From assembly GCA_963169515.1 (NCBI GenBank), contig CAUJEF010000007.1:12546-76545 (forward strand): a stretch of DNA of 64,000 bases. The letters are read 5' to 3'. Position numbers and translations under genes: made by a program. Position 1 is the stretch's first letter, and every line of letters starts with the position of its first letter. This stretch comes from Bdellovibrionota bacterium. GTDB taxonomy: Bacteria; Bdellovibrionota; Bdellovibrionia; Bdellovibrionales; JAEYZS01. The notes under the pieces are model-generated. The model was not told the origin of the DNA. It did no database searches and was given only the letters and a program-made list of their open reading frames with translations. Positions 1 through 64,000 of the stretch are shown one piece after another.

Positions 1-508
1 AGGGTAGAGGCAATAAGATTTCCCATCATTTTCATGGTTTGATTTACGGCTAAAATTTCAGGCGTCGTTACGAGCACAACAGCAGAGCTTTTTTCGATCA
101 CTTTCATTTGTGTGTCTGTAACCGTGCAGCCCAAGTCTACAAAGATATATTGGAAAAACTGTGACAAAAATCGAAGTGGGCTGTCAATGTAATCTGCACC
201 AAGATTTAGTTTTTCAGAAGGCCCTTTAACTGCCGCAACGTATCCTATTCCAGAAACATGCTTGCTCACAAATGCGGGAATGGTTTGGGCCGTCAATTGA
301 CCGGTAAATGTAGCAAGATCTGAAATTGTTTTTTGTGGACGAATTCCTAAAATTACGTTTTGATCGCCGCAGGATTCGGAATCTAAGTCGACCAGAAGAA
401 CCCGAGAGCGAGTTTCTTTTAGGCACGCGATGGCAAGGTTTGCAGCGACAACACTTTTTCCCACGCCACCTTTGCCGCCAAGAATTGAAATTATATGAGA
501 GTTTTCCA
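1..508 (-). CDS. ParA/MinD-type pilus assembly ATPase (TadZ/CpaE-like), C-terminus cut by window edge
   Basis: Not in the ORF track because it runs off the window. Manual translation from ATG at 508 gives MENSHIISILGGKGGVGKSVVAANLAIACLKETRSRVLLVDLDSESCGDQ... with a KGGVGKS P-loop at residue ~12. The frame is open down to nt 1. It lies immediately downstream of the secretin gene in the Tad operon. Confidence 0.75.
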
Positions 509-513
509 TAAAT

Positions 514-537
514 AAGCTTGTGGTTCTCCACAAGCTT
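514..537 (-). promoter_or_regulatory. Perfect 10-bp stem / 4-nt loop hairpin between secretin stop and tadZ-like start
   Basis: aagcttgtgg-ttct-ccacaagctt is read directly. It ends 5 nt upstream of the ATG at 508 on the minus-strand mRNA. No Shine-Dalgarno is visible there. Confidence 0.4.
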
Positions 538-592
538 TATCGGAAAATTTCAGTGAAGCCTCTATGATTAGAGGACAAAACAAGCCGTAGGT

Positions 593-2065
593 CTAATCTT
601 TCAGCTTAAATTTTGCTTTAATCTTTTCTGATCCCGCACTTGCCGAGCTTTTAATTACCGGAGTAACAAAGACGACGAATTGAGACTGGTTACGGCGGAA
701 TTTCTTCGAGCTATAGAGCGAAATAATCGGATTATCGGCGCCAGGTGGAATTTTGTTGAAATCAGTTCCGCTTTGATTTCCAACCAAGCCGCCGATAGCA
801 GCACTTTGTCCGCTTCTGACGGCTACCGTCGTTTGAATTGAGTTATTGGATATCATTGGGATACCAGCGCTTGTTTGCCCAACAAGGCTGCCAATTTTAA
901 AAGTGATATTTAAACTGATAGTGTCCGATTGGGGGTTTGGAATTGAAGGTGTGATATTTGTTTCAAGACCGGCCTTCATACGCTCGGTACTTCCAACCCC
1001 ATTGGCGCTTTGTACAACATACGGGATGTCTGTGTAGGATTCGATTTTGCCCGGAACGCCTTCTTGAACGATAACACTCGAACTTTGTAGAACTCGTGCG
1101 TGTCCGTGTTCTTTTGCCCAATTTAGTTTGGGAAGAAGGTTACTGATGGTTCCAGTAATTGAACTTAAAGCACCGCTTGGGTTCCTTGTGCTTTGTGAAA
1201 ATTCAAACTTTGTTCCATCGTCTAAATTGGGGGTCCACTGAAAGTTAAACCCTTTTGTGTAAGACTTGTTCAGCTCCACATAGTGTACAACCAATTGAAT
1301 AATTTTGGGTGCGGGCTTTGCCGTAGGTGGTTTCGTTTTAATAAGATTGATCACCGGAACGGCATTTACCGGCTTTAGAGCTTCATTGCCTGGCTCAGTT
1401 GCCAAGTCTGGAAAATAAGCCTGCGCGATGATGAACGCCTTTGACTTTTCTTCTTCGTCGTTTGCATATCCTTCCAGAATGAATTTACCGTTAACTGCAC
1501 GGCAGGTAATTTCAGGATTATTAATGTCGCGTTCAATAAGCTCAGAAATTTTCCTTTGTGCAATGGGAGACATACGAACAAGGCTCGTGGCCTGTCCCTC
1601 GTAAAGATTAACGACGCTTATTATGCGTGCGATGTCTTTTGGTAAAAGAACTTCGCCGTCGACAACAACTTTGCCGTTGATAATTTTAATTGTTATACCT
1701 TCGATTTCATTAAGTTGCGTTTTGATTTCTGACGCGACCTTATTCAAATTTCCTTTTACAACGGAGATATAATACTCTTTAACTTTTTTTCCATTTCCAT
1801 CAAGAACAACAAGGTTACCGTTGCCAAGTTGGGTTGGTGTAAAACGAAGTGTTTTAGACGTGGGATCTAAAAAAACCTTCGTTATTTTTTTGTAATCACC
1901 TTCAAATTGTGGATTATCCGGAAGATCTGGAGCCTTTTCGTCATACGCAACACCTTGCGATAAATTGACATATCGGCGAGTGATGGCTCCTGCGGTTTCT
2001 TGTGATTGTGCAATAGTCCCATAGACAGTGAGTATCGCAACAGCAAGCTTAATAATCTTTTTCAT
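593..2065 (-). CDS. cpaC: Tad/Flp pilus secretin (RcpA/CpaC family)
   Basis: 490 aa with a signal peptide (MKKIIKLAVAILTVYGTIAQS). It has a BON-like N-terminal region and a C-terminal secretin-type domain ending ...QFVVFVTPVIKSS. It sits between the cpaB-like and tadZ-like genes. Confidence 0.85.
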   Translation of the reverse strand: MKKIIKLAVAILTVYGTIAQSQETAGAITRRYVNLSQGVAYDEKAPDLPDNPQFEGDYKKITKVFLDPTSKTLRFTPTQLGNGNLVVLDGNGKKVKEYYISVVKGNLNKVASEIKTQLNEIEGITIKIINGKVVVDGEVLLPKDIARIISVVNLYEGQATSLVRMSPIAQRKISELIERDINNPEITCRAVNGKFILEGYANDEEEKSKAFIIAQAYFPDLATEPGNEALKPVNAVPVINLIKTKPPTAKPAPKIIQLVVHYVELNKSYTKGFNFQWTPNLDDGTKFEFSQSTRNPSGALSSITGTISNLLPKLNWAKEHGHARVLQSSSVIVQEGVPGKIESYTDIPYVVQSANGVGSTERMKAGLETNITPSIPNPQSDTISLNITFKIGSLVGQTSAGIPMISNNSIQTTVAVRSGQSAAIGGLVGNQSGTDFNKIPPGADNPIISLYSSKKFRRNQSQFVVFVTPVIKSSASAGSEKIKAKFKLKD

Positions 2066-2072
2066 AATATCC

Positions 2073-2957
2073 TCACTTTACTTCCACAAATGGGCCGCGA
2101 CGGCTAGAGGGTTTTCGGGTTTCTTTGGGCGGTGTCACCGGCGGGGCAATGGGCGGCAACACACGGTTCACTATTGGCTCGCTCATAAATCCCAAAATTG
2201 TATTTGAACTGCTCGGAGCAAGATTTACAGTTACCCGATCATTCGGATTTCGAAGAGATACATACAGGCTTCCAGGGGATGATGCCAAAATGTAGACAAG
2301 GTTCTGAGCTTCTTGGGGGCTTGCCTCAACCGTAACCGAGGTAAACGATGTATCACCTTCAAGTCTTTTTATCATTGCACGGTCTGAGAAGTTTTCTTTT
2401 TCAAGAACACGAGGAATGTTGTTTGTAATGCGTTCGCCAGTTGCAAGCACGACCACGTCTTGCATTAACGTCTTTACTTGTGCCTTTTTGGTTGGACCAG
2501 ATCCGCTTTCGATATTGGCTAAAATGTCAATGTGATCGCCTGGTATAATCAGTTTTGCAACCCCGCGGACTTCGTCGATGGGAATGGAAACGGCTCGCTT
2601 TTGGGGAGCAATTTGTCTTGCCAGACCCGTATTGGGTCCGAGCGTATGGGTCTTATTGTCTATGATAGGTTCGCCTTTTTTAAATGGTACGGCGGCAACT
2701 CGATTTACGGCTTCTGCGATATCTTCGAATGTGCCGATTTGGATGAATTTTGCGGGGACCTCAACGTACTCAACCATTGTTTCATCTATATAAGCCATGT
2801 CTTGAATATCTGTTTTTGCGACAACGATGTTCTTTTTTACGCCAAATTCTCTGTCGTACATGGCCTTTTTCTCTTGGGAGTAGCTGTAGATTAAAAACAT
2901 CGCCAAAACTCCAAGCCCTACGGATATCCATAATGTTCGTGACTGATTCGGGCCCAT
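2073..2957 (-). CDS. cpaB: Flp pilus assembly protein CpaB/RcpC
   Basis: N-terminal TM segment (LWISVGLGVLAMFLIYSY) followed by a SAF/RcpC-like body. The preferred start is ATG at 2957, 1 nt after the upstream stop with GGTGG upstream. The track ORF extends to 2978. Confidence 0.8.
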   Translation of the reverse strand: MGPNQSRTLWISVGLGVLAMFLIYSYSQEKKAMYDREFGVKKNIVVAKTDIQDMAYIDETMVEYVEVPAKFIQIGTFEDIAEAVNRVAAVPFKKGEPIIDNKTHTLGPNTGLARQIAPQKRAVSIPIDEVRGVAKLIIPGDHIDILANIESGSGPTKKAQVKTLMQDVVVLATGERITNNIPRVLEKENFSDRAMIKRLEGDTSFTSVTVEASPQEAQNLVYILASSPGSLYVSLRNPNDRVTVNLAPSSSNTILGFMSEPIVNRVLPPIAPPVTPPKETRKPSSRRGPFVEVK

Positions 2958-2958
2958 A

Positions 2959-3426
2959 TTAACCACCACACTTTGCATCTAAGCAGATGCCGTAAGCTGT
3001 TTTTATCCATATCGGATTTGCTTTATTATATTTTCCTGGCATAGGGACGCCTTCGGTTGCCTTATCCGGCCTAAATGTACTGGAATTCGTTTCCGCTGCG
3101 TCTGTTGCAATTGTAATTGGAACTTTTTGGGCGATCCAGAGATCATCAGGATTAGGAAGAATTACACCATGAGCCCGAAACCCAAGGGCGGCCATGCTCT
3201 CTGGTCGGTCAGTAGATGGATTTCTGTGGTAGGTTACGTTTGCGCGGTTACGAATAATTTCAAACGCATACGCACGGGCGGAAATTGAATTTAAAATTCC
3301 TGTGTGAATTGCGCTATAAAACCCCGTTGCAAAGCCCATGAATAATACAAAAATGAAAAGTAACATGGTCGTTTCAACAGTTGCCAACCCCTTTTCGTTA
3401 TTCATGTTTTTTTTAATCTTTTTCAT
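2959..3426 (-). CDS. TadE-like pseudopilin (prepilin-type N-terminus)
   Basis: From Met36 of the track ORF: MKKIKKNMNNEKG|LATVETTMLLFIFVLFMGF. This is a G-x4-E prepilin-like cleavage motif followed by a hydrophobic helix. The start lies 1 nt after the upstream stop (TAAaATG). Confidence 0.65.
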   Translation of the reverse strand: MKKIKKNMNNEKGLATVETTMLLFIFVLFMGFATGFYSAIHTGILNSISARAYAFEIIRNRANVTYHRNPSTDRPESMAALGFRAHGVILPNPDDLWIAQKVPITIATDAAETNSSTFRPDKATEGVPMPGKYNKANPIWIKTAYGICLDAKCGG

Positions 3427-3427
3427 T

Positions 3428-4012
3428 TTAACATCCATTATCATCAAATGCCACATAGCCCGTGCCACTGGTCGTAGTTGCAAGACCATAGCTTTCGTCC
3501 AAGGCTTTAATTCGTGTATACCGCTGCTCAATCATTTCCATACATTCTTTCGATGTCACTTCTCGACCTAAAAATGATGTCACGGTTGTTTTATAACCAT
3601 TTTCTCTTTCGGTTGAGCCAACAAAGGGGATGGTCATACCGAGGAGCTTGGCTTGCACATTGAATCGCGCGCCGATAAAGACGTCTCTGCCGTCGGCGCC
3701 GCCGTAAAGGTTTGAAAAGTCCCCAAAATTAGGGGTTATGATAAACCAATCTTTTTTTGGGCTTAAAAAATAAGCGAATTTTCCATTTACAAGTTTATCA
3801 AAAACATTTTCAGCGAGCCTTATTTGCGCAGCACGATCAATATTGCCGGCAAAATATGCTCGCGAAGACGAATACGCTGTGTATTGAATGATTTCTATAA
3901 GGGAAAGTGTAAAACAAAACATACCAAATACCACCGTCGTCCCCATCACAAGCATAAGTGCGAAAAGGAAATCTAAACTTAAAGCGCCGCTCTGGTTTCT
4001 GAGGTTCTTCAT
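3428..4012 (-). CDS. TadE/TadF-like pseudopilin
   Basis: MKNLRNQSG|ALSLDFLFALMLVMGTTVVFGMF: a short basic leader, Gly, an acidic residue at +5 and a hydrophobic helix. ATGA overlap with the upstream gene. Confidence 0.6.
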   Translation of the reverse strand: MKNLRNQSGALSLDFLFALMLVMGTTVVFGMFCFTLSLIEIIQYTAYSSSRAYFAGNIDRAAQIRLAENVFDKLVNGKFAYFLSPKKDWFIITPNFGDFSNLYGGADGRDVFIGARFNVQAKLLGMTIPFVGSTERENGYKTTVTSFLGREVTSKECMEMIEQRYTRIKALDESYGLATTTSGTGYVAFDDNGC

Positions 4013-4257
4013 TCGGCAGTCCCCTTTACAGAAAGGTGGTGAGATCCGTGTCCGGGATGAAAGCCTCTTGTTTTGTCGGGTTTTCCAAACTTTCCGTTTT
4101 CAATCATTCCAGAAACCTGATCCCAAGGACCTGACACAAGCTTATTTGCAAATTCCCCGTGCACGAATGTTCTTTGAATCACAAGCCCAATTGCAAGCAC
4201 AACCACCAAAAGCAACACCATTTCGACGGTCATTTGTCCGGCCTGAGAACTTTTCAT
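4009..4257 (-). CDS. Small prepilin-like protein (82 aa) with His-rich C-terminus
   Basis: From an internal Met: MKSSQAG|QMTVEMVLLLVVVLAIGLVI (Glu at +5), with the tail ...GFHPGHGSHHLSVKG. The start overlaps the peptidase stop (ATGA). The track ORF extends to 4299. Confidence 0.6.
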   Translation of the reverse strand: MKSSQAGQMTVEMVLLLVVVLAIGLVIQRTFVHGEFANKLVSGPWDQVSGMIENGKFGKPDKTRGFHPGHGSHHLSVKGTAE

Positions 4258-4760
4258 ATTGCACTTCCGTAGTGGCTTACAATCAAATGACTGACCCATC
4301 CGCAGAGCAAAGCGAATGTGTACGGAATTTTATGCAGTTGTTCTTGTGGAGCTCCTTTTAGCATTACGATGGTAGAAAGATTTTGAGCAAAGCTTTTAAT
4401 GCCTTTATTCATTATCAACATTCCGAGGCCGAGAATTGTTCCCCATAAAAGCGAATACAAAAACACGTTAATGACGGTGCCCATTGAGGTAGCAACGCCA
4501 AAAGCAGTAAAAATTTTTACATCGCCGCCACCTAGAGCTTTAATTAAAAAAAGCGGAAGCGTTATGGCAAGCGCTAACCCCCCGGAATAAAGCGCGTTCA
4601 AAAGCCCGCTTATTCCCCAAAAATAGACTGTATGAACGACCCCCAAACCAAGGCAAAACAAAAACACCCAATTATGAACTTTACGCTTCATAACGTCGTC
4701 AATTGTCGCTAAGCCTAGAATGACAGACGGGACAACATAAACCATCACTTTACCACCCAA
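4254..4760 (-). CDS. cpaA: A24-family prepilin peptidase (TadV/CpaA)
   Basis: 168 aa and polytopic. It carries the GGGDVKIFTAFG motif typical of aspartic prepilin peptidases, and an early Asp in LATIDDVMKRKV. The start may instead be Met6 (4745). Confidence 0.85.
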   Translation of the reverse strand: MGGKVMVYVVPSVILGLATIDDVMKRKVHNWVFLFCLGLGVVHTVYFWGISGLLNALYSGGLALAITLPLFLIKALGGGDVKIFTAFGVATSMGTVINVFLYSLLWGTILGLGMLIMNKGIKSFAQNLSTIVMLKGAPQEQLHKIPYTFALLCGWVSHLIVSHYGSAI

Positions 4761-4935
4761 TCGGCTCTGGAGCTTTTTTTGCCTTTTGTATGAACTCAGA
4801 GCCTGTTGTTATATGAACTTCGATTCTGGCGCCCAAGCTGGGGCCAGCGTTTCTAAAAACCTCTGGAGGTTTTTTGAAAACCCCTCCAATAATGAAGATC
4901 GCTAATGCTAATAACAGTACAAGCTCTGTGGTCAT
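4750..4935 (-). CDS. 61-aa pilin-like protein without leader peptide
   Basis: MTTELVLLLALAIFIIGGVF...: a hydrophobic pilin-type helix begins at residue 2 with Glu at position 4. The ATG lies 6 nt after the flp stop, with GGGGA upstream. Confidence 0.5.
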   Translation of the reverse strand: MTTELVLLLALAIFIIGGVFKKPPEVFRNAGPSLGARIEVHITTGSEFIQKAKKAPEPIGW

Positions 4936-4941
4936 GTTGGA

Positions 4942-5133
4942 CTAATCCCCAGAAGAAAAGCTTTGAACGCTATCATTGATGGACCCCATTTTGGTTTCGA
5001 TCATTGATTTAATTTTGTCTTTGAACACGATTACAACAGCGACAACGACGACCAGTAATAAAATATACTCTGTCGCACCTTGAGCTGATTCATCTTTCCA
5101 CAGACGTTTGAATGTATTTTTAAGTTGTTTCAT
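4942..5133 (-). CDS. flp: Flp-family type IVb pilin (63 aa)
   Basis: MKQLKNTFKRLWKDESAQGATEYILLLVVVVAVVIVF...: G-x-x-EY followed by a hydrophobic stretch. A strong SD (AGGAGG) lies 7 nt upstream of the ATG at 5133. The track ORF start at 5178 is probably too long. Confidence 0.8.
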   Translation of the reverse strand: MKQLKNTFKRLWKDESAQGATEYILLLVVVVAVVIVFKDKIKSMIETKMGSINDSVQSFSSGD

Positions 5134-5173
5134 ATTGAGTCCTCCTCTATGGAAACTTATCGGTGAATAAGTG

Positions 5174-5189
5174 AGCAATGTTTAAGCCT
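5174..5189 (-). promoter_or_regulatory. Candidate sigma-54 (-24/-12) promoter for flp operon
   Basis: The minus strand reads aGGCttaaacaTTGCt. GG and TTGC have the exact consensus spacing (TGGCACG-N4-TTGCW). The other positions do not match. It lies ~40 nt upstream of the flp ATG. Confidence 0.3.
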
Positions 5190-5416
5190 AAGTGTTGATT
5201 TTTAGACGGCATTTAACTAAAAAATCTCATTTTGAGACACTTTTTGATAAAAGCTCCTGAAAGTCCTGTAAACAAGATCGACAAAGAGGCTCGGATATTC
5301 CGTTTTTGCAATAGAGGGGATTGGAGCCCCCCCTTGTTCTAAGTCGCGCTCCTCGTCGGAGTGATTAAAATGGGGTCATTAAAAACTGGTCCCCTTCGTT
5401 GTTGGTACGTCAACCT

Positions 5417-5549
5417 GGTTGCTCCTTAACTTAATTGTCTTCCTTGTAAAAACGAGTTCCGCAAGGCGCGATGCTCACAGTAGTGAGCGGCGCGGTCTGA
5501 GGACTGTCCGAGATTTTTACAAGGAAGACAATTAAGTTTAAGGAGCACC
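5417..5549. repeat. Long inverted repeat (~33-bp arms, one indel per arm, 61-nt spacer containing an inner 6-bp hairpin)
   Basis: The left arm ggttgctccttaacttaattgtcttccttgtaaaaa (5417-5452) pairs with the right arm tttttacaaggaagacaattaagtttaaggagcacc (5514-5549). The spacer contains gctcac-agta-gtgagc. Confidence 0.85.
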
Positions 5550-5674
5550 AAATCTTTCTTTTCCAACGACCAAGTGGGCCCGTTTTTGAAATATTAACCC
5601 TGATATCTTCCAGAACAAATATTGCCACGCAATGAGCCTTGCCAGCAGGGTGATTTTTTTATACCTTCGTTCGC

Positions 5675-6220
5675 ATGCAAAAAGAGTTTTTTAAAAAAAC
5701 AGAGAAAGCTTACGGTGGAGAACTTCTCAAGAAGCGAAAGGGCCGTATTGCGGGGCGACCAGTCGTCACCAAGCAAACAATGCATTTGGTGCTTAGATCT
5801 TCCGTTGCAAAGGGCAAATGGTCATTTTTAGAGCCAAAAAATAAAGAAAACATTCGAATTATTTTGCGCAAATTCGCTGAAAAATATGGGGTGAAGCTTC
5901 TCCACGGAGCCAATGTCGGCAACCATATTCATTTGGAAATTCAACTTACCAACCGACATACCTATAAACCGTTTATTCGCGCCGTCACCGCAGCTATTGC
6001 AATGAAAATAACTGGTGTCAGCCGTTGGAAAAGCAAAGAAGACGTTGGAATAAATAAGTTCTGGGATTTGCGTCCTTTTACCCGGGTGGTGGTCGGATGG
6101 AACGCTCGATTGTCATTAAAAGATTACATTAAAGTGAATCACCTGGAGGCGAAGGGGTTCAAGCGAGACATTGCAAAAGTTTTTATTCAACGCCAGCGTG
6201 GTTTATTGCAATCTGGCTAG
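5675..6220 (+). CDS. HUH/Y1 transposase-like protein (IS200/IS605 TnpA or REP-associated RAYT-like)
   Basis: 181 aa. It has ...MHLVLRSS..., an HUH motif in GNHIHLEIQ, and a candidate catalytic Tyr in LKDYIKVNH. No tnpB/second ORF is present. Confidence 0.65.
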   Translation: MQKEFFKKTEKAYGGELLKKRKGRIAGRPVVTKQTMHLVLRSSVAKGKWSFLEPKNKENIRIILRKFAEKYGVKLLHGANVGNHIHLEIQLTNRHTYKPFIRAVTAAIAMKITGVSRWKSKEDVGINKFWDLRPFTRVVVGWNARLSLKDYIKVNHLEAKGFKRDIAKVFIQRQRGLLQSG

Positions 6221-6243
6221 CACAACTTAGCTAGCACAACCTA
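6216..6243. repeat. 14-bp tandem direct repeat x2 at 3' end of Y1 transposase gene
   Basis: gctagcacaactta / gctagcacaaccta is read directly. It spans the TAG stop (6218-6220). Confidence 0.7.
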
Positions 6244-6264
6244 GCCGGCACGATCCCAACCAGC

Positions 6265-7113
6265 TTATTCTTTGCTGTTCTGAAAATTCATCACTTGGCT
6301 TCCAAAGAACACAACAAGCGCAATTACGATCGCGGCGATAACCAAATATTTAAAAAATTGACCGAAAGACATGGGTTCATCCTTCGGAATCTCTGCAGGT
6401 TTTCTGTCCTCGGTCACGACAGGTATTTTTTTTGCAGTTCTTATTTCATTGGAATCCACTTTGGCCGCGATGCCAGAGACAGCCGTGGCGGCTTGCTTTT
6501 TTTTCTGTTCGCCGGGGACGGGAATGTAGCGAGATCTATTCCCCCCGCCGACCCGTATAGTTTCATCAATAACAATAATTTTTCGGCTTCCCCTGGAAAT
6601 TCCTTCGGAATCAGCCCCAGCAGCATCCTTTTTTTCCTCGCCCCCGGCGTTGGCTGCAATCGAGCGTCTATTCCGCCTTCCAGATCCGGAGCTAAAAAAG
6701 CCATCAGATCCGCTACCCCCGCTGATGTTTGAGGCTGAGTTGCTAGAGTTAGAGCCATCATGATCCCCATTTTTGTCTTTTGTATTATTTGGGTCACCGC
6801 TGCCATCAGGGTTGTTAGCCTCACCAGATCCGTCCGTTCCGCCTGATCCAGCGCCCGCCCCGCCAGCACCTATTTGGGGATCGTCACAATTAACTCCGGC
6901 AGGAAGATTTCCAGGAAGCTGTCCGTAAGTCAGCGCACATTCCAGCTGTGTACCGACAATGTTTTCACCAAAGAAGCGAAAAGCAGAGCCAAACTTAAAT
7001 AAAACACCGGTGATCAGCGCGACAACAATAAATAAAATTAAGACGTACTCAAGTGCCGCTTGACCCTTTTGATTGCTCGCGAGGTTGTTGTTTTTAGAAA
7101 ATTGGTTTTCCAC
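6265..7113 (-). CDS. Flp-motif prepilin fused to G/S/N/D-rich disordered region and C-terminal TM anchor
   Basis: 282 aa with a GTG start. The N-terminus ...NQKG|QAALEYVLILFIVVALITGV is a perfect G-x4-EY Flp motif. The middle is low-complexity (GAGGAGAGSGGTDGSGEANNPDGSG...). The C-terminal helix is FFKYLVIAAIVIALVVFFG. Confidence 0.65.
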   Translation of the reverse strand: MENQFSKNNNLASNQKGQAALEYVLILFIVVALITGVLFKFGSAFRFFGENIVGTQLECALTYGQLPGNLPAGVNCDDPQIGAGGAGAGSGGTDGSGEANNPDGSGDPNNTKDKNGDHDGSNSSNSASNISGGSGSDGFFSSGSGRRNRRSIAANAGGEEKKDAAGADSEGISRGSRKIIVIDETIRVGGGNRSRYIPVPGEQKKKQAATAVSGIAAKVDSNEIRTAKKIPVVTEDRKPAEIPKDEPMSFGQFFKYLVIAAIVIALVVFFGSQVMNFQNSKE

Positions 7114-7218
7114 ATAATCTATTTCGACATTTAAAAGTTAAATATTTAATAGACAAAGGTCCAGGTCATCGAGCAACGACTTATTCAAAAAACGGAATAA
7201 GTACTAATATTTATAAAT

Positions 7219-8301
7219 ATGTTTCGTACACTTGTAAGCTTCTTTTTTGTGGCTAGCCATTGTTTGGCAACAGAACCTGCTCAATCTTCGCGGGGTCGGG
7301 GCGACGCTCAAATTAAGAGCTTAGAGGCTCTTGCACAAAAAAGACCACACGACAAGTTTATCAATCTTAAGCTAGCGGATATTTATTATAAAAAGAAAAA
7401 TTGGGACAAGGCACTTGCTTATTATAAAATTGCAAATACGAACTTGAACGTGGCCGCACTCGAAGGAATTGTGAAGTGTTTGGATAAAAAAAAAGATTAT
7501 CTAGAGCTTGTGCGGGCACTTGAAATTTTAAAACAAGAAAAGCCAATGGTTCCTAAATACTCTGCACAATTGGCGGACGCCTATGTAAAACAGGGGTCTC
7601 TGGACAAGGCCATTGAAAACTACAAAAATGCAATTAAACTGGCGCCCAAGTTTGATCATCCTTATGAGGGGCTGCTCCAATTACATGAAAAAAACAAAAA
7701 TTTTTATGAAGCCGCGATTGTTGCAAAAGACGCAATAAGGACCATGGGAGATCCCAAAAACATTTTTATTAGCAAGTTGTGTAAATATAAATATTCAGAA
7801 AATTACTATGAGGACTCAAAAATTATCTGCCAAGATGCCATCGCAAGGGCACCAAAAATTCCAGACAATCATGTCTACCTCGGCCTTTCTTATAAATATA
7901 CAGGGAACGAAAACCAGGCGCGGAAAATAATAATTTCTTCAGGCAAGAAATTTAAGCAAAGCGAATTTGCCCAGTTTTATGCGGGCCAGGCTTCAGATGA
8001 GTCCCGCAACTGGGAGCAGGCGGTAATTTTTTATCGACAAGGAACCATATCAGATCCAAACCAGGCGCGCTGCTTCTTGGGGCTTGCGAAAGCGCATTAT
8101 GAATTGCGCCAGTATCAACCTTCGATCGAAGCGTTTGTTAAGGCTTGTGAGCTGGACAACTCAGTGGACAATGAAATGAAACGAATTTCAGGTCTTTTGC
8201 GTGCAAAGAATGAAAACGCATGGTACGCAAAGTTTCGAAGTCAAGCGGACAGATGCCCCGTTTTGCGCGATTTAAAGGAAGCTAAAAAATCTACGAAATG
8301 A
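7219..8301 (+). CDS. Secreted TPR-repeat protein (TadD-like by context)
   Basis: 360 aa with a signal peptide (MFRTLVSFFFVASHCLA). Repeated TPR-like units are present (ADIYYKKKNWDKALAYYK, ADAYVKQGSLDKAIENYKNA, etc.). It is divergent from the Flp-motif gene. Confidence 0.6.
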   Translation: MFRTLVSFFFVASHCLATEPAQSSRGRGDAQIKSLEALAQKRPHDKFINLKLADIYYKKKNWDKALAYYKIANTNLNVAALEGIVKCLDKKKDYLELVRALEILKQEKPMVPKYSAQLADAYVKQGSLDKAIENYKNAIKLAPKFDHPYEGLLQLHEKNKNFYEAAIVAKDAIRTMGDPKNIFISKLCKYKYSENYYEDSKIICQDAIARAPKIPDNHVYLGLSYKYTGNENQARKIIISSGKKFKQSEFAQFYAGQASDESRNWEQAVIFYRQGTISDPNQARCFLGLAKAHYELRQYQPSIEAFVKACELDNSVDNEMKRISGLLRAKNENAWYAKFRSQADRCPVLRDLKEAKKSTK

Positions 8302-8814
8302 ATCTCCGATTTCAATAATTCGGAAAGCTTTAATTTTTTTATTGCCTTTCAAGGCCCTCACAATTTTTTGTAAGCTCGATTTGGGCCCAGTTAAAACCAA
8401 AAGGTTTATCCCCACCAGGCTGCGTGCGCTCCGAAGTTCAACAATCTCAAGACCTGTGTTGACCGCGGAAGCAGAAATACGGAAGGCTTCGCATAATGTT
8501 TTTGTCTCTATGACAAGAACATCATCACGAGGGGAAATTTTGAGCAAGTTGTAAAAACCTTTTAAGACGTGTTCATTTACATTTTCAATAACGGCAGAAT
8601 CAATCAAATCTTTTTTTGGAAGTTCTTTGTGGTTTTTTAAAAGATCGTTTTTGTGACCGTTCAACAGGATGACAAAGTTCCCTGTCAAGGTTGGGAAGGC
8701 CTCGAGAAGATGGGCGCTGGCAGAAGAAAAATTTTGCAGTAATTCATATCCGACCGAAATGCTTTTGGCTTCAACAACAAGGAGTGAGCTGCCGTTTGAT
8801 AAAATTGTCGTCAT
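8272..8814 (-). CDS. Hypothetical protein, internal duplication with possible BMC-like fold
   Basis: 180 aa. Two halves each carry a (L/V)VxE(A/T)K motif: LLVVEAKSISVGYELL... and VLVIETKTLCEAFRISASAVNTGLEIVEL...LLVLTGPKSSLQKIVRAL. Its 3' end overlaps the convergent TPR gene by 30 nt. Confidence 0.5.
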   Translation of the reverse strand: MTTILSNGSSLLVVEAKSISVGYELLQNFSSASAHLLEAFPTLTGNFVILLNGHKNDLLKNHKELPKKDLIDSAVIENVNEHVLKGFYNLLKISPRDDVLVIETKTLCEAFRISASAVNTGLEIVELRSARSLVGINLLVLTGPKSSLQKIVRALKGNKKIKAFRIIEIGDSFRRFFSFL

Positions 8815-9120
8815 AATAGAATTGCCCTTGCTTTTTTATTGATCGTTTTGGAGTAAACTCGATAATTGCGTGGGGGTCAATGAAGCCCAAATTCAAATGC
8901 CTGTAAAAAATAGGACGCTTGAACCAAAGATAAAAACCTGAAAAAATCTGAAAAAAGCACTAGATATAGTATCGATACGGCGCCCCAGGCCAACCAGTAG
9001 ATAGGCCATAAAATTCCTATAATGATTACACAAAATGCACCTTATGGATCAAAAAAGGGGTCATAAATGTGTTGAAACTTGGTCTTGGGTTTGACATAAA
9101 TTTTTTGGGGGATAAAGGGG

Positions 9121-9534
9121 ATGGCTAATTCAGAAAATCTTATTGAGCTTAAGGCAAAGAAAATTTTCGATCTTGATGAAATAAATAACTTGATGCCAAT
9201 TATTCAAAGAATCACGCGCTCGTACAATGAGCGGGTTCAAGAGCTTGTTCGAAAAATTGAAGCTCTCTCGAATCGCAATGACATTATGGCGGCTCAGCTT
9301 GAACGTGAAGTAAATCAGCTAATCCAGGAGTGGCAGGTAAAACTTGAAAAGCTAGGTGGCCACACGAAGGGTCTTTGGATTGCAGACTTCGATTCAGGCG
9401 ACGGCTACTTCTGTTGGAAATTTCCCGAAGAAAGAATTTCACATTGGCACGAACACAAAGATGGCTTTTCTGGCCGAAAACCGATACAAGATTATCTGAG
9501 GAGAAAAGAGCTTAAGCCCGAAGCGACTCTTTAG
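9121..9534 (+). CDS. DUF2203-family protein
   Basis: 137 aa. An N-terminal coiled region is followed by a C-terminal GLWIADFDSGDGYFCWKFPEERISHWHEHKDGFSGRKPI signature typical of DUF2203. Confidence 0.6.
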   Translation: MANSENLIELKAKKIFDLDEINNLMPIIQRITRSYNERVQELVRKIEALSNRNDIMAAQLEREVNQLIQEWQVKLEKLGGHTKGLWIADFDSGDGYFCWKFPEERISHWHEHKDGFSGRKPIQDYLRRKELKPEATL

Positions 9535-9539
9535 TAGTC

Positions 9540-11153
9540 ATGAGAATAGGCCTTGCCCAAATCAATTGTCAGGTCGCCGCGTTTGATCGAAATTTTTCTA
9601 AAATACTAGAATATACAATTAGAGCAAAAGAACGTCATTGCGACATCGTCGTATTTCCAGAACTGTCAATGTATGGTTATTGGCCGAGCGACTTGTTGGA
9701 ACGCAAAGAGCTTGTTCAGGAGCAACTCAAAAAACTAAGTGAATTAGGTAAAAAAATCCCTCCCCATATAGGTGTATTGGTTGGCGCCGTAACATTAAAT
9801 CCGAAAAAAACAGGGAAGCTTTATCATAACTCGGCTGTTTTCTTAGAAAAGGGGAGGTCACCGAAATATTTCCACAAAGAACTTTTGCCAAATTATGACG
9901 TTTTTGATGAGGCTCGACATTTTGAACCAGGAAACCTTGAAAATAATATTCTTAATTTTAAGGGGAAGAAAATTCTGATTCCTATATGCGAAGATATTTG
10001 GGGGTGGGGAGAGTCTTGGGTGGGGACACGGTACCCAGAAAATCCGATTAAAAAAATAAAATCAAAAAGAATTGATTTTGCTTTAAGCCCCAACGCATCC
10101 CCATTTTCGTTGGGGAAGCCGCTTGGGAGAAAGTCGGTCGCAACCAAGACCGCCAAGTTTTTGAAGGTACCAGTCATTTATGTTAATCAGGTCTCGGGAC
10201 AAGACGAAATAATTTTTGATGGCGGTAGTTTTGCCATCGATGCCAAGGGTAAAGTATTGGCTCAATCTGTATATTTTCAAGAAGATTTAAATATTGTGGA
10301 TCTTGATAAGAAAGAAGGCGGAGTTCGCGGCTTAGATTTAACCCCCCTCGAGCTTTTAAGGGGAGCGCTAGTTTTTGGATTAAAAGACTTTGCAAAAAAG
10401 AATGAATTTGAACGTGTTCATCTGGGTTTAAGTGGAGGAGTGGACTCTGCCCTTGTGGCGTGCTTAGCGGTTGATGCATTCGGCCCAAACAAGGTTACTG
10501 TTTTTGGAATGCCGGGGCCGTTCAGCGCAGAGGAAAGCTTCACCCTGGCAAAACAATTGGCTAAGAATTTGGGCTGTGATTTCAAAGATCTGTCTATTGA
10601 CGAAGCATACAACACTGTAATCGGGTCGCTTAAGGGAACATTGGGTGATTTTGAATTTGGGGTTGTAAACGAGAATGCTCAATCCCGATTACGAGGATTA
10701 TTTTTGAGCGCCTATGGAAATTTGAAGCCCAGTCTTTTGCTTGCGACGGGAAACAAAGACGAATTTGCAGTTGGCTATACAACATTGTATGGCGATATGT
10801 GCGGGGGGCTGGCGCCGATTGGCGACTTACTAAAGGGGCAAGTGTACGAGTTGTGCGAATTATACAATGAACAGACAGAGCTAATTCCAAAACGAATTTT
10901 AAGCCGTGATCCAACGGCAGAACTTCGACCTAACCAAAAAGACAGTGATACACTGCCACAATATAAAAAGCTTGATCACTATGTTCATGATCTTGTTGTG
11001 GGCTTGAAAACCCCGAAGACTCCTGAAGAAAAGAAGATTTTAAATAAAATTTTTAAAAACGAATTTAAAAGGTGGCAGGCCCCCCCCATTCTGCGGGTAA
11101 CCCAACATGCTTTTGGGACCGGCCGCCGCTATCCCCTTTCCATGCAAAAATAA
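9540..11153 (+). CDS. nadE: Glutamine-dependent NAD+ synthetase
   Basis: 537 aa. An N-terminal CN-hydrolase domain (MRIGLAQIN..., FPELSMYGY, ICEDIW) is followed by a C-terminal NAD synthase domain with the GLSGGVDSA P-loop. Confidence 0.9.
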   Translation: MRIGLAQINCQVAAFDRNFSKILEYTIRAKERHCDIVVFPELSMYGYWPSDLLERKELVQEQLKKLSELGKKIPPHIGVLVGAVTLNPKKTGKLYHNSAVFLEKGRSPKYFHKELLPNYDVFDEARHFEPGNLENNILNFKGKKILIPICEDIWGWGESWVGTRYPENPIKKIKSKRIDFALSPNASPFSLGKPLGRKSVATKTAKFLKVPVIYVNQVSGQDEIIFDGGSFAIDAKGKVLAQSVYFQEDLNIVDLDKKEGGVRGLDLTPLELLRGALVFGLKDFAKKNEFERVHLGLSGGVDSALVACLAVDAFGPNKVTVFGMPGPFSAEESFTLAKQLAKNLGCDFKDLSIDEAYNTVIGSLKGTLGDFEFGVVNENAQSRLRGLFLSAYGNLKPSLLLATGNKDEFAVGYTTLYGDMCGGLAPIGDLLKGQVYELCELYNEQTELIPKRILSRDPTAELRPNQKDSDTLPQYKKLDHYVHDLVVGLKTPKTPEEKKILNKIFKNEFKRWQAPPILRVTQHAFGTGRRYPLSMQK

Positions 11154-11453
11154 TTAAGGGATTCTAATTTTTAGGTTTACATACGGATGGAGCTGGCACG
11201 AGAGCCGTTCATTGCGAGCAAAGCCACGATCTTGCGCAATCTCTTGTTCGGGAATGGTTCTTTTTGGTAACTCATTTAAATTTGAATCAACAATGACCCT
11301 ACAGGTACTACAGCTGCCCATCCCGCCGCACGAATAGTCCATTTGAATACCCTCATGCAGCAGTGCCTCTAGCACGGTATCTTCAGTGGAAAAAGGTATG
11401 TCTCTGTCACCCAAACGAAATGCCGTTTCTGGCTTGCGCTTTTTAAGTTTCAT
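11154..11453 (-). CDS. 2Fe-2S ferredoxin
   Basis: 99 aa. The Cys pattern is SCGGMGSCSTCRV...LSCQ (C-x5-C-x2-C...C). Confidence 0.75.
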   Translation of the reverse strand: MKLKKRKPETAFRLGDRDIPFSTEDTVLEALLHEGIQMDYSCGGMGSCSTCRVIVDSNLNELPKRTIPEQEIAQDRGFARNERLSCQLHPYVNLKIRIP

Positions 11454-11500
11454 CGCTATCAGTATGGCACATCTTATTGAGTACCAGAAGTGGGGGATTA

Positions 11501-12115
11501 ATGAATTTTGTAGCCTTTGACCTTGAAACGACGGGCTTTATGGTAGGCTCAGACCAGATAGTTGAAATTGCAGCCGTACGCTTTTCAAATGGCCATCCCA
11601 CAGAGGCCTTTGCTACGCTTATTAATCCAAATAGGTCGATACCGCCAGAGGCGTCACGGGTGAGCGGAATTACAGACGAGATGCTAGTCGGAAAGCCCAG
11701 TATTGACGTTGTAATGGAACCGTTTGCAGAATTTTGTCGTGATGACATTATGGTTGCGCATAATGCCCCTTTTGATTTTCAATTTGTTCTTCATGATGTG
11801 AAAAGGTTAGAAAGCGCAGCACCGCGTGGACTTGTGCTGGACACTTGCGCCCTTGCACGCAAAGTTTTTCCAGGCCTTATCAATTATAAACTGGGTACAC
11901 TTGTTCAGCATCTAAAATTTCCAACCGGAGTGTTTCATCGCGCTCAAGAAGACGCAACATATTGTGGACAACTTTTTTCAGAAACATTAAAAAAGCTAAC
12001 TCAAAATGGCCAACCGCCTGCAATTGAAACATTGATAAATCTTCAAGGCGGGAAGCCGCTAAAATTTCCGGTGATCGAACGCCAGCCCAAGCAGCTAGAT
12101 CTTTTAAGTCTTTAA
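11501..12115 (+). CDS. DnaQ/DEDDh-family 3'-5' exonuclease
   Basis: Exo motifs are FVAFDLETTG, VAHNAPFDFQFV and HRAQEDA. The preferred ATG at 11501 is preceded by GGGGGA. The track start is 11477. Confidence 0.8.
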   Translation: MNFVAFDLETTGFMVGSDQIVEIAAVRFSNGHPTEAFATLINPNRSIPPEASRVSGITDEMLVGKPSIDVVMEPFAEFCRDDIMVAHNAPFDFQFVLHDVKRLESAAPRGLVLDTCALARKVFPGLINYKLGTLVQHLKFPTGVFHRAQEDATYCGQLFSETLKKLTQNGQPPAIETLINLQGGKPLKFPVIERQPKQLDLLSL

Positions 12116-12116
12116 T

Positions 12117-13325
12117 TTAATCAACAACGTAAAACGGATTGGTGTAGATCCAGGAAATCCATCTCTTTCCCTCTGGAAATGCAAAGGATGGGATAACTCG
12201 AACCACCGCTCGATAAATCCCTGGCGCTGTGATGGCTAGATCGGTTTTCATTGAATTTGAGGTCGAATAGAGCTCCCCGTCTTTATAAATCCGGACTTCG
12301 AAAGGAACTTCGAGGAAAGCGGGCAATTGTATTTTGAGTTTTGTGCTCTTTCCGAGCGGAACTGTGGACCCCATTAAGAAGTTTTTGTCAAAAGATCTCA
12401 TTTGAGCAAAAAATCCCTTTGGATTGGCCACGATATCAAGACAAGAATAAAATTGCCCCTCACGGAGAGCCGTTAGTACTTTTACACGATCTCGCTCCGC
12501 TTCCCCCGTAAGCTCTGATGTGATCAGAAGGTGGTTGCTGCCAACGGCAAACAGAGTGTCGTAAGACGGAAATTTCAACATAAGGCCAGGGAGTATAACA
12601 GCTTTTGCCGTTGCATCAGAACCAAAGAGCCCAACAGTCTTTCTTTTTTTATTAAGTTCATCCCATAAAAAAAGCTCATCGGATGGTTCAGAATAAAGAC
12701 GAATTAAAGCGAGATTTGGATTTAAGGCGTATAAGAACAAGCTATACAGAGAATTAAGCTTTGATCTGATCCACGCCGCTTCAAGCACTCGCTTCAGGTT
12801 GATAATCTCAATGCCATCAAGTCCAACAGGATATTCCCCAATCCATTGGTAGCGAGTATGGAATGGATGAGCAAGAAAAACAAAACCCGATTCCTTTGCT
12901 TTGTTTTCTTGGGACAAAAGGTCTGCGAAATAGGCTTGGGATTTTGCCTTTCCCTCGGGAGGCTCAGAGGCCGGGCCACCGTAGTACATTAACCGGGCAT
13001 CAAGGTAGCTATATTCCCCGCCAGATAGAACCAACAAGTTTTGATGATATCCTTCAATCCCAGAGTTTTGGGTGACAGGGTTGACCTCGGTAAAAAATAA
13101 AAAATCAAAGCGTAGTTGTTTTGCGGCAGAGATGATTTCTTCATGTGTTCCGCTGCCGGAGCTTGATTTTGAATGGATGTGCGTGAGCCCTTTGTAGTCA
13201 TATAGCCCCTCTGGATTTTGGATTCCGATTTGGGGACGAGCAACGGTAATCTGATATTGGCTGATATATAAGCCGTAAATCAAAACAACAATTACGAAAA
13301 ATCCTACGATAAAGACTTTTTTCAT
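12117..13325 (-). CDS. Membrane-anchored PHP-domain metallohydrolase-like protein
   Basis: 402 aa with an N-terminal TM segment. It has an HxH motif (GLTHIHSKSSSGSGTHEE) and LAHPF later. A 4-nt overlap links it to the upstream GT gene. Confidence 0.5.
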   Translation of the reverse strand: MKKVFIVGFFVIVVLIYGLYISQYQITVARPQIGIQNPEGLYDYKGLTHIHSKSSSGSGTHEEIISAAKQLRFDFLFFTEVNPVTQNSGIEGYHQNLLVLSGGEYSYLDARLMYYGGPASEPPEGKAKSQAYFADLLSQENKAKESGFVFLAHPFHTRYQWIGEYPVGLDGIEIINLKRVLEAAWIRSKLNSLYSLFLYALNPNLALIRLYSEPSDELFLWDELNKKRKTVGLFGSDATAKAVILPGLMLKFPSYDTLFAVGSNHLLITSELTGEAERDRVKVLTALREGQFYSCLDIVANPKGFFAQMRSFDKNFLMGSTVPLGKSTKLKIQLPAFLEVPFEVRIYKDGELYSTSNSMKTDLAITAPGIYRAVVRVIPSFAFPEGKRWISWIYTNPFYVVD

Positions 13326-14623
13326 CTGACCTCAAGGACTTGAAATTCGCCGAGCTCCTCGACAACGCTATAGTTATATTCTCTGGCCCATTCGGGCAAG
13401 GTTTGGTCATATCGCAAGACCACATAAAAAGGTGTGGAGGGCTTGGATTCAGTTAAATAATCATAAAAGTCACGTCGATTCATATCGCGCAACTTGTAAA
13501 CAGACTTTTTAGCCATATAGTTAAGCTGTGCGGCGACTTGATATGACCCAGCGAAAAGCGGGGAATATTTATATGGAATTTCTTTTAATACGCGGTAGAC
13601 ATTCAACTCCTTAAGCTTGGATTTTTCAAAAATTAATCTGGGTTTTTGAATTGCAATTACAATCACAACTGCAACAAAAAGCGTTGTCCAAACAAACAGA
13701 GTGGTTTTTTTCCACGATATTTTTTGCATTCCAAGTACGGCAAGAGCGAGTACCGCAGGATATGCCATAATAGGCCAATTCGGTTCAACGCGGCTTTTAA
13801 GGGATGTGACAAAGAAGAAGACAAGAGGAAGAAAAGCCCAAATACTTAAACTATGGAAATTCTTTTTTGAGAATCGAATCGCAGGAATCAAAACAAGTGG
13901 AAACAGAAGCAAGATTTGCCCCCCGAGATACTCTAGCGGGTAGGTTAGGCTTTGCGATTTCTTTACAAGACCGTGTCTTAGCTGAAAGGCAAAAGAATCA
14001 AAGTCGTGCGTAAAGTTCCAAATCAAAACAGGAAGTGAAAACAAAAGCCCCATAAATACGCATACGCGAACATGTTGGAGCTTTACGATATGCCATTGTT
14101 TCTTCACGGTAAGCCAAAATAAAATTCCCAATGGGAAAAGAACGATGTGATATTTTGAACAAAATCCCAAGCCAAGACATATTCCCAAAGCGCGAGCGAG
14201 CCGGGGCGTTGGATGATTAATGTATTCTTCAAACATGAGCAGACTTAGAGACCAGAAAAAAAGCAGCGGGATGTCTGGCGTCGCGATAATCCCACCCAAT
14301 CCAAAAAGAGGGTTTAGTAGTGCCAGCAATAGCCAGGCCGCCAATTGCTTTTGATCCATATATTTTTCAAGAATTTTTTTCCAAATTAGAAGGGTTCCGT
14401 GTGACATCACAATAACTGGAAGGCGGCCTAAATTTGCTATACTTTCAAATGGCCGCCCGAGGGAGAGCAGCCATGCGATCATCGGAGGGTGATCAAAATA
14501 GCTCATTTGAATGTGGTGGGACCAGACCCAATAATATGCTTCGTCTGAAAAGAACGGAACAAGTGCTGCGAGCCCTATTTTTACAAATAGGCTCACCCAC
14601 CAAATTTTTAAGAACAAACTCAC
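13322..14623 (-). CDS. GT39/ArnT-like (PMT_2) membrane glycosyltransferase
   Basis: 433 aa and polytopic. The N-terminal signature is FSDEAYYWVWSHHIQMSYFDHPPMIAWLL. Confidence 0.75.
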   Translation of the reverse strand: MSLFLKIWWVSLFVKIGLAALVPFFSDEAYYWVWSHHIQMSYFDHPPMIAWLLSLGRPFESIANLGRLPVIVMSHGTLLIWKKILEKYMDQKQLAAWLLLALLNPLFGLGGIIATPDIPLLFFWSLSLLMFEEYINHPTPRLARALGICLGLGFCSKYHIVLFPLGILFWLTVKKQWHIVKLQHVRVCVFMGLLFSLPVLIWNFTHDFDSFAFQLRHGLVKKSQSLTYPLEYLGGQILLLFPLVLIPAIRFSKKNFHSLSIWAFLPLVFFFVTSLKSRVEPNWPIMAYPAVLALAVLGMQKISWKKTTLFVWTTLFVAVVIVIAIQKPRLIFEKSKLKELNVYRVLKEIPYKYSPLFAGSYQVAAQLNYMAKKSVYKLRDMNRRDFYDYLTESKPSTPFYVVLRYDQTLPEWAREYNYSVVEELGEFQVLEVR

Positions 14624-15498
14624 TTTGGAAAGCTCAGGTCGATCGCTTGCCCAAGGTTTCCGGGGACACCGGTGTCTCGACCATTGTAAATGATGTTAAC
14701 TGCGCCACCATCGCTGATGGTCAATGTGACTTTGGTCTGTCCTTTGATCGTTAGTATTTGCTCTGGCTTTAAATCGACAGATTTTGCAGATCCATTATCA
14801 ATATTGTATTTCACTCTAACATTATCAAGTGCTTCGATAATTACTTGTTGAGGGGCTGCCGCGACTTGAACGGGGCTAGGGGTTGGTTTTGGAAGAGGGG
14901 TTGTCGGCACAGATGTCGCTGTCGGGGCAACAGGCTTATCGGTCGGCTGTGGTGAGGGCTTTGCTTCAGGCGACTCAACCGGCGGGGCAACCACAAGATT
15001 TGGATTCGGTGATTGTGATGGTTCTGTGTTTACGGTATTTGTCGATACCTGCGTGATAACGGTCTCTTTTCTTTCGGCAGCTTGTTTTGATTCCTCTTCA
15101 TATTTATTAATTGTTTCAACCAAAAACCACGCAAAACCTAGCAATAATAAAATTCCGGCAACCACAGATCCTTTTTTAATTAAATCCCACTTCTGATTTA
15201 TAAAGTCCAAGGTGTTGTTGTCATTTGCGGGATTAGACTCCAGCTTAGTAATCTGGGGCTTGGTCGTTCCCAGGTCAGCCATGAACATTTGCATAATCTT
15301 ATCGACATCCACGTCCAGGTGGCGAGCGTAAGATTGAACGAAGCCGCGCAAAAATGGTTTCGGAGGAAGACCTTGTTCGTCCCCCTCTTCAATAGCGATA
15401 AGGATTGCGCTATTAATTTTTGTAACAACAGCAACTTCTTTGATAGTAAGTTTCTTTTTTTCGCGCTCTTTTTTTAGTAGCTCACCGATGTCTTTCAT
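14620..15498 (-). CDS. rodZ: Cytoskeleton protein RodZ
   Basis: An XRE-type HTH (LTIKEVAVVTKINSAILIAIEEGD...LPPKPFLRGFVQSYARHL) is followed by a TM segment, a Pro-rich linker and a C-terminal beta domain. Synteny is ndk-pilW-rodZ. Confidence 0.85.
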   Translation of the reverse strand: MKDIGELLKKEREKKKLTIKEVAVVTKINSAILIAIEEGDEQGLPPKPFLRGFVQSYARHLDVDVDKIMQMFMADLGTTKPQITKLESNPANDNNTLDFINQKWDLIKKGSVVAGILLLLGFAWFLVETINKYEEESKQAAERKETVITQVSTNTVNTEPSQSPNPNLVVAPPVESPEAKPSPQPTDKPVAPTATSVPTTPLPKPTPSPVQVAAAPQQVIIEALDNVRVKYNIDNGSAKSVDLKPEQILTIKGQTKVTLTISDGGAVNIIYNGRDTGVPGNLGQAIDLSFPK

Positions 15499-15514
15499 GT
15501 CCCGTTTTCCGTTG

Positions 15515-16264
15515 TTATTTCTTAATTATTTTTAGCATAGATTCAGACTTTTGGGCAAATTCGCTTTCTGGGTAATTCTTAATCACCTCTTCAAATCGAG
15601 CAATGGCTTTGTCAAATTGCCCAGATTTATAGTAGCTGAGTGCGCTGAAATAATGAACTTCTTGAGGGATGCGATCACAGATTTTTAATGCACGGTCAAA
15701 AATATCAGAGGACTTTGAAAACTCCTGATTACGAAAAAGCGTTTGGCCATAGTAATTATACGCCTCGCAAAATTCACGGTTGATTTGGATTGCTTTCGCA
15801 AGAGCTTTTTTTGCTTTCTGGTACTCTTCCTTTTTCATGTGCGCTAATCCAAGGTTTGCAAAGGCCTTTTCAGGGGAGGGGTAAGTGAGGTCTTTTGTAA
15901 CTCTCTCCAGCTCGGCAATTGCGTCATCCGTTCGGCCCATTTCAATTAAAACTCGACCCAAATTATTTCGTGCGTCACTGTAGCTGGGTCTTAATTTTAA
16001 TGCGCGTGCAATATTTTGATGTGCCTCCGCGTACTTCTCTCGGACAAAATAAGCAAGGCCGAGATTATTCAGTATTAGCGGGTTATCTGGCTCCATGTCG
16101 TTTGCGATAAGCAATTGTTGGAGAGCTTCTGGATAGCGACCAGATTCGAGATCCGAAACCCCAATATTGAAGTGAAGGATTGCTTTTTGTTTAGTTTCTT
16201 GTTTTTCAGCATCTGCGCACGCCGTCAAAGATAAGCAGAAGAGAACTGCAATGTACTTTCCCAT
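15515..16264 (-). CDS. pilW: TPR lipoprotein, type IV pilus biogenesis/stability PilW (PilF)
   Basis: Lipobox LSLTAC and about six TPR units. It holds the conserved position between ndk and rodZ. Confidence 0.7.
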   Translation of the reverse strand: MGKYIAVLFCLSLTACADAEKQETKQKAILHFNIGVSDLESGRYPEALQQLLIANDMEPDNPLILNNLGLAYFVREKYAEAHQNIARALKLRPSYSDARNNLGRVLIEMGRTDDAIAELERVTKDLTYPSPEKAFANLGLAHMKKEEYQKAKKALAKAIQINREFCEAYNYYGQTLFRNQEFSKSSDIFDRALKICDRIPQEVHYFSALSYYKSGQFDKAIARFEEVIKNYPESEFAQKSESMLKIIKK

Positions 16265-16302
16265 GGAGAAATTTAACTAGAAGAACTCGCTTTTAGCAAT
16301 GA

Positions 16303-16728
16303 TTAACGATTTACAATTTCTGTTTTTTCAAAGAAGAGAGCGATTTCTCTTGCGGCGCTCGCCGGAGAGTCACTGCCATGGACAGCATTTTCACCCATTG
16401 TATCCCCAAAAAGCTTTCGAATTGTACCCGGGGCTGCTTTTGCAGGATCTGTCGCGCCCATAATTTCTCTGTTTTTTGCAACGGCATTATTGCCAGAAAG
16501 TACCATAAGCATGACAGGACCAGAGGTCATAAAACTAACAAGCTCGCCAAAAAAAGGTCGCGCTTTATGTTCTGCGTAGAATTCTTCGCATTTAGATTTT
16601 GTTAAAACGGTTAGCTTCGCCGCTGCAATTTTTAATCCGCTTTTTTCAAACTGTTCAATAATTGCGCCCATGACATTTTTTTTAACGGCATTTGGCTTAA
16701 TAATACTAAAGGTTTGTTCTGTCCCCAT
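16303..16728 (-). CDS. ndk: Nucleoside diphosphate kinase
   Basis: 141 aa. It has [12 protein letters not shown] and the active-site region NAVHGSDS. Confidence 0.95.
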
Positions 16729-16801
16729 CGCTCCTCCAAGAGTTTCAGCGTTTTTAATGTCTTAGTTTACAGGGAGTTCACAGTCAACTTGGACTGCCGT
16801 G

Positions 16802-17674
16802 TCAACGCAGGCTTGCCTTAAGAGTTGATCCCAGTTCCGCAGGAGACTTTGAAATGTGAGCGCCCGCCGAACGGAGAGCTTCGAACTTTGCAGCGGCAGT
16901 GCCTTTTCCGCCGCTGATGATGGCTCCAGCATGACCCATGCGCTTTCCTGCTGGGGCCGATGCGCCAGCAATAAATGCTGTGACGGGCTTTTTAAATTCG
17001 CGCTTGATATATTCCGCAGCATCTTCCTCTGCGGTTCCGCCGATTTCGCCAATCATAATTACTGCGTCTGTATTTGGGTCTTTATTAAACATTTCTAATA
17101 CGTCAATAAAATTTGTTCCGTTCACAGGATCGCCACCAATACCAACACAAGAGCTTTGACCCAGCCCTAATTTTGTAAGTTGATCGACAGCAACGTAAGT
17201 GAGTGTTCCCGATCGCGATAGAACGCCAATTCGACCAGCTTTGTGTATGTACCCGGGCATAATTCCAATTTTACATTCACCTGGGGTTATGACGCCTGGA
17301 CAGTTGGGTCCGATCAGTCGACTTTTAGATCCGTTTAAGTATTTTTTTACTTTGACCATATCTAGAACTGGAATTCCCTCTGTGATGCAAACCACCAGTT
17401 CTATTTCTGCGTCAATTGCCTCCATAATCGCGTCGGCAGCAAATGGTGGGGGCACATAAATTACTGAAGCATTACAGTTTGTTTTTTCTTTTGCCTCACA
17501 AACAGTATTAAAAACGGGAAGATTCAGGTGCTTCGTGCCTCCCTTTCCAGGGGTGACTCCGCCAACCATCTTTGTTCCATACTGAATAGCCTGTTCAGAG
17601 TGAAATGTTCCTTGGGATCCCGTAAAACCTTGGCAAATTACCCGTGTGTTTTTATTTACAAGAATCGACATCAC
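16802..17674 (-). CDS. sucD: Succinyl-CoA synthetase alpha subunit
   Basis: 290 aa. It has [25 protein letters not shown] and MGHAGAI. Confidence 0.95.
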
Positions 17675-18837
17675 TTACCTTTCGCGGCGTGAACTGCTTT
17701 TTGAGCCGCATCTGCCAATTCGTCAGCAGAAATAATATTTAATCCGGATTTTTGAAGAATTTCTTTCCCTTTTTCGACGTTTGTTCCTGCCAGCCGCACG
17801 ACAAGGGGAACTTTTAACCCCACCTCTTTCGAGGCCGCAATTACGCCTTCAGCAATAATGTCACACTTCATAATTCCGCCAAAAATATTTACCAGAATTG
17901 CACGAACATTTTGATCCTTTAAAATGATTTTGAACGCAGCGGCCACCTTTTCTTTGCTCGCGCCTCCGCCAACATCTAAAAAATTTGCAGGCTCACCACC
18001 ATGAAGCTTAATTAAATCCATTGTGGCCATGGCAAGACCGGCTCCATTGACAAGGCAGCCGATACTTCCATCAAGCTTAATAAATGCTAATTCATAGCGG
18101 CTTGCTTCGATTTCTGTTGGGTTTTCTTCGGTTAGGTCACGCATTTCCATAACGGCGGGTTGCCTGAAAAGCGCATTGTCATCAAAATTCATCTTTGCAT
18201 CGAGCGCTAAAAGCTTTCCGTCCTCGGTTTCCACGAGGGGATTGATTTCTGCCATGGAACAATCTTTTTTGATGAATGTTTCGTATAAACCACTAAACAA
18301 CTGGGTGGCTTGTTTAACCAAGCTTGCGTTCATGCCGATCCCAAACGCTAATTTTCGAGCGTGAAATCCGTTGAAGCCTGTTGCGGGATCGATCTCTATT
18401 GTAATGATTTTTTCAGGATGTGTTTCTGCCACTTTTTCAATTTCGACGCCTCCTTCGCTACTTGCCATCATTGCCACTTTTCCCGTCGTACGATCTACCA
18501 GGGCCGCAACGTAGTATTCCTTTTTAATTTTACAACCCTCTTCGATAAGTACTTTTTGTACTTCCTTACCCTCTGGACCCGTTTGATGTGTAACGAGGGT
18601 TTTTCCAAGGATATTTTTGGCATACTCGCGAACTTCATCGATCGATTTTGCAAGTTTTACGCCCCCGGCTTTTCCTCGGCCTCCGGCATGAATTTGAGCT
18701 TTGACCACCCAAACAGGGCCGCCAATTTTCTTTGCAACCTTGACTGCGTCTTCTGGCGTAAGGGCGATATCGCCCTGTAATACGGGAACGCCGAACTCTT
18801 TTAGAAGCTGTTTTGCCTGATATTCATGGATATTCAT
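17671..18837 (-). CDS. sucC: Succinyl-CoA synthetase beta subunit
   Basis: 388 aa with [12 protein letters not shown] and the ATP-grasp pattern. A 4-nt overlap links it to sucD. Confidence 0.95.
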
Positions 18838-18858
18838 CCGAAAGATCCCCTCGAAAAA

Positions 18859-19800
18859 TTATGATAATTTTTTTAACGCTTCTACCAGGTCTTTTACTGC
18901 GGCGGCAGAGCTGTCAAGCATCCGTTTTTCTTCGTCGTTTAATTTCATTTCAATAATTTTTTCTACACCGCTGCCGCCAATTAAAGCAGGAACGCCTACA
19001 AATAGATTTTTGTAACCGTATTCGCCCTCGCAAAGTGCCGCGCATGGAATGATACGTTTTTTATCTTTCAAAATCGTCTCGGCCATTTGTACTGCGGAAG
19101 CAGAGGGAGCATAGTAGGCGGAGCCTGTCTTTAATAGGCCGACAATTTCTGCGCCACCAGTCCGCGTTCTTTGAATAAGCGCCTCGAGCTTTTCCTTTGG
19201 CATGAGTTCTGTGAGCGGAACCCCGCCAACAAGAGTATGGCGTGGCATCGGGACCATTGTATCCCCATGACCGCCGAGAACGATCGCCTGGATATCTTCG
19301 ACGCTTACATTGAGTTCTTCAGAAATAAACATTTTAAATCGAGCCGTATCCAATACCCCAGCCATGCCCATGATCCTGTTTTTTGGCATTTTCATAGTTT
19401 CATATGCAACGTAAGTCATTGCATCCAAAGGATTTGAAACAACTATGACAAATGCGTTCGGGCAAAATTCGCGAAGTCCAGTGCAAACATCTTTCATAAT
19501 TTTTGCATTCGTGGATAGAAGATCGTCGCGGCTCATGCCGGGCTTGCGGGGAAGACCCGCTGTAATGATCACAACGTCAGAGCCCGCTGTATCTTTATAG
19601 TTTGCGGTGCCGATTATTTTTGCGTCGAACCCTTCGACGGGCCCGGCTTGTGCAAGGTCAAGAGCCTTTCCTTTTGCGGCGCCCTCGTTGATGTCAAGGA
19701 TAACAACATCGGCTAATTCTTTTGCGGCAATCCAGTGCGCACACGTTGACCCAACGAATCCGGCTCCAATTACGCTTATTTTTTTTCTTCTGTGTTCCAT
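18859..19800 (-). CDS. mdh: Malate dehydrogenase (LDH-like)
   Basis: 313 aa. It has [28 protein letters not shown] and GGHGD. Confidence 0.9.
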
Positions 19801-19812
19801 GTGGCCTCCATC

Positions 19813-21054
19813 TTACATATTTTTAATGATTTCGTCCCCGAACTCTGAACATTTCAATAGCGTTGCCCCTTCCATTTGTCGGTGGAAGTCATAGGTGACG
19901 CGTTTATTTTTTATTGCCTTCTGCAATCCATTTTCTATTAATTCTCCTGCTTCTTTCCAGCCCATATATTCAAACATCATTACACCAGAAAGGATAACTG
20001 ATCCGGGGTTAACCTTGTCTTGGCCTGCGTATTTGGGCGCAGTTCCGTGTGTTGCCTCAAAAACAGCTAGTCCGTGACCGATATTCGCACCGGGAGCAAT
20101 CCCCAGCCCACCTACTTGGGCGGCGAGAGCGTCGCTCATGTAATCGCCATTCAAATTTGTAAGCGCAAGAATTGAATACTCATCGGGCCTCAATAAAGCC
20201 TGCTGGAACATATTGTCTGCGATACGATCTTTGATCACAATTCTTCCAACGGGAGCCTTGCCGCCATGCTTTTCATAAACGTCATTTTCGGTAATTGTAA
20301 CATCGGCAAATTCGGCGGCTGCGACTTGATAACCCCAATCTTTGAATGCGCCCTCTGTAAACTTCATAATATTTCCTTTATGAACCAGGGTAACCGAAGG
20401 CAGTTTCTTTTCGATAGCGTATTGGATTGCTTTTCTAACAAGACGTTTCGAGCCGAACTCGCTGACGGGCTTGATCCCAATTGCAGAGTTTTCACGGACT
20501 TTTTTATCAAGCTTAGTAATTAAATCAATCACGGTGTTCGCTTCTTTGGAGCCCGCGGCCCACTCAACGCCCGCGTATAAATCTTCCGTATTTTCACGGA
20601 AGATTGTCATGTCTACGTCTTGTGGGCGTTTTACTGGGGCAGGAACGCCTTCATACCACTTGCAGGGTCGGATACACGCGTATAAATCCAATTCCTTCCG
20701 AAGGGCTACATTGATGGATCGAATTCCTTTTCCCACGGGGGTTTCAAGCGGTCCTTTAATCGAGACAACGTGTTCGCGTAAAGCTTCGATCATTTCGTCG
20801 GGGACATACTCATTGTAAAGTTTGTGCGCCTTTGATCCCGCGTAAACCTCGCACCACGCAATTTTTCTTTTGCCCATATATGCTTTTTTAACGGCAGCAT
20901 CGAATACCTTTGCGGAAGCGCGCCAGATATCTGGACCTGTTCCGTCGCCTTCGATAAAATTGATGATTGGATTATCAGGAACTTCCAGCTTTCCATTGGA
21001 CGAAATACGAATTTTTTCGCCATCAGGAACCTGAATAAATTTGTATTGAGACAT
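19813..21054 (-). CDS. icd: NADP-dependent isocitrate dehydrogenase
   Basis: 413 aa. It has [29 protein letters not shown] and [17 protein letters not shown]. Confidence 0.95.
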
Positions 21055-21175
21055 GAGTATCCTCTTGTTTTTATATTGGATAAGAAGAACAATTAATAAT
21101 CATAAAGTAGTGCGAATGAAAAGAAAGAGTTTTGGTGTCGGTATTTTTCGTGTTGCAGCCGCGTTATGAGGAATT

Positions 21176-21934
21176 ATGTTTGAACTAGAATTGCAGCAAG
21201 TCTCACATCAATTTAGCCATGATGAACTGTTGAAAAATGTTAGCCTTCAAATTCGAAAAGGCGAAAAATGGGTGTTGATCGGACCTAGCGGCCAGGGGAA
21301 AACTACGTTGCTCAAAACCTTGGCCGGGATCCTTGCTCCCACAGAGGGGCGGGTTTTAATTCAGGGCCAAAACCTTTTGGCATTACGCGGCGAAAAGCGC
21401 GATCAGTTGCAGCGGAAAATGGGGATGCTTTTTCAAAAAAATGCCTTATTTGACTCACTTACGGTTGCAGATAATGTCGCTTTTCCGCTACGCGAAACAA
21501 CGCGGTTGCCAGAAAGTGAAATTCAAAGGCGAGTTCAATTTTATCTTAATTCTGTGGGCTTGGAACACGTACTTCATAATTTTCCAGATGAAATCAGTGG
21601 CGGTATGCAAAAACGATTGGGAATTGCACGAGCACTTGCCCTGGAACCAGAGATTATTTTTTATGATGACCCTACGGCGGGCTTGGACCCTATAACGAGC
21701 CGGAAGATTATCGAGTTGATTTTGGATTTACAGAAAAAAAACAATTCTACCCTTGTAGCAATTACAAATGACATGAAACGAGCCTATCAAATGGCAGATC
21801 GCATAGGTTTTGTGCTAAGGGGAAATTTCATTTTAACCGGAACAGTGGAGGAGACCAGGCAACACTCCGATCAGCGAGTTCAACAATTCATTCGGGGCGC
21901 ACTCCAGGGTCCGCTGACCGCAGGGGTTTCATGA
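21176..21934 (+). CDS. MlaF-like ABC ATPase, degenerate catalytic motifs
   Basis: Walker A is GPSGQGKTT and the signature is ISGGMQKR. Walker B is IIFYDDPTAGLDP (Asp instead of the catalytic Glu). The H-loop is LVAITNDM (Asn instead of His). Confidence 0.85.
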   Translation: MFELELQQVSHQFSHDELLKNVSLQIRKGEKWVLIGPSGQGKTTLLKTLAGILAPTEGRVLIQGQNLLALRGEKRDQLQRKMGMLFQKNALFDSLTVADNVAFPLRETTRLPESEIQRRVQFYLNSVGLEHVLHNFPDEISGGMQKRLGIARALALEPEIIFYDDPTAGLDPITSRKIIELILDLQKKNNSTLVAITNDMKRAYQMADRIGFVLRGNFILTGTVEETRQHSDQRVQQFIRGALQGPLTAGVS

Positions 21935-22653
21935 TTGAATTCAAAAATGTTGTGAAATCATTTGGACAAAAGACAGTTTTAAATAAGGTTTCATTTAAGA
22001 TTGAAAGGGGTCAGATAGTTTTTATTTTAGGCATATCGGGGACTGGAAAGTCTGTAATGCTGAAAAACATTGTTGGGCTCTTGACCCCCGATGCGGGAGA
22101 AATTTGGGTAGATGGAGTCGATGCTGCAAAATTATCTGAGGAGTCCTATGGACCAATTAGAAAAAAATGCGGAATGGTATTTCAACAACCAGCCTTATTT
22201 GATTCCATGACTGTTTTTGAAAACATTGCGTTTGGATTGCGGAAGCATTTCCAATTGCCTGAAAGCGAAATCAAATCGCGTGTCTTAAAAGCGCTATCGT
22301 TGGTAAATTTGGATGACATCGGGGAAAGGTTTCCTTCGAATATTTCATATGGCATGCAAAAGCGAGTCAGCCTGGCAAGAACCATTATTATAGAGCCCGA
22401 GATCTTGCTTTTTGACGAACCAACAACTGGGTTGGATCCGATAACAACAAACGCCATCAACAGTTTAATTCAAGATCTTTCGCGAAGGTTGAAGACAACG
22501 TCATTGGTTGTAAGCCATGATATGAACTGCGCCCTTGCAATCGCAGACCGGATTATTGTTTTAGATCGAGGCATGATTGTAGAGGATGGAACTGTGGAGA
22601 GCGTTCGAAACAGTAAGGTTCCGCTGGTAAAAGATTTTTTGGCTGAGGTTTGA
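21931..22653 (+). CDS. mlaF: MlaF-like ABC ATPase, canonical catalytic motifs
   Basis: Walker A is GISGTGKSV, Walker B is ILLFDEPTTGLDP and the H-loop is LVVSHDM. The signature is atypical (ISYGMQKR). A 4-nt overlap links it to the upstream ATPase. Confidence 0.85.
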   Translation: MIEFKNVVKSFGQKTVLNKVSFKIERGQIVFILGISGTGKSVMLKNIVGLLTPDAGEIWVDGVDAAKLSEESYGPIRKKCGMVFQQPALFDSMTVFENIAFGLRKHFQLPESEIKSRVLKALSLVNLDDIGERFPSNISYGMQKRVSLARTIIIEPEILLFDEPTTGLDPITTNAINSLIQDLSRRLKTTSLVVSHDMNCALAIADRIIVLDRGMIVEDGTVESVRNSKVPLVKDFLAEV

Positions 22654-23432
22654 TGGTGTTTATGCGAATCAAAGTTTTAATAGATGATATTGGTGGAGGG
22701 ATTCTGTTCCTTGGGCAGATTATTTTAACAGCCATCCGTACCCCGGCGAAGATAGACCTCACCTTGGAGCAAATTTACAAAGTGACGGCCCAAAGTTTTG
22801 CTACAACCGCGATGGCTGGATTTTTTGTCGGGGCAATAATGACAATCCAGTTTACCATGCAATTAAATGAATTTTCGGCTCTAGAATACTTGGGCGGAAT
22901 TTCAACCAGCGCAACCCTTCGTGAAGTGGGGCCACTATTAATTGCATTTATGCTGAGTGGGAAGGTTGGGGCATTCACTGCGGCGGAGCTTGGAACCATG
23001 CGCGTAACCGAGCAAATAGATGCGATTCGATGCCTTGGGGCAAACCCAATCCGTGAAATCATAGTACCGCGGTTTTTTGGAATTGTAACGGCAAGCTTTG
23101 TCTTGCTTTCGGGTGGGCTGGTTTTATCTATTATAGGGGGGCTTTTGATGGGGGGGCTCTTTGCCGAAGTTTCTTTCCAAGAATATGTTCGGCATATTCC
23201 GACCCTTGTGACGATGCCATCCATATTTAATGGACTGTTTAAAAGCTTTGTTTTTGCGTTCTTAATCGCAACAATTTGCACCTACCGTGGGTATACGGCA
23301 ACGGGTGGGGCAAAGGGTGTGGGCAAAGCCGTTTTACAAACAGCGGTTGCTTGCATGATTGCCATTGTGCTTTCAGACTGGGTGACAACTGTTTTTACCG
23401 ATACGGCGTTGACGCTAATAAGGGGCGAATAA
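22653..23432 (+). CDS. mlaE: MlaE-family ABC permease (paralog 1)
   Basis: Polytopic. It has LREVGPLLIAFMLSGKVGAFTAAELGTMRVTEQIDAIRCLG, typical of MlaE/YrbE. The ATG overlaps the upstream TGA (TGATG). Confidence 0.85.
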   Translation: MVFMRIKVLIDDIGGGILFLGQIILTAIRTPAKIDLTLEQIYKVTAQSFATTAMAGFFVGAIMTIQFTMQLNEFSALEYLGGISTSATLREVGPLLIAFMLSGKVGAFTAAELGTMRVTEQIDAIRCLGANPIREIIVPRFFGIVTASFVLLSGGLVLSIIGGLLMGGLFAEVSFQEYVRHIPTLVTMPSIFNGLFKSFVFAFLIATICTYRGYTATGGAKGVGKAVLQTAVACMIAIVLSDWVTTVFTDTALTLIRGE

Positions 23433-23433
23433 A

Positions 23434-24213
23434 TTGGTGTTTGTTGATTCCATCGGCTTAATTTTAATACAAGCGGGCAAAACGCTAGCTGATTTTCTGG
23501 GAATGTTGAAAGAAACATTCCAGGCGCTATTTCGACCACCGTTTCGTGTTGGGCTGATTATCCAACATATAGAATTTATTGCGAACAGAAGCGTCGGGAT
23601 CATCGTTTTCTGCGTTAGTTTTGCTGCAATGGTGACGATTATGGAATCATCCTATCACATGAAATTAGTTTTGCAGGAAGACTCATTGGTGCCGGGCTTT
23701 GCGGCGTTACTTATATTGAGAGAATTGGGATCTGTGTTAGCAGCATTGCTTTTAACTTCTAAAATTGGAGCGGGAATTACTGCCGAAATAGGTACCATGA
23801 CCGTAACCGAACAAATAGATGCGCTAAAAATGCTGAGTATTAATCCTGTTCAGTACTTAGTTGTTCCAAGATTAATTGCGTGCATATTAAGTGGGTTAGC
23901 GCTTGCTGTAATTTCGAACCTAGTGTGCTTGATTTCAGCGATGGGGATAAGCGTTGCCAATCTTGGAATGTCCACGGGGTCATTTCTTTTAGCAATGAAT
24001 CGGTTTGTCATTTTCCAAGATTTGGTGTTTGCTATTATAAAGGGCGGCGTTTTTGGAGCGGTGATCCCGCTTATTGCGTGTTATTGGGGGTTCCGCTGTA
24101 CTGCGGGAGCACAGGGCGTAGGGCAAGCAACAACACGAAGTGTAGTAACGGCTTCGGTTGCGATCATCGTGTTAGATTTTGTGATGTCGTGGATTTTTGC
24201 CCATTTTTATTGA
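23434..24213 (+). CDS. MlaE-family ABC permease (paralog 2)
   Basis: It has LRELGSVLAALLLTSKIGAGITAEIGTMTVTEQIDALKMLS. The TTG start lies 1 nt after the upstream stop. Confidence 0.8.
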   Translation: MVFVDSIGLILIQAGKTLADFLGMLKETFQALFRPPFRVGLIIQHIEFIANRSVGIIVFCVSFAAMVTIMESSYHMKLVLQEDSLVPGFAALLILRELGSVLAALLLTSKIGAGITAEIGTMTVTEQIDALKMLSINPVQYLVVPRLIACILSGLALAVISNLVCLISAMGISVANLGMSTGSFLLAMNRFVIFQDLVFAIIKGGVFGAVIPLIACYWGFRCTAGAQGVGQATTRSVVTASVAIIVLDFVMSWIFAHFY

Positions 24214-24246
24214 TGGTTTGGTTTTCGAGTACGATTTAGGGTGAAT

Positions 24247-25023
24247 ATGAAAATAGAAACTAAGGTTGGCTTGCTTTTTTTGATTTCGATTTTATTTGTG
24301 GTTGGGTTTGCCTATCTGTTGGGCGATATGAACCCATTCGCCCGCACTGAAATATTAAATGTAACATATAATTACGCAGGAGGGATTCAAGAGGGCTCCC
24401 CTGTTCGCGTGATGGGTATCAAAGTGGGCAAGGTTCAACGCATAGATTTTGAACCGGAACAAAAAGACGAAAAGGGGCAAGAGGTTAAGTTGCGGCTCAA
24501 AATATCTATTGATCGAAAAGCGTGGGAAACGGTTCGCAAAGACAGTCGGTTTTATATCAACCTAGCGGGCGTTATTGGCGAGAAGTTTATTGAAATTACT
24601 CCGGGATCGATGGCAAGTGAAACATTCCGCCCTGGCGACACCGTTCGGGGCGAAGATCCGCCAAGGATTGATCAGCTGATTTCGCAGAGCTATGGACTTG
24701 CCGGAAAGATACTAGAAATGGTTGAGAATAATGAGGGCAGCATTACAAATACCATCGGAATGATGAATCAATTGGTGTCGAATTTAAATAAAACCCTTAC
24801 TTTGATCGATAAGAACAACAAAAATGGAGAAATAGGACATCTTTTGAACAATTTGGTCCAAATTACAGACGATGTTCGTGTAGTGAGTAAGCGTTTACGT
24901 TCCGAGGAGACAGGCAAAACAATCGATTTGATGCATAAATTAATATGGAGATTGGATGAATTGGATGCCAAAACAATAAAAAAATTCCTTCAAGAGGACG
25001 GAATTCGTGCAAAACTTTTTTAG
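24247..25023 (+). CDS. mlaD: MCE-domain substrate-binding protein (MlaD-like)
   Basis: An N-terminal TM segment (KVGLLFLISILFVVGFAYLL) is followed by an MCE core (GSPVRVMGIKVGKVQRI) and a C-terminal helical extension. The track start is 24241 (GTG). Confidence 0.8.
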   Translation: MKIETKVGLLFLISILFVVGFAYLLGDMNPFARTEILNVTYNYAGGIQEGSPVRVMGIKVGKVQRIDFEPEQKDEKGQEVKLRLKISIDRKAWETVRKDSRFYINLAGVIGEKFIEITPGSMASETFRPGDTVRGEDPPRIDQLISQSYGLAGKILEMVENNEGSITNTIGMMNQLVSNLNKTLTLIDKNNKNGEIGHLLNNLVQITDDVRVVSKRLRSEETGKTIDLMHKLIWRLDELDAKTIKKFLQEDGIRAKLF

Positions 25024-25573
25024 CTTCTTAGTTGTCTTGTTTGTTTCTCAAGCGGGCTTAGCGGCAGTCCTTGTTGAGGGCACCTCAAGCTCAGGGATGG
25101 AAATGCGTAAAACAAGACGCGTCGGTATTGGCCTTGTTGCGGCAGGCGCGGCAGGTATGGCGGGAACCAGCTTAGAACTCAACTTTTCTGAGAAGAGCGG
25201 AATTGTACTGGGATTTGGAGGGGGCTCGCCTTCGTATCAGACATTTGGAGTGCAATACAAAGGTGTTTTTGTTGGAGAATGGTTATTACCTTACTATACA
25301 TTTGGGTATACGCACTGGGAAAATTATGGACGAAAGGGGCCGATTACCGAAACCAATCCTAATTTTCTTGCCGACAAATTCTTGACGATGAAAGAAAAGC
25401 AGGAAGGGAAAATAAATGAAAACCTTATTTTTCCTGGGATCGGTATCCAATATGTGAAGCTCGGCGGATTTATGGCGGGGTCGTCACTTTATTTGGAGCT
25501 ACAAATACTTATGGATATTGGCGATTTTGTTGCGGCAGCAACGGGCACATTTGGGTACCTTTACTATTTCTAA
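25007..25573 (+). CDS. Small secreted protein, probable outer-membrane beta-barrel
   Basis: 188 aa with a GTG start overlapping the mlaD-like gene by 17 nt. It has a signal peptide (FLVVLFVSQAGLAA), Gly/aromatic-rich alternating segments and a C-terminal ...GYLYYF. Confidence 0.55.
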   Translation: MQNFFSFLVVLFVSQAGLAAVLVEGTSSSGMEMRKTRRVGIGLVAAGAAGMAGTSLELNFSEKSGIVLGFGGGSPSYQTFGVQYKGVFVGEWLLPYYTFGYTHWENYGRKGPITETNPNFLADKFLTMKEKQEGKINENLIFPGIGIQYVKLGGFMAGSSLYLELQILMDIGDFVAAATGTFGYLYYF

Positions 25574-25604
25574 AACAATTTAATAAGCTTATAGTTCGCA
25601 GAAA

Positions 25605-25638
25605 CAAAAAAGCCCCTGGATTTTGCCAGAGGCTTTTC
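25605..25638. terminator. Bidirectional rho-independent terminator
   Basis: aaaaaagcccctgg-attttg-ccagaggcttttca has a 9-bp stem with one mismatch. An A-run lies on one side and a T-run on the other, so on the minus strand the stem is followed by tttttt. Confidence 0.7.
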
Positions 25639-25667
25639 AAAGCATAAGCTTTGCTAGCTAAAGAAAA

Positions 25668-25751
25668 TTACTTTCTTTTTTTAGTAGCTTTTTTCTTAGT
25701 AGCTTTTTTCTTAGTAGCTTTCTTCTTTGTTCCTTTTTTCTTCTTTGCCAT
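25668..25751 (-). CDS. 27-aa poly-lysine micro-protein (MAKKKKGTKKKATKKKATKKKATKKRK)
   Basis: Absent from the ORF track because it is under 60 aa. Manual translation was used. The SD taAGGAGGaaac precedes the ATG at 25751 and the TAA stop is at 25668-25670. A strong terminator lies ~30 nt downstream on the same strand. Confidence 0.55.
   Translation of the reverse strand: MAKKKKGTKKKATKKKATKKKATKKRK
25681..25725. repeat. 15-bp tandem repeat x3 (encodes KKKAT units)
   Basis: ttagtagcttttttc / ttagtagcttttttc / ttagtagctttcttc is read directly. Confidence 0.9.
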
Positions 25752-25897
25752 GTTTCCTCCTTAGGGTCACATTTTTTGTTACAGCGATAACTGTCGCTTT
25801 CAATTCAAGGTTTGCATCCACGCAAGCTCACGTCAACCAGTTTTTTTTGCGAGCAAGTCCTTTTTTTGCAAAATCATTTGTTAGCAAGGGTGAAAGT

Positions 25898-26641
25898 ATG
25901 TTTTTCAGGTTGTTGATTACATTTTTCGGATACATATCCGTGTGTCGGATGTACAAAAAAGAAAACGAAAAAGGAATTTTATCGGGAAACCTTCTCAAGA
26001 AATGGTTTTTTGTTACAGTTATTGCAACTTTTTTTGTGTTTTTCGAATTTTTTGGTAGTGATTTTGCATATTGGACAAGCTTCTTTTCTTCACTTTTGTT
26101 TTTGCAGGTTACAATTTTTGTCACACGTACTTACAGAGAATCTAAATTTCGCTGTGAATTCCTGAATTTTATGGATCGTGTGGTTCTCCAGATGCAAACT
26201 GGACGTTCGTTTCGCGCTTCATTGCTGTCTGCGAACGAATCAACGACGGATTTTTTTAAACCAAAGCTTGAAAAAATAATTGAAAATGTTTTTTTTGGAA
26301 GAAATTTGCAGAAAATGAATAAAAACGATTTAATTTCTGAAATTTTGGAAGAATTTTCGATTATTGACCAAGCCCCACATCGATCTTTGCAGCGAGTACT
26401 CGCTTTTCGCCGCCAACTTAAAATTGAAGAGGAAATTCGACGTAAGTCCGGACAAAAGCAACGGCAAATACAAGTGCAGTCATGTATCTTGTCCTTATTA
26501 TATGTATGTACGCTTGCCTTTTTATATTTTCAATTCGACTGGCGTAAAAATATTGCGATCATACTGATTTCGCTTGGTTTTTTTCTGACCGGGACAGTTG
26601 TTGCGTATAAAATTGGTCGGAGAAATCTATGGAAAGCTTAA
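25898..26641 (+). CDS. TadB-like T2SSF-domain membrane protein (divergent)
   Basis: From Met MFFRLLITFFGYIS (ATG 25898). N-terminal TM segments are followed by a cytoplasmic helical domain (FMDRVVLQMQTGRSFRASLL...) and then RRQLKIEEEIRRKSGQKQRQIQVQSCILSLLYV plus C-terminal TM segments. This layout resembles TadB/GspF-type domains. The track ORF start at 25727 is an upstream open-frame artefact. Confidence 0.5.
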   Translation: MFFRLLITFFGYISVCRMYKKENEKGILSGNLLKKWFFVTVIATFFVFFEFFGSDFAYWTSFFSSLLFLQVTIFVTRTYRESKFRCEFLNFMDRVVLQMQTGRSFRASLLSANESTTDFFKPKLEKIIENVFFGRNLQKMNKNDLISEILEEFSIIDQAPHRSLQRVLAFRRQLKIEEEIRRKSGQKQRQIQVQSCILSLLYVCTLAFLYFQFDWRKNIAIILISLGFFLTGTVVAYKIGRRNLWKA

Positions 26642-27057
26642 TTTCCTGCTTGCAGTGGGCGTTGCGCATTCGACTTGCATTGGAATGTGGCGATTCCATA
26701 CGAGCTGCAATTGGAAGAAACCACAAAAAATCGGAATTCGATTTGAAATTGCAAGAATGGGTATTTTGTTTGGATCAAAAGGGAGATGCGACAAAGATTT
26801 TAACGCGTGTAGAGATATATGAACGTGCATTTTTTGAACTTATTCGGTCGGGGTTGAGCGGAAATAAAATTTATGAGCATCTTGTGGAGTATGAAAAAGA
26901 ACTCAAAGAAAAGTGTTTAGACGAAATCCAACGTGAAATAGATCTAATGCCATTTAAATTGATGATTCCGGTATTGTTATTTCAGTTTCCAGCCTATTTA
27001 CTTCTAGTTATGGGGCCTATTGTACAACAGTTTTTGGAAACCCTGGGGGGACAATGA
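26629..27057 (+). CDS. Short TadC-like T2SSF-domain protein
   Basis: 142 aa. It has LALECGDSIRAAI...FFELIRSGLSGNKIYEHL...EIQREIDLMPFKLMIPVLLFQFPAYLLLVMGPIV, a T2SSF-like C-terminal pattern. A 13-nt overlap links it to the upstream gene. Confidence 0.45.
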   Translation: MESLISCLQWALRIRLALECGDSIRAAIGRNHKKSEFDLKLQEWVFCLDQKGDATKILTRVEIYERAFFELIRSGLSGNKIYEHLVEYEKELKEKCLDEIQREIDLMPFKLMIPVLLFQFPAYLLLVMGPIVQQFLETLGGQ

Positions 27058-27482
27058 CGTTTTATATTTTATTTATGATTCATTTTGCTAAAGCGGACGA
27101 AATGTCTGATCTGCGTGAAAAATTGCTCTTGCAGGCAACCAATCAAACAACAATGAGCCAGAGCATGGAGCGATACAAAAAAATGCTATCACTTCAGGCG
27201 CAGTGTGAGTTTGAGCTAGAAAATAAAGATTTGCCAGGCAGTTGCTATGCATTTGTCCATTTTAAGCAAGGATTTGGAATTATTACCTCTGAAACAGAGG
27301 CAGAGCAGAAGTCGAGACTCGATAGGATTTGCATTCAAAGCGCGGAAAGGGGTGCAAAAGCGCCTGAGCACGACGAATTTCTTGGCAAAGAGTGTCAATC
27401 TTTGGTGAAAGCGAAAATAAAAAAACAAAATTATGTTTTGGAAGAGTCGAAACCAGAGGAATTAATTTTAGGAACACAGTAG
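27054..27482 (+). CDS. Secreted 4-Cys helical protein, unknown function
   Basis: 142 aa with a signal-like N-terminus (MTFYILFMIHFAKA) and four Cys. ATGA overlap with the upstream gene. Confidence 0.5.
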   Translation: MTFYILFMIHFAKADEMSDLREKLLLQATNQTTMSQSMERYKKMLSLQAQCEFELENKDLPGSCYAFVHFKQGFGIITSETEAEQKSRLDRICIQSAERGAKAPEHDEFLGKECQSLVKAKIKKQNYVLEESKPEELILGTQ

Positions 27483-27506
27483 TATGAGCTTTTAAAAGGG
27501 AGTGGC

Positions 27507-28325
27507 GTGGATACTCTTCAAGGGTTTATTTTAGGAATTGTTCAGGGGTTAACAGAATTTCTTCCTATTTCAAGTTCGGGGCATTTGGTTTTATTTCAGA
27601 AAATTCTACATATTGCCCACCATGACTTGGCATTTGATATGGCGGTGCACATTGCGACGCTTGTTGCGATCGTTTTTGTATTTAGGATATTTTTGGCAAG
27701 GCTCATAAAAAACAGCGCGAGCGCATTGAAAACAAAAAAACTAAATAGCGCGGCATTATTTTGTTGGTATGTTATTGTTGGTTCTGTCCCGGCGGCAGCG
27801 ATCGGCGTTCTCTTTAAGGATTTCTTTGAAAATCTATTTGAAAGCGGAAAAACGGTCGGATACGAATTCTTGATTATGGGGCTTATACTCTATTTTACGC
27901 GATTCAAAAAATCTAAAGGAGATCTTGGGCACTACGAAGAAGCCCTTGCGGATATGGGTCAGTTGAATGTCAAAAAAGCGCTCATAATTGGAGTTTCCCA
28001 GGCAATCGCAATTTCGCCTGCGATCAGCCGATCGGGGATGACAATCGCGGCAGGGCTTGCGGTTGGCTTGAGCCCCCGCTTGGCAAGTGTTTACAGCTTT
28101 GTGCTCTCTATACCCGTTATTGTAGGGGCCGCAATCTTGATGCTTAAAGACGTACAGATGGATCAGGCGAAATTGGCCAGTTATGGAGTTGGTTTTTTAG
28201 CCTCGCTTATTTCAGGGATTTTTGCTCTTGTTCTTGTCATTAAAATTGTAAAAAAACAGAAACTTGAGTATTTCTCTTACTACTTATGGGCGCTAGGGCT
28301 CATCGTCATATTTTTTGTAAGGTAA
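27507..28325 (+). CDS. uppP: Undecaprenyl-diphosphate phosphatase
   Basis: 272 aa with a GTG start. It has GIVQGLTEFLPISSSGHL and a later SRSGMTI motif. Confidence 0.9.
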   Translation: MDTLQGFILGIVQGLTEFLPISSSGHLVLFQKILHIAHHDLAFDMAVHIATLVAIVFVFRIFLARLIKNSASALKTKKLNSAALFCWYVIVGSVPAAAIGVLFKDFFENLFESGKTVGYEFLIMGLILYFTRFKKSKGDLGHYEEALADMGQLNVKKALIIGVSQAIAISPAISRSGMTIAAGLAVGLSPRLASVYSFVLSIPVIVGAAILMLKDVQMDQAKLASYGVGFLASLISGIFALVLVIKIVKKQKLEYFSYYLWALGLIVIFFVR

Positions 28326-28328
28326 ATC

Positions 28329-29300
28329 ATGAAGGTCGTCGATAATGTGCTCGAGCTAATTGGAAAAACCCCTCTTGTTAAATTAAGGGGTTGCGTACCA
28401 AAATCTTCCCACACTTTTTTTGCCAAGGTGGAGTTTTTTAATCCTGGTGGCAGTATAAAAGATCGGGTTGCGCTAAAAATGATCGAAGAGGCCGAAAAAC
28501 GTGGAGATCTCCAACCTGGCGGAACTATTGTTGAGGCGACATCAGGAAACACAGGCTTGGGGCTTGCATTAGTCGCACGGATGAAGGGCTATCGCTGTGT
28601 TCTCACGATCCCAGATAAAATGAGTGAAGAAAAGGTAAATACAATCAAAGCATTTGGAGCAGAGGTTATCATTACCCCCGCAAATGTTGAGCCAGAAGAC
28701 CCGCGCAGTCATTACTCGGTTGCAAAAAAATTTGCACTTGATCAAGGAGCGTTTCTTGCTAATCAATTTCACAACCCAGACAACCCAAAAGCACATTATG
28801 AATCTACAGGGCTAGAAATTTGGGAGCAGACGGGCGGAAAGGTAGACGTTTTTGTTGATGGAAACGGAACTGGCGGTACAGTTTCAGGAACGGCACGTTT
28901 TTTAAAAGAAAAAAAACCGTCAGTGAAAATCGTTTGTGCCGATCCAGTCGGAAGCATTCTTTATGACTTATACTATTATAAGGAAGTGCGGACGCCGCCG
29001 GAAAGATATGAAATGGAAGGAATTGGGGAAGATATGCTCCCCGGTAATGTTCATTTTGATGTTATGGATGAATTTGTTCGCGTCAAAGATAAAGATGCAT
29101 TTCAACTGTGCAGGGAAATAATGCTAAAAGACGGCCTTTTTGTGGGTCCATCGTCGGGTGCGGCCCTGGTTGCGGCTATTGAATACTCAAAAAAACTTTC
29201 AACACCGAGCACGATTGTTGTAATTTTTCCGGACAGTGGAGCCAAGTATTTAAGCAAGGTATTTAATGATAAATGGATGAAAGAAAAAGGTTTTCTATGA
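28329..29300 (+). CDS. PLP-dependent cysteine synthase / cystathionine beta-synthase family enzyme
   Basis: 323 aa. It has IGKTPLVKL, NPGGSIKDRVA and ATSGNTGLGLA. No CBS-pair domain is present. Confidence 0.85.
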   Translation: MKVVDNVLELIGKTPLVKLRGCVPKSSHTFFAKVEFFNPGGSIKDRVALKMIEEAEKRGDLQPGGTIVEATSGNTGLGLALVARMKGYRCVLTIPDKMSEEKVNTIKAFGAEVIITPANVEPEDPRSHYSVAKKFALDQGAFLANQFHNPDNPKAHYESTGLEIWEQTGGKVDVFVDGNGTGGTVSGTARFLKEKKPSVKIVCADPVGSILYDLYYYKEVRTPPERYEMEGIGEDMLPGNVHFDVMDEFVRVKDKDAFQLCREIMLKDGLFVGPSSGAALVAAIEYSKKLSTPSTIVVIFPDSGAKYLSKVFNDKWMKEKGFL

Positions 29301-30469
29301 AAACAGAATCTAAAAAAACAAATCAACCCAAATTTGAAACGCGAGCCATACACGCGGGACAAGATCCTGACCCAACGACAAATGCGGTGATGTATCCAAT
29401 TTATATGACAACAACATACGCACAGTCGTCACCGGGCGTGCATAAGGGATATGACTATAGCCGTGCGGGGAACCCAACTCGGACCGCGTACGAAAAATGT
29501 TTGGCGAGTCTCGAGGGCGGAAAATATGGATTTGCATTTGCATCAGGCTGTGCGGCTTCGACAACGGTGAGCGGTCTTCTTAAAGAGGGTGATCATGTCG
29601 TTGTTTGTGATGACGTTTATGGCGGAACGCGCAGATTGTTTTCTATGGTTTTAGACGACAAGGGCCTAGATTTTACGTTTGTTGATATGACCGATTTTAA
29701 AAAATTCGAATCTGCGATTAAAAAAAACACTAAATTGGTCTGGATGGAAACGCCAACAAATCCAACTATGAAAATACTAGACGTAAAAAAAATCACGACA
29801 TTTTGTCAGAAAAAGAAAATTTTAACTCTGCTAGATAATTCGTTTATGAGCCCTTATTTTCAACGACCGTTAGATTTGGGTGTCGATATTGCATATCATT
29901 CGACCACCAAATACATCGGCGGACATAGCGACATTCTGGGCGGGGCTTTAATTACGTCAGACGATAAGCTTGGCGAGCGAATTCAATATCTACAAAAATG
30001 TATGGGCACGGTTCCCTCTCCCTTTGATTGTTTTATGGCGATGAGAAGTATTAAGACCTTGGCCGTTCGCATGAAACAGCACGAAGAAAATGCAAAAGCG
30101 CTGGCCGGTTTTTTAGAAAAACAACCGAAGATTGAAAAGGTTCTTTATCCGGGTCTAAAAAGCCACCCTCAACACGAGCTTGCAAAAAAGCAAATGAGCG
30201 GCTTCGGCGGTATGCTTTCTTTCTATATTAAGGGCGGATTGAAAGAGACAAAAAGGTTTCTTGAAAACCTACAGGTATTTACTTTGGCAGAAAGTTTGGG
30301 TGGCGTTGAATCCCTAATGAACCATCCCGCAATCATGACACACGCCAGCGTTCCGGTAGATGTTCGAAGGCAACTTGGAATTACGGACAATTTGATTCGG
30401 GTGAGTGTTGGAATCGAACACGTTGATGATTTGATTGACGATTTAAAGTCTGCTCTCGCAAAAGCCTAA
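29297..30469 (+). CDS. Cystathionine gamma-lyase/gamma-synthase family (Cys/Met PLP enzyme)
   Basis: It has FETRAIHAG, YSRAGNPTR and HSTTKYIGGHSD (PLP Lys). The preferred ATG at 29297 overlaps the upstream stop (ATGA). Confidence 0.85.
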   Translation: MKTESKKTNQPKFETRAIHAGQDPDPTTNAVMYPIYMTTTYAQSSPGVHKGYDYSRAGNPTRTAYEKCLASLEGGKYGFAFASGCAASTTVSGLLKEGDHVVVCDDVYGGTRRLFSMVLDDKGLDFTFVDMTDFKKFESAIKKNTKLVWMETPTNPTMKILDVKKITTFCQKKKILTLLDNSFMSPYFQRPLDLGVDIAYHSTTKYIGGHSDILGGALITSDDKLGERIQYLQKCMGTVPSPFDCFMAMRSIKTLAVRMKQHEENAKALAGFLEKQPKIEKVLYPGLKSHPQHELAKKQMSGFGGMLSFYIKGGLKETKRFLENLQVFTLAESLGGVESLMNHPAIMTHASVPVDVRRQLGITDNLIRVSVGIEHVDDLIDDLKSALAKA

Positions 30470-30537
30470 AAACCCATAAAAAGTTTCTTTGACAAAATCT
30501 TGTCTGTGACTGAAAAATTGGCTTTTATTCAAACGTT

Positions 30538-30613
<76 letters not shown>

Positions 30614-30725
30614 TCTCTTACCGGGGTCCATTCCGGACGGCACTGATCTCTATCATGGAGACGAAACGCTGCGTCTCGCAGCTAATCTTGAGGTAATGAT
30701 CTTACCCCCATTTTTAGGCTAAAAT

Positions 30726-31994
30726 CTAAAAAACTACTGTGGCATTCATTCGAGTAAACGCAACAAACAATCCATGCAGAGTTCGATGGAGTAGCGTAAA
30801 GTCTGTTGAGAAATTTTGGATCTGCGAATTAAACAACACGCCGGAAAACAATTTGTAACCACGCTTAATGTAATCGCTATCTGTGCCGAATTTGTAGCTC
30901 CCATTTTTAAACGCATGCCCAATCCATTCACAATAGGGCTCGATAATACGCGCGAAAAATTCCTTATTAGAGCGATAGCCATCCTCAGAAATGTGAGCGC
31001 CACGGTTTTTATATTCGAGAAGCAAAAGATTTTTATCCTGCTGCTTATGATAATTCCAAAGAAGATTATAAAGTTGGACATCTTCAGATTTTAATTTTTT
31101 AACGGCGCCAAAATCGATTATTCCAATTTTTCCTCCGGAAAGAACCATAAAGTTGCCAAAATTGGGGTCGGCATGGCACATGTTGTGTTTAAAAACTGTA
31201 AATTTAAAGAAATCAAACAGAGTTTGTGCCACGAAATCGACGTGCTCTTGCTTGGGATTTGTTTCTAACCATTCGTCGATGTGCATCCCATCAAGAAGCT
31301 CTGTTGTAATAACAAAGGTAGAACAGTATTGCGGAAAGCACTCTGGAATTTGAATGTCTAAATTTTTATTTAAAGATCGAAAAGCCAAAGTATTTTGAAG
31401 TTCGTTTTTGTAATCAATTTCTTGCATTAGGCGCTCTTCAAGTTCGGAAAAAGTTCGCTCCAAAAGTGCGGCGTTAGGAAGCGGAGCGAGCGCCTTCCTT
31501 GCGAGGCTAAAATCACTCACAACAGAGGTGTCGATCCCAGGATATTGAATTTTAACAGCGACCTTTTTCCCATTCGTCAGTTTTGCGCGGTGAACTTGAC
31601 CTAGGCTTGCAGCGGCAAAGGCGTTTGACTCAAACTCTGAAAAAATATTTTCAGGATATTCCCCAAGCTCTTGTCGAATAACCTTTCTGATAACGGCTTG
31701 GTTTAAGGGAGGAACTTTGTAATGTGACTGTTCAAACACCTTCATGTATGCATCTGGTAAAATTTGTGTTTCACCGCAAAAAAGCTGTGCGATTTTAAGG
31801 GCCGTCCCGCGAAGCTTGCAGAGGCCGTCAAATATGATTTGAGCTATTTCATGATTTGCTTTTTCTTGTTCGCGTTGACGTTGATCCCTTGGAAGGAACG
31901 ATTTTTTTGCCATGGATTTAGCTTTTGTATATCCAACTCTCGCAGCGGTTTGTCCTATGATTTTATTTCTTGCGAGTTTTGATTTTGGAACCAT
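30726..31994 (-). CDS. ABC1/UbiB-family atypical kinase
   Basis: 422 aa. It has AAASLGQVHRAKLTNGKKVAVKIQYPGI and HADPNFGNFMV. Confidence 0.8.
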   Translation of the reverse strand: MVPKSKLARNKIIGQTAARVGYTKAKSMAKKSFLPRDQRQREQEKANHEIAQIIFDGLCKLRGTALKIAQLFCGETQILPDAYMKVFEQSHYKVPPLNQAVIRKVIRQELGEYPENIFSEFESNAFAAASLGQVHRAKLTNGKKVAVKIQYPGIDTSVVSDFSLARKALAPLPNAALLERTFSELEERLMQEIDYKNELQNTLAFRSLNKNLDIQIPECFPQYCSTFVITTELLDGMHIDEWLETNPKQEHVDFVAQTLFDFFKFTVFKHNMCHADPNFGNFMVLSGGKIGIIDFGAVKKLKSEDVQLYNLLWNYHKQQDKNLLLLEYKNRGAHISEDGYRSNKEFFARIIEPYCEWIGHAFKNGSYKFGTDSDYIKRGYKLFSGVLFNSQIQNFSTDFTLLHRTLHGLFVAFTRMNATVVF

Positions 31995-32727
31995 GATCTT
32001 TTTTTAAGAATTGTTTTTTGATTTCTTTTTGATTGTCGCTTAACGCGATATGCTTATCAAATCCTTTTAAAAAATACTCCCGGGCAAGAAAATATCCGAC
32101 GTCAAGTAGTCGGGCTAAAATGTTGCTTTTGAGCACCTCATTGAAAAGACCTAAACTTTTGTCCATCATCTGTGTGGTCTTTTCAAAGTTTTTAGAATCA
32201 TCGTTAAGCCAGAAATATATTACGCCAACATGAAAATCCCACAACAGATCGATGATGATATTTTTAACTGGTGGAGCGCTAAATTCGTTAGCCTCAATGG
32301 CGGCGTCCATTATTTTTTCAACATAAGATGTAAACAATTTTCGTTGTTCTTGAAAATAAACCATTGATCCTGTTAGAGTTGTTAGAAACAACGATTTAAA
32401 AGCACTGAGAACAAACGGACGATGCTTTTCAAATTGTTCAAGGTGCGTATCAATCAAAATTTGAAGTTGTTCAGCAAATGAAAATTCAAAAAAATTCGGA
32501 ATAGCTTCGACTTTTAATATTACATTTTTAAAACTTTCGCCGAAGTATTCGAACAGCAAGTGATCTTTTGTTGGATAATAACGATAGATCACCGCTTCGC
32601 TCATGCCCGCTTTTGCTGCGATATTTTTCATCGTAGCGTTTTTGATGCCCTCTTTTTGCATGATCTCTATGCCGGCGTACAAGAGGGTCTTGCGGTTTTC
32701 TTCTTTTTGCGCTTTTGAAATTTTCAT
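31963..32727 (-). CDS. TetR-family transcriptional regulator
   Basis: N-terminal HTH GIKNATMKNIAAKAGMSEAVIYRYYPTKDHLL. It is 254 aa, with a 32-nt overlap onto the downstream kinase ORF as drawn. Confidence 0.75.
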   Translation of the reverse strand: MKISKAQKEENRKTLLYAGIEIMQKEGIKNATMKNIAAKAGMSEAVIYRYYPTKDHLLFEYFGESFKNVILKVEAIPNFFEFSFAEQLQILIDTHLEQFEKHRPFVLSAFKSLFLTTLTGSMVYFQEQRKLFTSYVEKIMDAAIEANEFSAPPVKNIIIDLLWDFHVGVIYFWLNDDSKNFEKTTQMMDKSLGLFNEVLKSNILARLLDVGYFLAREYFLKGFDKHIALSDNQKEIKKQFLKKDHGSKIKTRKK

Positions 32728-32745
32728 ATAAACCTTTAACTATTT

Positions 32746-33495
32746 TTAGGGATTATTTGCAAGTGTAGTGTCCCGCGCATTTGTAATTTCAAGGGAAATC
32801 GTGCGAGCGCTATATTCGCTGCGTATATTTCCACCCACAGAGGTCGCCGCTTGTAAATGACCATTGTGAATGCGCACCACATCTAATGTTGCCATTCCGT
32901 CAATAAATTTGTCCTTCATATTTGAAGAATAAAATGTAATGGTTTTTTTGCTTGGGGAATAGGATCCGCTTACGGTTATCCATTTAGATTCACCGTTTGA
33001 AGAAGGTTGGTTCTGTGAAATTGTCGCTTCGATGGCATCACGGCTTTCTAGGCTATCGGTATTTACACTTACAACATAGTTGGATGCGGTATTTACCTCA
33101 GTGCTTGTCGCATTGACTGTTATTGGCTTCATGCCAATTTGATTTCGAAATAGGGACTCGTCAGGACCATAGAAGTCAATCACGACATTGTCCTGGAACG
33201 TGTTTGCGATCCTTTCTGAATAATAAGTTCCGATGACGGGAAACCAGGTTGAGTGAATTTTTTTATTATTTACAATCAGTCTTGCAGGCTCAACTAAATG
33301 AATTGTGTCACCGAATGCGCTCCCAAGTCGAAATTGTGCCCAAATAGAAGTGGCAGCTGAATCTGCATCATAAGACACAATGTAGTTCTGATGAATTTTC
33401 TCTGGATTGACTAAATCTGAATCCACGGTCTCCATAGAGCAGCCAAAGTTAAGTCCCACGCACAGAACAACTAGAATTTGCAATATTGATTTCAT
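32746..33495 (-). CDS. Lipoprotein, unknown function
   Basis: Lipobox-like LNFGCS after a signal peptide. I recognise no motif. Confidence 0.5.
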   Translation of the reverse strand: MKSILQILVVLCVGLNFGCSMETVDSDLVNPEKIHQNYIVSYDADSAATSIWAQFRLGSAFGDTIHLVEPARLIVNNKKIHSTWFPVIGTYYSERIANTFQDNVVIDFYGPDESLFRNQIGMKPITVNATSTEVNTASNYVVSVNTDSLESRDAIEATISQNQPSSNGESKWITVSGSYSPSKKTITFYSSNMKDKFIDGMATLDVVRIHNGHLQAATSVGGNIRSEYSARTISLEITNARDTTLANNP

Positions 33496-33898
33496 TTTAT
33501 ACCTCCTGCGGGTTGAAATATTTTATTATACAGCAACGTTACATTAACTATCAATATAATCGTAATTAATAGATAGGAACTTTACATAAAGCCAAAAAAT
33601 TATTGCGTCTCAAATGTAACCATATGAAATCACTGTGTTTATAATACATTTTGTAAGTTTCGAATTTTGAAAAAAGATTAGACTTTAGTCGATTCTGGTA
33701 CGGTTGGAGTTGCTGTGTGAAGGCAAGTGTACGGCGACCATATAAATACAAATTACAAAATTCATGACAAAATTCGTCCATTTAAGGGCATTGTAAGTTT
33801 TATAATCATATAGTCAGGGCATCGTCCCAGTTTCGACCTATGCTATACTCACAGCACTTAATCAAATCGGGGGAGAATGGGTAAGTTGGGGCAGCTTC

Positions 33899-36800
33899 AT
33901 GATACGCTTTGGAATCAAGTTTTTATTGGTGTTCACGTTGATTATCCAGCTCAGTGTTGGTTCAACCCCGTTTGCTTTTGCGGCTGCGGGTGATGGTTCA
34001 GATTCAAATCCGCTCACAAAAGCGGTCGTAGAAAATAAGGAACATGTAGCGCTCTGGGATAAAGCTGCTCAGGCGATGGAATCTGGGGCCGAGCTTCCAA
34101 ACCAAGACCCAAATCCATTTAGCCTTGGTAACCAAAGCGTAGAGATTAACGGACGAACCTATTCTTTCAACGATTACCATGTTTCGTTGCCGCCAGTATC
34201 CATTACCGGATTACGGGTCGTGTACGACGAGCAAAATAAGCGGCTCGTCCTGGAAGGTCTTCGGGGCCAAAATGATCGCGGATTAAATGGAACGGTTGTG
34301 GCACGTCATTTTATTCCAGACGTTGAAGTTGCAGCCATGGTTCGTGATGAAGAAATTCTGACGATTGTTGATTCTAAAGGATCTTTGCATGTCGTCTCAA
34401 TGGATTACGTAGCAAAAAACATTTTTAGTTCCCCTATCCCTGTATTTAAAAATTTGTGGACATCATCGGAATCGCTTGAAGGACAAAAACTTTCAGTTCA
34501 TATCGCTACGCCGGGATTGCGGCCGCCTGAAATACAAAAAAACTCGGTTGTTCCCCTGGATGAAAAGGGAAATATTCATATTGAGTCCGGGGACTTGTTT
34601 GTTTTTAAAGGCGAAGGTTCACAAAGGGAGCTGGTGGGTGCGTTTTCGCGAAAAGTAACTTATGAAAAAATGATTCGTGGGTTTAAGTCGCTGCAACAGA
34701 TGGTATTACAAATATATCCAGCAAACGTCGAACAAGCGCTTGCGCGATCCATTGTTTCAGAATTAGAGGGTCTGGAAAATAAGTCACAGGCGGAAATGGA
34801 CCCCAATACAATGCCCGCAGCGATGCGAAGAGCCCTTCTTCATATTTCAAACAAACAGATGCTAAGCATAGGCGGAAGCATACATCAGCAACAATCACGG
34901 GTTGGTCGCCAGTTTCATTTGCTTGTCCAAAATGATTGGGAAAAAACATTTGACGAGCTTGAAAAGATCGCGCGTGCGCAGTCTGAAAAGCTCGGGATTG
35001 AAGCAAGTGGTAATCAAGACTCGGATGCGGCCTACAAAAAAAGTCAAATCGATTCATTTCTTGAGGCCGGAGATCTTTCAACAATTTGGCAAAACCTCTA
35101 CCGACAATCAACATTGATGCCGACCATGAAGGTAACAAAGGAACAGAAGGCGTGGGTCAAAAAGGCAAAAGAAATTTCATTTAAATATTTAGCACCCATG
35201 ATGGTGGTTGGCGCAGCCTTTGGTGTCCCATATGCGTACGAGCATTTTGAAACCCTAAGGCAAGTTCAAGCGCTAACGTGGATGTATGAAAACGCAATCC
35301 CGGATGTTGTGAAAGAAGGGGAGTATCGCCTTCCTCTTTTTGCAAGTACGGTATCTCTCCTTGCGCTGTGGCCGGGGTCAGTTTCTATATCATGGGCAAT
35401 GGGCCGTGGGCTGAAGGCGCTTTCTGCCGCCGTGTCGAAGAGTACCTCAAAAATCGCACAAGGCATTCGTGACGTAGCAAAACAATGGGTTCCGCTCACA
35501 AACTGGCAACGGATTACAAGCTTTGGTATGAGATTTTATGGAAATCTTATTTACCCGGCAGTGCAAACGGTTCTTAACAAGGCCCTTCGCCAACCGACAA
35601 TGATTTCGGCATGGAACCAGGGCCTGAACCCATTTAAGACTATAGCGCCTGGTTCTGTTATTGGTCAGAAAATAGGGCTTAAAAAACCAACGCGCGCGGG
35701 GGTATTAAACCCTTTTTCTCGGGGAGATGACAGAGAGCAAGTTAAAAACACACAACTTCAAATCCAGGCAATGTTAGCGGAAAGAAAGCTTCGCATTGAA
35801 AATTTATCTCTCAAAATTGCAACTTTAGTGGTCGCAGAAAAGGAAAAGGTAGATCCGGCAACAATAGACATGATCATGAGAGGAGCTCTGGATCCAGCAA
35901 AGCTGGAAGAAATATTTAAAAGTAAAGATCTACAGCGGGAATGGGAGCGAACCCAAGATACCGTTGCGCGGTATTTAGACGGTCTGGGCGAGGGATATTT
36001 TGATCAAGACACGAAAGAAATATCACGTGATATGGTCGCAAAGCACTATGCGTATGCAAAAGACATTGTGAAAAAAATCAAAGAGCAGAATAAAAAACGT
36101 CGATATATAGATCATCTGTGGCATCAGTCACGCATCGGGTTAAAAAAATCACGGGAAACATTATTTAATTTAGGTGTTCAAGACAGTCAGTTTTTGAAAA
36201 CAATATTTACGAACAAATATGTATCCGAGCAAACGGAAAGAGGATTTGTATCTGATCATCTGATGGTGGTCTTAATAATGGCGTTTATCGGTGAGCGGGC
36301 AGATCTGTCTGATCCAAGAAACCTAGCGGCGAATGCAAATGAGGCGCTTTGGACAAATCCACCGCACTGGTCAGATGTTGGCTCTAACACGTACGCACAT
36401 TTTTTTGTGGCAGGGTCCAAGCGGGCGTTAGTATTTCAATCTGTAAAACCGGAAGATTCTTCTGCATATGAGCCCGTAGAATATTTATGGACAGATAGTT
36501 TGAATCGCAGAGAGGGCATTGGTCGGACTGCTTACCAGTGGGTTCGTAACGTAATAGATCCGCGCCGCTCTGATATTGGACAAATTGCCTTAAAAACTTT
36601 TTTCAAGCGACTTACAACCATTCAAGCTGCTTTTGTAATGACGCTGGCTTTTAGAATGGGATTAGGGGGGCAAGATTTTGGTCAAGCGATGCTGGGATGG
36701 TTATTATTTTTCTTTGCGGGTCAGTGGTATTATGCGTGGCCGTGGGACGTTATTGATCGGGGGACACATCTTGAGGGCGAGCGCATCGAGGAAATGAAAA

Positions 36801-37540
36801 TGGAATTGAAGAAGGCTTTTGCCACAGTATCGCAAGGGTTGCGCGATCAAAACCAAGAAAGATCTTTGGAGTCAATTCGTGAAGGACAAACGAAAATATT
36901 TGAATTGATGAAAAGATATAACCCAAAGGCACTCGAGCTATTAACCAAAACTATGTCTACAGCCGGATTAAATGAACTTCACGATCAATATAAGTCTGTT
37001 TTTAATCAGGCTTCGATGAAAAACTTAAGCCAGATGGCCCGCTTGTACGTGGCAATTCAATCCGGAGACGAATCAAAAATTCAAGAGGCCGCATCAGAAT
37101 TAAAAGAGGCTCTTGCTTCGGGTGGAAATTTATCCCCTGAGGTAGAAAAGCTAAATGCGTCTGCACTTCTTCAGTTCTCTCTTAAAAATTCTCCAGTTTT
37201 TACATCGGCCCATCCGTCTGTTTCATGGGTTGCCGTGTTTGGTCTGGGCGCAGTTCTTACGACGATTTTAGCAATTCCACTTTCAGTTAAGTCTTTTGAT
37301 CCCAACTTCTTAAGTTGGGGGAATGTTGGATTTTGGGCGGCAGTGAGTTTGGCTGCGTACTGGCTGTATAATAAGACATTATCGAAAAACGGATGGGCGG
37401 CTCAGGGCTTAAATCGGATTGATGCGTGGTGGGCACAGAAAAAACTTCAGAAACAAGCGGATACCAAGACACCAAACGCTAGCCCATTAAATCTAACTTC
37501 ACGAGAAAGAGTTTGCGTCGAGTTGTTCGCTACGCAATAA
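33899..37540 (+). CDS. 1213-aa polytopic membrane protein, no recognisable domain
   Basis: Signal peptide (FLLVFTLIIQLSVGSTPFAFAAAG) and a ~430-aa N-terminal soluble region. At least 7-8 hydrophobic segments are present, e.g. YLAPMMVVGAAFGVPYAY, AMLGWLLFFFAGQWYYAWPW, VSWVAVFGLGAVLTTILAIPL and WGNVGFWAAVSLAAYWLY. They are separated by charged helical regions. Confidence 0.6.
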   Translation: MIRFGIKFLLVFTLIIQLSVGSTPFAFAAAGDGSDSNPLTKAVVENKEHVALWDKAAQAMESGAELPNQDPNPFSLGNQSVEINGRTYSFNDYHVSLPPVSITGLRVVYDEQNKRLVLEGLRGQNDRGLNGTVVARHFIPDVEVAAMVRDEEILTIVDSKGSLHVVSMDYVAKNIFSSPIPVFKNLWTSSESLEGQKLSVHIATPGLRPPEIQKNSVVPLDEKGNIHIESGDLFVFKGEGSQRELVGAFSRKVTYEKMIRGFKSLQQMVLQIYPANVEQALARSIVSELEGLENKSQAEMDPNTMPAAMRRALLHISNKQMLSIGGSIHQQQSRVGRQFHLLVQNDWEKTFDELEKIARAQSEKLGIEASGNQDSDAAYKKSQIDSFLEAGDLSTIWQNLYRQSTLMPTMKVTKEQKAWVKKAKEISFKYLAPMMVVGAAFGVPYAYEHFETLRQVQALTWMYENAIPDVVKEGEYRLPLFASTVSLLALWPGSVSISWAMGRGLKALSAAVSKSTSKIAQGIRDVAKQWVPLTNWQRITSFGMRFYGNLIYPAVQTVLNKALRQPTMISAWNQGLNPFKTIAPGSVIGQKIGLKKPTRAGVLNPFSRGDDREQVKNTQLQIQAMLAERKLRIENLSLKIATLVVAEKEKVDPATIDMIMRGALDPAKLEEIFKSKDLQREWERTQDTVARYLDGLGEGYFDQDTKEISRDMVAKHYAYAKDIVKKIKEQNKKRRYIDHLWHQSRIGLKKSRETLFNLGVQDSQFLKTIFTNKYVSEQTERGFVSDHLMVVLIMAFIGERADLSDPRNLAANANEALWTNPPHWSDVGSNTYAHFFVAGSKRALVFQSVKPEDSSAYEPVEYLWTDSLNRREGIGRTAYQWVRNVIDPRRSDIGQIALKTFFKRLTTIQAAFVMTLAFRMGLGGQDFGQAMLGWLLFFFAGQWYYAWPWDVIDRGTHLEGERIEEMKMELKKAFATVSQGLRDQNQERSLESIREGQTKIFELMKRYNPKALELLTKTMSTAGLNELHDQYKSVFNQASMKNLSQMARLYVAIQSGDESKIQEAASELKEALASGGNLSPEVEKLNASALLQFSLKNSPVFTSAHPSVSWVAVFGLGAVLTTILAIPLSVKSFDPNFLSWGNVGFWAAVSLAAYWLYNKTLSKNGWAAQGLNRIDAWWAQKKLQKQADTKTPNASPLNLTSRERVCVELFATQ

Positions 37541-37550
37541 AATTGGACGC

Positions 37551-38561
37551 ATGAATATTGTTTCCAAACTAAAAGAAAATCCTTTTGTGTTGGCTCCGAT
37601 GGCGGCCATCACGGACAACGCATTTCGTTCGTTTATGAAAGAAATGGGCGTGTCGATCGTTGTGTCAGAGCTTATTTCGTCCAATGGAATCAAGTTTGGA
37701 AGTGAAAAAACATTGGCGATGATGAAATTTGATTCGCTTCAGCACCCTGTCGGGATTCAAATCTTTGGGGATGATCCCATGATTATGGGTGAGGCCGCAA
37801 AAAAAGTTCAAGATATGGGGGCAGATTTTGTAGATTTGAATTTTGGTTGCCCAGTAAAAAAGGTTGTCCAAAAAGGCGCCGGTTCGGCGATCTTAAAAGA
37901 CCTCAACTGCGTTCGATCCATGCTCTCAACAATAAGGAAGGTGTGCACAATTCCTATTACAATTAAAATCCGCACCGGATGGGACGATAACAGTCGAAAT
38001 GCACACGAGGTTGCCCAGATTGCTTACGAAGAAGGAATCAGTTGGGTCGCAATTCATGGCCGTACTCGAGCCCAAGATTACACCGGACTGTCGGACTGGG
38101 ATTACATAGCCGACGTCAAAGCGTCAGCGAAACTTCCAATTATTGGAAATGGAGACATTCATACCGCGGCCCAAGCCGTGGAACGATTAAAAACTTCGGG
38201 ATGTGACGGCGTAATGATCGGCCGCGGGTGCCTAAAAAATCCATGGATATTTCAAGAGGCGCTCTTCTTGTCACAAGGTTCTAGCGGCGTTCTGCAGAAA
38301 AGCCATGCAGAGGCCTTCGCGCGATTACGTTTTTACCTTGAACAAAATTGCAACGAACACATAGTTTCAATTCAATTGCGAAAATTTGCGGGCTGGTTTT
38401 CTTCGGGATATCCAGGCGGGTCTGAATTCCGCAAATCAATTTTTCAAGTGAAGCTACCAACAGAAATTTTTAATTTGACGTTGGACTACTTCAACTCTGT
38501 GAATAAATTTAATCAGATCGATACAAGCGATGAAAAGTTCCTAATGGGCGGACATGGGTAG
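37551..38561 (+). CDS. dusB: tRNA-dihydrouridine synthase
   Basis: 336 aa. It has LAPMAAITD, DLNFGCPVKKVVQKGAGSAIL and HGRTRAQ. Confidence 0.9.
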   Translation: MNIVSKLKENPFVLAPMAAITDNAFRSFMKEMGVSIVVSELISSNGIKFGSEKTLAMMKFDSLQHPVGIQIFGDDPMIMGEAAKKVQDMGADFVDLNFGCPVKKVVQKGAGSAILKDLNCVRSMLSTIRKVCTIPITIKIRTGWDDNSRNAHEVAQIAYEEGISWVAIHGRTRAQDYTGLSDWDYIADVKASAKLPIIGNGDIHTAAQAVERLKTSGCDGVMIGRGCLKNPWIFQEALFLSQGSSGVLQKSHAEAFARLRFYLEQNCNEHIVSIQLRKFAGWFSSGYPGGSEFRKSIFQVKLPTEIFNLTLDYFNSVNKFNQIDTSDEKFLMGGHG

Positions 38562-39398
38562 TTAGACATTGTCATCAGATGGAAAATCACCAGAATCCTC
38601 GGGGTCTTGCATTTCCACTGGAGCAATCGGGTCGGTTTCATCGGCGGGGGACTCGGTTGAAAAGAAAGTGTCCATTTGAAGCTTTGCCGCCGTGTACTCT
38701 TCATCAGTAATTTTTTTATAATAATTCATTTTGTAAAGGATTTGACTTAGTCGATCACGGGTAAAGTCCGTTAGCTTTTTTTTATAAAAATTCAAAGAAT
38801 ATTTTTCTGGGCTTGGCAATAAAAACGCAATGAAAGATGCTTCGAGCGGTGTCAGATCAATTGGGGGTTTATTAAAATAATGATAAGAGGCCTTTTTTAC
38901 ACCGTAAATACCTTTTCCCAATTCGACGACGTTTATGTATTTTTCAAAAATAAAATCTTTTGAATAGGACTTTTCAATTTCATATGTGATCAGGGCTTCT
39001 TTAATTTTGCGAACGACAGACTTGTTTTTTGTTAAATAGACGTTCTTAGAGAGCTGTTGTGAAATTGTCGATCCGCCACGGGCATATCGTCCCTCGAGTA
39101 AATTTCTGCGAAAACTTTCTCGAATTTCCGCAAAATCAAATCCATTGTGGCTAAAAAATCCAACGTCTTCAGAAACAAGAATGGCATTTTTCAAATTGGG
39201 AGAAACTTGATCTGTGGTTACATAATCATTTGAAGTTTTACACAAATAAACTTTGTACATTTGTGTTGTAAGACAATTTTTTAAGCTCGAAACGTCGGGC
39301 AGTTGGGCATACAAAAACAAAACAATGGATCCTAATACGCACAGGGCGCCAAATGTGGCTATAAATCCAATCTCAAAAAGACGTAAAAATATTTTCAT
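38562..39398 (-). CDS. mtgA: Monofunctional peptidoglycan glycosyltransferase (GT51) with acidic C-terminal tail
   Basis: An N-terminal TM segment, then SEDVGFFSHNGFD, RGGSTISQQLSKN and RKIKEAL. The tail is ...ADETDPIAPVEMQDPEDSGDFPSDDNV. Confidence 0.85.
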   Translation of the reverse strand: MKIFLRLFEIGFIATFGALCVLGSIVLFLYAQLPDVSSLKNCLTTQMYKVYLCKTSNDYVTTDQVSPNLKNAILVSEDVGFFSHNGFDFAEIRESFRRNLLEGRYARGGSTISQQLSKNVYLTKNKSVVRKIKEALITYEIEKSYSKDFIFEKYINVVELGKGIYGVKKASYHYFNKPPIDLTPLEASFIAFLLPSPEKYSLNFYKKKLTDFTRDRLSQILYKMNYYKKITDEEYTAAKLQMDTFFSTESPADETDPIAPVEMQDPEDSGDFPSDDNV

Positions 39399-40384
39399 GA
39401 CTTTGCCAGAATATTTTGCTTCACCCAGTTTACACTTTGCTGAACGGCATAGCGAGCAGATTTTGGTCTAAGTCCCAATGCTGCTTTTGCCTTAGAATTG
39501 TCATACCAGTGGAACATGACGGAAGCCCACGCGTTTTCTGAATTAATCGGCCCCTTGCGACCAATTTTTTCCATGAAGTCGCCGACCTTTCCCAGACCTA
39601 AGAGCACATTTTTAGACAATGGAATTTTTGGCGCAGAGACCCCTGCAAATTCAGCGATCATATCAAAAAGATCTTTTATCAAAATGTTTTCCCCAGTTAA
39701 AAGATAGCGCTCTCCAGATTCCCCGACCTTCCAGGCTTGGTATGTGGCTGCAACAACATCTTCGATTGAAACAATATTTACACCGCCAGGGGGATAGAAA
39801 GGAAAAGTTCCTTTTGCGACTTTAAGCTGAACGCCGCGACTGCCCTTTTTGGCGTCGCCGGGACCATATATAGTTGATGGATTTACAATTACAGCATCGA
39901 TAAGCTTATTCTTTACAGCATCGCAAACCAAGTTTTCTGCAGTATGTTTTGATTCGAAATACCCTAAGTTTAAATCTTTCAAATTATAAACAAAGGTTTC
40001 ATTTATTATATTTTTACCGTCGAAGCTTGCCCCAATGGCAACCACAGAACTGAAATGAACCAGGCGACGAATTTTTTTACTGGCACAGGCCTTGATAATA
40101 TTTTCAGTTCCATGAATATTCACGTCATCCATGATTTTTCTTTGCGCTTTTGTGTAGGCCACAACGCCAGCAAGATGAAATATGGAATCAACGCCGTCGG
40201 CTGCTTTTAAAACGGACTCCAAATCTAGCACATTTCCTTGAATGACCTCGACGTTTAGATCCTTCAAATCTTCTGGTTTTTTAGATGAACGATTAAGAAT
40301 GCGAACTTGCAATCCCTGTTCGAGCAAATACTTTGTTAGCCAACTGCCTACAAATCCGGAGGCTCCCGTAACAAGAACTTTCAT
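39395..40384 (-). CDS. NAD-dependent epimerase/dehydratase (extended SDR)
   Basis: It has MKVLVTGASGFVGSWL and YxxxK (YFESKHTAE). A 4-nt overlap links it to mtgA. Confidence 0.8.
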   Translation of the reverse strand: MKVLVTGASGFVGSWLTKYLLEQGLQVRILNRSSKKPEDLKDLNVEVIQGNVLDLESVLKAADGVDSIFHLAGVVAYTKAQRKIMDDVNIHGTENIIKACASKKIRRLVHFSSVVAIGASFDGKNIINETFVYNLKDLNLGYFESKHTAENLVCDAVKNKLIDAVIVNPSTIYGPGDAKKGSRGVQLKVAKGTFPFYPPGGVNIVSIEDVVAATYQAWKVGESGERYLLTGENILIKDLFDMIAEFAGVSAPKIPLSKNVLLGLGKVGDFMEKIGRKGPINSENAWASVMFHWYDNSKAKAALGLRPKSARYAVQQSVNWVKQNILAKS

Positions 40385-40501
40385 TAGACTCTCTTCCTAA
40401 GATTGAAATAGCATAGACGCTGTGCACAAGCAATGACTGGCCTATGAATTATGGGAAACCTATTCCAAAATGGAAGTGTCGAGCAGCAGAGGAGATTTGC
40501 A

Positions 40502-40966
40502 ATGTCACAAGACTTATTAAAGAAAATTTATCTTTTTGAAGATTTTCCCTCCGAACGTTTGAACCACGTCGTTGAATTGACGAAAATAGAGACCTACCAA
40601 AAGGGCGACGAAATCTTTGCACAGAAAGACCTGGCGACTTCTTTGTATGTTATTAAATTTGGCACGGTTCGAATTTACCGTGAAATGACAAACGGTGATC
40701 GCATCGAAGTTGCGATGCTTGGAACGGGCTCGCACTTTGGAGAGATGTCTTTTCTCGACAAAGAAGTCCGATCAGCAACGGCCGAGGCAGTAGAAAAATC
40801 TGAGATCATTCGAATACCTTATGAGAAACTGTTAAGTCTGTTGAACAGCGAGCACGAGCTAGCTGCAAAATTTTATAGATCGCTGAGCCGATTTTTATCC
40901 GGACGATTGAGGCAAACGACGACAGACTTGACGTTTGCACGCGAAATTAATCTACGTCATTTTTGA
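40502..40966 (+). CDS. Stand-alone cyclic-nucleotide-binding domain protein
   Basis: The cNMP signature is GSHFGEMSFLD...RSATAEA. The preferred ATG at 40502 has GGAG 7 nt upstream. The track start is 40451. Confidence 0.75.
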   Translation: MSQDLLKKIYLFEDFPSERLNHVVELTKIETYQKGDEIFAQKDLATSLYVIKFGTVRIYREMTNGDRIEVAMLGTGSHFGEMSFLDKEVRSATAEAVEKSEIIRIPYEKLLSLLNSEHELAAKFYRSLSRFLSGRLRQTTTDLTFAREINLRHF

Positions 40967-41583
40967 TTGTTAGGAGATCGTCGAAGCCGTGCCATTCGTT
41001 GCTTCAAGGTTGTTTTTTGGGGCGCGATGGAAAAGGCCAACATGATATGGTGATACGCCATAAGGACAGATCGCCCAATAAATATGCCGAGAAGCGCCCC
41101 AAAAATAACATCTGCGGGGAAATGGACACCCAAATAAACACGACTAAAGGCAATCAATATCGCAATAAAATAAAAAGCAAATCGATACGTTGAAAAGAAA
41201 AAAGCAAGCAAAGTGGCGGCGGCAAAGCTATTCGAGGCATGGTTTGATGGAAATCCAAATTTTGAGCTTCCTGACTGGGATTTCACATCCACCGAAAGCC
41301 CAGAGTGTATTGGGCGTGGCCGATGGAAAAATGGTTTCAAAACATTATGGCTAAGCCCATCTGTGACCGCGATTGCAAAAACAAGACACAAAATTTGGCT
41401 TAGCCCCAAAAGCTTTCTTTTCCAAATCCACAACAAGAGAAGGATGGGGGCTGCGATTGGCAGAACCCAACTTTTTTTATGAAAATCTGTCAATTCCATA
41501 AAAATGAAATCGGAAAAAGAGCTAGCCATCGTTTTGTGGATCATTATAAAGAGATATGTGTCTAATTTGAGCAGCCAATCCAA
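40957..41583 (-). CDS. PAP2-family phosphatase
   Basis: The motifs KPFFHRPRP, PSNHASN and SRVYLGVHFPADV match KxxxxxxRP / PSGH / SRxxxxxHxxxD. Confidence 0.85.
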   Translation of the reverse strand: MDWLLKLDTYLFIMIHKTMASSFSDFIFMELTDFHKKSWVLPIAAPILLLLWIWKRKLLGLSQILCLVFAIAVTDGLSHNVLKPFFHRPRPIHSGLSVDVKSQSGSSKFGFPSNHASNSFAAATLLAFFFSTYRFAFYFIAILIAFSRVYLGVHFPADVIFGALLGIFIGRSVLMAYHHIMLAFSIAPQKTTLKQRMARLRRSPNNQK

Positions 41584-41685
41584 AGAATCGTCTCCCGCTT
41601 CGTTGTCAGTCTATAAACTAATCGGACGTCCGTCTAGCTGATTTCTGTAATGAGGTATGTGACAATCTAAGCTGCCGGAGGCAAT

Positions 41686-41880
41686 GTGATTGAGCTTCGC
41701 AGACTGAACAGCGAAATTGTTTATGTAAATCCAGATCTTATCCGCATGGTGGAAGAAAAACCGGACATCACTCTGACCTTTACTAGTGGGGAAAAACTTG
41801 TTGTTCAAAATTCGCCGAAAGAAATAATCACAAAGATAATCGAGTTTCGAAAGTCTTATCAACGCGACATCAAGGAATAA
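41686..41880 (+). CDS. flbD: Flagellar protein FlbD
   Basis: 64 aa with a GTG start and GGAGG upstream. It reads MIELRRLNSEIVYVNPDLIRMVEEKPDITLTFTSGEKLVV and sits directly upstream of motA. Confidence 0.8.
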   Translation: MIELRRLNSEIVYVNPDLIRMVEEKPDITLTFTSGEKLVVQNSPKEIITKIIEFRKSYQRDIKE

Positions 41881-41884
41881 CACT

Positions 41885-42652
41885 ATGAACATTTCAGTCT
41901 GGGTCGGCTTAATTATTGGTATCGGTGGCATTTTGTTGGGCCAAATCCTGGAGGGTGGTCAGGTTGGAACTCTTGTGCAAGGAGCGGCCGCCTTCATTGT
42001 ATTCGGAGGAACCTTTGGCGCTGTTATTGTGGGAACAACACGTGAAGATTTGATTAGCGCTTGGAAATTAATCGGGTGGGTATTTAGGTCTCAAAAAAAA
42101 GGTATCGAAAGTCGAATTTATAATGAACTGGTAGATGCTTCTCAAATTGCACGAAAAGAATCAATTCTGTCGTTAGAAAAGAGACTTGAAAACTTCAGCC
42201 ATCCGTACGCGGGGACTGTTTTGCGTTATGTGATCGACGGTATCGATCCAGATATTGTGAAAAATGTATTCGAAACAGAGCGAGACATAGAAGAACGAAA
42301 GTTAAACAGCGGTGCAAAGGTCTTCATGGACGCGGGCGGGTACGCGCCTACAATTGGAATTATTGGAGCGGTGCTGGGCCTAATTCATGTAATGGAAAAT
42401 CTATCTGACACTTCGAAACTGGGCGCAGGTATCGCAGTTGCGTTTGTGGCGACCATTTATGGTGTAGGAAGCGCAAACCTAATTTTTTTTCCAATTGCAG
42501 CTCGCCTAAAACGTCGAATTGCAGAGGAAATGCGCATCAAGGAAATGATTCTTAATGGGGCGCTGAGTATAGTCCAGGGTTACAACCCATACATTATTCA
42601 AGAACAATTAAAGCCGTTCCTGCCAGAAAGAGATCGAGTCAAATTAAAATGA
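41885..42652 (+). CDS. motA: Flagellar stator protein MotA
   Basis: 255 aa with four TM segments. The C-terminal pattern AFVATIYGVGSANLIFFPIA is typical of the MotA/TolQ/ExbB family. flbD lies upstream and motB downstream. Confidence 0.85.
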   Translation: MNISVWVGLIIGIGGILLGQILEGGQVGTLVQGAAAFIVFGGTFGAVIVGTTREDLISAWKLIGWVFRSQKKGIESRIYNELVDASQIARKESILSLEKRLENFSHPYAGTVLRYVIDGIDPDIVKNVFETERDIEERKLNSGAKVFMDAGGYAPTIGIIGAVLGLIHVMENLSDTSKLGAGIAVAFVATIYGVGSANLIFFPIAARLKRRIAEEMRIKEMILNGALSIVQGYNPYIIQEQLKPFLPERDRVKLK

Positions 42653-43386
42653 AAAAAAAGCAGCACGAAGAGCCCGAAAATCATGAGCGCTGGCTGGTAT
42701 CCTATGCAGATTTTATCACGTTGCTTTTTGCGTTTTTTACGGTGATGTACGCGACATCAAGCGCGGATCTGGATAAATCAAAGAAATTCGAACAGTCGGT
42801 CCGCGAAGCTTTTGGAATGTTGAGTGGCGAAGGACAAGATATTGGTGTTAATAATTTCCCCAATCATAAAGATAAAGGGAGCATCATAGAACCACCGATT
42901 AAAGTGTTTTATGACAGCAGCGCGAGCCGTGATCAGATCAAAGAGGCGCTGCTGATGATGATTGATGAAAAAATGTCTGAAGAAGAACGTGAAAAGGCCG
43001 GCTTCACCGTTCGCACCGATGAAGAGGGCGTTCGAATAACATTGTTAGCGTCAAAGCTCTTCCCCGAGGGGTCGGCAAAGATATTTAAAGGATCATTTTT
43101 AGCCTTGGATGTAATCAGTGGAATTTTAAAGCTTACGGGTAGGGATATTGTTATTGAGGGGCACACAGACAACCAACCCATTAAAAGTGCTATTTATCCA
43201 AGCAACTGGGAGCTGGCAGGCGCTAGGGCCGCGACAATTGTTCGTTACTTTGTCCAAAGGCATGAATTTCCAGCAGATAAATTAAAGGTTGTATCCTATG
43301 CCGATCAGCGTCCCCTTAAAAATAACGATTCAGATGAAAATCGTGCGATAAATCGCCGTATCGAGATATTGATACCAACGCCTTAA
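42649..43386 (+). CDS. motB: Flagellar stator protein MotB (OmpA-like C-terminal domain)
   Basis: It has [18 protein letters not shown] (plug/TM with the conserved Asp) and a C-terminal GHTDN...NRRIEI OmpA-like motif. Confidence 0.85.
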
Positions 43387-43466
43387 CACGCTTAATAAAT
43401 AGGCTTTTGTTCAAAAGTTGCCTGTCGGTTTTGAGGGTGATAGCGTTTTCCCATAAGGGGAACAAT

Positions 43467-44084
43467 ATGACATTTAATCTTTCTGCTATTCAGAAGCTAG
43501 TTTTGATTTATATTGGAGCTTTTATATTTTTCGCAATCAGTGCACTGGCAAAGGAGAAGACTGTGGAAACAAAGAACAACGAAAAATTTCCAATGGTAGT
43601 GTTTGAAACATCTCTTGGAAATTTCACCGTAAAATTAAATGCAGAAAAGGCACCAATCACAGTGACTAATTTTTTAGGCTATGTTGATAAAAAGTTTTAT
43701 GACGGCACAATCTTTCATCGAGTTATTTCTAACTTCATGATTCAGGGCGGAGGCTTTGAAAAGGGCATGAAAGAAAAGGCCACAGGAAAGCCAATTAAGA
43801 ATGAAGCAGACAACGGATTAAAAAACACCCGCGGTACTCTTGCAATGGCGCGCACAGGCGTCGTCGATTCGGCAACAGCACAGTTTTTTATCAATGTACA
43901 AGACAATGACTTTTTAAATTTCCGCTCCAAAGATCCTCAAGGCTATGGCTACGCAGTTTTTGGCGAGGTCGTTGATGGCATGGATACTGTCGATAAAATA
44001 AAATCTGTTAAAACCTCTTCACATGGGCCACATGACGACGTGCCCGTTGAACAAGTTGTTATTAAGTCGGCAAAGCGAAAATAA
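43467..44084 (+). CDS. ppiA: Cyclophilin-type peptidyl-prolyl isomerase (exported)
   Basis: It has [14 protein letters not shown] and AMARTG...SATAQFFIN. The N-terminal hydrophobic segment is consistent with export. The preferred ATG at 43467 is preceded by AAGGGG. Confidence 0.85.
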
Positions 44085-44096
44085 GAAAAAGCACCG

Positions 44097-45476
44097 TTAG
44101 TCCGGTATTTTCCACAGCCAACGTGGACTATTGTAGTTGTAGTTATCAAAAGTAACTCGACGTTCTCGTGTCCCGTCCGCATTTACCATGAAGATCTGTT
44201 TTGAACCCGTGCGGTCGCTAATAAACAAAAGCTGCCGTCCGTCAGGCGAGAAGGATGGTGATTCGTTATTAGACGGCTTTCCATTTTTTTTGGGAGCATC
44301 TGTCAGGCGTTCCATGCGCGTACCGTCTGGGTTCATTGTGAAAATATCAAAATGACTGCTGTCCCAACCAGAGAAGGCAATCCGCTTTCCATCTGGCGAC
44401 CAAGTTGGCGTTGCATTGTATTTTCCAGCAATGGTCAGGCGACGAACATTTGTGCCGTCGGTATTCATAATGTAAATCATAGGCTGACCACTGCGATTCG
44501 AAGAAAAGGCAATCTGTTTTCCATCAGGACTAACTGCCGGTTCTACGTTCAAGGCATTAAGCGGCCCATTGGTTAAGCGAGTGCGTTCTTTTCCATCCGG
44601 GGTCATGCGATATAGATCTGGAGAGCCATCTTGACTGATCGTCAGATAAATAAATTTCCCACTTGGATCAAAAGAGGCACCCGTATTTATGCCTTTATAC
44701 CAAGAAATTAAAAAGCGTTTTCCTGTGTAGATTTCGTAAGAATACAGGTCGTGATTATTTGTTTTTGCCTGTTTGTGATAAGACATTGCCGTGTACAAAA
44801 CGGTCTTTCCATCGGGGGACCACGCGGGCGAAACTGTAATAGACCTATGGTTTGTAATTTTTTTTACCCCGAAGGTATCCCAATCAGAAACGTAAACCTC
44901 TTTCCAGCGGTTCCCATCTTTATCGCTGATGAATGCAATTTTTGACCTAAACCAACCTTTTTGACCTGTCAGCGCCTTTATAAAGTCGTCGGCGTACGTA
45001 TGGGCAACGTAACGAACTTCATTTAGCTTCCCACGATAAGATTTTGTCAAAATGGCTTTTGCTTGAGGTACATGATAAACATAAGCGTCAACAACGATGT
45101 CTCCTCCGTCGACCTTGAATCCCGTTCGAACTAAAAACTCTGCTCCGATTTTTGACCAATTAGCAAAATCAAACCCCCCAGGCTCTCCTGGTTTAGGGCG
45201 CAAACCAACGGAGGCAACGTCTTCGAGGTAAGCCGCCTGATTGATAAATTGAAAATAAGAGCTGACGTCCAAATCATTGTAAAACACATTGTAAAGGTCC
45301 TGCCCGACCTGTTTGTAGTTTTTCACCAAGGCAGGTGAACCAACAAAAACAAACGGAGGAACGGCGAGCAAGCTCTTTTTCACATTTGCTTCGCCGACCT
45401 TAATATAAAGTTGCCCCTGCGAATACGCCTGTTGCCAGATCAGTAATAGACAGAAAACTAATAAAAACTTTTTCAT
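44097..45476 (-). CDS. tolB: Tol-Pal system beta-propeller protein TolB
   Basis: 459 aa with a signal peptide. Repeated SP(D/A)G..(I/L)(A/L)F propeller blades are present (PAWSPDGKTVLY, AVSPDGKQIAFSS, PTWSPDGKRIAFS, PSFSPDGRQLLF). Confidence 0.9.
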   Translation of the reverse strand: MKKFLLVFCLLLIWQQAYSQGQLYIKVGEANVKKSLLAVPPFVFVGSPALVKNYKQVGQDLYNVFYNDLDVSSYFQFINQAAYLEDVASVGLRPKPGEPGGFDFANWSKIGAEFLVRTGFKVDGGDIVVDAYVYHVPQAKAILTKSYRGKLNEVRYVAHTYADDFIKALTGQKGWFRSKIAFISDKDGNRWKEVYVSDWDTFGVKKITNHRSITVSPAWSPDGKTVLYTAMSYHKQAKTNNHDLYSYEIYTGKRFLISWYKGINTGASFDPSGKFIYLTISQDGSPDLYRMTPDGKERTRLTNGPLNALNVEPAVSPDGKQIAFSSNRSGQPMIYIMNTDGTNVRRLTIAGKYNATPTWSPDGKRIAFSGWDSSHFDIFTMNPDGTRMERLTDAPKKNGKPSNNESPSFSPDGRQLLFISDRTGSKQIFMVNADGTRERRVTFDNYNYNSPRWLWKIPD

Positions 45477-45487
45477 TTGTCGCTCCC

Positions 45488-46216
45488 TTATTCTGGAAAT
45501 CCTAATGTGATACCATCAATACCAACCAATGCCTGCATTTTATCTGGCGGCGCTGGGAATGGTGACGACATTTCAATCGTTTCAATTACGAGTCGATCGA
45601 ACTCTAGATTTCCAGACGGTTGTCTGAAACCTTTCTCTATAACATAACCATTTTTATCCACTTTAACAAACGCTATGGCCTTTAGGTCCAGCCGCTTTAG
45701 CCATTCAGGAAGATTCCAATTTTTGTGAACGTGGCCGTGTACCGCTGATAAATAATCGTCGTAATTTAATTTATCCAGGCCGCGGAGTGCCGTGCCTGGA
45801 GAGATGACATTTCCTTTATATTGAGGCACGGCTTTTTCGGTCTTTTTTTCAGACTCAGCCTCTTTGTTTTTTTTAAGATTTTCCAATGCCTGCATATTTT
45901 TTAGCTTGCGAATAGCATCGGTACGGGCCTTTGAGTTATCGATTTTAATTTCTTTTGGCTTTTCAACGGGCTTTTCGATTTTAGGGGCCGGGACTTCTAC
46001 TTTCTTTTCTTCAGGTGCCGGGACCGGAGCGGGCTCCTTTCTCTTTTGCGGTAGTCCAACAAGGTCAACACGTATAGCAGGATGGAATTCGATATTATCG
46101 GTTGGGAAAATCAGTGTTTGAATCGTGAATACCAATACGATTGCGGCATGGAACGCCAGAGAAATGACCAGCATCCGTTTAAATTGAATTTCATTTTCGT
46201 CTGTTCGCACATTCAT
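45488..46216 (-). CDS. tolA: TolA (TonB-C-like energy transducer)
   Basis: An N-terminal TM segment, a Pro/Lys/Glu-rich linker (PAPVPAPEEKKVEVPAPKIEKPVEKPKE) and a C-terminal TonB_C-like domain. It sits between tolR and tolB. Confidence 0.75.
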   Translation of the reverse strand: MNVRTDENEIQFKRMLVISLAFHAAIVLVFTIQTLIFPTDNIEFHPAIRVDLVGLPQKRKEPAPVPAPEEKKVEVPAPKIEKPVEKPKEIKIDNSKARTDAIRKLKNMQALENLKKNKEAESEKKTEKAVPQYKGNVISPGTALRGLDKLNYDDYLSAVHGHVHKNWNLPEWLKRLDLKAIAFVKVDKNGYVIEKGFRQPSGNLEFDRLVIETIEMSSPFPAPPDKMQALVGIDGITLGFPE

Positions 46217-46632
46217 TATTGTGATTTCGGTATTGTAATTAGGCCAATGCTATGAATTCCCGCTGCCTTAAGCTCCCCCATCGCTTCGGCGACAACGCCA
46301 TAGTCCACCTTTTTATCTGCCTGGATATACAGTTGCTTGTTTTTCCGTGTTTCAAAAATCGCTTTAATTTTATCTTTCAGCGTGTCCAGAGAAAGCTCAG
46401 CTGTTCCAGCTAAAATTCTTTTGTCGGATTTGATTACAAGAATAAACGGTTCGTCATTTGTGCTGACGCCAGAGTTTGCCGTTTCCGGCAGATCGACTTC
46501 AAGCCCTTGCTGCATCATTGGGGCCGTAATCATAAAAATAATCAGCAACACAAGCATGACGTCAACCAGGGGCGTGACGTTAATTTCGCTTAGTACGGTT
46601 CTGCCATTTCTGTTGCCAGACGACATGGCCAT
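46216..46632 (-). CDS. tolR: TolR (ExbD family)
   Basis: 138 aa. It has EINVTPLVDVMLVLLIIFMITAP. Confidence 0.85.
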   Translation of the reverse strand: MAMSSGNRNGRTVLSEINVTPLVDVMLVLLIIFMITAPMMQQGLEVDLPETANSGVSTNDEPFILVIKSDKRILAGTAELSLDTLKDKIKAIFETRKNKQLYIQADKKVDYGVVAEAMGELKAAGIHSIGLITIPKSQ

Positions 46633-46643
46633 AGGGGGGCTCC

Positions 46644-47375
46644 TTAGTCTTCCTTAAAAAAGTTTCTTTTAACAATATTTAAAAAATCTGATGAAAAATT
46701 TGAAAGCTCCAGCTCTTCCTTCTTTAAAATGGTCAAGAAATGATTGTAGGCCACGACAGCGGGGATGGCGGTTGCAAGGCCAATCGCCGTTGCAACCAGG
46801 GCCTCTGATATGCCGGGGGCAACCACGGCTAATGAAGCGACGCCCGTTGTTCCAATTTTATGAAACGAATTCATAATTCCCCATACTGTTCCGAATAGGC
46901 CGATGAACGGACTAATGCTTCCCGTTGTTGCAAGAAAATTCAATTTGCTTTCAAAGTTTGCAATTTCCAGGTCCACTGATTTTCTTAGGGCTCGATTGAT
47001 ATTGTCAATGCCTTGAAGCTTTGGGGCCTTATTTCCACCCTTTTGTGCTAGATCAGATTCGGCCAACCGCTGCAGCTCTTTAAACCCAGCCTGAAACGCT
47101 TGCGCTATGGGGCTGTCTTCATATTTTGAAATTTTTGAAAAAATCTCGTCAAAGGAAGTGGCCTTCCAAAAAAAATCCAAGAAGGCCTCATTGCGTGAGG
47201 ATACGGATTGGAAATACTTTTTCTTTGTAAAAATAATTGCCCAGGAAACAACGGACATAACGACCAAGGTAAGTAGGGTCAACTGCACTATCGCGCTCGC
47301 GCTTGCAATTGCGTTCAATGCGCCCGTGTTCACGGCTACTTTTTTTACGTCTTCTGCCCAAGCTATTTCGATCAC
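46644..47375 (-). CDS. tolQ: TolQ (MotA/ExbB family)
   Basis: 243 aa. It has ISPFIGLFGTVWGIMNSF and ALVATAIGLATAIPAVVAYN. Confidence 0.85.
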   Translation of the reverse strand: MIEIAWAEDVKKVAVNTGALNAIASASAIVQLTLLTLVVMSVVSWAIIFTKKKYFQSVSSRNEAFLDFFWKATSFDEIFSKISKYEDSPIAQAFQAGFKELQRLAESDLAQKGGNKAPKLQGIDNINRALRKSVDLEIANFESKLNFLATTGSISPFIGLFGTVWGIMNSFHKIGTTGVASLAVVAPGISEALVATAIGLATAIPAVVAYNHFLTILKKEELELSNFSSDFLNIVKRNFFKED

Positions 47376-47450
47376 GATGCCTCCGGAATCTAAGTTCTAT
47401 TAAAAAATGCTAATGGTATATGGCGGATTAGGCAAGAAAAGCGCTGCGCT

Positions 47451-48398
47451 TCAATTTTTAATTTGTTCGAAGATTGCCCGTGGTTTGTCAGTCGCAATAC
47501 CGTCAATGTGATCGAGCCTTAAATTATCAAGATCAGATTTTTCATTAACTATGCGAACATAAATTTTTTTTTCGCGCTTGTGAATTTCGTTGATTAGTTC
47601 TGCCGAGAGAACGGGTACCGAATCGTATTTTTTGGGGACAAAGTAAGCATCTGCGCGCATGGGGTCTAGACCGATCCACCCTAGTGAAATTAAAATTGTC
47701 AGCCGCAATACCTCATCTTGGCTTGCGCCAAGAAAAACTCTTGGATCAAGCTGTCTTAAATATTTTAACGGCTGGTTATTTTCGGCGGTGATAATTGTTC
47801 GCGGGAAGGCATTGTTGTCATTTACAATATTGTAGACTAGGATGGCGAGCTCTTTGTAGCGTTGCCCCAGTTCAATGATAAATCTTTGCTTCGGAAACCT
47901 TTTTATAACCTCTTCCAAGAATGGAATTTCAACTTTTGAATCATGGTATGGGTTTTTTCCGGTATCGTCTTTGAACTTTGCGGCGGCATTTAGTTGCTTT
48001 AATTCACTACCTGTTTTTTTCCAAACAAGACCTGACCCGTCTGTTGTACGCGCTAAATTTTCATCAAAAAAAACGACAACTTTTTTATCAACGCTGATTT
48101 GTGTATTCAGATGAAGAATAACGTCGGGGTTCACGTTCACGGCCTTTTCAAAGGCACTCAAAGTATTTTCAGGAGCCTCGAGGCCCCCTCCTCGATAGGC
48201 GATAATTTCAAAATGGTCCCGAAAAAAAGGAACCTCGCGAATAGCATATGTTCGATTTTGGGCTTTGTAATGTAGACTTGCCCACACCATAAAGCTTATA
48301 AGAAAAACAAAGAATACAACTTTTAAAATTTTAATCATAAACTTAAATAAAATTAAGGGCTTATCATGGTAGGCCGAATTAAAATTAAAATACGTCAA
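47451..48398 (-). CDS. Glycerophosphodiester phosphodiesterase-family protein (membrane-anchored)
   Basis: It has AYRGGGLEAPENTLSAFEKA (GDPD HR..PENT-like, with H replaced by Y) and an N-terminal TM segment. The start may be the internal Met at 48338. Confidence 0.6.
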   Translation of the reverse strand: MTYFNFNSAYHDKPLILFKFMIKILKVVFFVFLISFMVWASLHYKAQNRTYAIREVPFFRDHFEIIAYRGGGLEAPENTLSAFEKAVNVNPDVILHLNTQISVDKKVVVFFDENLARTTDGSGLVWKKTGSELKQLNAAAKFKDDTGKNPYHDSKVEIPFLEEVIKRFPKQRFIIELGQRYKELAILVYNIVNDNNAFPRTIITAENNQPLKYLRQLDPRVFLGASQDEVLRLTILISLGWIGLDPMRADAYFVPKKYDSVPVLSAELINEIHKREKKIYVRIVNEKSDLDNLRLDHIDGIATDKPRAIFEQIKN

Positions 48399-48401
48399 AC
48401 T

Positions 48402-48430
48402 TTGACTTATTTCGTGGTTTCTTATATCTA
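48402..48430 (+). promoter_or_regulatory. Candidate sigma-70 promoter for suf operon
   Basis: TTGACT is followed by a 17-nt spacer and TATCTA, ~50 nt upstream of the Rrf2 gene start. Confidence 0.3.
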
Positions 48431-48480
48431 TACGCTGTTCTCATCTCGTTTTCAACAATGAAACGGAAAAGGAAGGCATT

Positions 48481-48933
48481 TTGCTTAGGCTAAGCCGAAA
48501 AATGGAATACGCGTTGATGTCTTTGAAGCATGTAGCGATACAGCCAGTGGGCCATCTAACAACAGCAAAAGAAATTTCACTATCGAAAAACATTCCATTT
48601 GATGTGACGTCGCGAGTCTTGCAAATCATGGCCCGAGAAAAAATTCTAGAATCCATCCAGGGGGTTCAGGGCGGATATAAATTGAGCCGGAGCCCGGCAG
48701 CGATATCACTTTTTGAGCTGGGCGAGATGATCGAAGGGCCGTTGGGGCTTGTCAGGTGTTTAAGCGCTACAAATAACGAATGTGAATTCATAGGGACTTG
48801 TAATGTTCATTCACCGCTATCTGTTTTGAACAAGAAGATGTTGGAATTTTGTAAAACAATTTCTGTAGCGGAAATGATCGGTGTTGCGCCCCCTCAAAAA
48901 AGCATTCATTCGATGAGAGAAGGAACTTTATGA
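48481..48933 (+). CDS. Rrf2-family (IscR/SufR-like) Fe-S regulator
   Basis: TTG start. It has [15 protein letters not shown], a winged HTH and a Cys cluster [15 protein letters not shown]. It is the first gene of the suf operon. Confidence 0.8.
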
Positions 48934-50357
48934 GGCCACAAGTTTTAGAAAAAGAGTATAAATACGGGTTTCATACCAAGATCGCCGTAGAAGAAGCGCC
49001 GAAGGGCCTGAACGAAGATATTATACGTTTTATTTCTACCAAGAAAAATGAACCAGATTTCGTTTTACAATTTCGCTTGAAAGCGTTCGAATATTGGAAA
49101 AAGATTGTCGAACCCAAATGGGCGCTAGTAAATTATCCGCCGATTGATTACCAGGATATTCGTTATTATTCGGTGCCGAAAACTAAAAAGGCTCCGAAAT
49201 CGTTAGAAGATCTGGACCCTGAATTGCTAAAAACATTCGAGCGCTTGGGGATACCGCTTACAGAACAAAAAAGAATTTCTGGCGTCGCTGTAGATGCCGT
49301 ATTCGACAGTGTATCCCTGGGAACAACGCACAAAGAGGTACTGGAAAAGCATGGGGTTGTTTTCTGTTCGATCTCTGAAGCCATTCAGACCCGCCCGGAT
49401 ATTGTAAAAAAATACTTAGGATCAGTCGTTCCATACACAGACAATTATTTTGCGACACTAAATTCAGCCGTGTTTACGGATGGGTCGTTTGTATATATTC
49501 CCAAGGGCGTTCGGTGTCCGCTGGATCTTTCAACCTATTTTCGGATTAATAATAAAGAATCGGGGCAGTTCGAGCGAACTTTGATCGTGGCAGAAGAAGG
49601 CAGCTACGTAAATTATCTGGAGGGATGCACAGCCCCGAGCTATGACAATAACCAGTTACACGCGGCCGTTGTGGAGCTAGTTGCGCTTGATAATGCGGAA
49701 ATAAAGTATTCTACGGTTCAAAATTGGTACTCTGGCGACGTTAACGGCCAAGGTGGCGTTTACAATTTTGTTACCAAGCGAGGATTGTGTAAAGGTGTGA
49801 ATTCAAAAATTTCTTGGACACAGGTGGAGGCCGGGGCAGCCATTACATGGAAATACCCAAGTTGTATTTTACAGGGTGATAACTCTGTTGGGGCTTTTTA
49901 TTCCGTTGCGCTGACCAACGGAAAAATGCAGGCCGACACGGGAACAAAAATGATTCATATTGGAAAAAACACAAAAAGCACAATTATTTCTAAGGGTATT
50001 TCTGCAAACGAATCTTCAAATGTCTATAGAGGATTGGTGAAGGTAATGCCGTCGGCAGAAAATGCTCGAAACTATTCTCAATGTGACTCTATGCTTGTTG
50101 AAAATAAAGCCACGGCACATACCCATCCTTATATAGAAGTAAATAACAAGACGGCAATTGTTGAACATGAGGCATCGACTTCGAAAATAAGTGCAGACCA
50201 ACTGTTTTATTTAGAGAGCCGAGGTTTTGATGTCGAATCTGCAATTTCTTTGTTGGTAAATGGATTTTGCAAAGATGTATTCAAGCAACTTCCTCTGGAG
50301 TTTTCTGTTGAGGCTGTTAAATTAATCGAAATGAAATTGGAAAACAGTATAGGATAA
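48930..50357 (+). CDS. sufB: Fe-S cluster assembly scaffold SufB
   Basis: 475 aa with the typical SufB beta-helix region ([12 protein letters not shown]..., [14 protein letters not shown]). It lies upstream of sufC. Confidence 0.95.
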
Positions 50358-50359
50358 AT

Positions 50360-51115
50360 ATGTTAGATATTAAAAATATTCATGCAAGCATTAATGGCAA
50401 AGAGGTCCTCAAGGGTTTGAATTTAACCTTTAGGCCTGGAGAGGTCCACGCGATTATGGGGCCGAATGGCTCTGGGAAAAGCACCTTGGCAAAGGTTGTG
50501 GCAGGACATCCCGAATACCAAGTTACCGAAGGCGAAATCGAATACGAAGTTAATTTTAGGAAGAAAGATTTAAAAGCGATGGAAGCCTATGAGCGCGCAC
50601 GAGAAGGGATATTTTTAGCATTTCAATACCCGGTAGAGGTTCCGGGCGTATCAAACATCCACTTATTGCACTCTGCCTTTAATATGGTTTGCAAGCACCA
50701 GGGCGTAGAAGAGATGAGCCAGGGAGAATTTCGTAAATTTATAGAAAAGAAATGTGAGATGTTGGAATTAAAACCGCAGTTTTTAGATCGATCGGTAAAC
50801 GAAGGATTTTCTGGGGGCGAAAAAAAGAAAAATGAAATTTTACAAATGGCCGTACTGAATCCTCGCGTAGCTGTTCTGGATGAAACAGATTCGGGTCTTG
50901 ATATTGATGCGTTGAAGATCGTAGCCGGTGGAATTAATCGGCTCAAAAATCAAGAAAACTGCATTGTGCTAATAACTCACTATCAAAGGCTATTGCAGTA
51001 TGTTGTTCCAGATTACGTACATATTCTTAGTGATGGAAAGATTATTAAGACGGGCGATAAAGCCCTTGCTTTAAAACTAGAAGAAGAAGGATACGATTGG
51101 CTAATCAAGAGCTAG
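50360..51115 (+). CDS. sufC: Fe-S cluster assembly ATPase SufC
   Basis: It has [22 protein letters not shown] and [14 protein letters not shown]. Confidence 0.95.
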
Positions 51116-52368
51116 CAACAACGAATTTCCAGTCTCTGCTTGAGACCGTGTTGCCTTTTTCAGGAAAGGTTGAGGCATCATATCGTCTGAATGGACTTAA
51201 AAACTTCTCCTTTCCGACAAAAAAAGAAGACGACTGGAGATACAGCCCCACAAAAAGCATTTCTGGATTAAAGATCGAAAGTTTTCATGGGAAGACGTTT
51301 GAAGATGTTTTGGCCCCCGCTTCGACGCGAGACGCGATTGAAGTTGTGTTTGTAAATGGATTTTATTCTGAAAAATTATCTAAATTAAAGGGCCTGTACC
51401 CAGACGTACGCATTAGTATTTTTAAAAAGGCCTTAGAGGAAAATAAAATTCAACCGTTGGAAGAAAAGTGGTTTCGCGCTTTAAACCAGGCTTTTTTTGA
51501 AAATGGTGTTTATCTTGAAATTCAAAAAGAAGTTAGGCTGAAAACGCCTATTGTAATTCGTCATTTGACGAATACAAAGGCGCGAAACTTTATGGCAAGC
51601 CCAAGGGTCTTTGTTCGCGTATTACCGTTTAGCTCGGCGGAGATCGTTGAAATTTTTGAAGATGGATCTACGGGGGAATATTTCGTTAATGACATTTGCG
51701 ACTTTGAAGTATTCCCAGGAGCCCAGATTCATCATTTAAGAATTTTAAACAGCAGTGAACGGTCCACGCATACGGGACATATGCGCTTTGAAATGTATCG
51801 TGACAGTGAACTTAATTCTTGCGTACTTTCGACAGGAGGAGCCCTCTCCAGGACCCAGGTTGACGTAGTACTGAAAGAGCAGGGCGCACAAGCAAACTTG
51901 TCCGGCTTGAACTTATTGGCAGATGTGCGAAAAACAGAAAATCATGTTTCCGTTGTCCATGCCGCAGAAGGAACGATCAGTCGACAGGAATTTAAATCTA
52001 TTTTAACAGGCAGCTCCCACGGCGTCTTCCAAGGGAAGGTAAATATATTGCCTGTGGCCCAAAAATCAGTTTCAGAACAGTTGAATAAGAATTTGATATT
52101 GGGCGATAAGGCCCATGTCGATACAAAGCCGCAATTGGATGTAGGGGCCGATGATGTCAAGGCGACCCATGGGGCGACGGTGGGACAACTGGATCCAGAA
52201 GAAGTGTTTTATTTGCAAACGCGAGGATTTTCCCCAGGGCAGTCCAAATCATTGATTTGCCGCGGATTTGCTCTGAGCATATTGGATACGATTAAAAGCA
52301 AATGGATTTGCGAGAATGTAAAAAATTGGCTTGAACAATCGGTTTCAACATATACAGAAGGTGTTTGA
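51097..52368 (+). CDS. sufD: Fe-S cluster assembly protein SufD
   Basis: 423 aa. The C-terminal region [26 protein letters not shown] is typical of SufD. The TTG start lies inside the sufC 3' end. Confidence 0.85.
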
Positions 52369-53593
52369 GTTGAGCTTTAACGCAGACTTAATAAGACGGC
52401 AATTTCCTATCCTTGAATGTAAAGTTCACGGTAAGCCCTTGGTTTATTTTGATAGCGCCGCAACAGCCCTGAAACCTATGACAGTCGTGGATCGAATTAA
52501 TGAACACTATCTTTATGAGGCCTCAAATGTTCATCGAGGCCTACATTTTTTAAGCGATCAAGCTACGCAGTATTTCGAAGATTCACGCGCACGAGTTGCG
52601 GGGTTTATAAATGCATCGGCTGTAAACGAAGTTGTTTTCACGGCAGGGACAACTGCGAGCGTAAACTTTGTATCGCAAGCATTTGGGCGTGCGCTTTTAA
52701 AAAAAAATGATGAGGTTCTGGTTTCAGAAATTGAACATCATTCCAACTTTGTCCCCTGGCAAAAGGTTGCACAGCAGACGGGATCAAAATTTGAAGTTTT
52801 TGAAATTAATAAAGATGGATCATTTAATTTAGAAAACTTTTTAAACAAGCTGAATTCTAACACAAAAATTGTGTCCGTTTCCCATGTGTCAAATACTTTG
52901 GGGACAGTGTTTCCGGTTAAAGAAATAATTAAACATGCAAAAAAAATTGGCGCATTTGTTTTTGTTGACGGGGCACAGGCCGTCCCACATCAATCAGTTG
53001 ATGTAAAGGATTTGGACTGTGACTTTTATGCCTTTTCGGGGCACAAGCTTTATGGGCCGACGGGCATTGGGGTTCTTTATATAAAAAGCAATCTTCAGGA
53101 TAAAATGGAACCCTATCAAATGGGGGGTGGAATGGTTGACAAAGTTGAGCAAGCAATCACCACTTATCAAGATGCCCCTTATAAATTTGAAGCAGGAACG
53201 CCACATATTGCTGGGGCCGTTGGCCTTGCGGCAGCGATAGAGTTTGTGAATGAAATTGGGATCGATAGTATTTCAGAAAAGGAACAGGAGTTGCTGGTTT
53301 ATGCCACCAAGATTATTTCAGAAATACCAAGCGTGAAGCAAATTGGAACTGCTCCGGGCAAGGGACCGATTCTTTCTTTTGTTATTGAGGGGACACATCC
53401 GAGCGACGTTGCTACGTTGTTGGACCAAGAGGGCATTGCAGTGAGAGCGGGCCATCATTGCACGCAGCCGTTGATGAAAAAATATGGAATACCAGGCACC
53501 GTCCGGGCTTCTTTTTCCATGTACAATACGACGGATGAAATGGATTATTTTGGAAAAACATTAAAAAAAATTGTAGGAATTCTGAAAGATTAG
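52361..53593 (+). CDS. sufS: Cysteine desulfurase SufS
   Basis: It has FSGHKLYGPTGIGVLY (PLP Lys) and RAGHHCTQP (catalytic Cys). The start is ambiguous among GTG 52361, TTG 52370 and ATG 52331 (inside sufD). Confidence 0.9.
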   Translation: MFELSFNADLIRRQFPILECKVHGKPLVYFDSAATALKPMTVVDRINEHYLYEASNVHRGLHFLSDQATQYFEDSRARVAGFINASAVNEVVFTAGTTASVNFVSQAFGRALLKKNDEVLVSEIEHHSNFVPWQKVAQQTGSKFEVFEINKDGSFNLENFLNKLNSNTKIVSVSHVSNTLGTVFPVKEIIKHAKKIGAFVFVDGAQAVPHQSVDVKDLDCDFYAFSGHKLYGPTGIGVLYIKSNLQDKMEPYQMGGGMVDKVEQAITTYQDAPYKFEAGTPHIAGAVGLAAAIEFVNEIGIDSISEKEQELLVYATKIISEIPSVKQIGTAPGKGPILSFVIEGTHPSDVATLLDQEGIAVRAGHHCTQPLMKKYGIPGTVRASFSMYNTTDEMDYFGKTLKKIVGILKD

Positions 53594-53596
53594 TTT

Positions 53597-54145
53597 ATGA
53601 GCATACAAATTTACACACAGCGAACACCAAATCCAAAATCACTTAAATTTATTGTGAACCGAGAGATCATTTCTAATGGCAAGGCTGTGTTTTCATCTGT
53701 CGAGGAATGTGGCGATATTTTACTTGCAAAAGACTTGCTAGCTCTCCCCAGTGTTACGCAAATATATTTTTTTGAAAATATGATTACGGTAACACAGTCT
53801 AATGAGGAATGGGATGAACTGCAACTTCAAGTGCGTTCTGTGATCCAAACGCGAATAATAATGCATAACCCAGAAATTATAAAAAAGGGGGATAAGGTCA
53901 TTGATCGATCTACGCTTTCGCCTGAGCTACAGAAGATCGAGGAAATTTTAGATCGCACAATTCGCCCTGGGTTAAAAAGCGATGGCGGGGACCTTGATGT
54001 TGTAAGCCTTGAAAATAATGAACTGATCGTAAGGTATCAAGGGGCGTGTGGAACCTGTCCGAGCTCGACAGCAGGAACGCTGTACGCAATCGAAGACATA
54101 CTCCGGCGCGAATACCACCCCGAACTCCGAGTCCTGCCCGAATAG
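53597..54145 (+). CDS. Nfu/NifU-type Fe-S carrier (Nfu_N + NifU C-domain)
   Basis: 182 aa. It has N-terminal TPNPKSLKF and C-terminal IRPGLKSDGGDLDVV...GACGTCPSS. Confidence 0.85.
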   Translation: MSIQIYTQRTPNPKSLKFIVNREIISNGKAVFSSVEECGDILLAKDLLALPSVTQIYFFENMITVTQSNEEWDELQLQVRSVIQTRIIMHNPEIIKKGDKVIDRSTLSPELQKIEEILDRTIRPGLKSDGGDLDVVSLENNELIVRYQGACGTCPSSTAGTLYAIEDILRREYHPELRVLPE

Positions 54146-54188
54146 AATAGGTGCCAGGCACCCGGACAACGGGTGCCTGGCACCTATT
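54146..54188. terminator. Perfect 19-bp stem hairpin, bidirectional terminator
   Basis: aataggtgccaggcacccg-gacaa-cgggtgcctggcacctatt is followed by ...tttttt. It lies between convergent genes. The stop of the 54184..54738 gene lies inside the right arm. Confidence 0.75.
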
Positions 54189-54738
54189 GCATTATTTTTT
54201 GATTTTCTTTTTTTAGGTCAAATTCAAAGGCCGCTTTTGTGCGCTTAAATTTATTTGTTGGCTCTTCTGGTTTGTTTACTTGAAAGCTTTTAACGCCACC
54301 GAGCTTAACTCCATTTTGGTAATAGAAAGCCTCAAGAGTAATATTTGTAATAGCGTTGGGATCTTCTAGACCGATTTCAACTTCGATATCATTTACCTCA
54401 TCAATGAATAAAGCTCCGTTCGCGTCGCCTTGATAAATTGTTGCGCTGGCGGGTAGGTTCCAAACATATTGAATTTCGCTGATGTCGTCAGATCCTGCCA
54501 GGATGGAAGTTCTTAAAATGAACGTATCGTGTCCGGTCCTTTCAATTGGCTTTGTGCGAAAGCGGAGTGATGCACGAGGTTTCTCATAGCCGACAATATC
54601 TTTTTTAAATTGAGTGCGCTTGTGTTCTGGAATAGATGCTGGTGCTCGTCGGCCTTGCGAAACAAAAAAATATGCGATGAGGGCGGCCACAAGAGTGCCT
54701 AGCGCAATGGTTATTTTCATATTTTTGCTTATGGACAT
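54184..54738 (-). CDS. Membrane-anchored hypothetical protein
   Basis: 184 aa with an N-terminal TM segment (ITIALGTLVAALIAYFFV). A 10-nt overlap links it to the upstream protease gene. I recognise no motif. Confidence 0.5.
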   Translation of the reverse strand: MSISKNMKITIALGTLVAALIAYFFVSQGRRAPASIPEHKRTQFKKDIVGYEKPRASLRFRTKPIERTGHDTFILRTSILAGSDDISEIQYVWNLPASATIYQGDANGALFIDEVNDIEVEIGLEDPNAITNITLEAFYYQNGVKLGGVKSFQVNKPEEPTNKFKRTKAAFEFDLKKENQKIMQ

Positions 54739-56471
54739 GATGCCCCCCCGACTGTCAGATCATAAGTTAATGCAGGCCAGGGGGTGCCTGTTCCGCCGGT
54801 GTAATAATTCACGTTAACTAAATAATAGCCTGCGGGTGCAGAAACTGAGATTGCTTCAGCAGAAGAAGGCCCGCCGGAGGGATCACTTGCACTAACAGCA
54901 AGCGTACCCGTGGAGGGATAGTTTCCGAAACTGTATCCCTCTTTGTAAATCCACAGGTCTAAATCTCGGGATCCAGAGTTGTATGAGAGATTTACGGTCA
55001 TTGTACCACCCGGATGATTAACCAGGTAAAAATCATTTGAATCAAACTGATTTGATGTTCCGTAAGAACCGTCTTCTGAGCTGTATGATGTGCCCACTCG
55101 TCTCGCCTGTATGGATACACCGCAGGCTTTGTTTGGCTGTGGAAAATCGCCAGCGTAATTGCTTCGATTCGCAAGTTGTCGTTTATCATTGTCATCAAAA
55201 ATAGTCGCAAGATCTGTGCGGCCTGCTAAATTGTCATGAAGGAATGTAAATAAACCGTAATCCCTGAAGGGCCCTCCGCCTGTTCTAAAAGAGCTTGTAA
55301 AAATGTGCCAAAATTCGCGAAACGGAGCCTGAATATTTTCCGAACCTCCGGCTCCACCTTCTAGCCCAGCGTCCATTGCATCCCACAGGGCGCGAGAGAT
55401 CGCAAACTCTCTGAAATTTCCTTCACCAGACAAGGTGGGCACGTCTTTGCTACAATCATTTGATTCTAAATTGCAGTTGAAATAGTTTCCCGAAGAGCCT
55501 TGGTCATTTCCGTAAGTGTCTTGATAAGTCGGATTTCCTGGAACCGTCGCAGAGAAAAAATCCGCCCACCCTTCGCCCCAGGCAAGACGTGGATCAATAA
55601 TTGCGTTTGCATCGTGTGACCCGCCAGGGGAATCTGTGTTTGAATAAATATCTTCAATGAAGTGCCCGTATTCATGCACGATGACAGAGTCGTCATAGTG
55701 ATCTGTGTCGTTGGTTTTCACATTCTCTAAGTTTTTTGAAGTATCTGAACCACCAAGGATATAAAGCTTGCTTGTTCCGGGAACGTAAAAGCTCAAACTG
55801 TTTGATGATCCAAACAAAGTCGCAGGGTTAAAACCGGGAGTCCAATAGGCCTGTACCTTTGGAGCTATGCTGAAATTTAAACAACCTGAAATGTGCGTAC
55901 TGCAATCATTGGCTTGGGTGTATAAATAAGCATTTGCTTTTACGATTTGATCAAAAATATTAAATGCTCCGCCCTCGATATTTCCGGTGGCTGAGGCTGT
56001 AATTGTGCCAACATTGACCGAGGCGGCGCTTGCGGCAAAAGCGGTAGAGATAGAATAAACCACATTTTCGCTCGGATTATTGAGCACGCTCGCACGAACC
56101 TTTGCATTGTAGCCACGAGAATTTACATAAACAGTATAGGTTCCCCCCTGTGGAACAAGAAATGTGAATCCGCCAGAGTTATCAGTTTCAGTACATTGAA
56201 TAATGCTACCGGTGGCATTTTTTACTTGAACTTCTGCATAACGAATAGGTTGCATTGTTGGAGAGGTTACGTTTAAGCCACTTGCGTTTAAGACGCCCTT
56301 TGCAAACTGGGCTGTCCCTGTGACAGTTGTTGTGCCGCTTGAATATGATGTGACGGCAGAGCAATATGACGACTCGGCAACAACCGAATCCGATGGATCT
56401 ATAATTTTTGTTTCACATCCCGCGAGGGTGATTGAAAACAACAGAATGCTGATACGGCCGTTCAGACGCAT
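54729..56471 (-). CDS. Secreted lipoprotein zinc metalloprotease (HExxH) with CarboxypepD_reg-like and PPC-like domains
   Basis: Lipobox ITLAGC. It has a beta-sandwich-like segment (GGFTFLVPQGGTYTVYVNSRGY), the zinc motif VIVHEYGHFIED with GEGWADFF downstream, and a C-terminal DFYLVNHPGGTMTVNLSYNSGSRDLDLWIYKEG (pre-peptidase C-terminal-like). Confidence 0.65.
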   Translation of the reverse strand: MRLNGRISILLFSITLAGCETKIIDPSDSVVAESSYCSAVTSYSSGTTTVTGTAQFAKGVLNASGLNVTSPTMQPIRYAEVQVKNATGSIIQCTETDNSGGFTFLVPQGGTYTVYVNSRGYNAKVRASVLNNPSENVVYSISTAFAASAASVNVGTITASATGNIEGGAFNIFDQIVKANAYLYTQANDCSTHISGCLNFSIAPKVQAYWTPGFNPATLFGSSNSLSFYVPGTSKLYILGGSDTSKNLENVKTNDTDHYDDSVIVHEYGHFIEDIYSNTDSPGGSHDANAIIDPRLAWGEGWADFFSATVPGNPTYQDTYGNDQGSSGNYFNCNLESNDCSKDVPTLSGEGNFREFAISRALWDAMDAGLEGGAGGSENIQAPFREFWHIFTSSFRTGGGPFRDYGLFTFLHDNLAGRTDLATIFDDNDKRQLANRSNYAGDFPQPNKACGVSIQARRVGTSYSSEDGSYGTSNQFDSNDFYLVNHPGGTMTVNLSYNSGSRDLDLWIYKEGYSFGNYPSTGTLAVSASDPSGGPSSAEAISVSAPAGYYLVNVNYYTGGTGTPWPALTYDLTVGGASCP

Positions 56472-56595
56472 TTCTACTTATCGGCTAAAAAATGAAGGCT
56501 CTAGATTACTTAACCGTAGAGGTGTTTAACTATGAGACAATACTGCGCCTTGAAAAGACTTGGAAAAAATGAACGCTTAAAATATTATCTTTCTC

Positions 56596-56850
56596 ATGCA
56601 AAAGGGCTACAATTCAGACGTCGAAATTTCGGGGGCTTCGTATCATGTTCAAACAGAGGATTGGGGTTTAAAGAATCCTTTTATTGTGACTCAGGTTTTT
56701 AAAAATGGCGCTGTTATTAAAAATATCAAAACCCCCTATCAGCAGGCTCTTTCAAGGGGACCTGTTTCGGACGAACGGGCCATTCGTCTTGCGATGAAAG
56801 ACCAACATCAGAAAATTCTAGACCACCTGCTTTCTGGCCAATCTCTGTAA
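56596..56850 (+). CDS. Small conserved-looking hypothetical protein (84 aa)
   Basis: It reads MQKGYNSDVEISGASYHVQTEDWGLKNPFIVTQVF... and is the first ORF of the ftsEX-envC-ctp co-directional block. No SD is obvious. Confidence 0.45.
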   Translation: MQKGYNSDVEISGASYHVQTEDWGLKNPFIVTQVFKNGAVIKNIKTPYQQALSRGPVSDERAIRLAMKDQHQKILDHLLSGQSL

Positions 56851-56869
56851 TCCCCGGTAGTATAGATAA

Positions 56870-57526
56870 ATGATCGAGTTTTCACATGTTTATAAAACAT
56901 ACCCAGGCCCCATTCATGCGCTAAAAAACATTAATCTAACAGTTGAAAAAGGAGAGTTTATTTATATTACCGGACCGAGTGGCGCTGGAAAAACAACATT
57001 GTTTCGGTTGATGTCGGCATTTGACAAGCCATCTTCGGGAAATATTTCTGTCGCGGGGTATGCATTAGACCAGATTACTGAAAAAGACGTCCCGTATTAT
57101 CGCAGAAAAATTGGAGTTGTTTTTCAAGACTTCAGGCTTTTAAGCGATCAAACTATTGCAGAAAACATAGCCCTTCCGTTAAAAGTTTTAGGATATAAGC
57201 AACCCATTATTCGAGCGCGAGTTGATGAAATATTAGAGATTGTCGGCCTAACAGATCGATTGGATTTTTACCCGAATCAAATTTCCGGCGGCGAAAAGCA
57301 AAGAACGGCAATTGCCCGCGCCCTGATTCATCAACCCGATGTTCTGATTGCAGACGAACCAACTGGAAACCTAGATCCTGATTTGAGCTTGGAAATTATA
57401 AATATTTTTGAACAGATCAATAGTGAGGGCACCACTGTATTTGTCGCAACTCATGACATTAATATTGTGAACAAGAGTGGAAAAAAGCGTCTTCATGTTC
57501 AAAATGGAATTATTGGGACACTGTAA
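56870..57526 (+). CDS. ftsE: Cell-division ABC ATPase FtsE
   Basis: It has GPSGAGKTT, ISGGEKQRTAIARAL, LIADEPTGNLDP and ATHD. Confidence 0.9.
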   Translation: MIEFSHVYKTYPGPIHALKNINLTVEKGEFIYITGPSGAGKTTLFRLMSAFDKPSSGNISVAGYALDQITEKDVPYYRRKIGVVFQDFRLLSDQTIAENIALPLKVLGYKQPIIRARVDEILEIVGLTDRLDFYPNQISGGEKQRTAIARALIHQPDVLIADEPTGNLDPDLSLEIINIFEQINSEGTTVFVATHDINIVNKSGKKRLHVQNGIIGTL

Positions 57527-58446
57527 TGCTGAATATTGATTATTTTTTAAAGTCTGTTGTTCGCTCTTGGAAAAACCATCTTACAATTCAGCTTTCATCC
57601 CTACTGGTTCTTTCAAGTGCGTTGACGATAGTGTTTTCATTCTATCTTGTGTTTACAAACCTTGAACGTCTCGTTGTAAGCTGGGGCTCAGACCTTGAAA
57701 TGAATGTATATTTGGAGGACTCTATCGAGCCCTCAAGACAGGCGTCGCTTTTAAAATCTCTTGAAGAAATGGATAAATTTAAAGAAATTCGTTATTTGGA
57801 CAGAAAAACAACAACGGATGGTTTTTTCAAAAAAATGTCTAAATATGTTCCGGAGTTCAAAGAAGACAATGAGTTTTTAAATATGGTCCCATCAAGCTAC
57901 GTAGTGAAAATGCTGCCAGCGATTAAAGTCGAAGATTTATCAACGCTGGCCACAAATATTATGCGGTTAGATGGCGTTGACGATGTATCATATGGGCAGG
58001 AATGGATCACAAATTTTTCTGTATTTGTGAGCGCGATTCATAAAACGGGCTGGACTATTATTTTCATCCTATTGTTTGGCAGTTTGTTTGTAATTGGATA
58101 TTCCATCAAGGCAATTGTTATACAGCGAAAAGAAGAGGTCGAAATCCTTGAATTGGTGGGTGCAACGGCGAACATGATTCGCGCTCCATATATTTTTGAG
58201 GGTGGGATTCTTGGATTGATTTCATCTCTGATTGCAGTCGTCGCCAGCTATGTTTTATATCAATTGCAAGATCGACTTCTGTTGTCGGAGATCGGCCTTT
58301 GGGGGCTTGCTGGTATTTTTAGGTTTTACCAATGGTATGAGGTTATGCTTCTTATCGTGGTCGGATCGCTTCTGGGGGCGGGGACGGCCTATCTTTGTGT
58401 TAAAAAAATCAATTCCGGCTGGGCCGTATTGAATGAGAAAGCTTAG
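57526..58446 (+). CDS. ftsX: Cell-division permease-like protein FtsX
   Basis: 306 aa with four TM segments and a periplasmic loop between TM1 and TM2. It has the ILELVGAT motif. It follows ftsE with a 1-nt overlap. Confidence 0.85.
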   Translation: MLNIDYFLKSVVRSWKNHLTIQLSSLLVLSSALTIVFSFYLVFTNLERLVVSWGSDLEMNVYLEDSIEPSRQASLLKSLEEMDKFKEIRYLDRKTTTDGFFKKMSKYVPEFKEDNEFLNMVPSSYVVKMLPAIKVEDLSTLATNIMRLDGVDDVSYGQEWITNFSVFVSAIHKTGWTIIFILLFGSLFVIGYSIKAIVIQRKEEVEILELVGATANMIRAPYIFEGGILGLISSLIAVVASYVLYQLQDRLLLSEIGLWGLAGIFRFYQWYEVMLLIVVGSLLGAGTAYLCVKKINSGWAVLNEKA

Positions 58447-59575
58447 ATTTTTTATTCCAATGGTTCTCTTTTTGGGCTCGGCCCCTGCGCTCACAGAGAC
58501 GGCTGTAAGCCAGTATCGAGGCGAAAAGAGCAAGCTCATACAGAAAGAAGTTAGACAGAGAAACATATTAAGTGATCTCTATGGTATCAAAATGCAAATG
58601 AAAAGGGTCAACAAAGAAAAGTCAAAAGCCCTTACAAAGTTTAACAAGGTTCAAATTAAGTTTGAAAAATTGAATCAAATAGTTGAAGAAATAGAAGCTC
58701 GAATTCGCGTTCAAAAAATAGAGATCCGAAAGCGGATAGTCTTTATGGCTAAATTCCAGGATTTGAGTTTTTTGAAACTGTTGTTTTCGAGCCAAACTCC
58801 AATCGAATTGGACCGCAATTTAAGGCTATTAAAGCTGTTAACTGAAAAAGATTTTTCGTCTTTAAAAAATTACTTTAAAGATGTTCATACATTGATCGTA
58901 AAAAGGGATCAGCTTCGAAAAGAGCGCGAGGAGTTGGCAGATCTTAAAAATGCTGTCTTGGATAAAGAGCGTGAACTTTCTGAAAGTAAAGAAAAAAAAA
59001 CGGAGATGTTAGGGGAAATTGCAACCCAAAAAGCGTTGCTATTTGTAAAGCTGAAGCAGCTCCGTTTAAAAACTATGCCTGAATCCGAAGAAAAATCGAA
59101 GGCCCAAGCATTTTACGAAATAATTTTAAAACCGCTGTTGTTTGAAGAAAAAGGAGAGTTGAAGGCTCCCGTACTGGGGAAAATTATCCAGAAATATGGT
59201 TATTACCACGATCCCGTTTATCAAACCAAATTAATTCATAAGGGAGTTTTCATTCAGGCCGATATCGATACAAATGTATCTTCAATCTATGATGGTGACA
59301 TTTCCTTTAGGGGCGTAATTCCTGGATTTGGCAAGACGGTGATTGTTTCTCATGGAGACCATTATTATAGCGTTTATAGTCACCTAGATGAATTTTTAGT
59401 TCGTCATGGTGACAAGGTCGCAAAGGACCAGGTGATCGGTAGGACGGGGAATACGCATCCATTTTTCGGCAAGGGTTTGTATTTCGAAGTTCGGCACTTT
59501 TCTGAGCCAACAGATCCGCTCGAATGGATTAATTTAAAAGAGTTTAACTCGGGAGCTAAGCATGCCGCTTTATAA
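58433..59575 (+). CDS. envC: EnvC-like coiled-coil protein with degenerate LytM (M23) domain
   Basis: A long coiled coil precedes a C-terminal LytM-like domain. The catalytic motifs are lost: HKGVFIQAD instead of HxxxD, and GLYFEVRH instead of HxH. This fits an amidase activator downstream of ftsEX. Confidence 0.7.
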   Translation: MRKLRFFIPMVLFLGSAPALTETAVSQYRGEKSKLIQKEVRQRNILSDLYGIKMQMKRVNKEKSKALTKFNKVQIKFEKLNQIVEEIEARIRVQKIEIRKRIVFMAKFQDLSFLKLLFSSQTPIELDRNLRLLKLLTEKDFSSLKNYFKDVHTLIVKRDQLRKEREELADLKNAVLDKERELSESKEKKTEMLGEIATQKALLFVKLKQLRLKTMPESEEKSKAQAFYEIILKPLLFEEKGELKAPVLGKIIQKYGYYHDPVYQTKLIHKGVFIQADIDTNVSSIYDGDISFRGVIPGFGKTVIVSHGDHYYSVYSHLDEFLVRHGDKVAKDQVIGRTGNTHPFFGKGLYFEVRHFSEPTDPLEWINLKEFNSGAKHAAL

Positions 59576-60872
59576 AAAAAGATGGTTACAGATCAGCGTC
59601 GTAATTTCAGCGATAGGTATTTTTTCAATTGCTTCAAGCCAGGCCGAAGAAAAGTATAAAGATCTGCAGATATTCACAAAAGTTTTAAACTTGATCCAAA
59701 AATATTATGTGGAAGACGTTGACGCGACAAAGCTTATCTATAACGGGATCAAAGGAATGATCAGTGGGCTGGACCCGCACTCGAGCTTTTTGCCCCCAGA
59801 ATATTTCAAAGAATTCCAAGAAGAGACTGCGGGTGAGTTTAACGGTATTGGCGTGGAGATCAGTGTTCAAAATGATATTTTGACGGTTATTTCCCCTATT
59901 GAAGATACCCCGGCATGGAAGGCCGGGATAAAGGCGGGCGATAAAATCATGATCATTAATGGTGAGTCCACAAAGGGCTTTAGCTTGGCCGATGCAGCTC
60001 AGAAAATGAAGGCAAAGGACAATGGAAAAATTCGATTGGGAATTATGCGTGAAGGTTTTAAGAAAATTCAAACTTTCACCATTGAGCGCGGAACTGTGAA
60101 GGTCAGGTCTGTCAAATTTTCTGATCTTGAAGGTGGGTACGGATATTTTAAAATAACAGGTTTCATAGAAAACACGTTTAAGGACTTTGAGAGTCTCATA
60201 AAAAAATTTTCTAAGAAGAATAACAACGAAATCAAAGGAATCATCATCGATCTTCGAAATAATCCCGGAGGCTTGTTAGACCAAGCAACAAAACTGAGCG
60301 ACTTATTTTTAACAGAGGGCGTGATTGTAAGTACGATGGGGCGTGGGGGAAAAGACAAAGACGTAATCTACGCTACAGCAAAGGACGGTATGGTTGGTTT
60401 TCCAATTGTTATTATTATCAATGAGTATTCTGCCAGCGCTAGTGAGATTTTTGCAGGCGCTCTTCAGGACAATAATCGTGCTGTGATTTTAGGGCAGCAA
60501 AGCTTTGGAAAGGGTTCTGTACAGACCGTCGTAAAACTTGGCGACGGATCAGGCTTAAAGTTGACGGTCGCCCGTTACTACACGCCGAAGGGCACAGAAA
60601 TCCAGGCAAAAGGAATCAAGCCCGATCTGATGGTTGAGGACTTGGATCTCGACGCTTTTGAAAAGGCAAAAGTCAAAAAGCTGATTAAGCGCGAAGCCGA
60701 CATAGAAGGCCATTTAGAGTCTTCTAATGAAAAATCTAAGTTGCCAGTGGAAACCAATGATGTTCGCGAAAAGCTCTTAAAGGATGACTATCAGGTATTG
60801 CAAGCATTGAACTATCTCAAGGCGGCCAAGGTCTTTTCTAAAGGCAATTCACCAACAAAGATTAGCAAGTAG
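59562..60872 (+). CDS. S41 C-terminal processing peptidase
   Basis: A PDZ domain (GIGVEISVQNDILTVISPIEDTPAWKAGIKAGDKI) is followed by IIDLRNNPGGLL and SASASEIFAGALQD. Confidence 0.9.
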   Translation: MPLYKKRWLQISVVISAIGIFSIASSQAEEKYKDLQIFTKVLNLIQKYYVEDVDATKLIYNGIKGMISGLDPHSSFLPPEYFKEFQEETAGEFNGIGVEISVQNDILTVISPIEDTPAWKAGIKAGDKIMIINGESTKGFSLADAAQKMKAKDNGKIRLGIMREGFKKIQTFTIERGTVKVRSVKFSDLEGGYGYFKITGFIENTFKDFESLIKKFSKKNNNEIKGIIIDLRNNPGGLLDQATKLSDLFLTEGVIVSTMGRGGKDKDVIYATAKDGMVGFPIVIIINEYSASASEIFAGALQDNNRAVILGQQSFGKGSVQTVVKLGDGSGLKLTVARYYTPKGTEIQAKGIKPDLMVEDLDLDAFEKAKVKKLIKREADIEGHLESSNEKSKLPVETNDVREKLLKDDYQVLQALNYLKAAKVFSKGNSPTKISK

Positions 60873-60880
60873 AAAGCGAT

Positions 60881-62182
60881 TTAGTCCTTTAGGTCTGCTT
60901 TTTTAACTTCGATAACCTTTGCTTTTCCTGTTAAAAATTCGACCACTTTTTCCTCTGTAATTATGTGATTCAAGCGGCTTCGGGCTTCTTCGTTGTTATA
61001 GATTGATCGCACTTTTGCCGGGTCCATTCCTGTTTGATCGACATAAGACTGGATTTTTTTCTCCATGTCTTCTTGAGATGCAGATAAGCTTTCTTTGGCA
61101 GCAATAGCATTGATCAAGTAGCTTGATTGGACAATGAATGTAGCGGTTTCGGTGAAGTCCGAATCCCATTTCGAAGAATAATCATCAAAATTTGCCTCTG
61201 TCATTCCCATCCCTCGCATACGCTCGCGCATATCTTGAATCAAAAATGATTTTTGGCTTTCTAACATAGATTTAGGGACATCGACTGGGTTTTGTTTGGC
61301 CAATTCTTTTAAAAGACGATTTTTAAAATCTTCTTTAATGCGAGCCTCTTCGTTTTTCTTTGCATCTTCAAGGATGGCTGCTTTTAATGCATCAACGGTA
61401 TCAAAACCCATTTTTTTAGAAAACTCATTGTTCAAGGCAGGGAGAGCTTTCTTTTTTAGCTCTTTTACTTGAACCTCAAAACGCACAGGTTTTCCTGCAA
61501 GTTGGGCAACGTGATATTCTGGCGGAAAAGATAAATTTAATGTACGCGATTGGCCAGGCTTTGTGCCCAGTAATCCTTCTTCAAATCCTGGAATAAATTG
61601 GTTTGAGCCTAATTCCAGGTTGTGTTGGGTTCCCTTTGCATTTTCAAGCGGTTGTCCGTCAACGAAACCTTCAAAATCTATCACGGCAACGTCACCGTTT
61701 TGTGAGGGGCGGTCTTCAAACACCGGAACAAACTCTGCCTGTTGTGCTTGCATTTTTTCGAGTGTTTGCTGAATTACTTTTTCATCAACGTCTAAGAGCT
61801 CTTTTTTTACTGATAAGTTTTCATAGTTCTTAAGATTGATTTCAGGGTGAACTTCAAAATCAGCACTGAAAGAAAACGACTTGTGTTCATCAAGATCGTG
61901 TATTTTTAAACGGGGTTGTTGAATTGGTTTTAAATTGTTTTGATCAATCGCTTGGAAAAAATGTTCTTGCACGAGATCTTGTAAAACATTTGAACGGGCT
62001 TCATCTTTGTAGATGCTCTTAATTTTATCTAGAGGAGCCTTGCCTTTGCGAAAGCCTTTAATTGTGGCCTGTTTTTGAAATTCTTGATAAATGCGCTCAA
62101 AAGCCTTTGCCACCTTTTCAAGGGGAATCTCTATGTTTAATCGGCGTTCAAGCTTTGAAAGTTCTTCCAAATTTACCTTCAT
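60881..62182 (-). CDS. tig: Trigger factor
   Basis: From Met32 (ATG 62182, GAGGAAG upstream): MKVNLEELSKLERRLNIEIP... It has GFRKGKAP and a central FKBP-like domain (IDFEGFVDGQPLE). The track start at 62275 is too long. Confidence 0.9.
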   Translation of the reverse strand: MKVNLEELSKLERRLNIEIPLEKVAKAFERIYQEFQKQATIKGFRKGKAPLDKIKSIYKDEARSNVLQDLVQEHFFQAIDQNNLKPIQQPRLKIHDLDEHKSFSFSADFEVHPEINLKNYENLSVKKELLDVDEKVIQQTLEKMQAQQAEFVPVFEDRPSQNGDVAVIDFEGFVDGQPLENAKGTQHNLELGSNQFIPGFEEGLLGTKPGQSRTLNLSFPPEYHVAQLAGKPVRFEVQVKELKKKALPALNNEFSKKMGFDTVDALKAAILEDAKKNEEARIKEDFKNRLLKELAKQNPVDVPKSMLESQKSFLIQDMRERMRGMGMTEANFDDYSSKWDSDFTETATFIVQSSYLINAIAAKESLSASQEDMEKKIQSYVDQTGMDPAKVRSIYNNEEARSRLNHIITEEKVVEFLTGKAKVIEVKKADLKD

Positions 62183-62326
62183 AGGGTCTTCCTCAGGGTT
62201 ATTGTCTGTGTGTGTTATTAGAAGCGGCAGAGTAGGCGAAAGTATCACAGAAGGCAAGGGCTTAGCGCGTTGCATTTATATCAAAATAAACGCTTTTTCA
62301 CCACTCGTATATTACGATGGTCATTT

Positions 62327-63190
62327 ATGTCGAACATAGTAAAGCCAATCATTTTTGTGACAGGAAAGGGAGGGGTCGGAAAATCACTTTTTGCGGCCGG
62401 GCTTGCACTAAATCTTTCAGCCAAAGGTCGACGGGTTCTTTTAGTAGAGCTTGGGTCCAACAGCTTCTACCAAAACTTTTTAAATATTCCGGTTGTTGAA
62501 TTTGACCCGCGCCCAGTTGAAAAAAATTTGGATATTGCGATTTGGAATACAGATTCATGTCTGCGACAATACGTTACTTTTTATGTAAAGGTTGAAAAGC
62601 TTTATGACATTTTTTTTGAAAATAAGATTATGCGTGAAATTATTAATGCCTCGCCCGCGTTAAAAGAGTTAGCGATTCTTGGAAAAATAACAAGCGGAAT
62701 TCGCGAGATTGGTCCACCGCTTGATTATGATCATATAGTTATAGATTCTTATTCAACAGGACACCATAAAGCGCTTTTGATGGCGCCGAAAGGAATTTCA
62801 AAAGTTTTTCATCACGGGCCCATGGGACATCACAGCCAAAAAATGGTAGAGGTTATTAAAAACGCAGAGATTTGCGAGCAGGTAGTTTTGTTTAAAGCAG
62901 AAGATCTTCCGACGACAGAAGCCCTTGAGCTGGTGCAGTTTTTGAAAGATGAGTTTGGGTCTAATCCACAATTAGTATGCAATCAATTCTTAGAAATTCC
63001 GAATGAAATTTCCAAATCTGATAGGGCAGACCTGCGATTTTATCAAAAATATATGGAGCAGCAACAGATTAATTTGGGCCGAATAAATGGAGAATTTTTA
63101 AAAATACCATATATCTTAGAGGAAAAAACGGGAATGGAGTTGGCCCGAGCGCTGTCAGAGGAGCATATCAATGAACTTACTCGACAGTAA
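62327..63190 (+). CDS. ArsA/Get3-like P-loop ATPase (half-size), paralog 1
   Basis: From MSNIVKPIIFVTGKGGVGKS. It has DSYSTGHHKALL, which is DTAPTGHTL-like but diverged. Confidence 0.65.
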   Translation: MSNIVKPIIFVTGKGGVGKSLFAAGLALNLSAKGRRVLLVELGSNSFYQNFLNIPVVEFDPRPVEKNLDIAIWNTDSCLRQYVTFYVKVEKLYDIFFENKIMREIINASPALKELAILGKITSGIREIGPPLDYDHIVIDSYSTGHHKALLMAPKGISKVFHHGPMGHHSQKMVEVIKNAEICEQVVLFKAEDLPTTEALELVQFLKDEFGSNPQLVCNQFLEIPNEISKSDRADLRFYQKYMEQQQINLGRINGEFLKIPYILEEKTGMELARALSEEHINELTRQ

Positions 63191-64000
63191 AAAAGTCATT
63201 ATTTGCATGGGGAGCGGAGGAGTTGGAAAGACAACGGTGTCCGCGGCCCTGGCTGTTGCCGCGGCGGCAAAGGGGAAGGCTGTTCTTGTTTTAACAATAG
63301 ATCCGTCTTTACGGCTGGCGTCGGCATTTGGGCTGGATGGTTGGAAAGGCGAAGAAATTTTAGTCGATCATTTTAGTGGTCATGGCAAGCTGTATGCGGC
63401 AATGATCAACCCGAAACAAATTTTTGATGATTTCTTGGCACATTCTGGCGCTGACCCAAAAGATTTAGAATTGATATTAAATAATGCTTTTTACAAAGAA
63501 CTTTCGACCTCGCTAAGCGGTACCCAGGAGTTTACCTCGCTTCAGGCCTTGTCCCGTGCCCATCTGAACAAAAAATATGATTTGGTTATTTTGGATACGC
63601 CGCCGGCGGAGCACACGCTAGAGTTTTTAGAGTCTCCGCAGCACATTTATGATTTATTCAGTGGATCAGTTGTCGATTGGTTCAGCCAGGTTGGGATAAA
63701 GCGAAGCGCCTTATTTGGTATCTTAAATAAAGGCACACTTATGGCATTTAAAATTTTTGAAAAAATAACGGGCAGTCAATTTTTAAAGGAAATGGAAATT
63801 TTTTTCACTTTGATTTCAAAACTTCGGCAGCATGTAAAAGCGACTTCAAACCAAGTTCGGAGCATATTGGGCAGCAGCCAAACGGCTTTTATACTTGTCA
63901 CGCGCTTTGATTATAATAAAATATCGGAAAGCCTACGTATTTCTGAAGATTTAAAGGCGCGAGGCTTTATGTTGTCAAAAATAGTTATGAATGGAGCTTT
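63171..64000 (+). CDS. ArsA/Get3-like P-loop ATPase, paralog 2, truncated by window end
   Basis: Not in the ORF track. Manual translation from ATG 63171 gives MNLLDSKKVIICMGSGGVGKTTVSAALAVAAAAKGKAVLVLTIDPSLRLASAFG...ILDTPPAEHTLEFL... The frame is open to the window end and overlaps paralog 1 by 20 nt. Confidence 0.7.
   Translation, partial: MNLLDSKKVIICMGSGGVGKTTVSAALAVAAAAKGKAVLVLTIDPSLRLASAFGLDGWKGEEILVDHFSGHGKLYAAMINPKQIFDDFLAHSGADPKDLELILNNAFYKELSTSLSGTQEFTSLQALSRAHLNKKYDLVILDTPPAEHTLEFLESPQHIYDLFSGSVVDWFSQVGIKRSALFGILNKGTLMAFKIFEKITGSQFLKEMEIFFTLISKLRQHVKATSNQVRSILGSSQTAFILVTRFDYNKISESLRISEDLKARGFMLSKIVMNGA

What the first reader, a model, noticed from the sequence alone, without database searches (positions are those of the whole stretch)
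6265..7113. 282-aa protein with a perfect Flp prepilin motif, a long G/S/N/D-rich spacer and a C-terminal TM anchor
Seen:
- The N-terminus ...NQKG|QAALEYVLILFIVVALI is the best G-x4-EY Flp motif in the window.
- It is followed by ~200 residues of low-complexity acidic/Gly/Ser/Asn sequence, including an RRNRR patch.
- The protein ends in a second hydrophobic helix (YLVIAAIVIALVVFFG).

Flp pilins are normally ~50-80 aa. A pilin head tethered to the membrane at both ends would not be extractable into a filament in the usual way. This suggests a regulatory, plug or anchor role.

Inference only: in Bdellovibrio bacteriovorus the host-interaction (hit) locus is reported to sit within pilus-type genes, so this neighbourhood could be functionally analogous.
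Basis: partly seen in the sequence, partly recalled or inferred. Interest (0 to 1): 0.55.

Follow-up and report, generated by a model that had tools for sequence, protein, structure and literature searches.

The report
Membrane-tethered Flp-like pilin family
The gene is real and belongs to a large, unnamed protein family of predatory Bdellovibrio-type bacteria that joins a pilus-subunit head to a long floppy linker and a second membrane anchor; its role is untested, but it probably works with the Tad/Flp pilus these predators need to attack prey.

Summary
ORF 6265-7113 (-) has a single possible start, the GTG at 7113. It carries the only strict G-x4-EY plus hydrophobic-helix motif in all six frames of the window.

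The architecture is a basic leader, G|Q-x3-E-Y, a roughly 48-residue N-terminal helix, a two-Cys loop, a roughly 185-aa disordered G/S-rich linker, a C-terminal TM helix and a short tail. It is conserved in a family of 917 50%-identity clusters. Every member identified in genomes is from Bdellovibrionales. No member has a functional name, and no Pfam or NCBIfam model covers the family.

Profile comparison ties the N-terminus to the local Flp1 pilin and to a neighbouring pilin-like protein. All three share an unusual Gln at +1.

The gene nearly always sits divergent from a periplasmic TPR gene. In 13 of the 46 places compared by tblastn it lies at the flp end of the Tad locus. In this window it lies just upstream of flp1, separated by an IS200-like insertion.

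Best reading (inferred): a TadV-processed Flp-like pilin that stays leashed to the inner membrane and anchors, caps or gates the Tad pilus. The proposed hit-locus (Bd0108/Bd0109) analogy is not supported. It is a new variant of a known kind, of moderate interest.

The parts
6265..7113 (-). 282-aa ORF, called FAM here. It is a member of an uncharacterised Bdellovibrionales family with a prepilin-like N-terminus, a disordered linker and a C-terminal TM anchor.
7045..7113 (-). Leader (aa 1-16, basic) and the predicted prepilin-peptidase site KG|QAALEY (Gly17 = -1, Gln18 = +1, Glu22 = +5, Tyr23 = +6).
   Evidence: Below-threshold Pfam hits to Class_IIIsignal and TadE. hhalign against the local Flp family gives 96.9% probability.
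6925..7065 (-). Predicted long N-terminal alpha1-like helix (aa 17-63). Its first ~25 residues form the hydrophobic TM1.
   Evidence: AF2 helix 16-63; hydrophobic segment 16-45
6886..6939 (-). Conserved 'C-L-L-E-x-G-E-L-P ... C' loop between the two invariant cysteines (Cys59 and Cys76). I infer a periplasmic disulfide.
   Evidence: Searches show both Cys invariant. Cys1 sits at +41/42 and Cys2 at +56..72 in 197 sequences.
6397..6879 (-). Disordered G/S/N/D-rich linker (about aa 79-239), including the RRNRR patch and a few short conserved islands.
   Evidence: pLDDT below 50; composition and length statistics; column conservation
6280..6366 (-). Conserved C-terminal TM helix (aa 250-278; family consensus FGxFxRxLxIAAIIIALxxFxGGQ), followed by a short tail.
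7114..7218 (.). 105-bp divergent intergenic region shared with the TPR gene. On the minus strand it contains TAAA-N16-GTCGAAAT, a weak sigma28-like match that is conserved only in the close relative L003.
7219..8301 (+). Divergently transcribed 360-aa TPR protein with an N-terminal signal sequence. It is a near-constant neighbour of the family.
   Evidence: TPR families in Pfam and NCBIfam; synteny
5675..6220 (+). IS200/IS605-like Y1 transposase gene. It lies inside a ~900-bp insertion (about 5290-6250) that separates FAM from flp1 in this lineage only.
4942..5133 (-). flp1-type major pilin (63 aa from MKQLKN...; predicted site ESA|QGATEY). A sigma28-type promoter, TAAA-N16-ACCGATAA, lies upstream.
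   Evidence: Pfam Flp1_like 2.2e-12
4750..4935 (-). 'Trimmed' flp2-type gene. The product starts MTTELVLLL with no leader.
   Evidence: PMC5430801
4254..4760 (-). TadV-type prepilin peptidase (Peptidase_A24). The translation shows the GGGDVK motif.
   Evidence: Pfam 1.5e-12; translation
2959..4299 (-). Three pilin-like (TadE/F-type) genes: pp96 (4009-4299, site G|QMTVEM), pp194 (3428-4012, site G|ALSLDF) and pp190 (2959-3531, site G|LATVET).
593..2978 (-). RcpC/CpaB-like gene (2073-2978) and secretin RcpA/CpaC-like gene (593-2065) of the same Tad locus.
   Evidence: Pfam labels of the orthologues appear. tblastn identity to those orthologues is 85-87% in L003.

Best explanation
**What it is.** The ORF encodes an inner-membrane protein with two membrane helices and a large periplasmic loop. 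The predicted topology is N-in, C-in.

**Proposed mechanism.**
1. The N-terminus is a Flp-type prepilin. I propose that the Tad prepilin peptidase encoded 1.5 kb away (4254-4760) cleaves it after Gly17.
2. Cleavage would expose a mature Gln-Ala-Ala-Leu-Glu-Tyr N-terminus on a roughly 48-residue alpha1-like helix capped by a small disulfide loop.
3. That head could dock into the Flp1 filament or its assembly platform like a minor pilin.
4. Unlike any described pilin, the head remains leashed to the inner membrane. The leash is a roughly 185-residue disordered linker ending in a conserved C-terminal TM helix.
5. The protein would therefore anchor, cap or gate the base of the Tad pilus, or limit how far the pilus extends.
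6. The divergently encoded periplasmic TPR protein is a likely partner that binds the linker.

**Shown here.** The gene is real. The architecture is conserved across an order-wide family. The N-terminus is profile-similar to the local Flp. The gene is recurrently linked to the flp end of Tad loci. An intact A24 peptidase is present.

**Inferred.** Cleavage, topology, the disulfide, interaction with the pilus and with the TPR protein, and the anchoring/gating role.
For: **Motif and start.**
- The site is unique in the window and absent from shuffled windows.
- The GTG is the only possible start.
- Start codons lie upstream of the Gly in 41 of 41 loci.

**Family conservation.**
- 917 representatives match at E<=1e-3, and the best 150 are 267-364 aa and match over essentially their full length.
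- Gln(+1) is 99%, Tyr(+6) 97% and Leu(+8) 98% among motif-bearing members.
- A charged Glu at +5 in every motif-bearing member is the type IV pilin hallmark. A plain membrane anchor would not need it.

**Similarity to local Tad substrates.**
- hhalign of the N-terminal domain against the local Flp1 family gives 96.9% probability over 42 columns.
- Against the local pp96 family it gives 96%.
- Flp1 (ES[AG]|QGATEY), pp96 (G|Q...E) and this family (G|Q...EY) all have Gln at +1. This fits a shared peptidase.

**Peptidase present.** An A24 peptidase lies in the adjacent locus.

**Structure.**
- AF2 predicts one continuous helix at 16-63, as in a pilin alpha1. It also predicts a C-terminal helix and a disordered middle.
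- Two invariant Cys lie on the predicted periplasmic side.
- The leader carries a median net charge of +3, and the 15 residues before TM2 carry -2. This fits an N-in/C-in topology.

**Synteny.**
- The gene lies at the flp end of the Tad locus in 13 of the 46 places compared (45 loci plus the window): the window, L002, L003, L004, L008, L015, L018, L027, L032, L035, L036, L037 and L045. This holds in three different arrangements.
- In L003 it lies 172 bp upstream of flp1 on the same strand. The window differs only by an insertion of about 900 bp.
- The TPR-FAM pair is inverted as a unit in the window and in L003.

**Linker length.** The 5-95% range is 169-215 aa. In my judgement that is narrow for a disordered segment.
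Against: - There is no experimental evidence for cleavage, localisation or any pilus phenotype.
- In Bdellovibrio sensu stricto, including B. bacteriovorus, no Tad gene lies within 10 kb. The constant neighbours there are the TPR gene, DUF2203, nadE, an RNase T gene and a ferredoxin gene.
- All Pfam hits are below the curated thresholds, and the Flp1_like hit falls on the C-terminal helix.
- Profile similarity is confined to the signal peptide and the hydrophobic helix. hhalign probabilities can be inflated for such segments. Beyond the TM there is no similarity to the local pilin-like proteins (probability below 1%).
- The sigma28-type promoter that drives flp1 is not a family-wide feature upstream of this gene.
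- The TPR neighbour looks like a generic TPR protein.
- Four loci with upstream sequence available show no adjacent TPR gene: L008, L018, L027 and L040.
Confidence: 0.4

Rival explanations
1. A pilus-independent envelope protein. In this reading it is a two-helix inner-membrane protein whose disordered periplasmic loop works with the TPR neighbour in some housekeeping envelope process. The Flp-like N-terminus is not cleaved and serves only as a signal-anchor.
For: In Bdellovibrio sensu stricto the gene lies among housekeeping genes (MiaB-like, LolA, DUF2203, nadE) with no Tad gene within 10 kb. The most constant neighbours are the TPR gene and DUF2203, not tad. Pfam hits are sub-threshold.
Against: Near-invariant Gly(-1), Gln(+1), Glu(+5) and Tyr(+6) are unnecessary for a simple anchor. 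The Gln at +1 is shared with the local Flp1 and pp96. The gene is adjacent to the flp end of the Tad locus in three different gene arrangements.
Confidence: 0.3
2. A released, pilus-displayed protein. In this reading the C-terminal helix is a temporary anchor or sorting signal that is removed. The Flp-like head then enters the pilus, at the tip or along the shaft, carrying a long disordered tail that acts as a flexible adhesin toward prey.
For: An acidic motif (E-D-E-P-F-x-F-G) followed by a TM helix and a short tail loosely resembles a tripartite C-terminal sorting signal. Tad minor pilins with extra C-terminal modules are known, such as CpaL and the TadG/KilN-type proteins (PMC13170226; PMC12075869).
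Against: No NCBIfam sorting-signal model (PEP-CTERM, GlyGly-CTERM and the like) matches at E<=0.1. The tail lacks a basic cluster, with a median net charge of 0. No sortase-like gene is present in any of the neighbourhoods examined. The helix and its G-G-Q end are more conserved than a disposable signal would need to be.
Confidence: 0.12
3. A substrate or regulator of the type IVa pilus system, or a functional analogue of the hit-locus proteins Bd0108/Bd0109 that tune pilus extrusion and the switch to host-independent growth.
For: Like Bd0108, the protein is largely disordered and predicted to be periplasmic (the abstract of PMC4267844). Bdellovibrio type IVa pili are essential for predation (PMC5430801).
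Against: Bd0108 and Bd0109 use Sec signal peptides and lie at the tadB/tadA end of the locus. This family uses a prepilin signal with Tyr at +6, which from general knowledge is typical of Flp and not of type IVa pilins. It lies at the flp end of the locus or away from tad altogether.
Confidence: 0.06
4. Not a real protein, or the wrong start, so that the Flp-like motif is never translated.
For: The start is a GTG with no obvious Shine-Dalgarno sequence. RefSeq records of B. bacteriovorus homologues often start at an internal Met (266-270 aa), which removes the motif.
Against: The window ORF has no alternative start. The residues upstream of that internal Met are the most conserved in the family. 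Upstream in-frame starts are found in 41 of 41 loci. The family has hundreds of full-length members.
Confidence: 0.02

Closest known systems
Flp/Fap type IVc (Tad) major pilins (Pfam PF04964 Flp_Fap, PF16982 Flp1_like), e.g. Bd0119/A11Q_2366 Flp1 and Caulobacter PilA
   Same: Both have a basic leader, the G|x4-E-Y site and a hydrophobic N-terminal helix. Profile-profile probability against the local Flp1 family is 96.9% over 42 of 54 columns. The Gln at +1 matches the local Flp1. The gene is often adjacent to flp1.
   Different: This protein is 282 aa, whereas the local Flp1 is 63 aa. It adds a two-Cys loop, a disordered linker of about 185 aa and a conserved second TM helix. It scores below the Pfam thresholds.
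Tad pseudopilins / minor pilins TadE, TadF, TadG (CpaJ, CpaK, CpaL; Kil 'Tip' pilins)
   Same: It has a prepilin-type N-terminus with an added C-terminal part, is encoded beside a Tad locus, and plausibly acts at the base or tip of the pilus rather than as the bulk subunit (PMC13170226; PMC12075869).
   Different: There is no folded globular or vWA domain. The extension is disordered and ends in a membrane anchor. There is no sequence similarity beyond the TM to the three local pilin-like proteins. The TadE Pfam score is 14.1 bits against a cut-off of 22.9.
Bdellovibrio hit-locus proteins Bd0108/Bd0109
   Same: These are predator-lineage periplasmic proteins next to Tad genes. Bd0108 is intrinsically disordered (PMC4267844).
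   Different: They have Sec signal peptides, lack both a prepilin motif and a C-terminal TM, and lie at the tadB/tadA end of the locus. The homologues of this family in B. bacteriovorus-type genomes lie beside nadE with no Tad gene within 10 kb; the HD100 homologue is CAE81196/Q6MGT3.
C-terminal tripartite sorting signals (PEP-CTERM, GlyGly-CTERM, LPXTG type)
   Same: A short conserved motif is followed by a TM helix and a short tail at the extreme C-terminus.
   Different: There is no model match, no basic tail and no cognate sortase gene nearby.

Membership tests
Flp/Fap pilin (PF04964 / PF16982) | Short basic leader, G|xxxxEY cleavage motif and about 20 hydrophobic residues | tested here: met
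   KG|QAALEY plus a hydrophobic stretch. It is unique in the window and conserved across the family. hhalign against the local Flp gives 96.9%.
Flp/Fap pilin (PF04964 / PF16982) | Score above the curated Pfam threshold | tested here: not met
   Flp1_like scores 16.7 bits against a cut-off of 33.5, and the hit falls on the C-terminal helix. Flp_Fap gives no hit.
Flp/Fap pilin (PF04964 / PF16982) | Small single-module protein (about 40-90 aa) with no further membrane anchor | tested here: not met
   The protein is 282 aa with a second TM helix at 250-278. Family lengths run from 267 to 364 aa.
Flp/Fap pilin (PF04964 / PF16982) | Cleaved by TadV/CpaA and polymerised into a filament | not testable with these tools
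   This needs a cleavage assay and pilus preparations. All that can be shown here is that an A24 peptidase gene is present at 4254-4760.
TadE/TadF/TadG pseudopilins (PF07811, PF13400) | TadE-like N-terminal domain above threshold | tested here: not met
   PF07811 scores 14.1 bits against a cut-off of 22.9.
TadE/TadF/TadG pseudopilins (PF07811, PF13400) | Folded periplasmic domain following the N-terminal helix | tested here: not met
   AF2 predicts no folded domain, and most of residues 81-220 have pLDDT below 50. hhalign of the post-TM region against the local pp96, pp194 and pp190 families gives probabilities below 1%.
Class III (prepilin-type) signal peptide proteins in general | Gly at -1, Glu at +5, hydrophobic helix, and a cognate A24 peptidase in the genome | tested here: met
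   PF04021 itself is sub-threshold at 15.3 bits against 23.7.
hit-locus proteins (Bd0108/Bd0109) | Sec signal peptide; position at the tadB/tadA end of the Tad locus; co-transcription with bd0110-0111 | tested here: not met
   This family has a prepilin-type signal. It lies at the flp end of the locus or away from the Tad locus (PMC3818213).
hit-locus proteins (Bd0108/Bd0109) | Sequence homology to Bd0108 or Bd0109 | not tested
C-terminal sorting signals (PEP-CTERM, GlyGly-CTERM etc.) | Match to an NCBIfam/TIGRFAM sorting-domain model, a basic C-terminal cluster, and a cognate sortase | tested here: not met
   No NCBIfam hit at E<=0.1. The median net charge of the tail is 0. No sortase-like neighbour appears.

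The most novel reading that the evidence does not exclude
This would be the first doubly anchored pilin. After TadV cleavage the Flp-like head is drawn into the Tad (Kil-like) pilus of the predator, while the C-terminal helix stays in the inner membrane. The ~185-residue disordered linker would then act as a leash or ruler that sets how far the pilus can extend, or that holds its base under load during prey attachment and invasion. The periplasmic TPR protein would read or control the state of the linker.
Probability: 0.2. Interest if true: 0.75.

Novelty: new variant of a known kind. Interest (0 to 1): 0.55.

Why it matters
Tad/Flp ('Kil-like') pili are needed for predation by Bdellovibrio and Myxococcus (PMC5430801, PMC8460266, PMC12075869). 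How their extension, anchoring and retraction are controlled is still poorly understood.

This family is conserved across the whole order and has no Pfam model or functional name. Its diagnostic motif is often hidden in RefSeq records, because the annotated start falls downstream of it. If it is a tethered pilin, it would add a new component class to type IV filament machines: a subunit that cannot fully leave the membrane. It would also give a concrete genetic handle on Tad pilus control in predators, for example Q6MGT3 in strain HD100.

Even if it proves unrelated to pili, it is a well-defined, lineage-specific envelope protein with a conserved TPR partner.

Tried and rejected
1. **Genome scan with the window protein alone.** It found no relatives. 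A 48-sequence alignment was too divergent for the pattern search. A 12-sequence alignment then worked.
2. **PDB sequence searches.** The family profile gave only noise, all with E>0.1. The TPR neighbour matched only generic or designed TPR proteins.
3. **Family-wide sigma28 (FliA) promoter.** I looked for one like that of flp1. TAAA-N16-GTCGAAAT occurs only in the window and in L003, with one unrelated match elsewhere. I rejected it as a general feature.
4. **Sigma70 scan of 5100-7400.** It found nothing.
5. **Covariation between TM1 and TM2 (mutual information with APC correction, 127 sequences).** There was no clear inter-helix signal. The top pairs all lie within residues +19 to +40. With so few sequences this is inconclusive.
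6. **Homology of the post-TM domain to the three local pilin-like proteins.** None was found.
7. **Internal duplication of TM1 and TM2.** hhalign gives 11.7% probability. Rejected.
8. **Fitness data for the B. bacteriovorus homologue.** I tried to locate it in the Tn-seq supplements of PMC6561027 through its nadE neighbour, but found no match. A literature search for Q6MGT3 found nothing.
9. **Literature searches for a pilin with a C-terminal TM anchor.** No precedent turned up in the held library.
10. **Fold searches.** I did not run them, because the models contain only two helices and a disordered middle.
Full report

The ORF runs from 7113 down to 6265 on the minus strand and encodes 282 aa starting with GTG. 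Reading the sequence shows no other in-frame ATG, GTG or TTG until far downstream. The Flp-like motif is therefore translated if the gene is expressed at all. Gene callers in four metagenome assemblies called the identical 282-aa product in the same context.

- KG|QAALEYVLILFIVVALI at the N-terminus;
- a G/S/N/D-rich middle containing RRNRR;
- YLVIAAIVIALVVFFG at the C-terminus.

A six-frame scan for G-x4-E[YF] followed by 16 uncharged, hydrophobic residues finds only this site in the 64-kb window. It finds none in 50 codon-shuffled windows.

AlphaFold2 was run with 12-sequence and 60-sequence alignments. With the deeper alignment it predicts one continuous helix at 16-63, a helix at 250-278, and low confidence (pLDDT below 50) over most of residues 81-220.

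**2. It is a conserved family, not an oddity.**

A word-indexed search found 11 relatives of 270-331 aa. They align end to end, with the same N-terminal motif, two invariant cysteines and the same C-terminal helix.

A profile of that alignment, run against 1.84 billion cluster representatives, gave these hit counts:

| E-value cut-off | Hits |
|---|---|
| 1e-3 | 917 |
| 1e-10 | 828 |
| 1e-30 | 608 |

The best 150 hits are all 267-364 aa and match over essentially their full length.

Of the 161 sequences then in hand, about 94% have G[QK]xxxE[YF] in the first 90 residues. Apart from a few split windows, each shows one N-terminal and one C-terminal hydrophobic segment, and most have two cysteines.

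In 197 motif-bearing members:
- the first Cys sits at +41/42 from the predicted cleavage site;
- the second Cys sits at +56 to +72;
- the linker from Cys2 to TM2 has a median of 184 aa, with a 5-95% range of 169-215;
- the tail after TM2 is 6-16 aa;
- the linker is 16% Gly and 15% Ser.

Position-wise conservation among motif-bearing members: Gly(-1) and Glu(+5) are 100% by selection, Gln(+1) is 99%, Tyr(+6) 97% and Leu(+8) 98%. The C-terminal consensus is FGxFxRxLxIAAIIIALxxFxGGQ.

No member has a functional name. Most are 'hypothetical protein', one JGI record is called 'Flp pilus assembly pilin Flp', one is mislabelled 'ubiquitin', and two carry precomputed PF16982 or PF04021 hits. For the window protein, Pfam and NCBIfam give only sub-threshold hits.

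**3. Who has it, and where is the gene?**

A genome scan recovered 39 loci. All are labelled Bdellovibrio, Pseudobdellovibrionaceae, Bdellovibrionales or Bdellovibrionota, or come from loosely named MAGs. One MAG is labelled Bacillota but has the same synteny, so I suspect it is mis-binned.

Named homologues include:
- BDW_14095 in strain W;
- Bdt_3708 in strain Tiberius;
- CAE81196/Q6MGT3 in HD100.

RefSeq entries for B. bacteriovorus often start at an internal Met and are 266-270 aa instead of 291-294. This removes the leader and the GQxxxEY motif. Yet an in-frame start upstream of the Gly exists in 41 of 41 loci, and the removed residues are the most conserved in the family.

Synteny was mapped by tblastn with the window's proteins, supported by called genes. 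The common order is:

[Tad locus (-)] - TPR (-) - FAM (+) - DUF2203 (+) - NadE (+) - RNase T (-) - ferredoxin (+)

The arrangements seen:
- **Tad locus adjacent.** The flp end of the Tad locus is adjacent in the window and in L002, L003, L004, L008, L015, L018, L027, L032, L035, L036, L037 and L045. That is 13 of the 46 places compared.
- **No TPR between.** In L008, L018 and L027 no TPR hit lies in between, and FAM is divergent from flp directly.
- **Pair inverted.** In the window and in L003 the TPR-FAM pair is inverted as a unit. FAM then lies immediately upstream of flp1 on the same strand, with a 172-bp gap in L003.
- **Window-specific insertion.** The window differs from L003 by an insertion of about 900 bp. 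The insertion carries an IS200/IS605-like Y1 transposase gene and a perfect 25-bp inverted repeat.
- **Tad locus not nearby.** In Bdellovibrio sensu stricto the Tad locus is not within 10 kb. LolA and MiaB-like genes lie upstream instead.

**4. Relation to the local Tad substrates.**

The window's Tad locus encodes the following:

| Gene | Coordinates (- strand) | Predicted site or feature |
|---|---|---|
| Flp1 | 4942-5133 | ESA\|QGATEY |
| flp2, 'trimmed' | 4750-4935 | starts MTTELVLLL |
| A24 prepilin peptidase | 4254-4760 | Pfam E = 1.5e-12 |
| pp96 | 4009-4299 | G\|QMTVEM |
| pp194 | 3428-4012 | G\|ALSLDF |
| pp190 | 2959-3531 | G\|LATVET |

Flp1, pp96 and FAM share Gln at +1 across the related loci. 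In my judgement that residue is unusual at this position, and sharing it fits one common peptidase.

Profile-profile comparison (hhalign, run in the sandbox) of the FAM N-terminal domain gave:

| Compared with | Probability | Columns aligned |
|---|---|---|
| local Flp1 family | 96.9% | 42 |
| pp96 family | 96% | 32 |
| pp190 family | 81% | 25 |
| post-TM regions of pp96, pp194, pp190 | below 1% | - |

The pilin likeness is therefore real but limited to the class III signal and the alpha1-like helix. Hydrophobic helices can inflate such probabilities.

**5. Most likely mechanism.**

*Topology (inferred).* The leader is basic, with a median net charge of +3. The 15 residues before TM2 are acidic, with a median of -2. 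The two invariant cysteines lie between the helices. This fits N-in, a periplasmic loop, and C-in.

*Model (inferred).* TadV cleaves after Gly17. The mature head consists of an alpha1-like helix plus a small disulfide loop. It can engage the Flp1 filament or the platform like a minor pilin. It remains leashed to the inner membrane by the linker and TM2.

At roughly 0.35 nm per residue (my assumption) the linker could span about 60 nm. The head could therefore leave the membrane. The outcome would be anchoring, capping or gating of the pilus base, or a limit on extension.

The TPR neighbour has a signal sequence and TPR repeats. From general knowledge, TPR repeats bind extended peptides, so it is a plausible binder of the linker. 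The linker has only a few conserved islands.

I give this overall model a probability of 0.4. The sub-claims carry different weights:
- 'real, conserved, pilin-like N-terminus': about 0.9;
- 'TadV substrate': about 0.6;
- the specific anchor/gate role: about 0.25.

**6. Rivals.**

(a) *Pilus-independent envelope protein (0.3).* The housekeeping neighbourhood in Bdellovibrio proper supports it. The invariant pilin-type residues and the recurrent adjacency to flp count against it.

(b) *TM2 is a removable sorting signal, and the protein is displayed on the pilus (0.12).* There is no sorting-model hit, no basic tail and no sortase-like neighbour.

(c) *Type IVa pilus or hit-locus analogue (0.06).* Bd0108 and Bd0109 have Sec signals and are co-transcribed with bd0110-0111 at the other end of the locus (PMC3818213).

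(d) *Artefact or wrong start (0.02).* The evidence in sections 1 to 3 effectively refutes this.

**7. Comparison with what is known.**

The closest kinds are Flp pilins and the Tad minor pilins: TadE/F/G, CpaJ/K/L and the Kil Tip pilins (PMC13170226; PMC12075869). None of these papers describes a pilin-like protein with a C-terminal membrane anchor. Three further literature searches found no precedent in the held library.

Avidan et al. screened BALO genomes for GxxxxEY proteins. In HD100 they reported only bd0119, bd3297 and 'bd4000' (PMC5430801), so this family was not noted there.

The protein fails the size, single-module and score criteria of Flp and TadE. I therefore do not file it as a member of either family. 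I call it a new variant: a membrane-tethered Flp-like pilin family.

**8. Verdict.**

The novelty class is a new variant of a known kind. Interest is 0.55.

The family is large, lineage-specific and unannotated, has an unprecedented architecture, and sits beside machinery that matters for predation. All functional statements remain inference.

Noticed in passing
window 4254-4760 (-): An apparently intact A24 prepilin peptidase lies inside the Tad locus. Pfam Peptidase_A24 scores E = 1.5e-12, and the translation shows the GGGDVK motif. Orthologues with the same Pfam hit are present in L002, L003 and L046-L048. Avidan et al. [quoted passage not shown]
   Followed up: partly
window ~5290-6250 (gene 5675-6220 +; inverted repeat 5428-5452 / 5514-5538): A ~900-bp insertion relative to the close relative L003. 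It carries an IS200/IS605-like Y1 transposase gene (which also hits the REP-associated tyrosine transposase model weakly) and a perfect 25-bp inverted repeat with a 61-nt loop. It separates the tethered-pilin gene from flp1. The same insertion is seen in four metagenome assemblies.
   Followed up: partly
window 4750-4935 (-): A 61-aa 'trimmed' Flp2-type protein that starts MTTELVLLL with no leader and no Gly. It is conserved in all adjacent Tad loci examined and matches the flp2 described by Avidan et al. How a pilin without a leader is handled remains unexplained.
   Followed up: partly
window ~5165-5195 (-) and 7125-7160 (-): flp1 has a sigma28/FliA-type promoter match, TAAA-N16-ACCGATAA, which is also present in L003. 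The tethered-pilin gene has a weaker TAAA-N16-GTCGAAAT only 7 nt before its GTG. That match is conserved in L003 but not in other lineages. The GTG has no obvious Shine-Dalgarno sequence.
   Followed up: partly
window 8272-8814 (-): A 180-aa ORF overlapping the 3' end of the TPR gene. It has a weak NCBIfam hit to the microcompartment shell protein PduT/EutT type (E = 1.7e-9, far below the cut-off). It is conserved in L003 (53% identity) and is called as a gene in L046 and L047. Its function is unknown.
   Followed up: no
B. bacteriovorus homologues (e.g. L029 9989-10864; cluster): RefSeq/PGAP models of this family in B. bacteriovorus commonly start at an internal Met and are 266-270 aa instead of 291-294. 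This deletes the leader and the GQxxxEY motif from the annotated protein, which may explain why the family has gone unnoticed.
   Followed up: yes
family C-terminus (window aa 270-273, nt ~6295-6306): A nearly invariant G-G-Q lies at the predicted cytoplasmic end of TM2. It echoes the G|Q at the cytoplasmic end of TM1. This may be coincidence or may have functional meaning. In the window protein it reads G-S-Q.
   Followed up: no
window 14620-15498 (-): A 292-aa protein with an HTH start, one TM segment and a Pro/Ala-rich stretch. Its positional counterparts in the related loci carry HTH_25/HTH_19 domains, which suggests a RodZ-like protein to me. It belongs to the conserved housekeeping block downstream of this locus.
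   Followed up: no

Follow-up and report, generated by a model that had tools for sequence, protein, structure and literature searches.

A Bdellovibrionota Mla/MCE-type operon with paired ATPases and paired permeases probably encodes a heteromeric transporter with one consensus and one degenerate ATP site

The window analyzed here, a contiguous stretch of 64,000 nucleotides from a Bdellovibrionota genome, carries a tight operon of six genes on its forward strand (positions 21176-25573), encoding two MlaF/MceG-like ATPases (NBD1 and NBD2), two MlaE permeases (E1 and E2), one MCE/MlaD protein and one small exported protein (P6). The open reading frames lie exactly where a first-pass annotation, made from the sequence alone, had placed them, and Pfam matches (ABC_tran twice, MlaE twice, MlaD) agree with the gene content proposed there. 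The 5' intergenic region (21055..21175, forward strand) is shared with a divergently transcribed isocitrate dehydrogenase gene and includes a Shine-Dalgarno sequence, GAGGAA, at 21169-21174, ahead of the NBD1 ATG; a promoter scan of this region returned sites no more numerous than in shuffled sequence. On the 3' side, a 13-bp, GC-rich hairpin (25607..25638, not assigned to a strand) follows 34 nt past the P6 stop and is probably the operon boundary; it was scored as a minus-strand terminator in the scan and may thus be bidirectional.

Most gene junctions are overlapping or nearly abutting, with the NBD2 start on the NBD1 stop (ATGA), the E1 ATG on the NBD2 stop (TGATG), a gap of 1-4 nt between E1 and E2, and an overlap of 17 nt between the MCE gene and P6, which starts with GTG. 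The earlier proposal that all genes are translationally coupled is overstated, as at the E2/MCE junction a spacer of 27-33 nt carries its own Shine-Dalgarno sequence. Across the five core genes dN/dS is 0.02-0.04, showing strong purifying selection on all of them.

The two ATPases deviate from consensus at different motifs. NBD1 (F'; 21176..21934, forward strand, 252 aa; ABC_tran, 6.9e-38) is a degenerate MlaF/MceG-like ABC ATPase with Walker A GPSGQGKT, signature ISGGMQKR, Walker B IIFYD-D165 and H-loop AIT-N198-DM. Asp165 (21668-21670) thus occupies the position of the catalytic Glu and Asn198 (21767-21769) that of the H-loop His, with the Walker A Lys42, the Q-loop Gln87 and the signature ISGGMQ (S141, G142) intact. 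This gene is not decaying and is under purifying selection (dN/dS = 0.043). NBD2 (F; 21931..22653, forward strand, 240 aa; ABC_tran, 9.1e-35; dN/dS = 0.021) has canonical catalytic residues, with Walker A GISGTGKS, Walker B LLFD-E163 and H-loop VVS-H196-DM, and keeps Lys40, Gln85, Glu163 and His196; its signature reads IS-Y140-GMQKR, with Tyr140 (22348-22350) in place of the first signature Gly. For both NBDs the best NCBIfam model is MlaF (NF008809), at 192 and 199 bits, far under the equivalog cut-off of 441, and the top PDB matches are MceG and MlaF, with MceG first for each. We aligned the NBDs with characterized homologues, and the gapless phmmer alignments to Mycobacterium smegmatis MceG (8FED) and Acinetobacter baumannii MlaF (7D06) place D165, N198 and Y140 opposite Glu, His and the first signature Gly, respectively. 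Because the alignments are gapless, misalignment of the three substitutions is excluded, and the characterized homodimeric references carry Glu, His and SGG at these positions. The motif states that the first-pass annotation had read for both proteins (Walker B Asp, H-loop Asn and a kept SGG in NBD1; canonical Walker B and H-loop with an SYG signature in NBD2) are therefore correct.

Both permeases belong to the MlaE family (PF02405), with E1 on the forward strand at 22650/22653/22656..23432 (start at TTG 22650, ATG 22653 or GTG 22656; 258-260 aa; 2e-60) and E2 on the same strand at 23434/23437..24213 (start at TTG 23434 or GTG 23437; 258-259 aa; 3.6e-61). Their PDB matches are MlaE and YrbE1A/B, with proteobacterial MlaE scoring above both YrbE1A and YrbE1B. 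The permeases therefore probably duplicated independently of those in mycobacterial Mce1. Identities of 31% between E1 and E2 and 41% between NBD1 and NBD2 indicate that the duplications are old.

The sole MCE gene of the operon (24241/24247..25023, forward strand, 258-260 aa) matches MlaD (PF02470; 3.1e-17; score 63 bits, cut-off 25.1) and encodes an N-terminal transmembrane helix, an MCE domain at about residues 39-122 and a conserved C-terminus ending in EDGIRAKLF; a low-confidence single-sequence model predicts about 110-130 aa of helices and no barrel. P6 (25007..25573, forward strand, 188 aa) is an exported protein that begins with a signal peptide, ends in YYF and is predicted to form an 8-stranded outer-membrane beta-barrel. 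Its AF2 model (pLDDT 85) has Foldseek matches to the OprF N-terminal barrel, Ail, OmpX, OmpA and OmpW, which bears out the initial description of a small barrel-like exported protein.

The three deviations would all fall on one composite site of an NBD1/NBD2 dimer, as had been proposed from the sequence of this locus. We estimate the chance of such a coincidence in one genome at about 0.25, and the evidential weight rests on comparative data rather than on the single-genome pattern. Among orthologues from Bdellovibrionales genomes together with the window (80 species-level genomes), all 81 NBD1 sequences (80 orthologues and that of the window) carry DD and TND, and all 78 NBD2 sequences carry SYG, DE and SHD, with the same gene order at about 75 loci. 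Seven operons represent deeper lineages (L084, L085, L087, L091, L092, L093 and L094; NBD1 42-49% identical), and in all seven the first NBD keeps SGG and has lost Glu and/or His, and the second combines S[Y/F]G with Glu and His; NBD1 retains Glu in L093 and His in L087. The reciprocal convergence on one composite site is thus borne out well beyond the window. E1 precedes E2 at all related loci, and every locus has one MCE gene per operon.

Within the compared sequences, the consensus site (Walker A, Walker B and H-loop of NBD2 with the signature of NBD1) shows zero deviations. The degenerate site varies in its decay, with N, S, T or H at the H-loop, D or E at Walker B and Y or F in the partner signature, and in relatives the residue at the H-loop changes freely (N, S, T, G or P). 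A constant consensus site next to a variable degenerate site is the pattern expected of one constrained and one relaxed site. A wider set of 216 NBD domains, drawn from the 150 nearest cluster representatives, contains no case of Tyr or Phe at signature position 3; Asp follows the Walker B Asp in 25 of the 216, and 24 of these 25 keep their own SGG signature. In a neighbor-joining tree, NBD2-type sequences form a clade (bootstrap 94%), and NBD1-type operon copies group with most other Asp-type representatives, in a group without bootstrap support.

Taken together, these observations lead us to read the operon, with a probability of roughly 0.7, as encoding one heteromeric F'/F-E/E'-D6 lipid transporter of the Mla/MCE type (type VIII) with one consensus and one degenerate ATP site. 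We infer the heteromer and its asymmetric hydrolysis, and what is said of cargo, transport direction and the role of P6 is meant in the same conditional sense. The NBD1-NBD2 pair would sit on an E1-E2 permease heterodimer under a homohexameric MCE ring, the diverged permeases determining the side on which each ATPase docks, and P6, as a dedicated small outer-membrane barrel, would join the transporter in most lineages. Arranged head to tail, the ATPase dimer would form two composite sites. In the consensus site, Walker A, Glu163 and His196 of NBD2 would face the intact SGG signature of NBD1, hydrolyze ATP and drive the cycle. In the degenerate site, Walker A, Asp165 and Asn198 of NBD1 would face the S-Tyr140-G signature of NBD2; since Lys42, Asp164 and Gln87 are intact, this site should still bind Mg-ATP, with hydrolysis presumably slow or absent and the nucleotide acting as a "glue" or allosteric ligand, the mode of action of TAP1/2, TM287/288, TmrAB and ABCC proteins. 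Some activity may persist there, as Asp is chemically capable of weak general base action.

That both sites are competent, with Asp, Asn and Tyr as tolerated lineage-specific variants in a functionally symmetric heterodimer, would fit this chemistry and the retention of the NBD1 His in L087 and Glu in L093. We nevertheless consider a symmetric dimer very unlikely, because all three deviations invariably share one composite site while its counterpart stays free of them, and because the H-loop drift among relatives fits a relaxed site; in PMC7544095, moreover, loss of the catalytic Glu is treated as the accepted hallmark of a degenerate site. A still smaller chance is left for two independent homodimeric transporters (an NBD1 dimer with an E1 dimer and an NBD2 dimer with an E2 dimer, or the swapped pairing) that share or compete for one MCE hexamer. 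Canonical Mla is F2E2, and the gene order F'-F-E-E' alone leaves the pairing undefined. An NBD1 dimer, however, would be without the catalytic Glu at both sites, and in most lineages without the H-loop His as well, and both signatures of an NBD2 dimer would deviate, such that a fully consensus site arises only in the mixed dimer. The single MCE gene per operon at all loci and a reciprocal pattern kept over deep divergence also speak against two F2E2 transporters, the outcome that the first-pass annotation had named as contradicting its heteromer.

An NBD2 homodimer on an E1/E2 heterodimer, with NBD1 as a separate accessory or regulatory ABC protein (an ATP sensor, a substitute for MlaB, or a subunit serving several transporters), appears unlikely to us, although mycobacterial Mce1 has this very layout, with MceG2 as an ATPase homodimer on the YrbE1A/B permease heterodimer. 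NBD1 can indeed be separated from the operon by 0.5 to >6 kb: NBD1 and NBD2 are set apart by 0.5 to about 4 kb of unrelated genes in several Bdellovibrio genomes, and two loci (L052 and L078) have no partner NBD within 6 kb. Asp-type NBDs also occur as orphans (L086, Myxococcus, Corallococcus), which indicates that F' is not tied to the operon in every case and may serve a different function, and no MlaB/STAS gene, for which NBD1 might substitute, was found in the operon or the scanned open reading frames of the window. Against this reading, a bulky Tyr or Phe would stand in both signatures of an NBD2 homodimer, leaving both sites nonconsensus, S[Y/F]G was seen only alongside an Asp-type or H-loop-degenerate partner encoded upstream, and in the neighbor-joining tree the F' clade does not include the Myxococcus orphans. 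Furthermore, the invariant SGG of NBD1 and the strong purifying selection on its gene are hard to explain unless its signature completes an active site in trans, as it would in the F'/F heterodimer.

Heterodimeric exporters (TAP1/2, TM287/288, TmrAB, LmrCD, BmrCD and the ABCC/CFTR proteins) follow the same logic of one degenerate and one consensus site, with one NBD having lost the catalytic Glu (often replaced by Asp) and the H-loop His and the signature of its partner deviating. In TM287/288, the signature of the degenerate site deviates from LSGGQ (PMC5216877). The first-pass annotation had called this asymmetry a hallmark of heterodimeric exporters, and the comparison is apt in that the present system would work like them, but it is not a member of their fold class: these exporters are type IV, with a six-helix transmembrane domain fused to the NBD, whereas here the NBDs are stand-alone proteins of 240-252 aa that would act on separate MlaE-family proteins, a scaffold of type VIII topped by an MCE ring in the periplasm.

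Among MCE systems, proteobacterial MlaFEDB (Escherichia coli, A. baumannii, Pseudomonas aeruginosa; 6XBD, 7D06, 7CH8) shares with the present operon the MlaE-family permease fold, an MCE/MlaD protein of a single domain and, going by the best-scoring models, an MlaF-like ATPase, and its components are among the best PDB and NCBIfam matches of the operon proteins. MlaFEDB has, however, one F and one E gene whose products form homodimers with both ATP sites consensus, in contrast to the two F and two E paralogues found here, and it needs MlaB (STAS), MlaC and MlaA-OmpC/F; we found no MlaB, MlaC or MlaA in the operon, its flanks or the other scanned open reading frames of the window. The present operon differs further in its longer MlaD, with predicted helices, and in having its own small predicted outer-membrane barrel. 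With mycobacterial Mce1 (YrbE1A/B, MceG2, Mce1A-F; 8FED) it has in common a heterodimeric MlaE-type permease pair, predicted in our case. In Mce1, by contrast, the ATPase forms a homodimer in which both sites are consensus; it carries a C-terminal extension of about 120 aa and is encoded outside the operon, and there are six different MCE proteins. The actinobacterial layout of two yrbE genes, six mce genes and a shared remote MceG homodimer thus differs from the two permease genes, one MCE gene and two operon-encoded ATPases observed here. Since heterodimeric permeases are already known in MCE systems, the architecture, which had been called unusual as a whole, is new only in its ATPase asymmetry. 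We found no published description of a two-F/two-E layout with a degenerate ATP site for the Mla/MCE-type class.

The long transenvelope MlaD of Veillonella parvula (Grasekamp et al. 2023, PMC10665443) belongs to a similarly minimal MlaEFD-type system without MlaA, MlaB and MlaC, and both systems combine an MCE protein with a helical extension and an outer-membrane beta-barrel, the latter two features being predicted here. In V. parvula the MlaD C-terminus carries a fused barrel of about 10 strands, and there is one gene each for F and E, whereas the predicted 8-stranded barrel of the present system is encoded by a separate gene overlapping the end of mlaD. A more far-reaching and rather doubtful scenario would be that Bdellovibrionota possess an obligately asymmetric transenvelope MCE machine, in which a nonhydrolytic, permanently ATP-loaded F' site serves as gate or sensor, either setting directionality or committing the complex to a single-stroke cycle, and the conserved C-terminal strand of the MCE hexamer (EEG[IV][KR]A[KR][IL]F) docks on P6, as a split version of an ancestral long MlaD. 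If so, such a machine possibly serves high-flux lipid traffic in predatory growth. None of the 26 P6 relatives is a fusion of MlaD and a barrel. P6 is present in 45 of 61 related operons, being missing from about a quarter, and 5 of 22 members of its family show weak Pfam matches to OMP_b-brl.

The operon occupies window positions 21176-25573 and consists of six consecutive ORFs on the plus strand, divergent from the icd-mdh-sucCD-ndk block. It encodes two MlaF/MceG-like ATPases, NBD1 (F'; 21176-21934, 252 aa, Pfam ABC_tran 6.9e-38) and NBD2 (F; 21931-22653, 240 aa, ABC_tran 9.1e-35), for both of which MlaF is the top NCBIfam model at a score far under the equivalog cut-off. These are followed by two MlaE-family permeases, E1 (22653-23432, 258-260 aa, Pfam MlaE 2e-60) and E2 (23437-24213, 258-259 aa, MlaE 3.6e-61), a single MCE protein (24247-25023, 258-260 aa, Pfam MlaD 3.1e-17), and the small exported protein P6 (25007-25573, 188 aa), which is without an above-threshold Pfam match. 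The first-pass annotation had described all genes as translationally coupled, and the operon is indeed compact, with an ATGA overlap at the NBD1/NBD2 junction, a TGATG overlap between NBD2 and E1, a gap of 1-4 nt between E1 and E2, and a 17-nt overlap between MCE and P6; that description is nevertheless slightly overstated, since E2 and MCE, the sole loose junction, are separated by a 27-33 nt spacer carrying its own Shine-Dalgarno sequence. Downstream of P6 is a GC-rich hairpin of 13 bp (25607-25638). A search of the operon, its flanks, and the other scanned ORFs of the window gave no MlaA, MlaB or MlaC, and a promoter scan gave no enrichment relative to shuffled sequence.

Each ATP site of an ABC protein is shared between two NBDs, one contributing Walker A, Walker B, and the H-loop and the other its signature. 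The motifs of NBD1 read GPSGQGK42T, LFQ87, IS141G142GMQKR, IIFYD164-D165-PTAGLD, and AIT-N198-DM, and those of NBD2 GISGTGK40S, VFQ85, IS-Y140-GMQKR, LLFD162-E163-PTTGLD, and VVS-H196-DM. In phmmer alignments to Mycobacterium smegmatis MceG (8FED) and Acinetobacter baumannii MlaF (7D06), which themselves carry Glu, His, and SGG, D165 aligns to the catalytic Glu, N198 to the H-loop His, and Y140 to the first signature Gly; the alignments are gapless across the motifs, which rules out misalignment and confirms that the substitutions are correctly placed. Because each site pairs one NBD with the partner signature, the three deviations all belong to the NBD1-Walker/NBD2-signature site, as the first-pass annotation had proposed, and the NBD2-Walker/NBD1-signature site is fully consensus at its motif positions. 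The chance of three deviations sharing one site in a single genome is about 0.25, so it is the comparative data, not the single genome, that decide the question of chance.

The GTDB species genomes that were scanned yielded 80 loci, almost all of them carrying a Bdellovibrionota label (such as Bdellovibrionales, Pseudobdellovibrionaceae, and Bdellovibrio, including B. bacteriovorus), whose NBD1 is 58-66% identical to that of the window. The order F'-F-E1-E2-MCE is found in approximately 75 of the 80, with some contigs stopping short of the MCE gene. Counting the window with its orthologues, NBD1 carries Asp-Asp and Thr-Asn-Asp in 81/81 cases and the SGG signature throughout, and NBD2 carries S-Tyr-Gly, Asp-Glu, and Ser-His-Asp in 78/78. 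An all-against-all search of representatives revealed a broader family of MlaF-like NBDs with the Walker B DDPTAGLD and an H-loop residue that drifts (N, S, T, G, P, H). Genomic context was obtained for eight distant members of this family, with 42-49% identity to NBD1; seven lie in a complete F'-F-E-E'-MlaD operon (L084, L085, L087, L091, L092, L093, and L094), and the contig of the eighth (L095) ends just past the start of a second, overlapping NBD gene. In all seven of these deeper operons the signature of the first NBD is an intact SGG; its Glu is lost in six (L093 retains it) and its His in six (L087 retains it), and the second NBD invariably combines S[Y/F]G, with Tyr or Phe for the first Gly, with Glu and His (7/7). 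Among 216 NBD domains from the 150 nearest cluster representatives, none has an aromatic residue at signature position 3, and SGG is kept in 24 of the 25 that have Asp after the Walker B Asp. Across orthologues and deeper operons, one site is thus invariant and the other variably decayed, a sequence pattern that would be expected of one constrained and one relaxed site. L085 and L091-L094 are metagenomic operons, and we limit the claimed spread of the system to Bdellovibrionota. Operon-bearing public MAGs labelled Bacillota, Proteobacteria, Deltaproteobacteria, or Sphingobacteriales (L014, L058, L070, and P0088) have an operon typical of Bdellovibrionota, so these bins are probably mislabelled or their labels outdated.

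With respect to age, NBD1 and NBD2 are 41% identical (ungapped) and E1 and E2 31%. A neighbor-joining tree puts the S[Y/F]G NBDs in one clade (94% bootstrap) beside canonical MlaF-like sequences, and in it F' sequences cluster with most other Asp-type representatives, in a grouping without bootstrap support. Across seven unsaturated genome pairs, dN/dS was 0.043 for NBD1, 0.021 for NBD2, 0.023 for E1, 0.024 for E2, and 0.028 for MCE. By these ratios NBD1 is about twofold more relaxed than NBD2, yet clearly maintained; paralogue identities of 41% and 31% and dN/dS of 0.02-0.04 exclude a recent duplication or a decaying pseudo-ATPase.

The two ATPase genes are not adjacent everywhere. Within the genus Bdellovibrio, a hot spot for insertions lies between NBD1 and NBD2: B. 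bacteriovorus encodes a 131-aa membrane protein there, and in other strains unrelated genes take up 1.6 to ~4 kb. The junction sequences concerned are at locus positions 6830-7225 in L008/L019, ~6750-8360 in L009, ~6750-9860 in L036, and ~6750-10710 in L062. At L052 and L078, a second ATPase or MlaE is absent within 6 kb. Orphan Asp-type MlaF-like ATPases occur in Myxococcus sp. MxC21-1 (L088, 8001-8798), in Corallococcus caeni (P0230, where Pro replaces the H-loop His), and at L086 (8001-8780), and no MlaE or MlaD gene was found near any of them; the myxobacterial proteins are orphans that the tree places apart from the F' clade, and we therefore do not count them as an instance of this system in another phylum. 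Fused double-NBD proteins of ~550 aa (P0121-P0125 and L089/L090, 6001-7668), with a deviant signature in the C-terminal half (ISSGQ, ISNGE, or VSAGE), ranked top of the representative search solely because the scores of two domains are summed. We dropped them as "Rosetta stone" evidence, since P0121, the one with context examined, is an orphan adjoining mreB-mreC-pbp2-rodA, without Mla context.

Both permeases have full-length matches among the solved structures, to MlaE and to YrbE1A/B, and both score higher against proteobacterial MlaE than against YrbE1A or YrbE1B, which points to a duplication separate from the one behind the actinobacterial permease pair. In the MCE protein, a TM helix and a single MCE domain are accompanied by ~110-130 residues predicted to be helical in a single-sequence model that serves as an outline only (pLDDT 53). 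Its last nine residues, EEG[IV][KR]A[KR][IL]F (window 24985-25023), are strikingly conserved across lineages (L001-L094), even where operons are only ~55-60% identical overall. Their alternating pattern suggests a beta-strand, which could dock onto P6 or else, as known from Mce1, contribute to a mini-barrel of six strands. P6 orthologues, annotated solely as hypothetical proteins, all have a signal peptide and all terminate in YYF. A confident AlphaFold2 model of P6 from a 26-sequence alignment (pLDDT 85, pTM 0.76) retrieved 8-stranded outer-membrane barrels in Foldseek (the OprF N-terminal domain, Ail, OmpX, the OmpA TM domain, and OmpW), and no P6-MlaD fusion was found among the 26 relatives. 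P6 comes after MCE in 45 of the 61 loci with sufficient downstream sequence, making it a frequent accessory rather than a core part; of the other 16, 12 have next an ORF like the window's downstream membrane protein, and for 4 none was found.

Most likely, the operon encodes a single F'-F-E1-E2-(MCE)6 complex in which one site would be hydrolytic and the other would bind ATP but be impaired in hydrolysis, with the two permease paralogues setting the orientation of the ATPase dimer. As to cargo and direction, we infer that lipid would travel through the MCE ring and then the helical extension, with P6 as a probable outer-membrane partner in most lineages. An alternative on the pattern of Mce1, in which NBD2 would pair with itself on E1/E2 and NBD1 would be an accessory, would accommodate the split junctions in Bdellovibrio, the missing partners at L052 and L078, and the existence of orphan Asp-type NBDs; we consider it unlikely, since an NBD2 homodimer would bear the aromatic signature at both sites and NBD1's own SGG is invariant and under purifying selection. 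That both ATP sites are active is highly improbable, as it leaves unexplained why the deviations always fall on one of them. We give still less credence to two independent homodimeric transporters, either of which would have two defective sites and which would have to make do with a single MCE gene.

Degenerate ATP sites have been described mainly in exporter-type ABC proteins (TAP, CFTR/ABCC, TM287/288, and PDR/ABCG), of which TAP1/2 and ABCC parallel the logic seen here. To our knowledge, every structurally characterised MCE/Mla transporter relies on an ATPase homodimer in which both sites are consensus; MlaFEDB is F2E2D6B2, with one F and one E gene, whereas the window operon has two of each. 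PMC7544095 terms loss of the catalytic Glu the hallmark of a degenerate site, and in TM287/288 the degenerate-site signature departs from LSGGQ (PMC5216877). The F'/F system copies this logic of heterodimeric exporters but stands outside their fold class: the window operon encodes an Mla/MCE-type transporter that would act like a degenerate-site heterodimeric ABC protein. Mce1 shares a heterodimeric permease (YrbE1A/B) with the window operon, but its MceG ATPase is a homodimer (PMC9882608). In Veillonella parvula, E and F are encoded by one gene each and the long MlaD carries a fused barrel (PMC10665443), whereas the barrel of the window operon, P6, is a separate gene. The survey in that paper excluded MlaF on grounds of annotation uncertainty, and the NBDs studied here go under generic names, either "ABC transporter ATP-binding protein" or [quoted passage not shown]. 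A full-text search of the literature readable without subscription turned up no account of an MlaF that is heterodimeric or degenerate.

A conserved F/F'-E/E' system would mean that lipid transporters of the type VIII scaffold, too, have evolved a division between a working and a structural ATP site. Such a system would offer a naturally asymmetric model, in which each ATP site and each permease half can be mutated separately, and which could inform how ATP hydrolysis couples to lipid movement, and its direction, in Mla-like systems. Because B. bacteriovorus, a predator amenable to genetics, carries the system, it is directly testable. That the barrel has a gene of its own is also relevant to the proposed ancestry of Mla systems as transenvelope bridges.

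Elsewhere in the window, a 1213-aa plus-strand ORF (33899-37540) has no Pfam match at E<=1e-5. Convergent with the 3' end of the operon lies a 27-aa lysine-rich ORF on the minus strand (MAKKKKGTKKKATKKKATKKKATKKRK, 25668-25751), of which the hairpin, read as 25638-25607, is scored as the terminator. This small ORF overlaps the annotated start of a 304-aa ORF (25727-26641), whose N-terminus may therefore be mis-called. The latter is the first of three co-directional ORFs (304, 142, and 142 aa; 25727-27482) downstream of the operon without a Pfam match, which are kept in three near-identical contigs (L081-L083). An ORF resembling the 304-aa one comes after the MCE gene in 12 related loci, and orthologues of the 304-aa ORF show a weak T2SSF (TadB/C-like) match.
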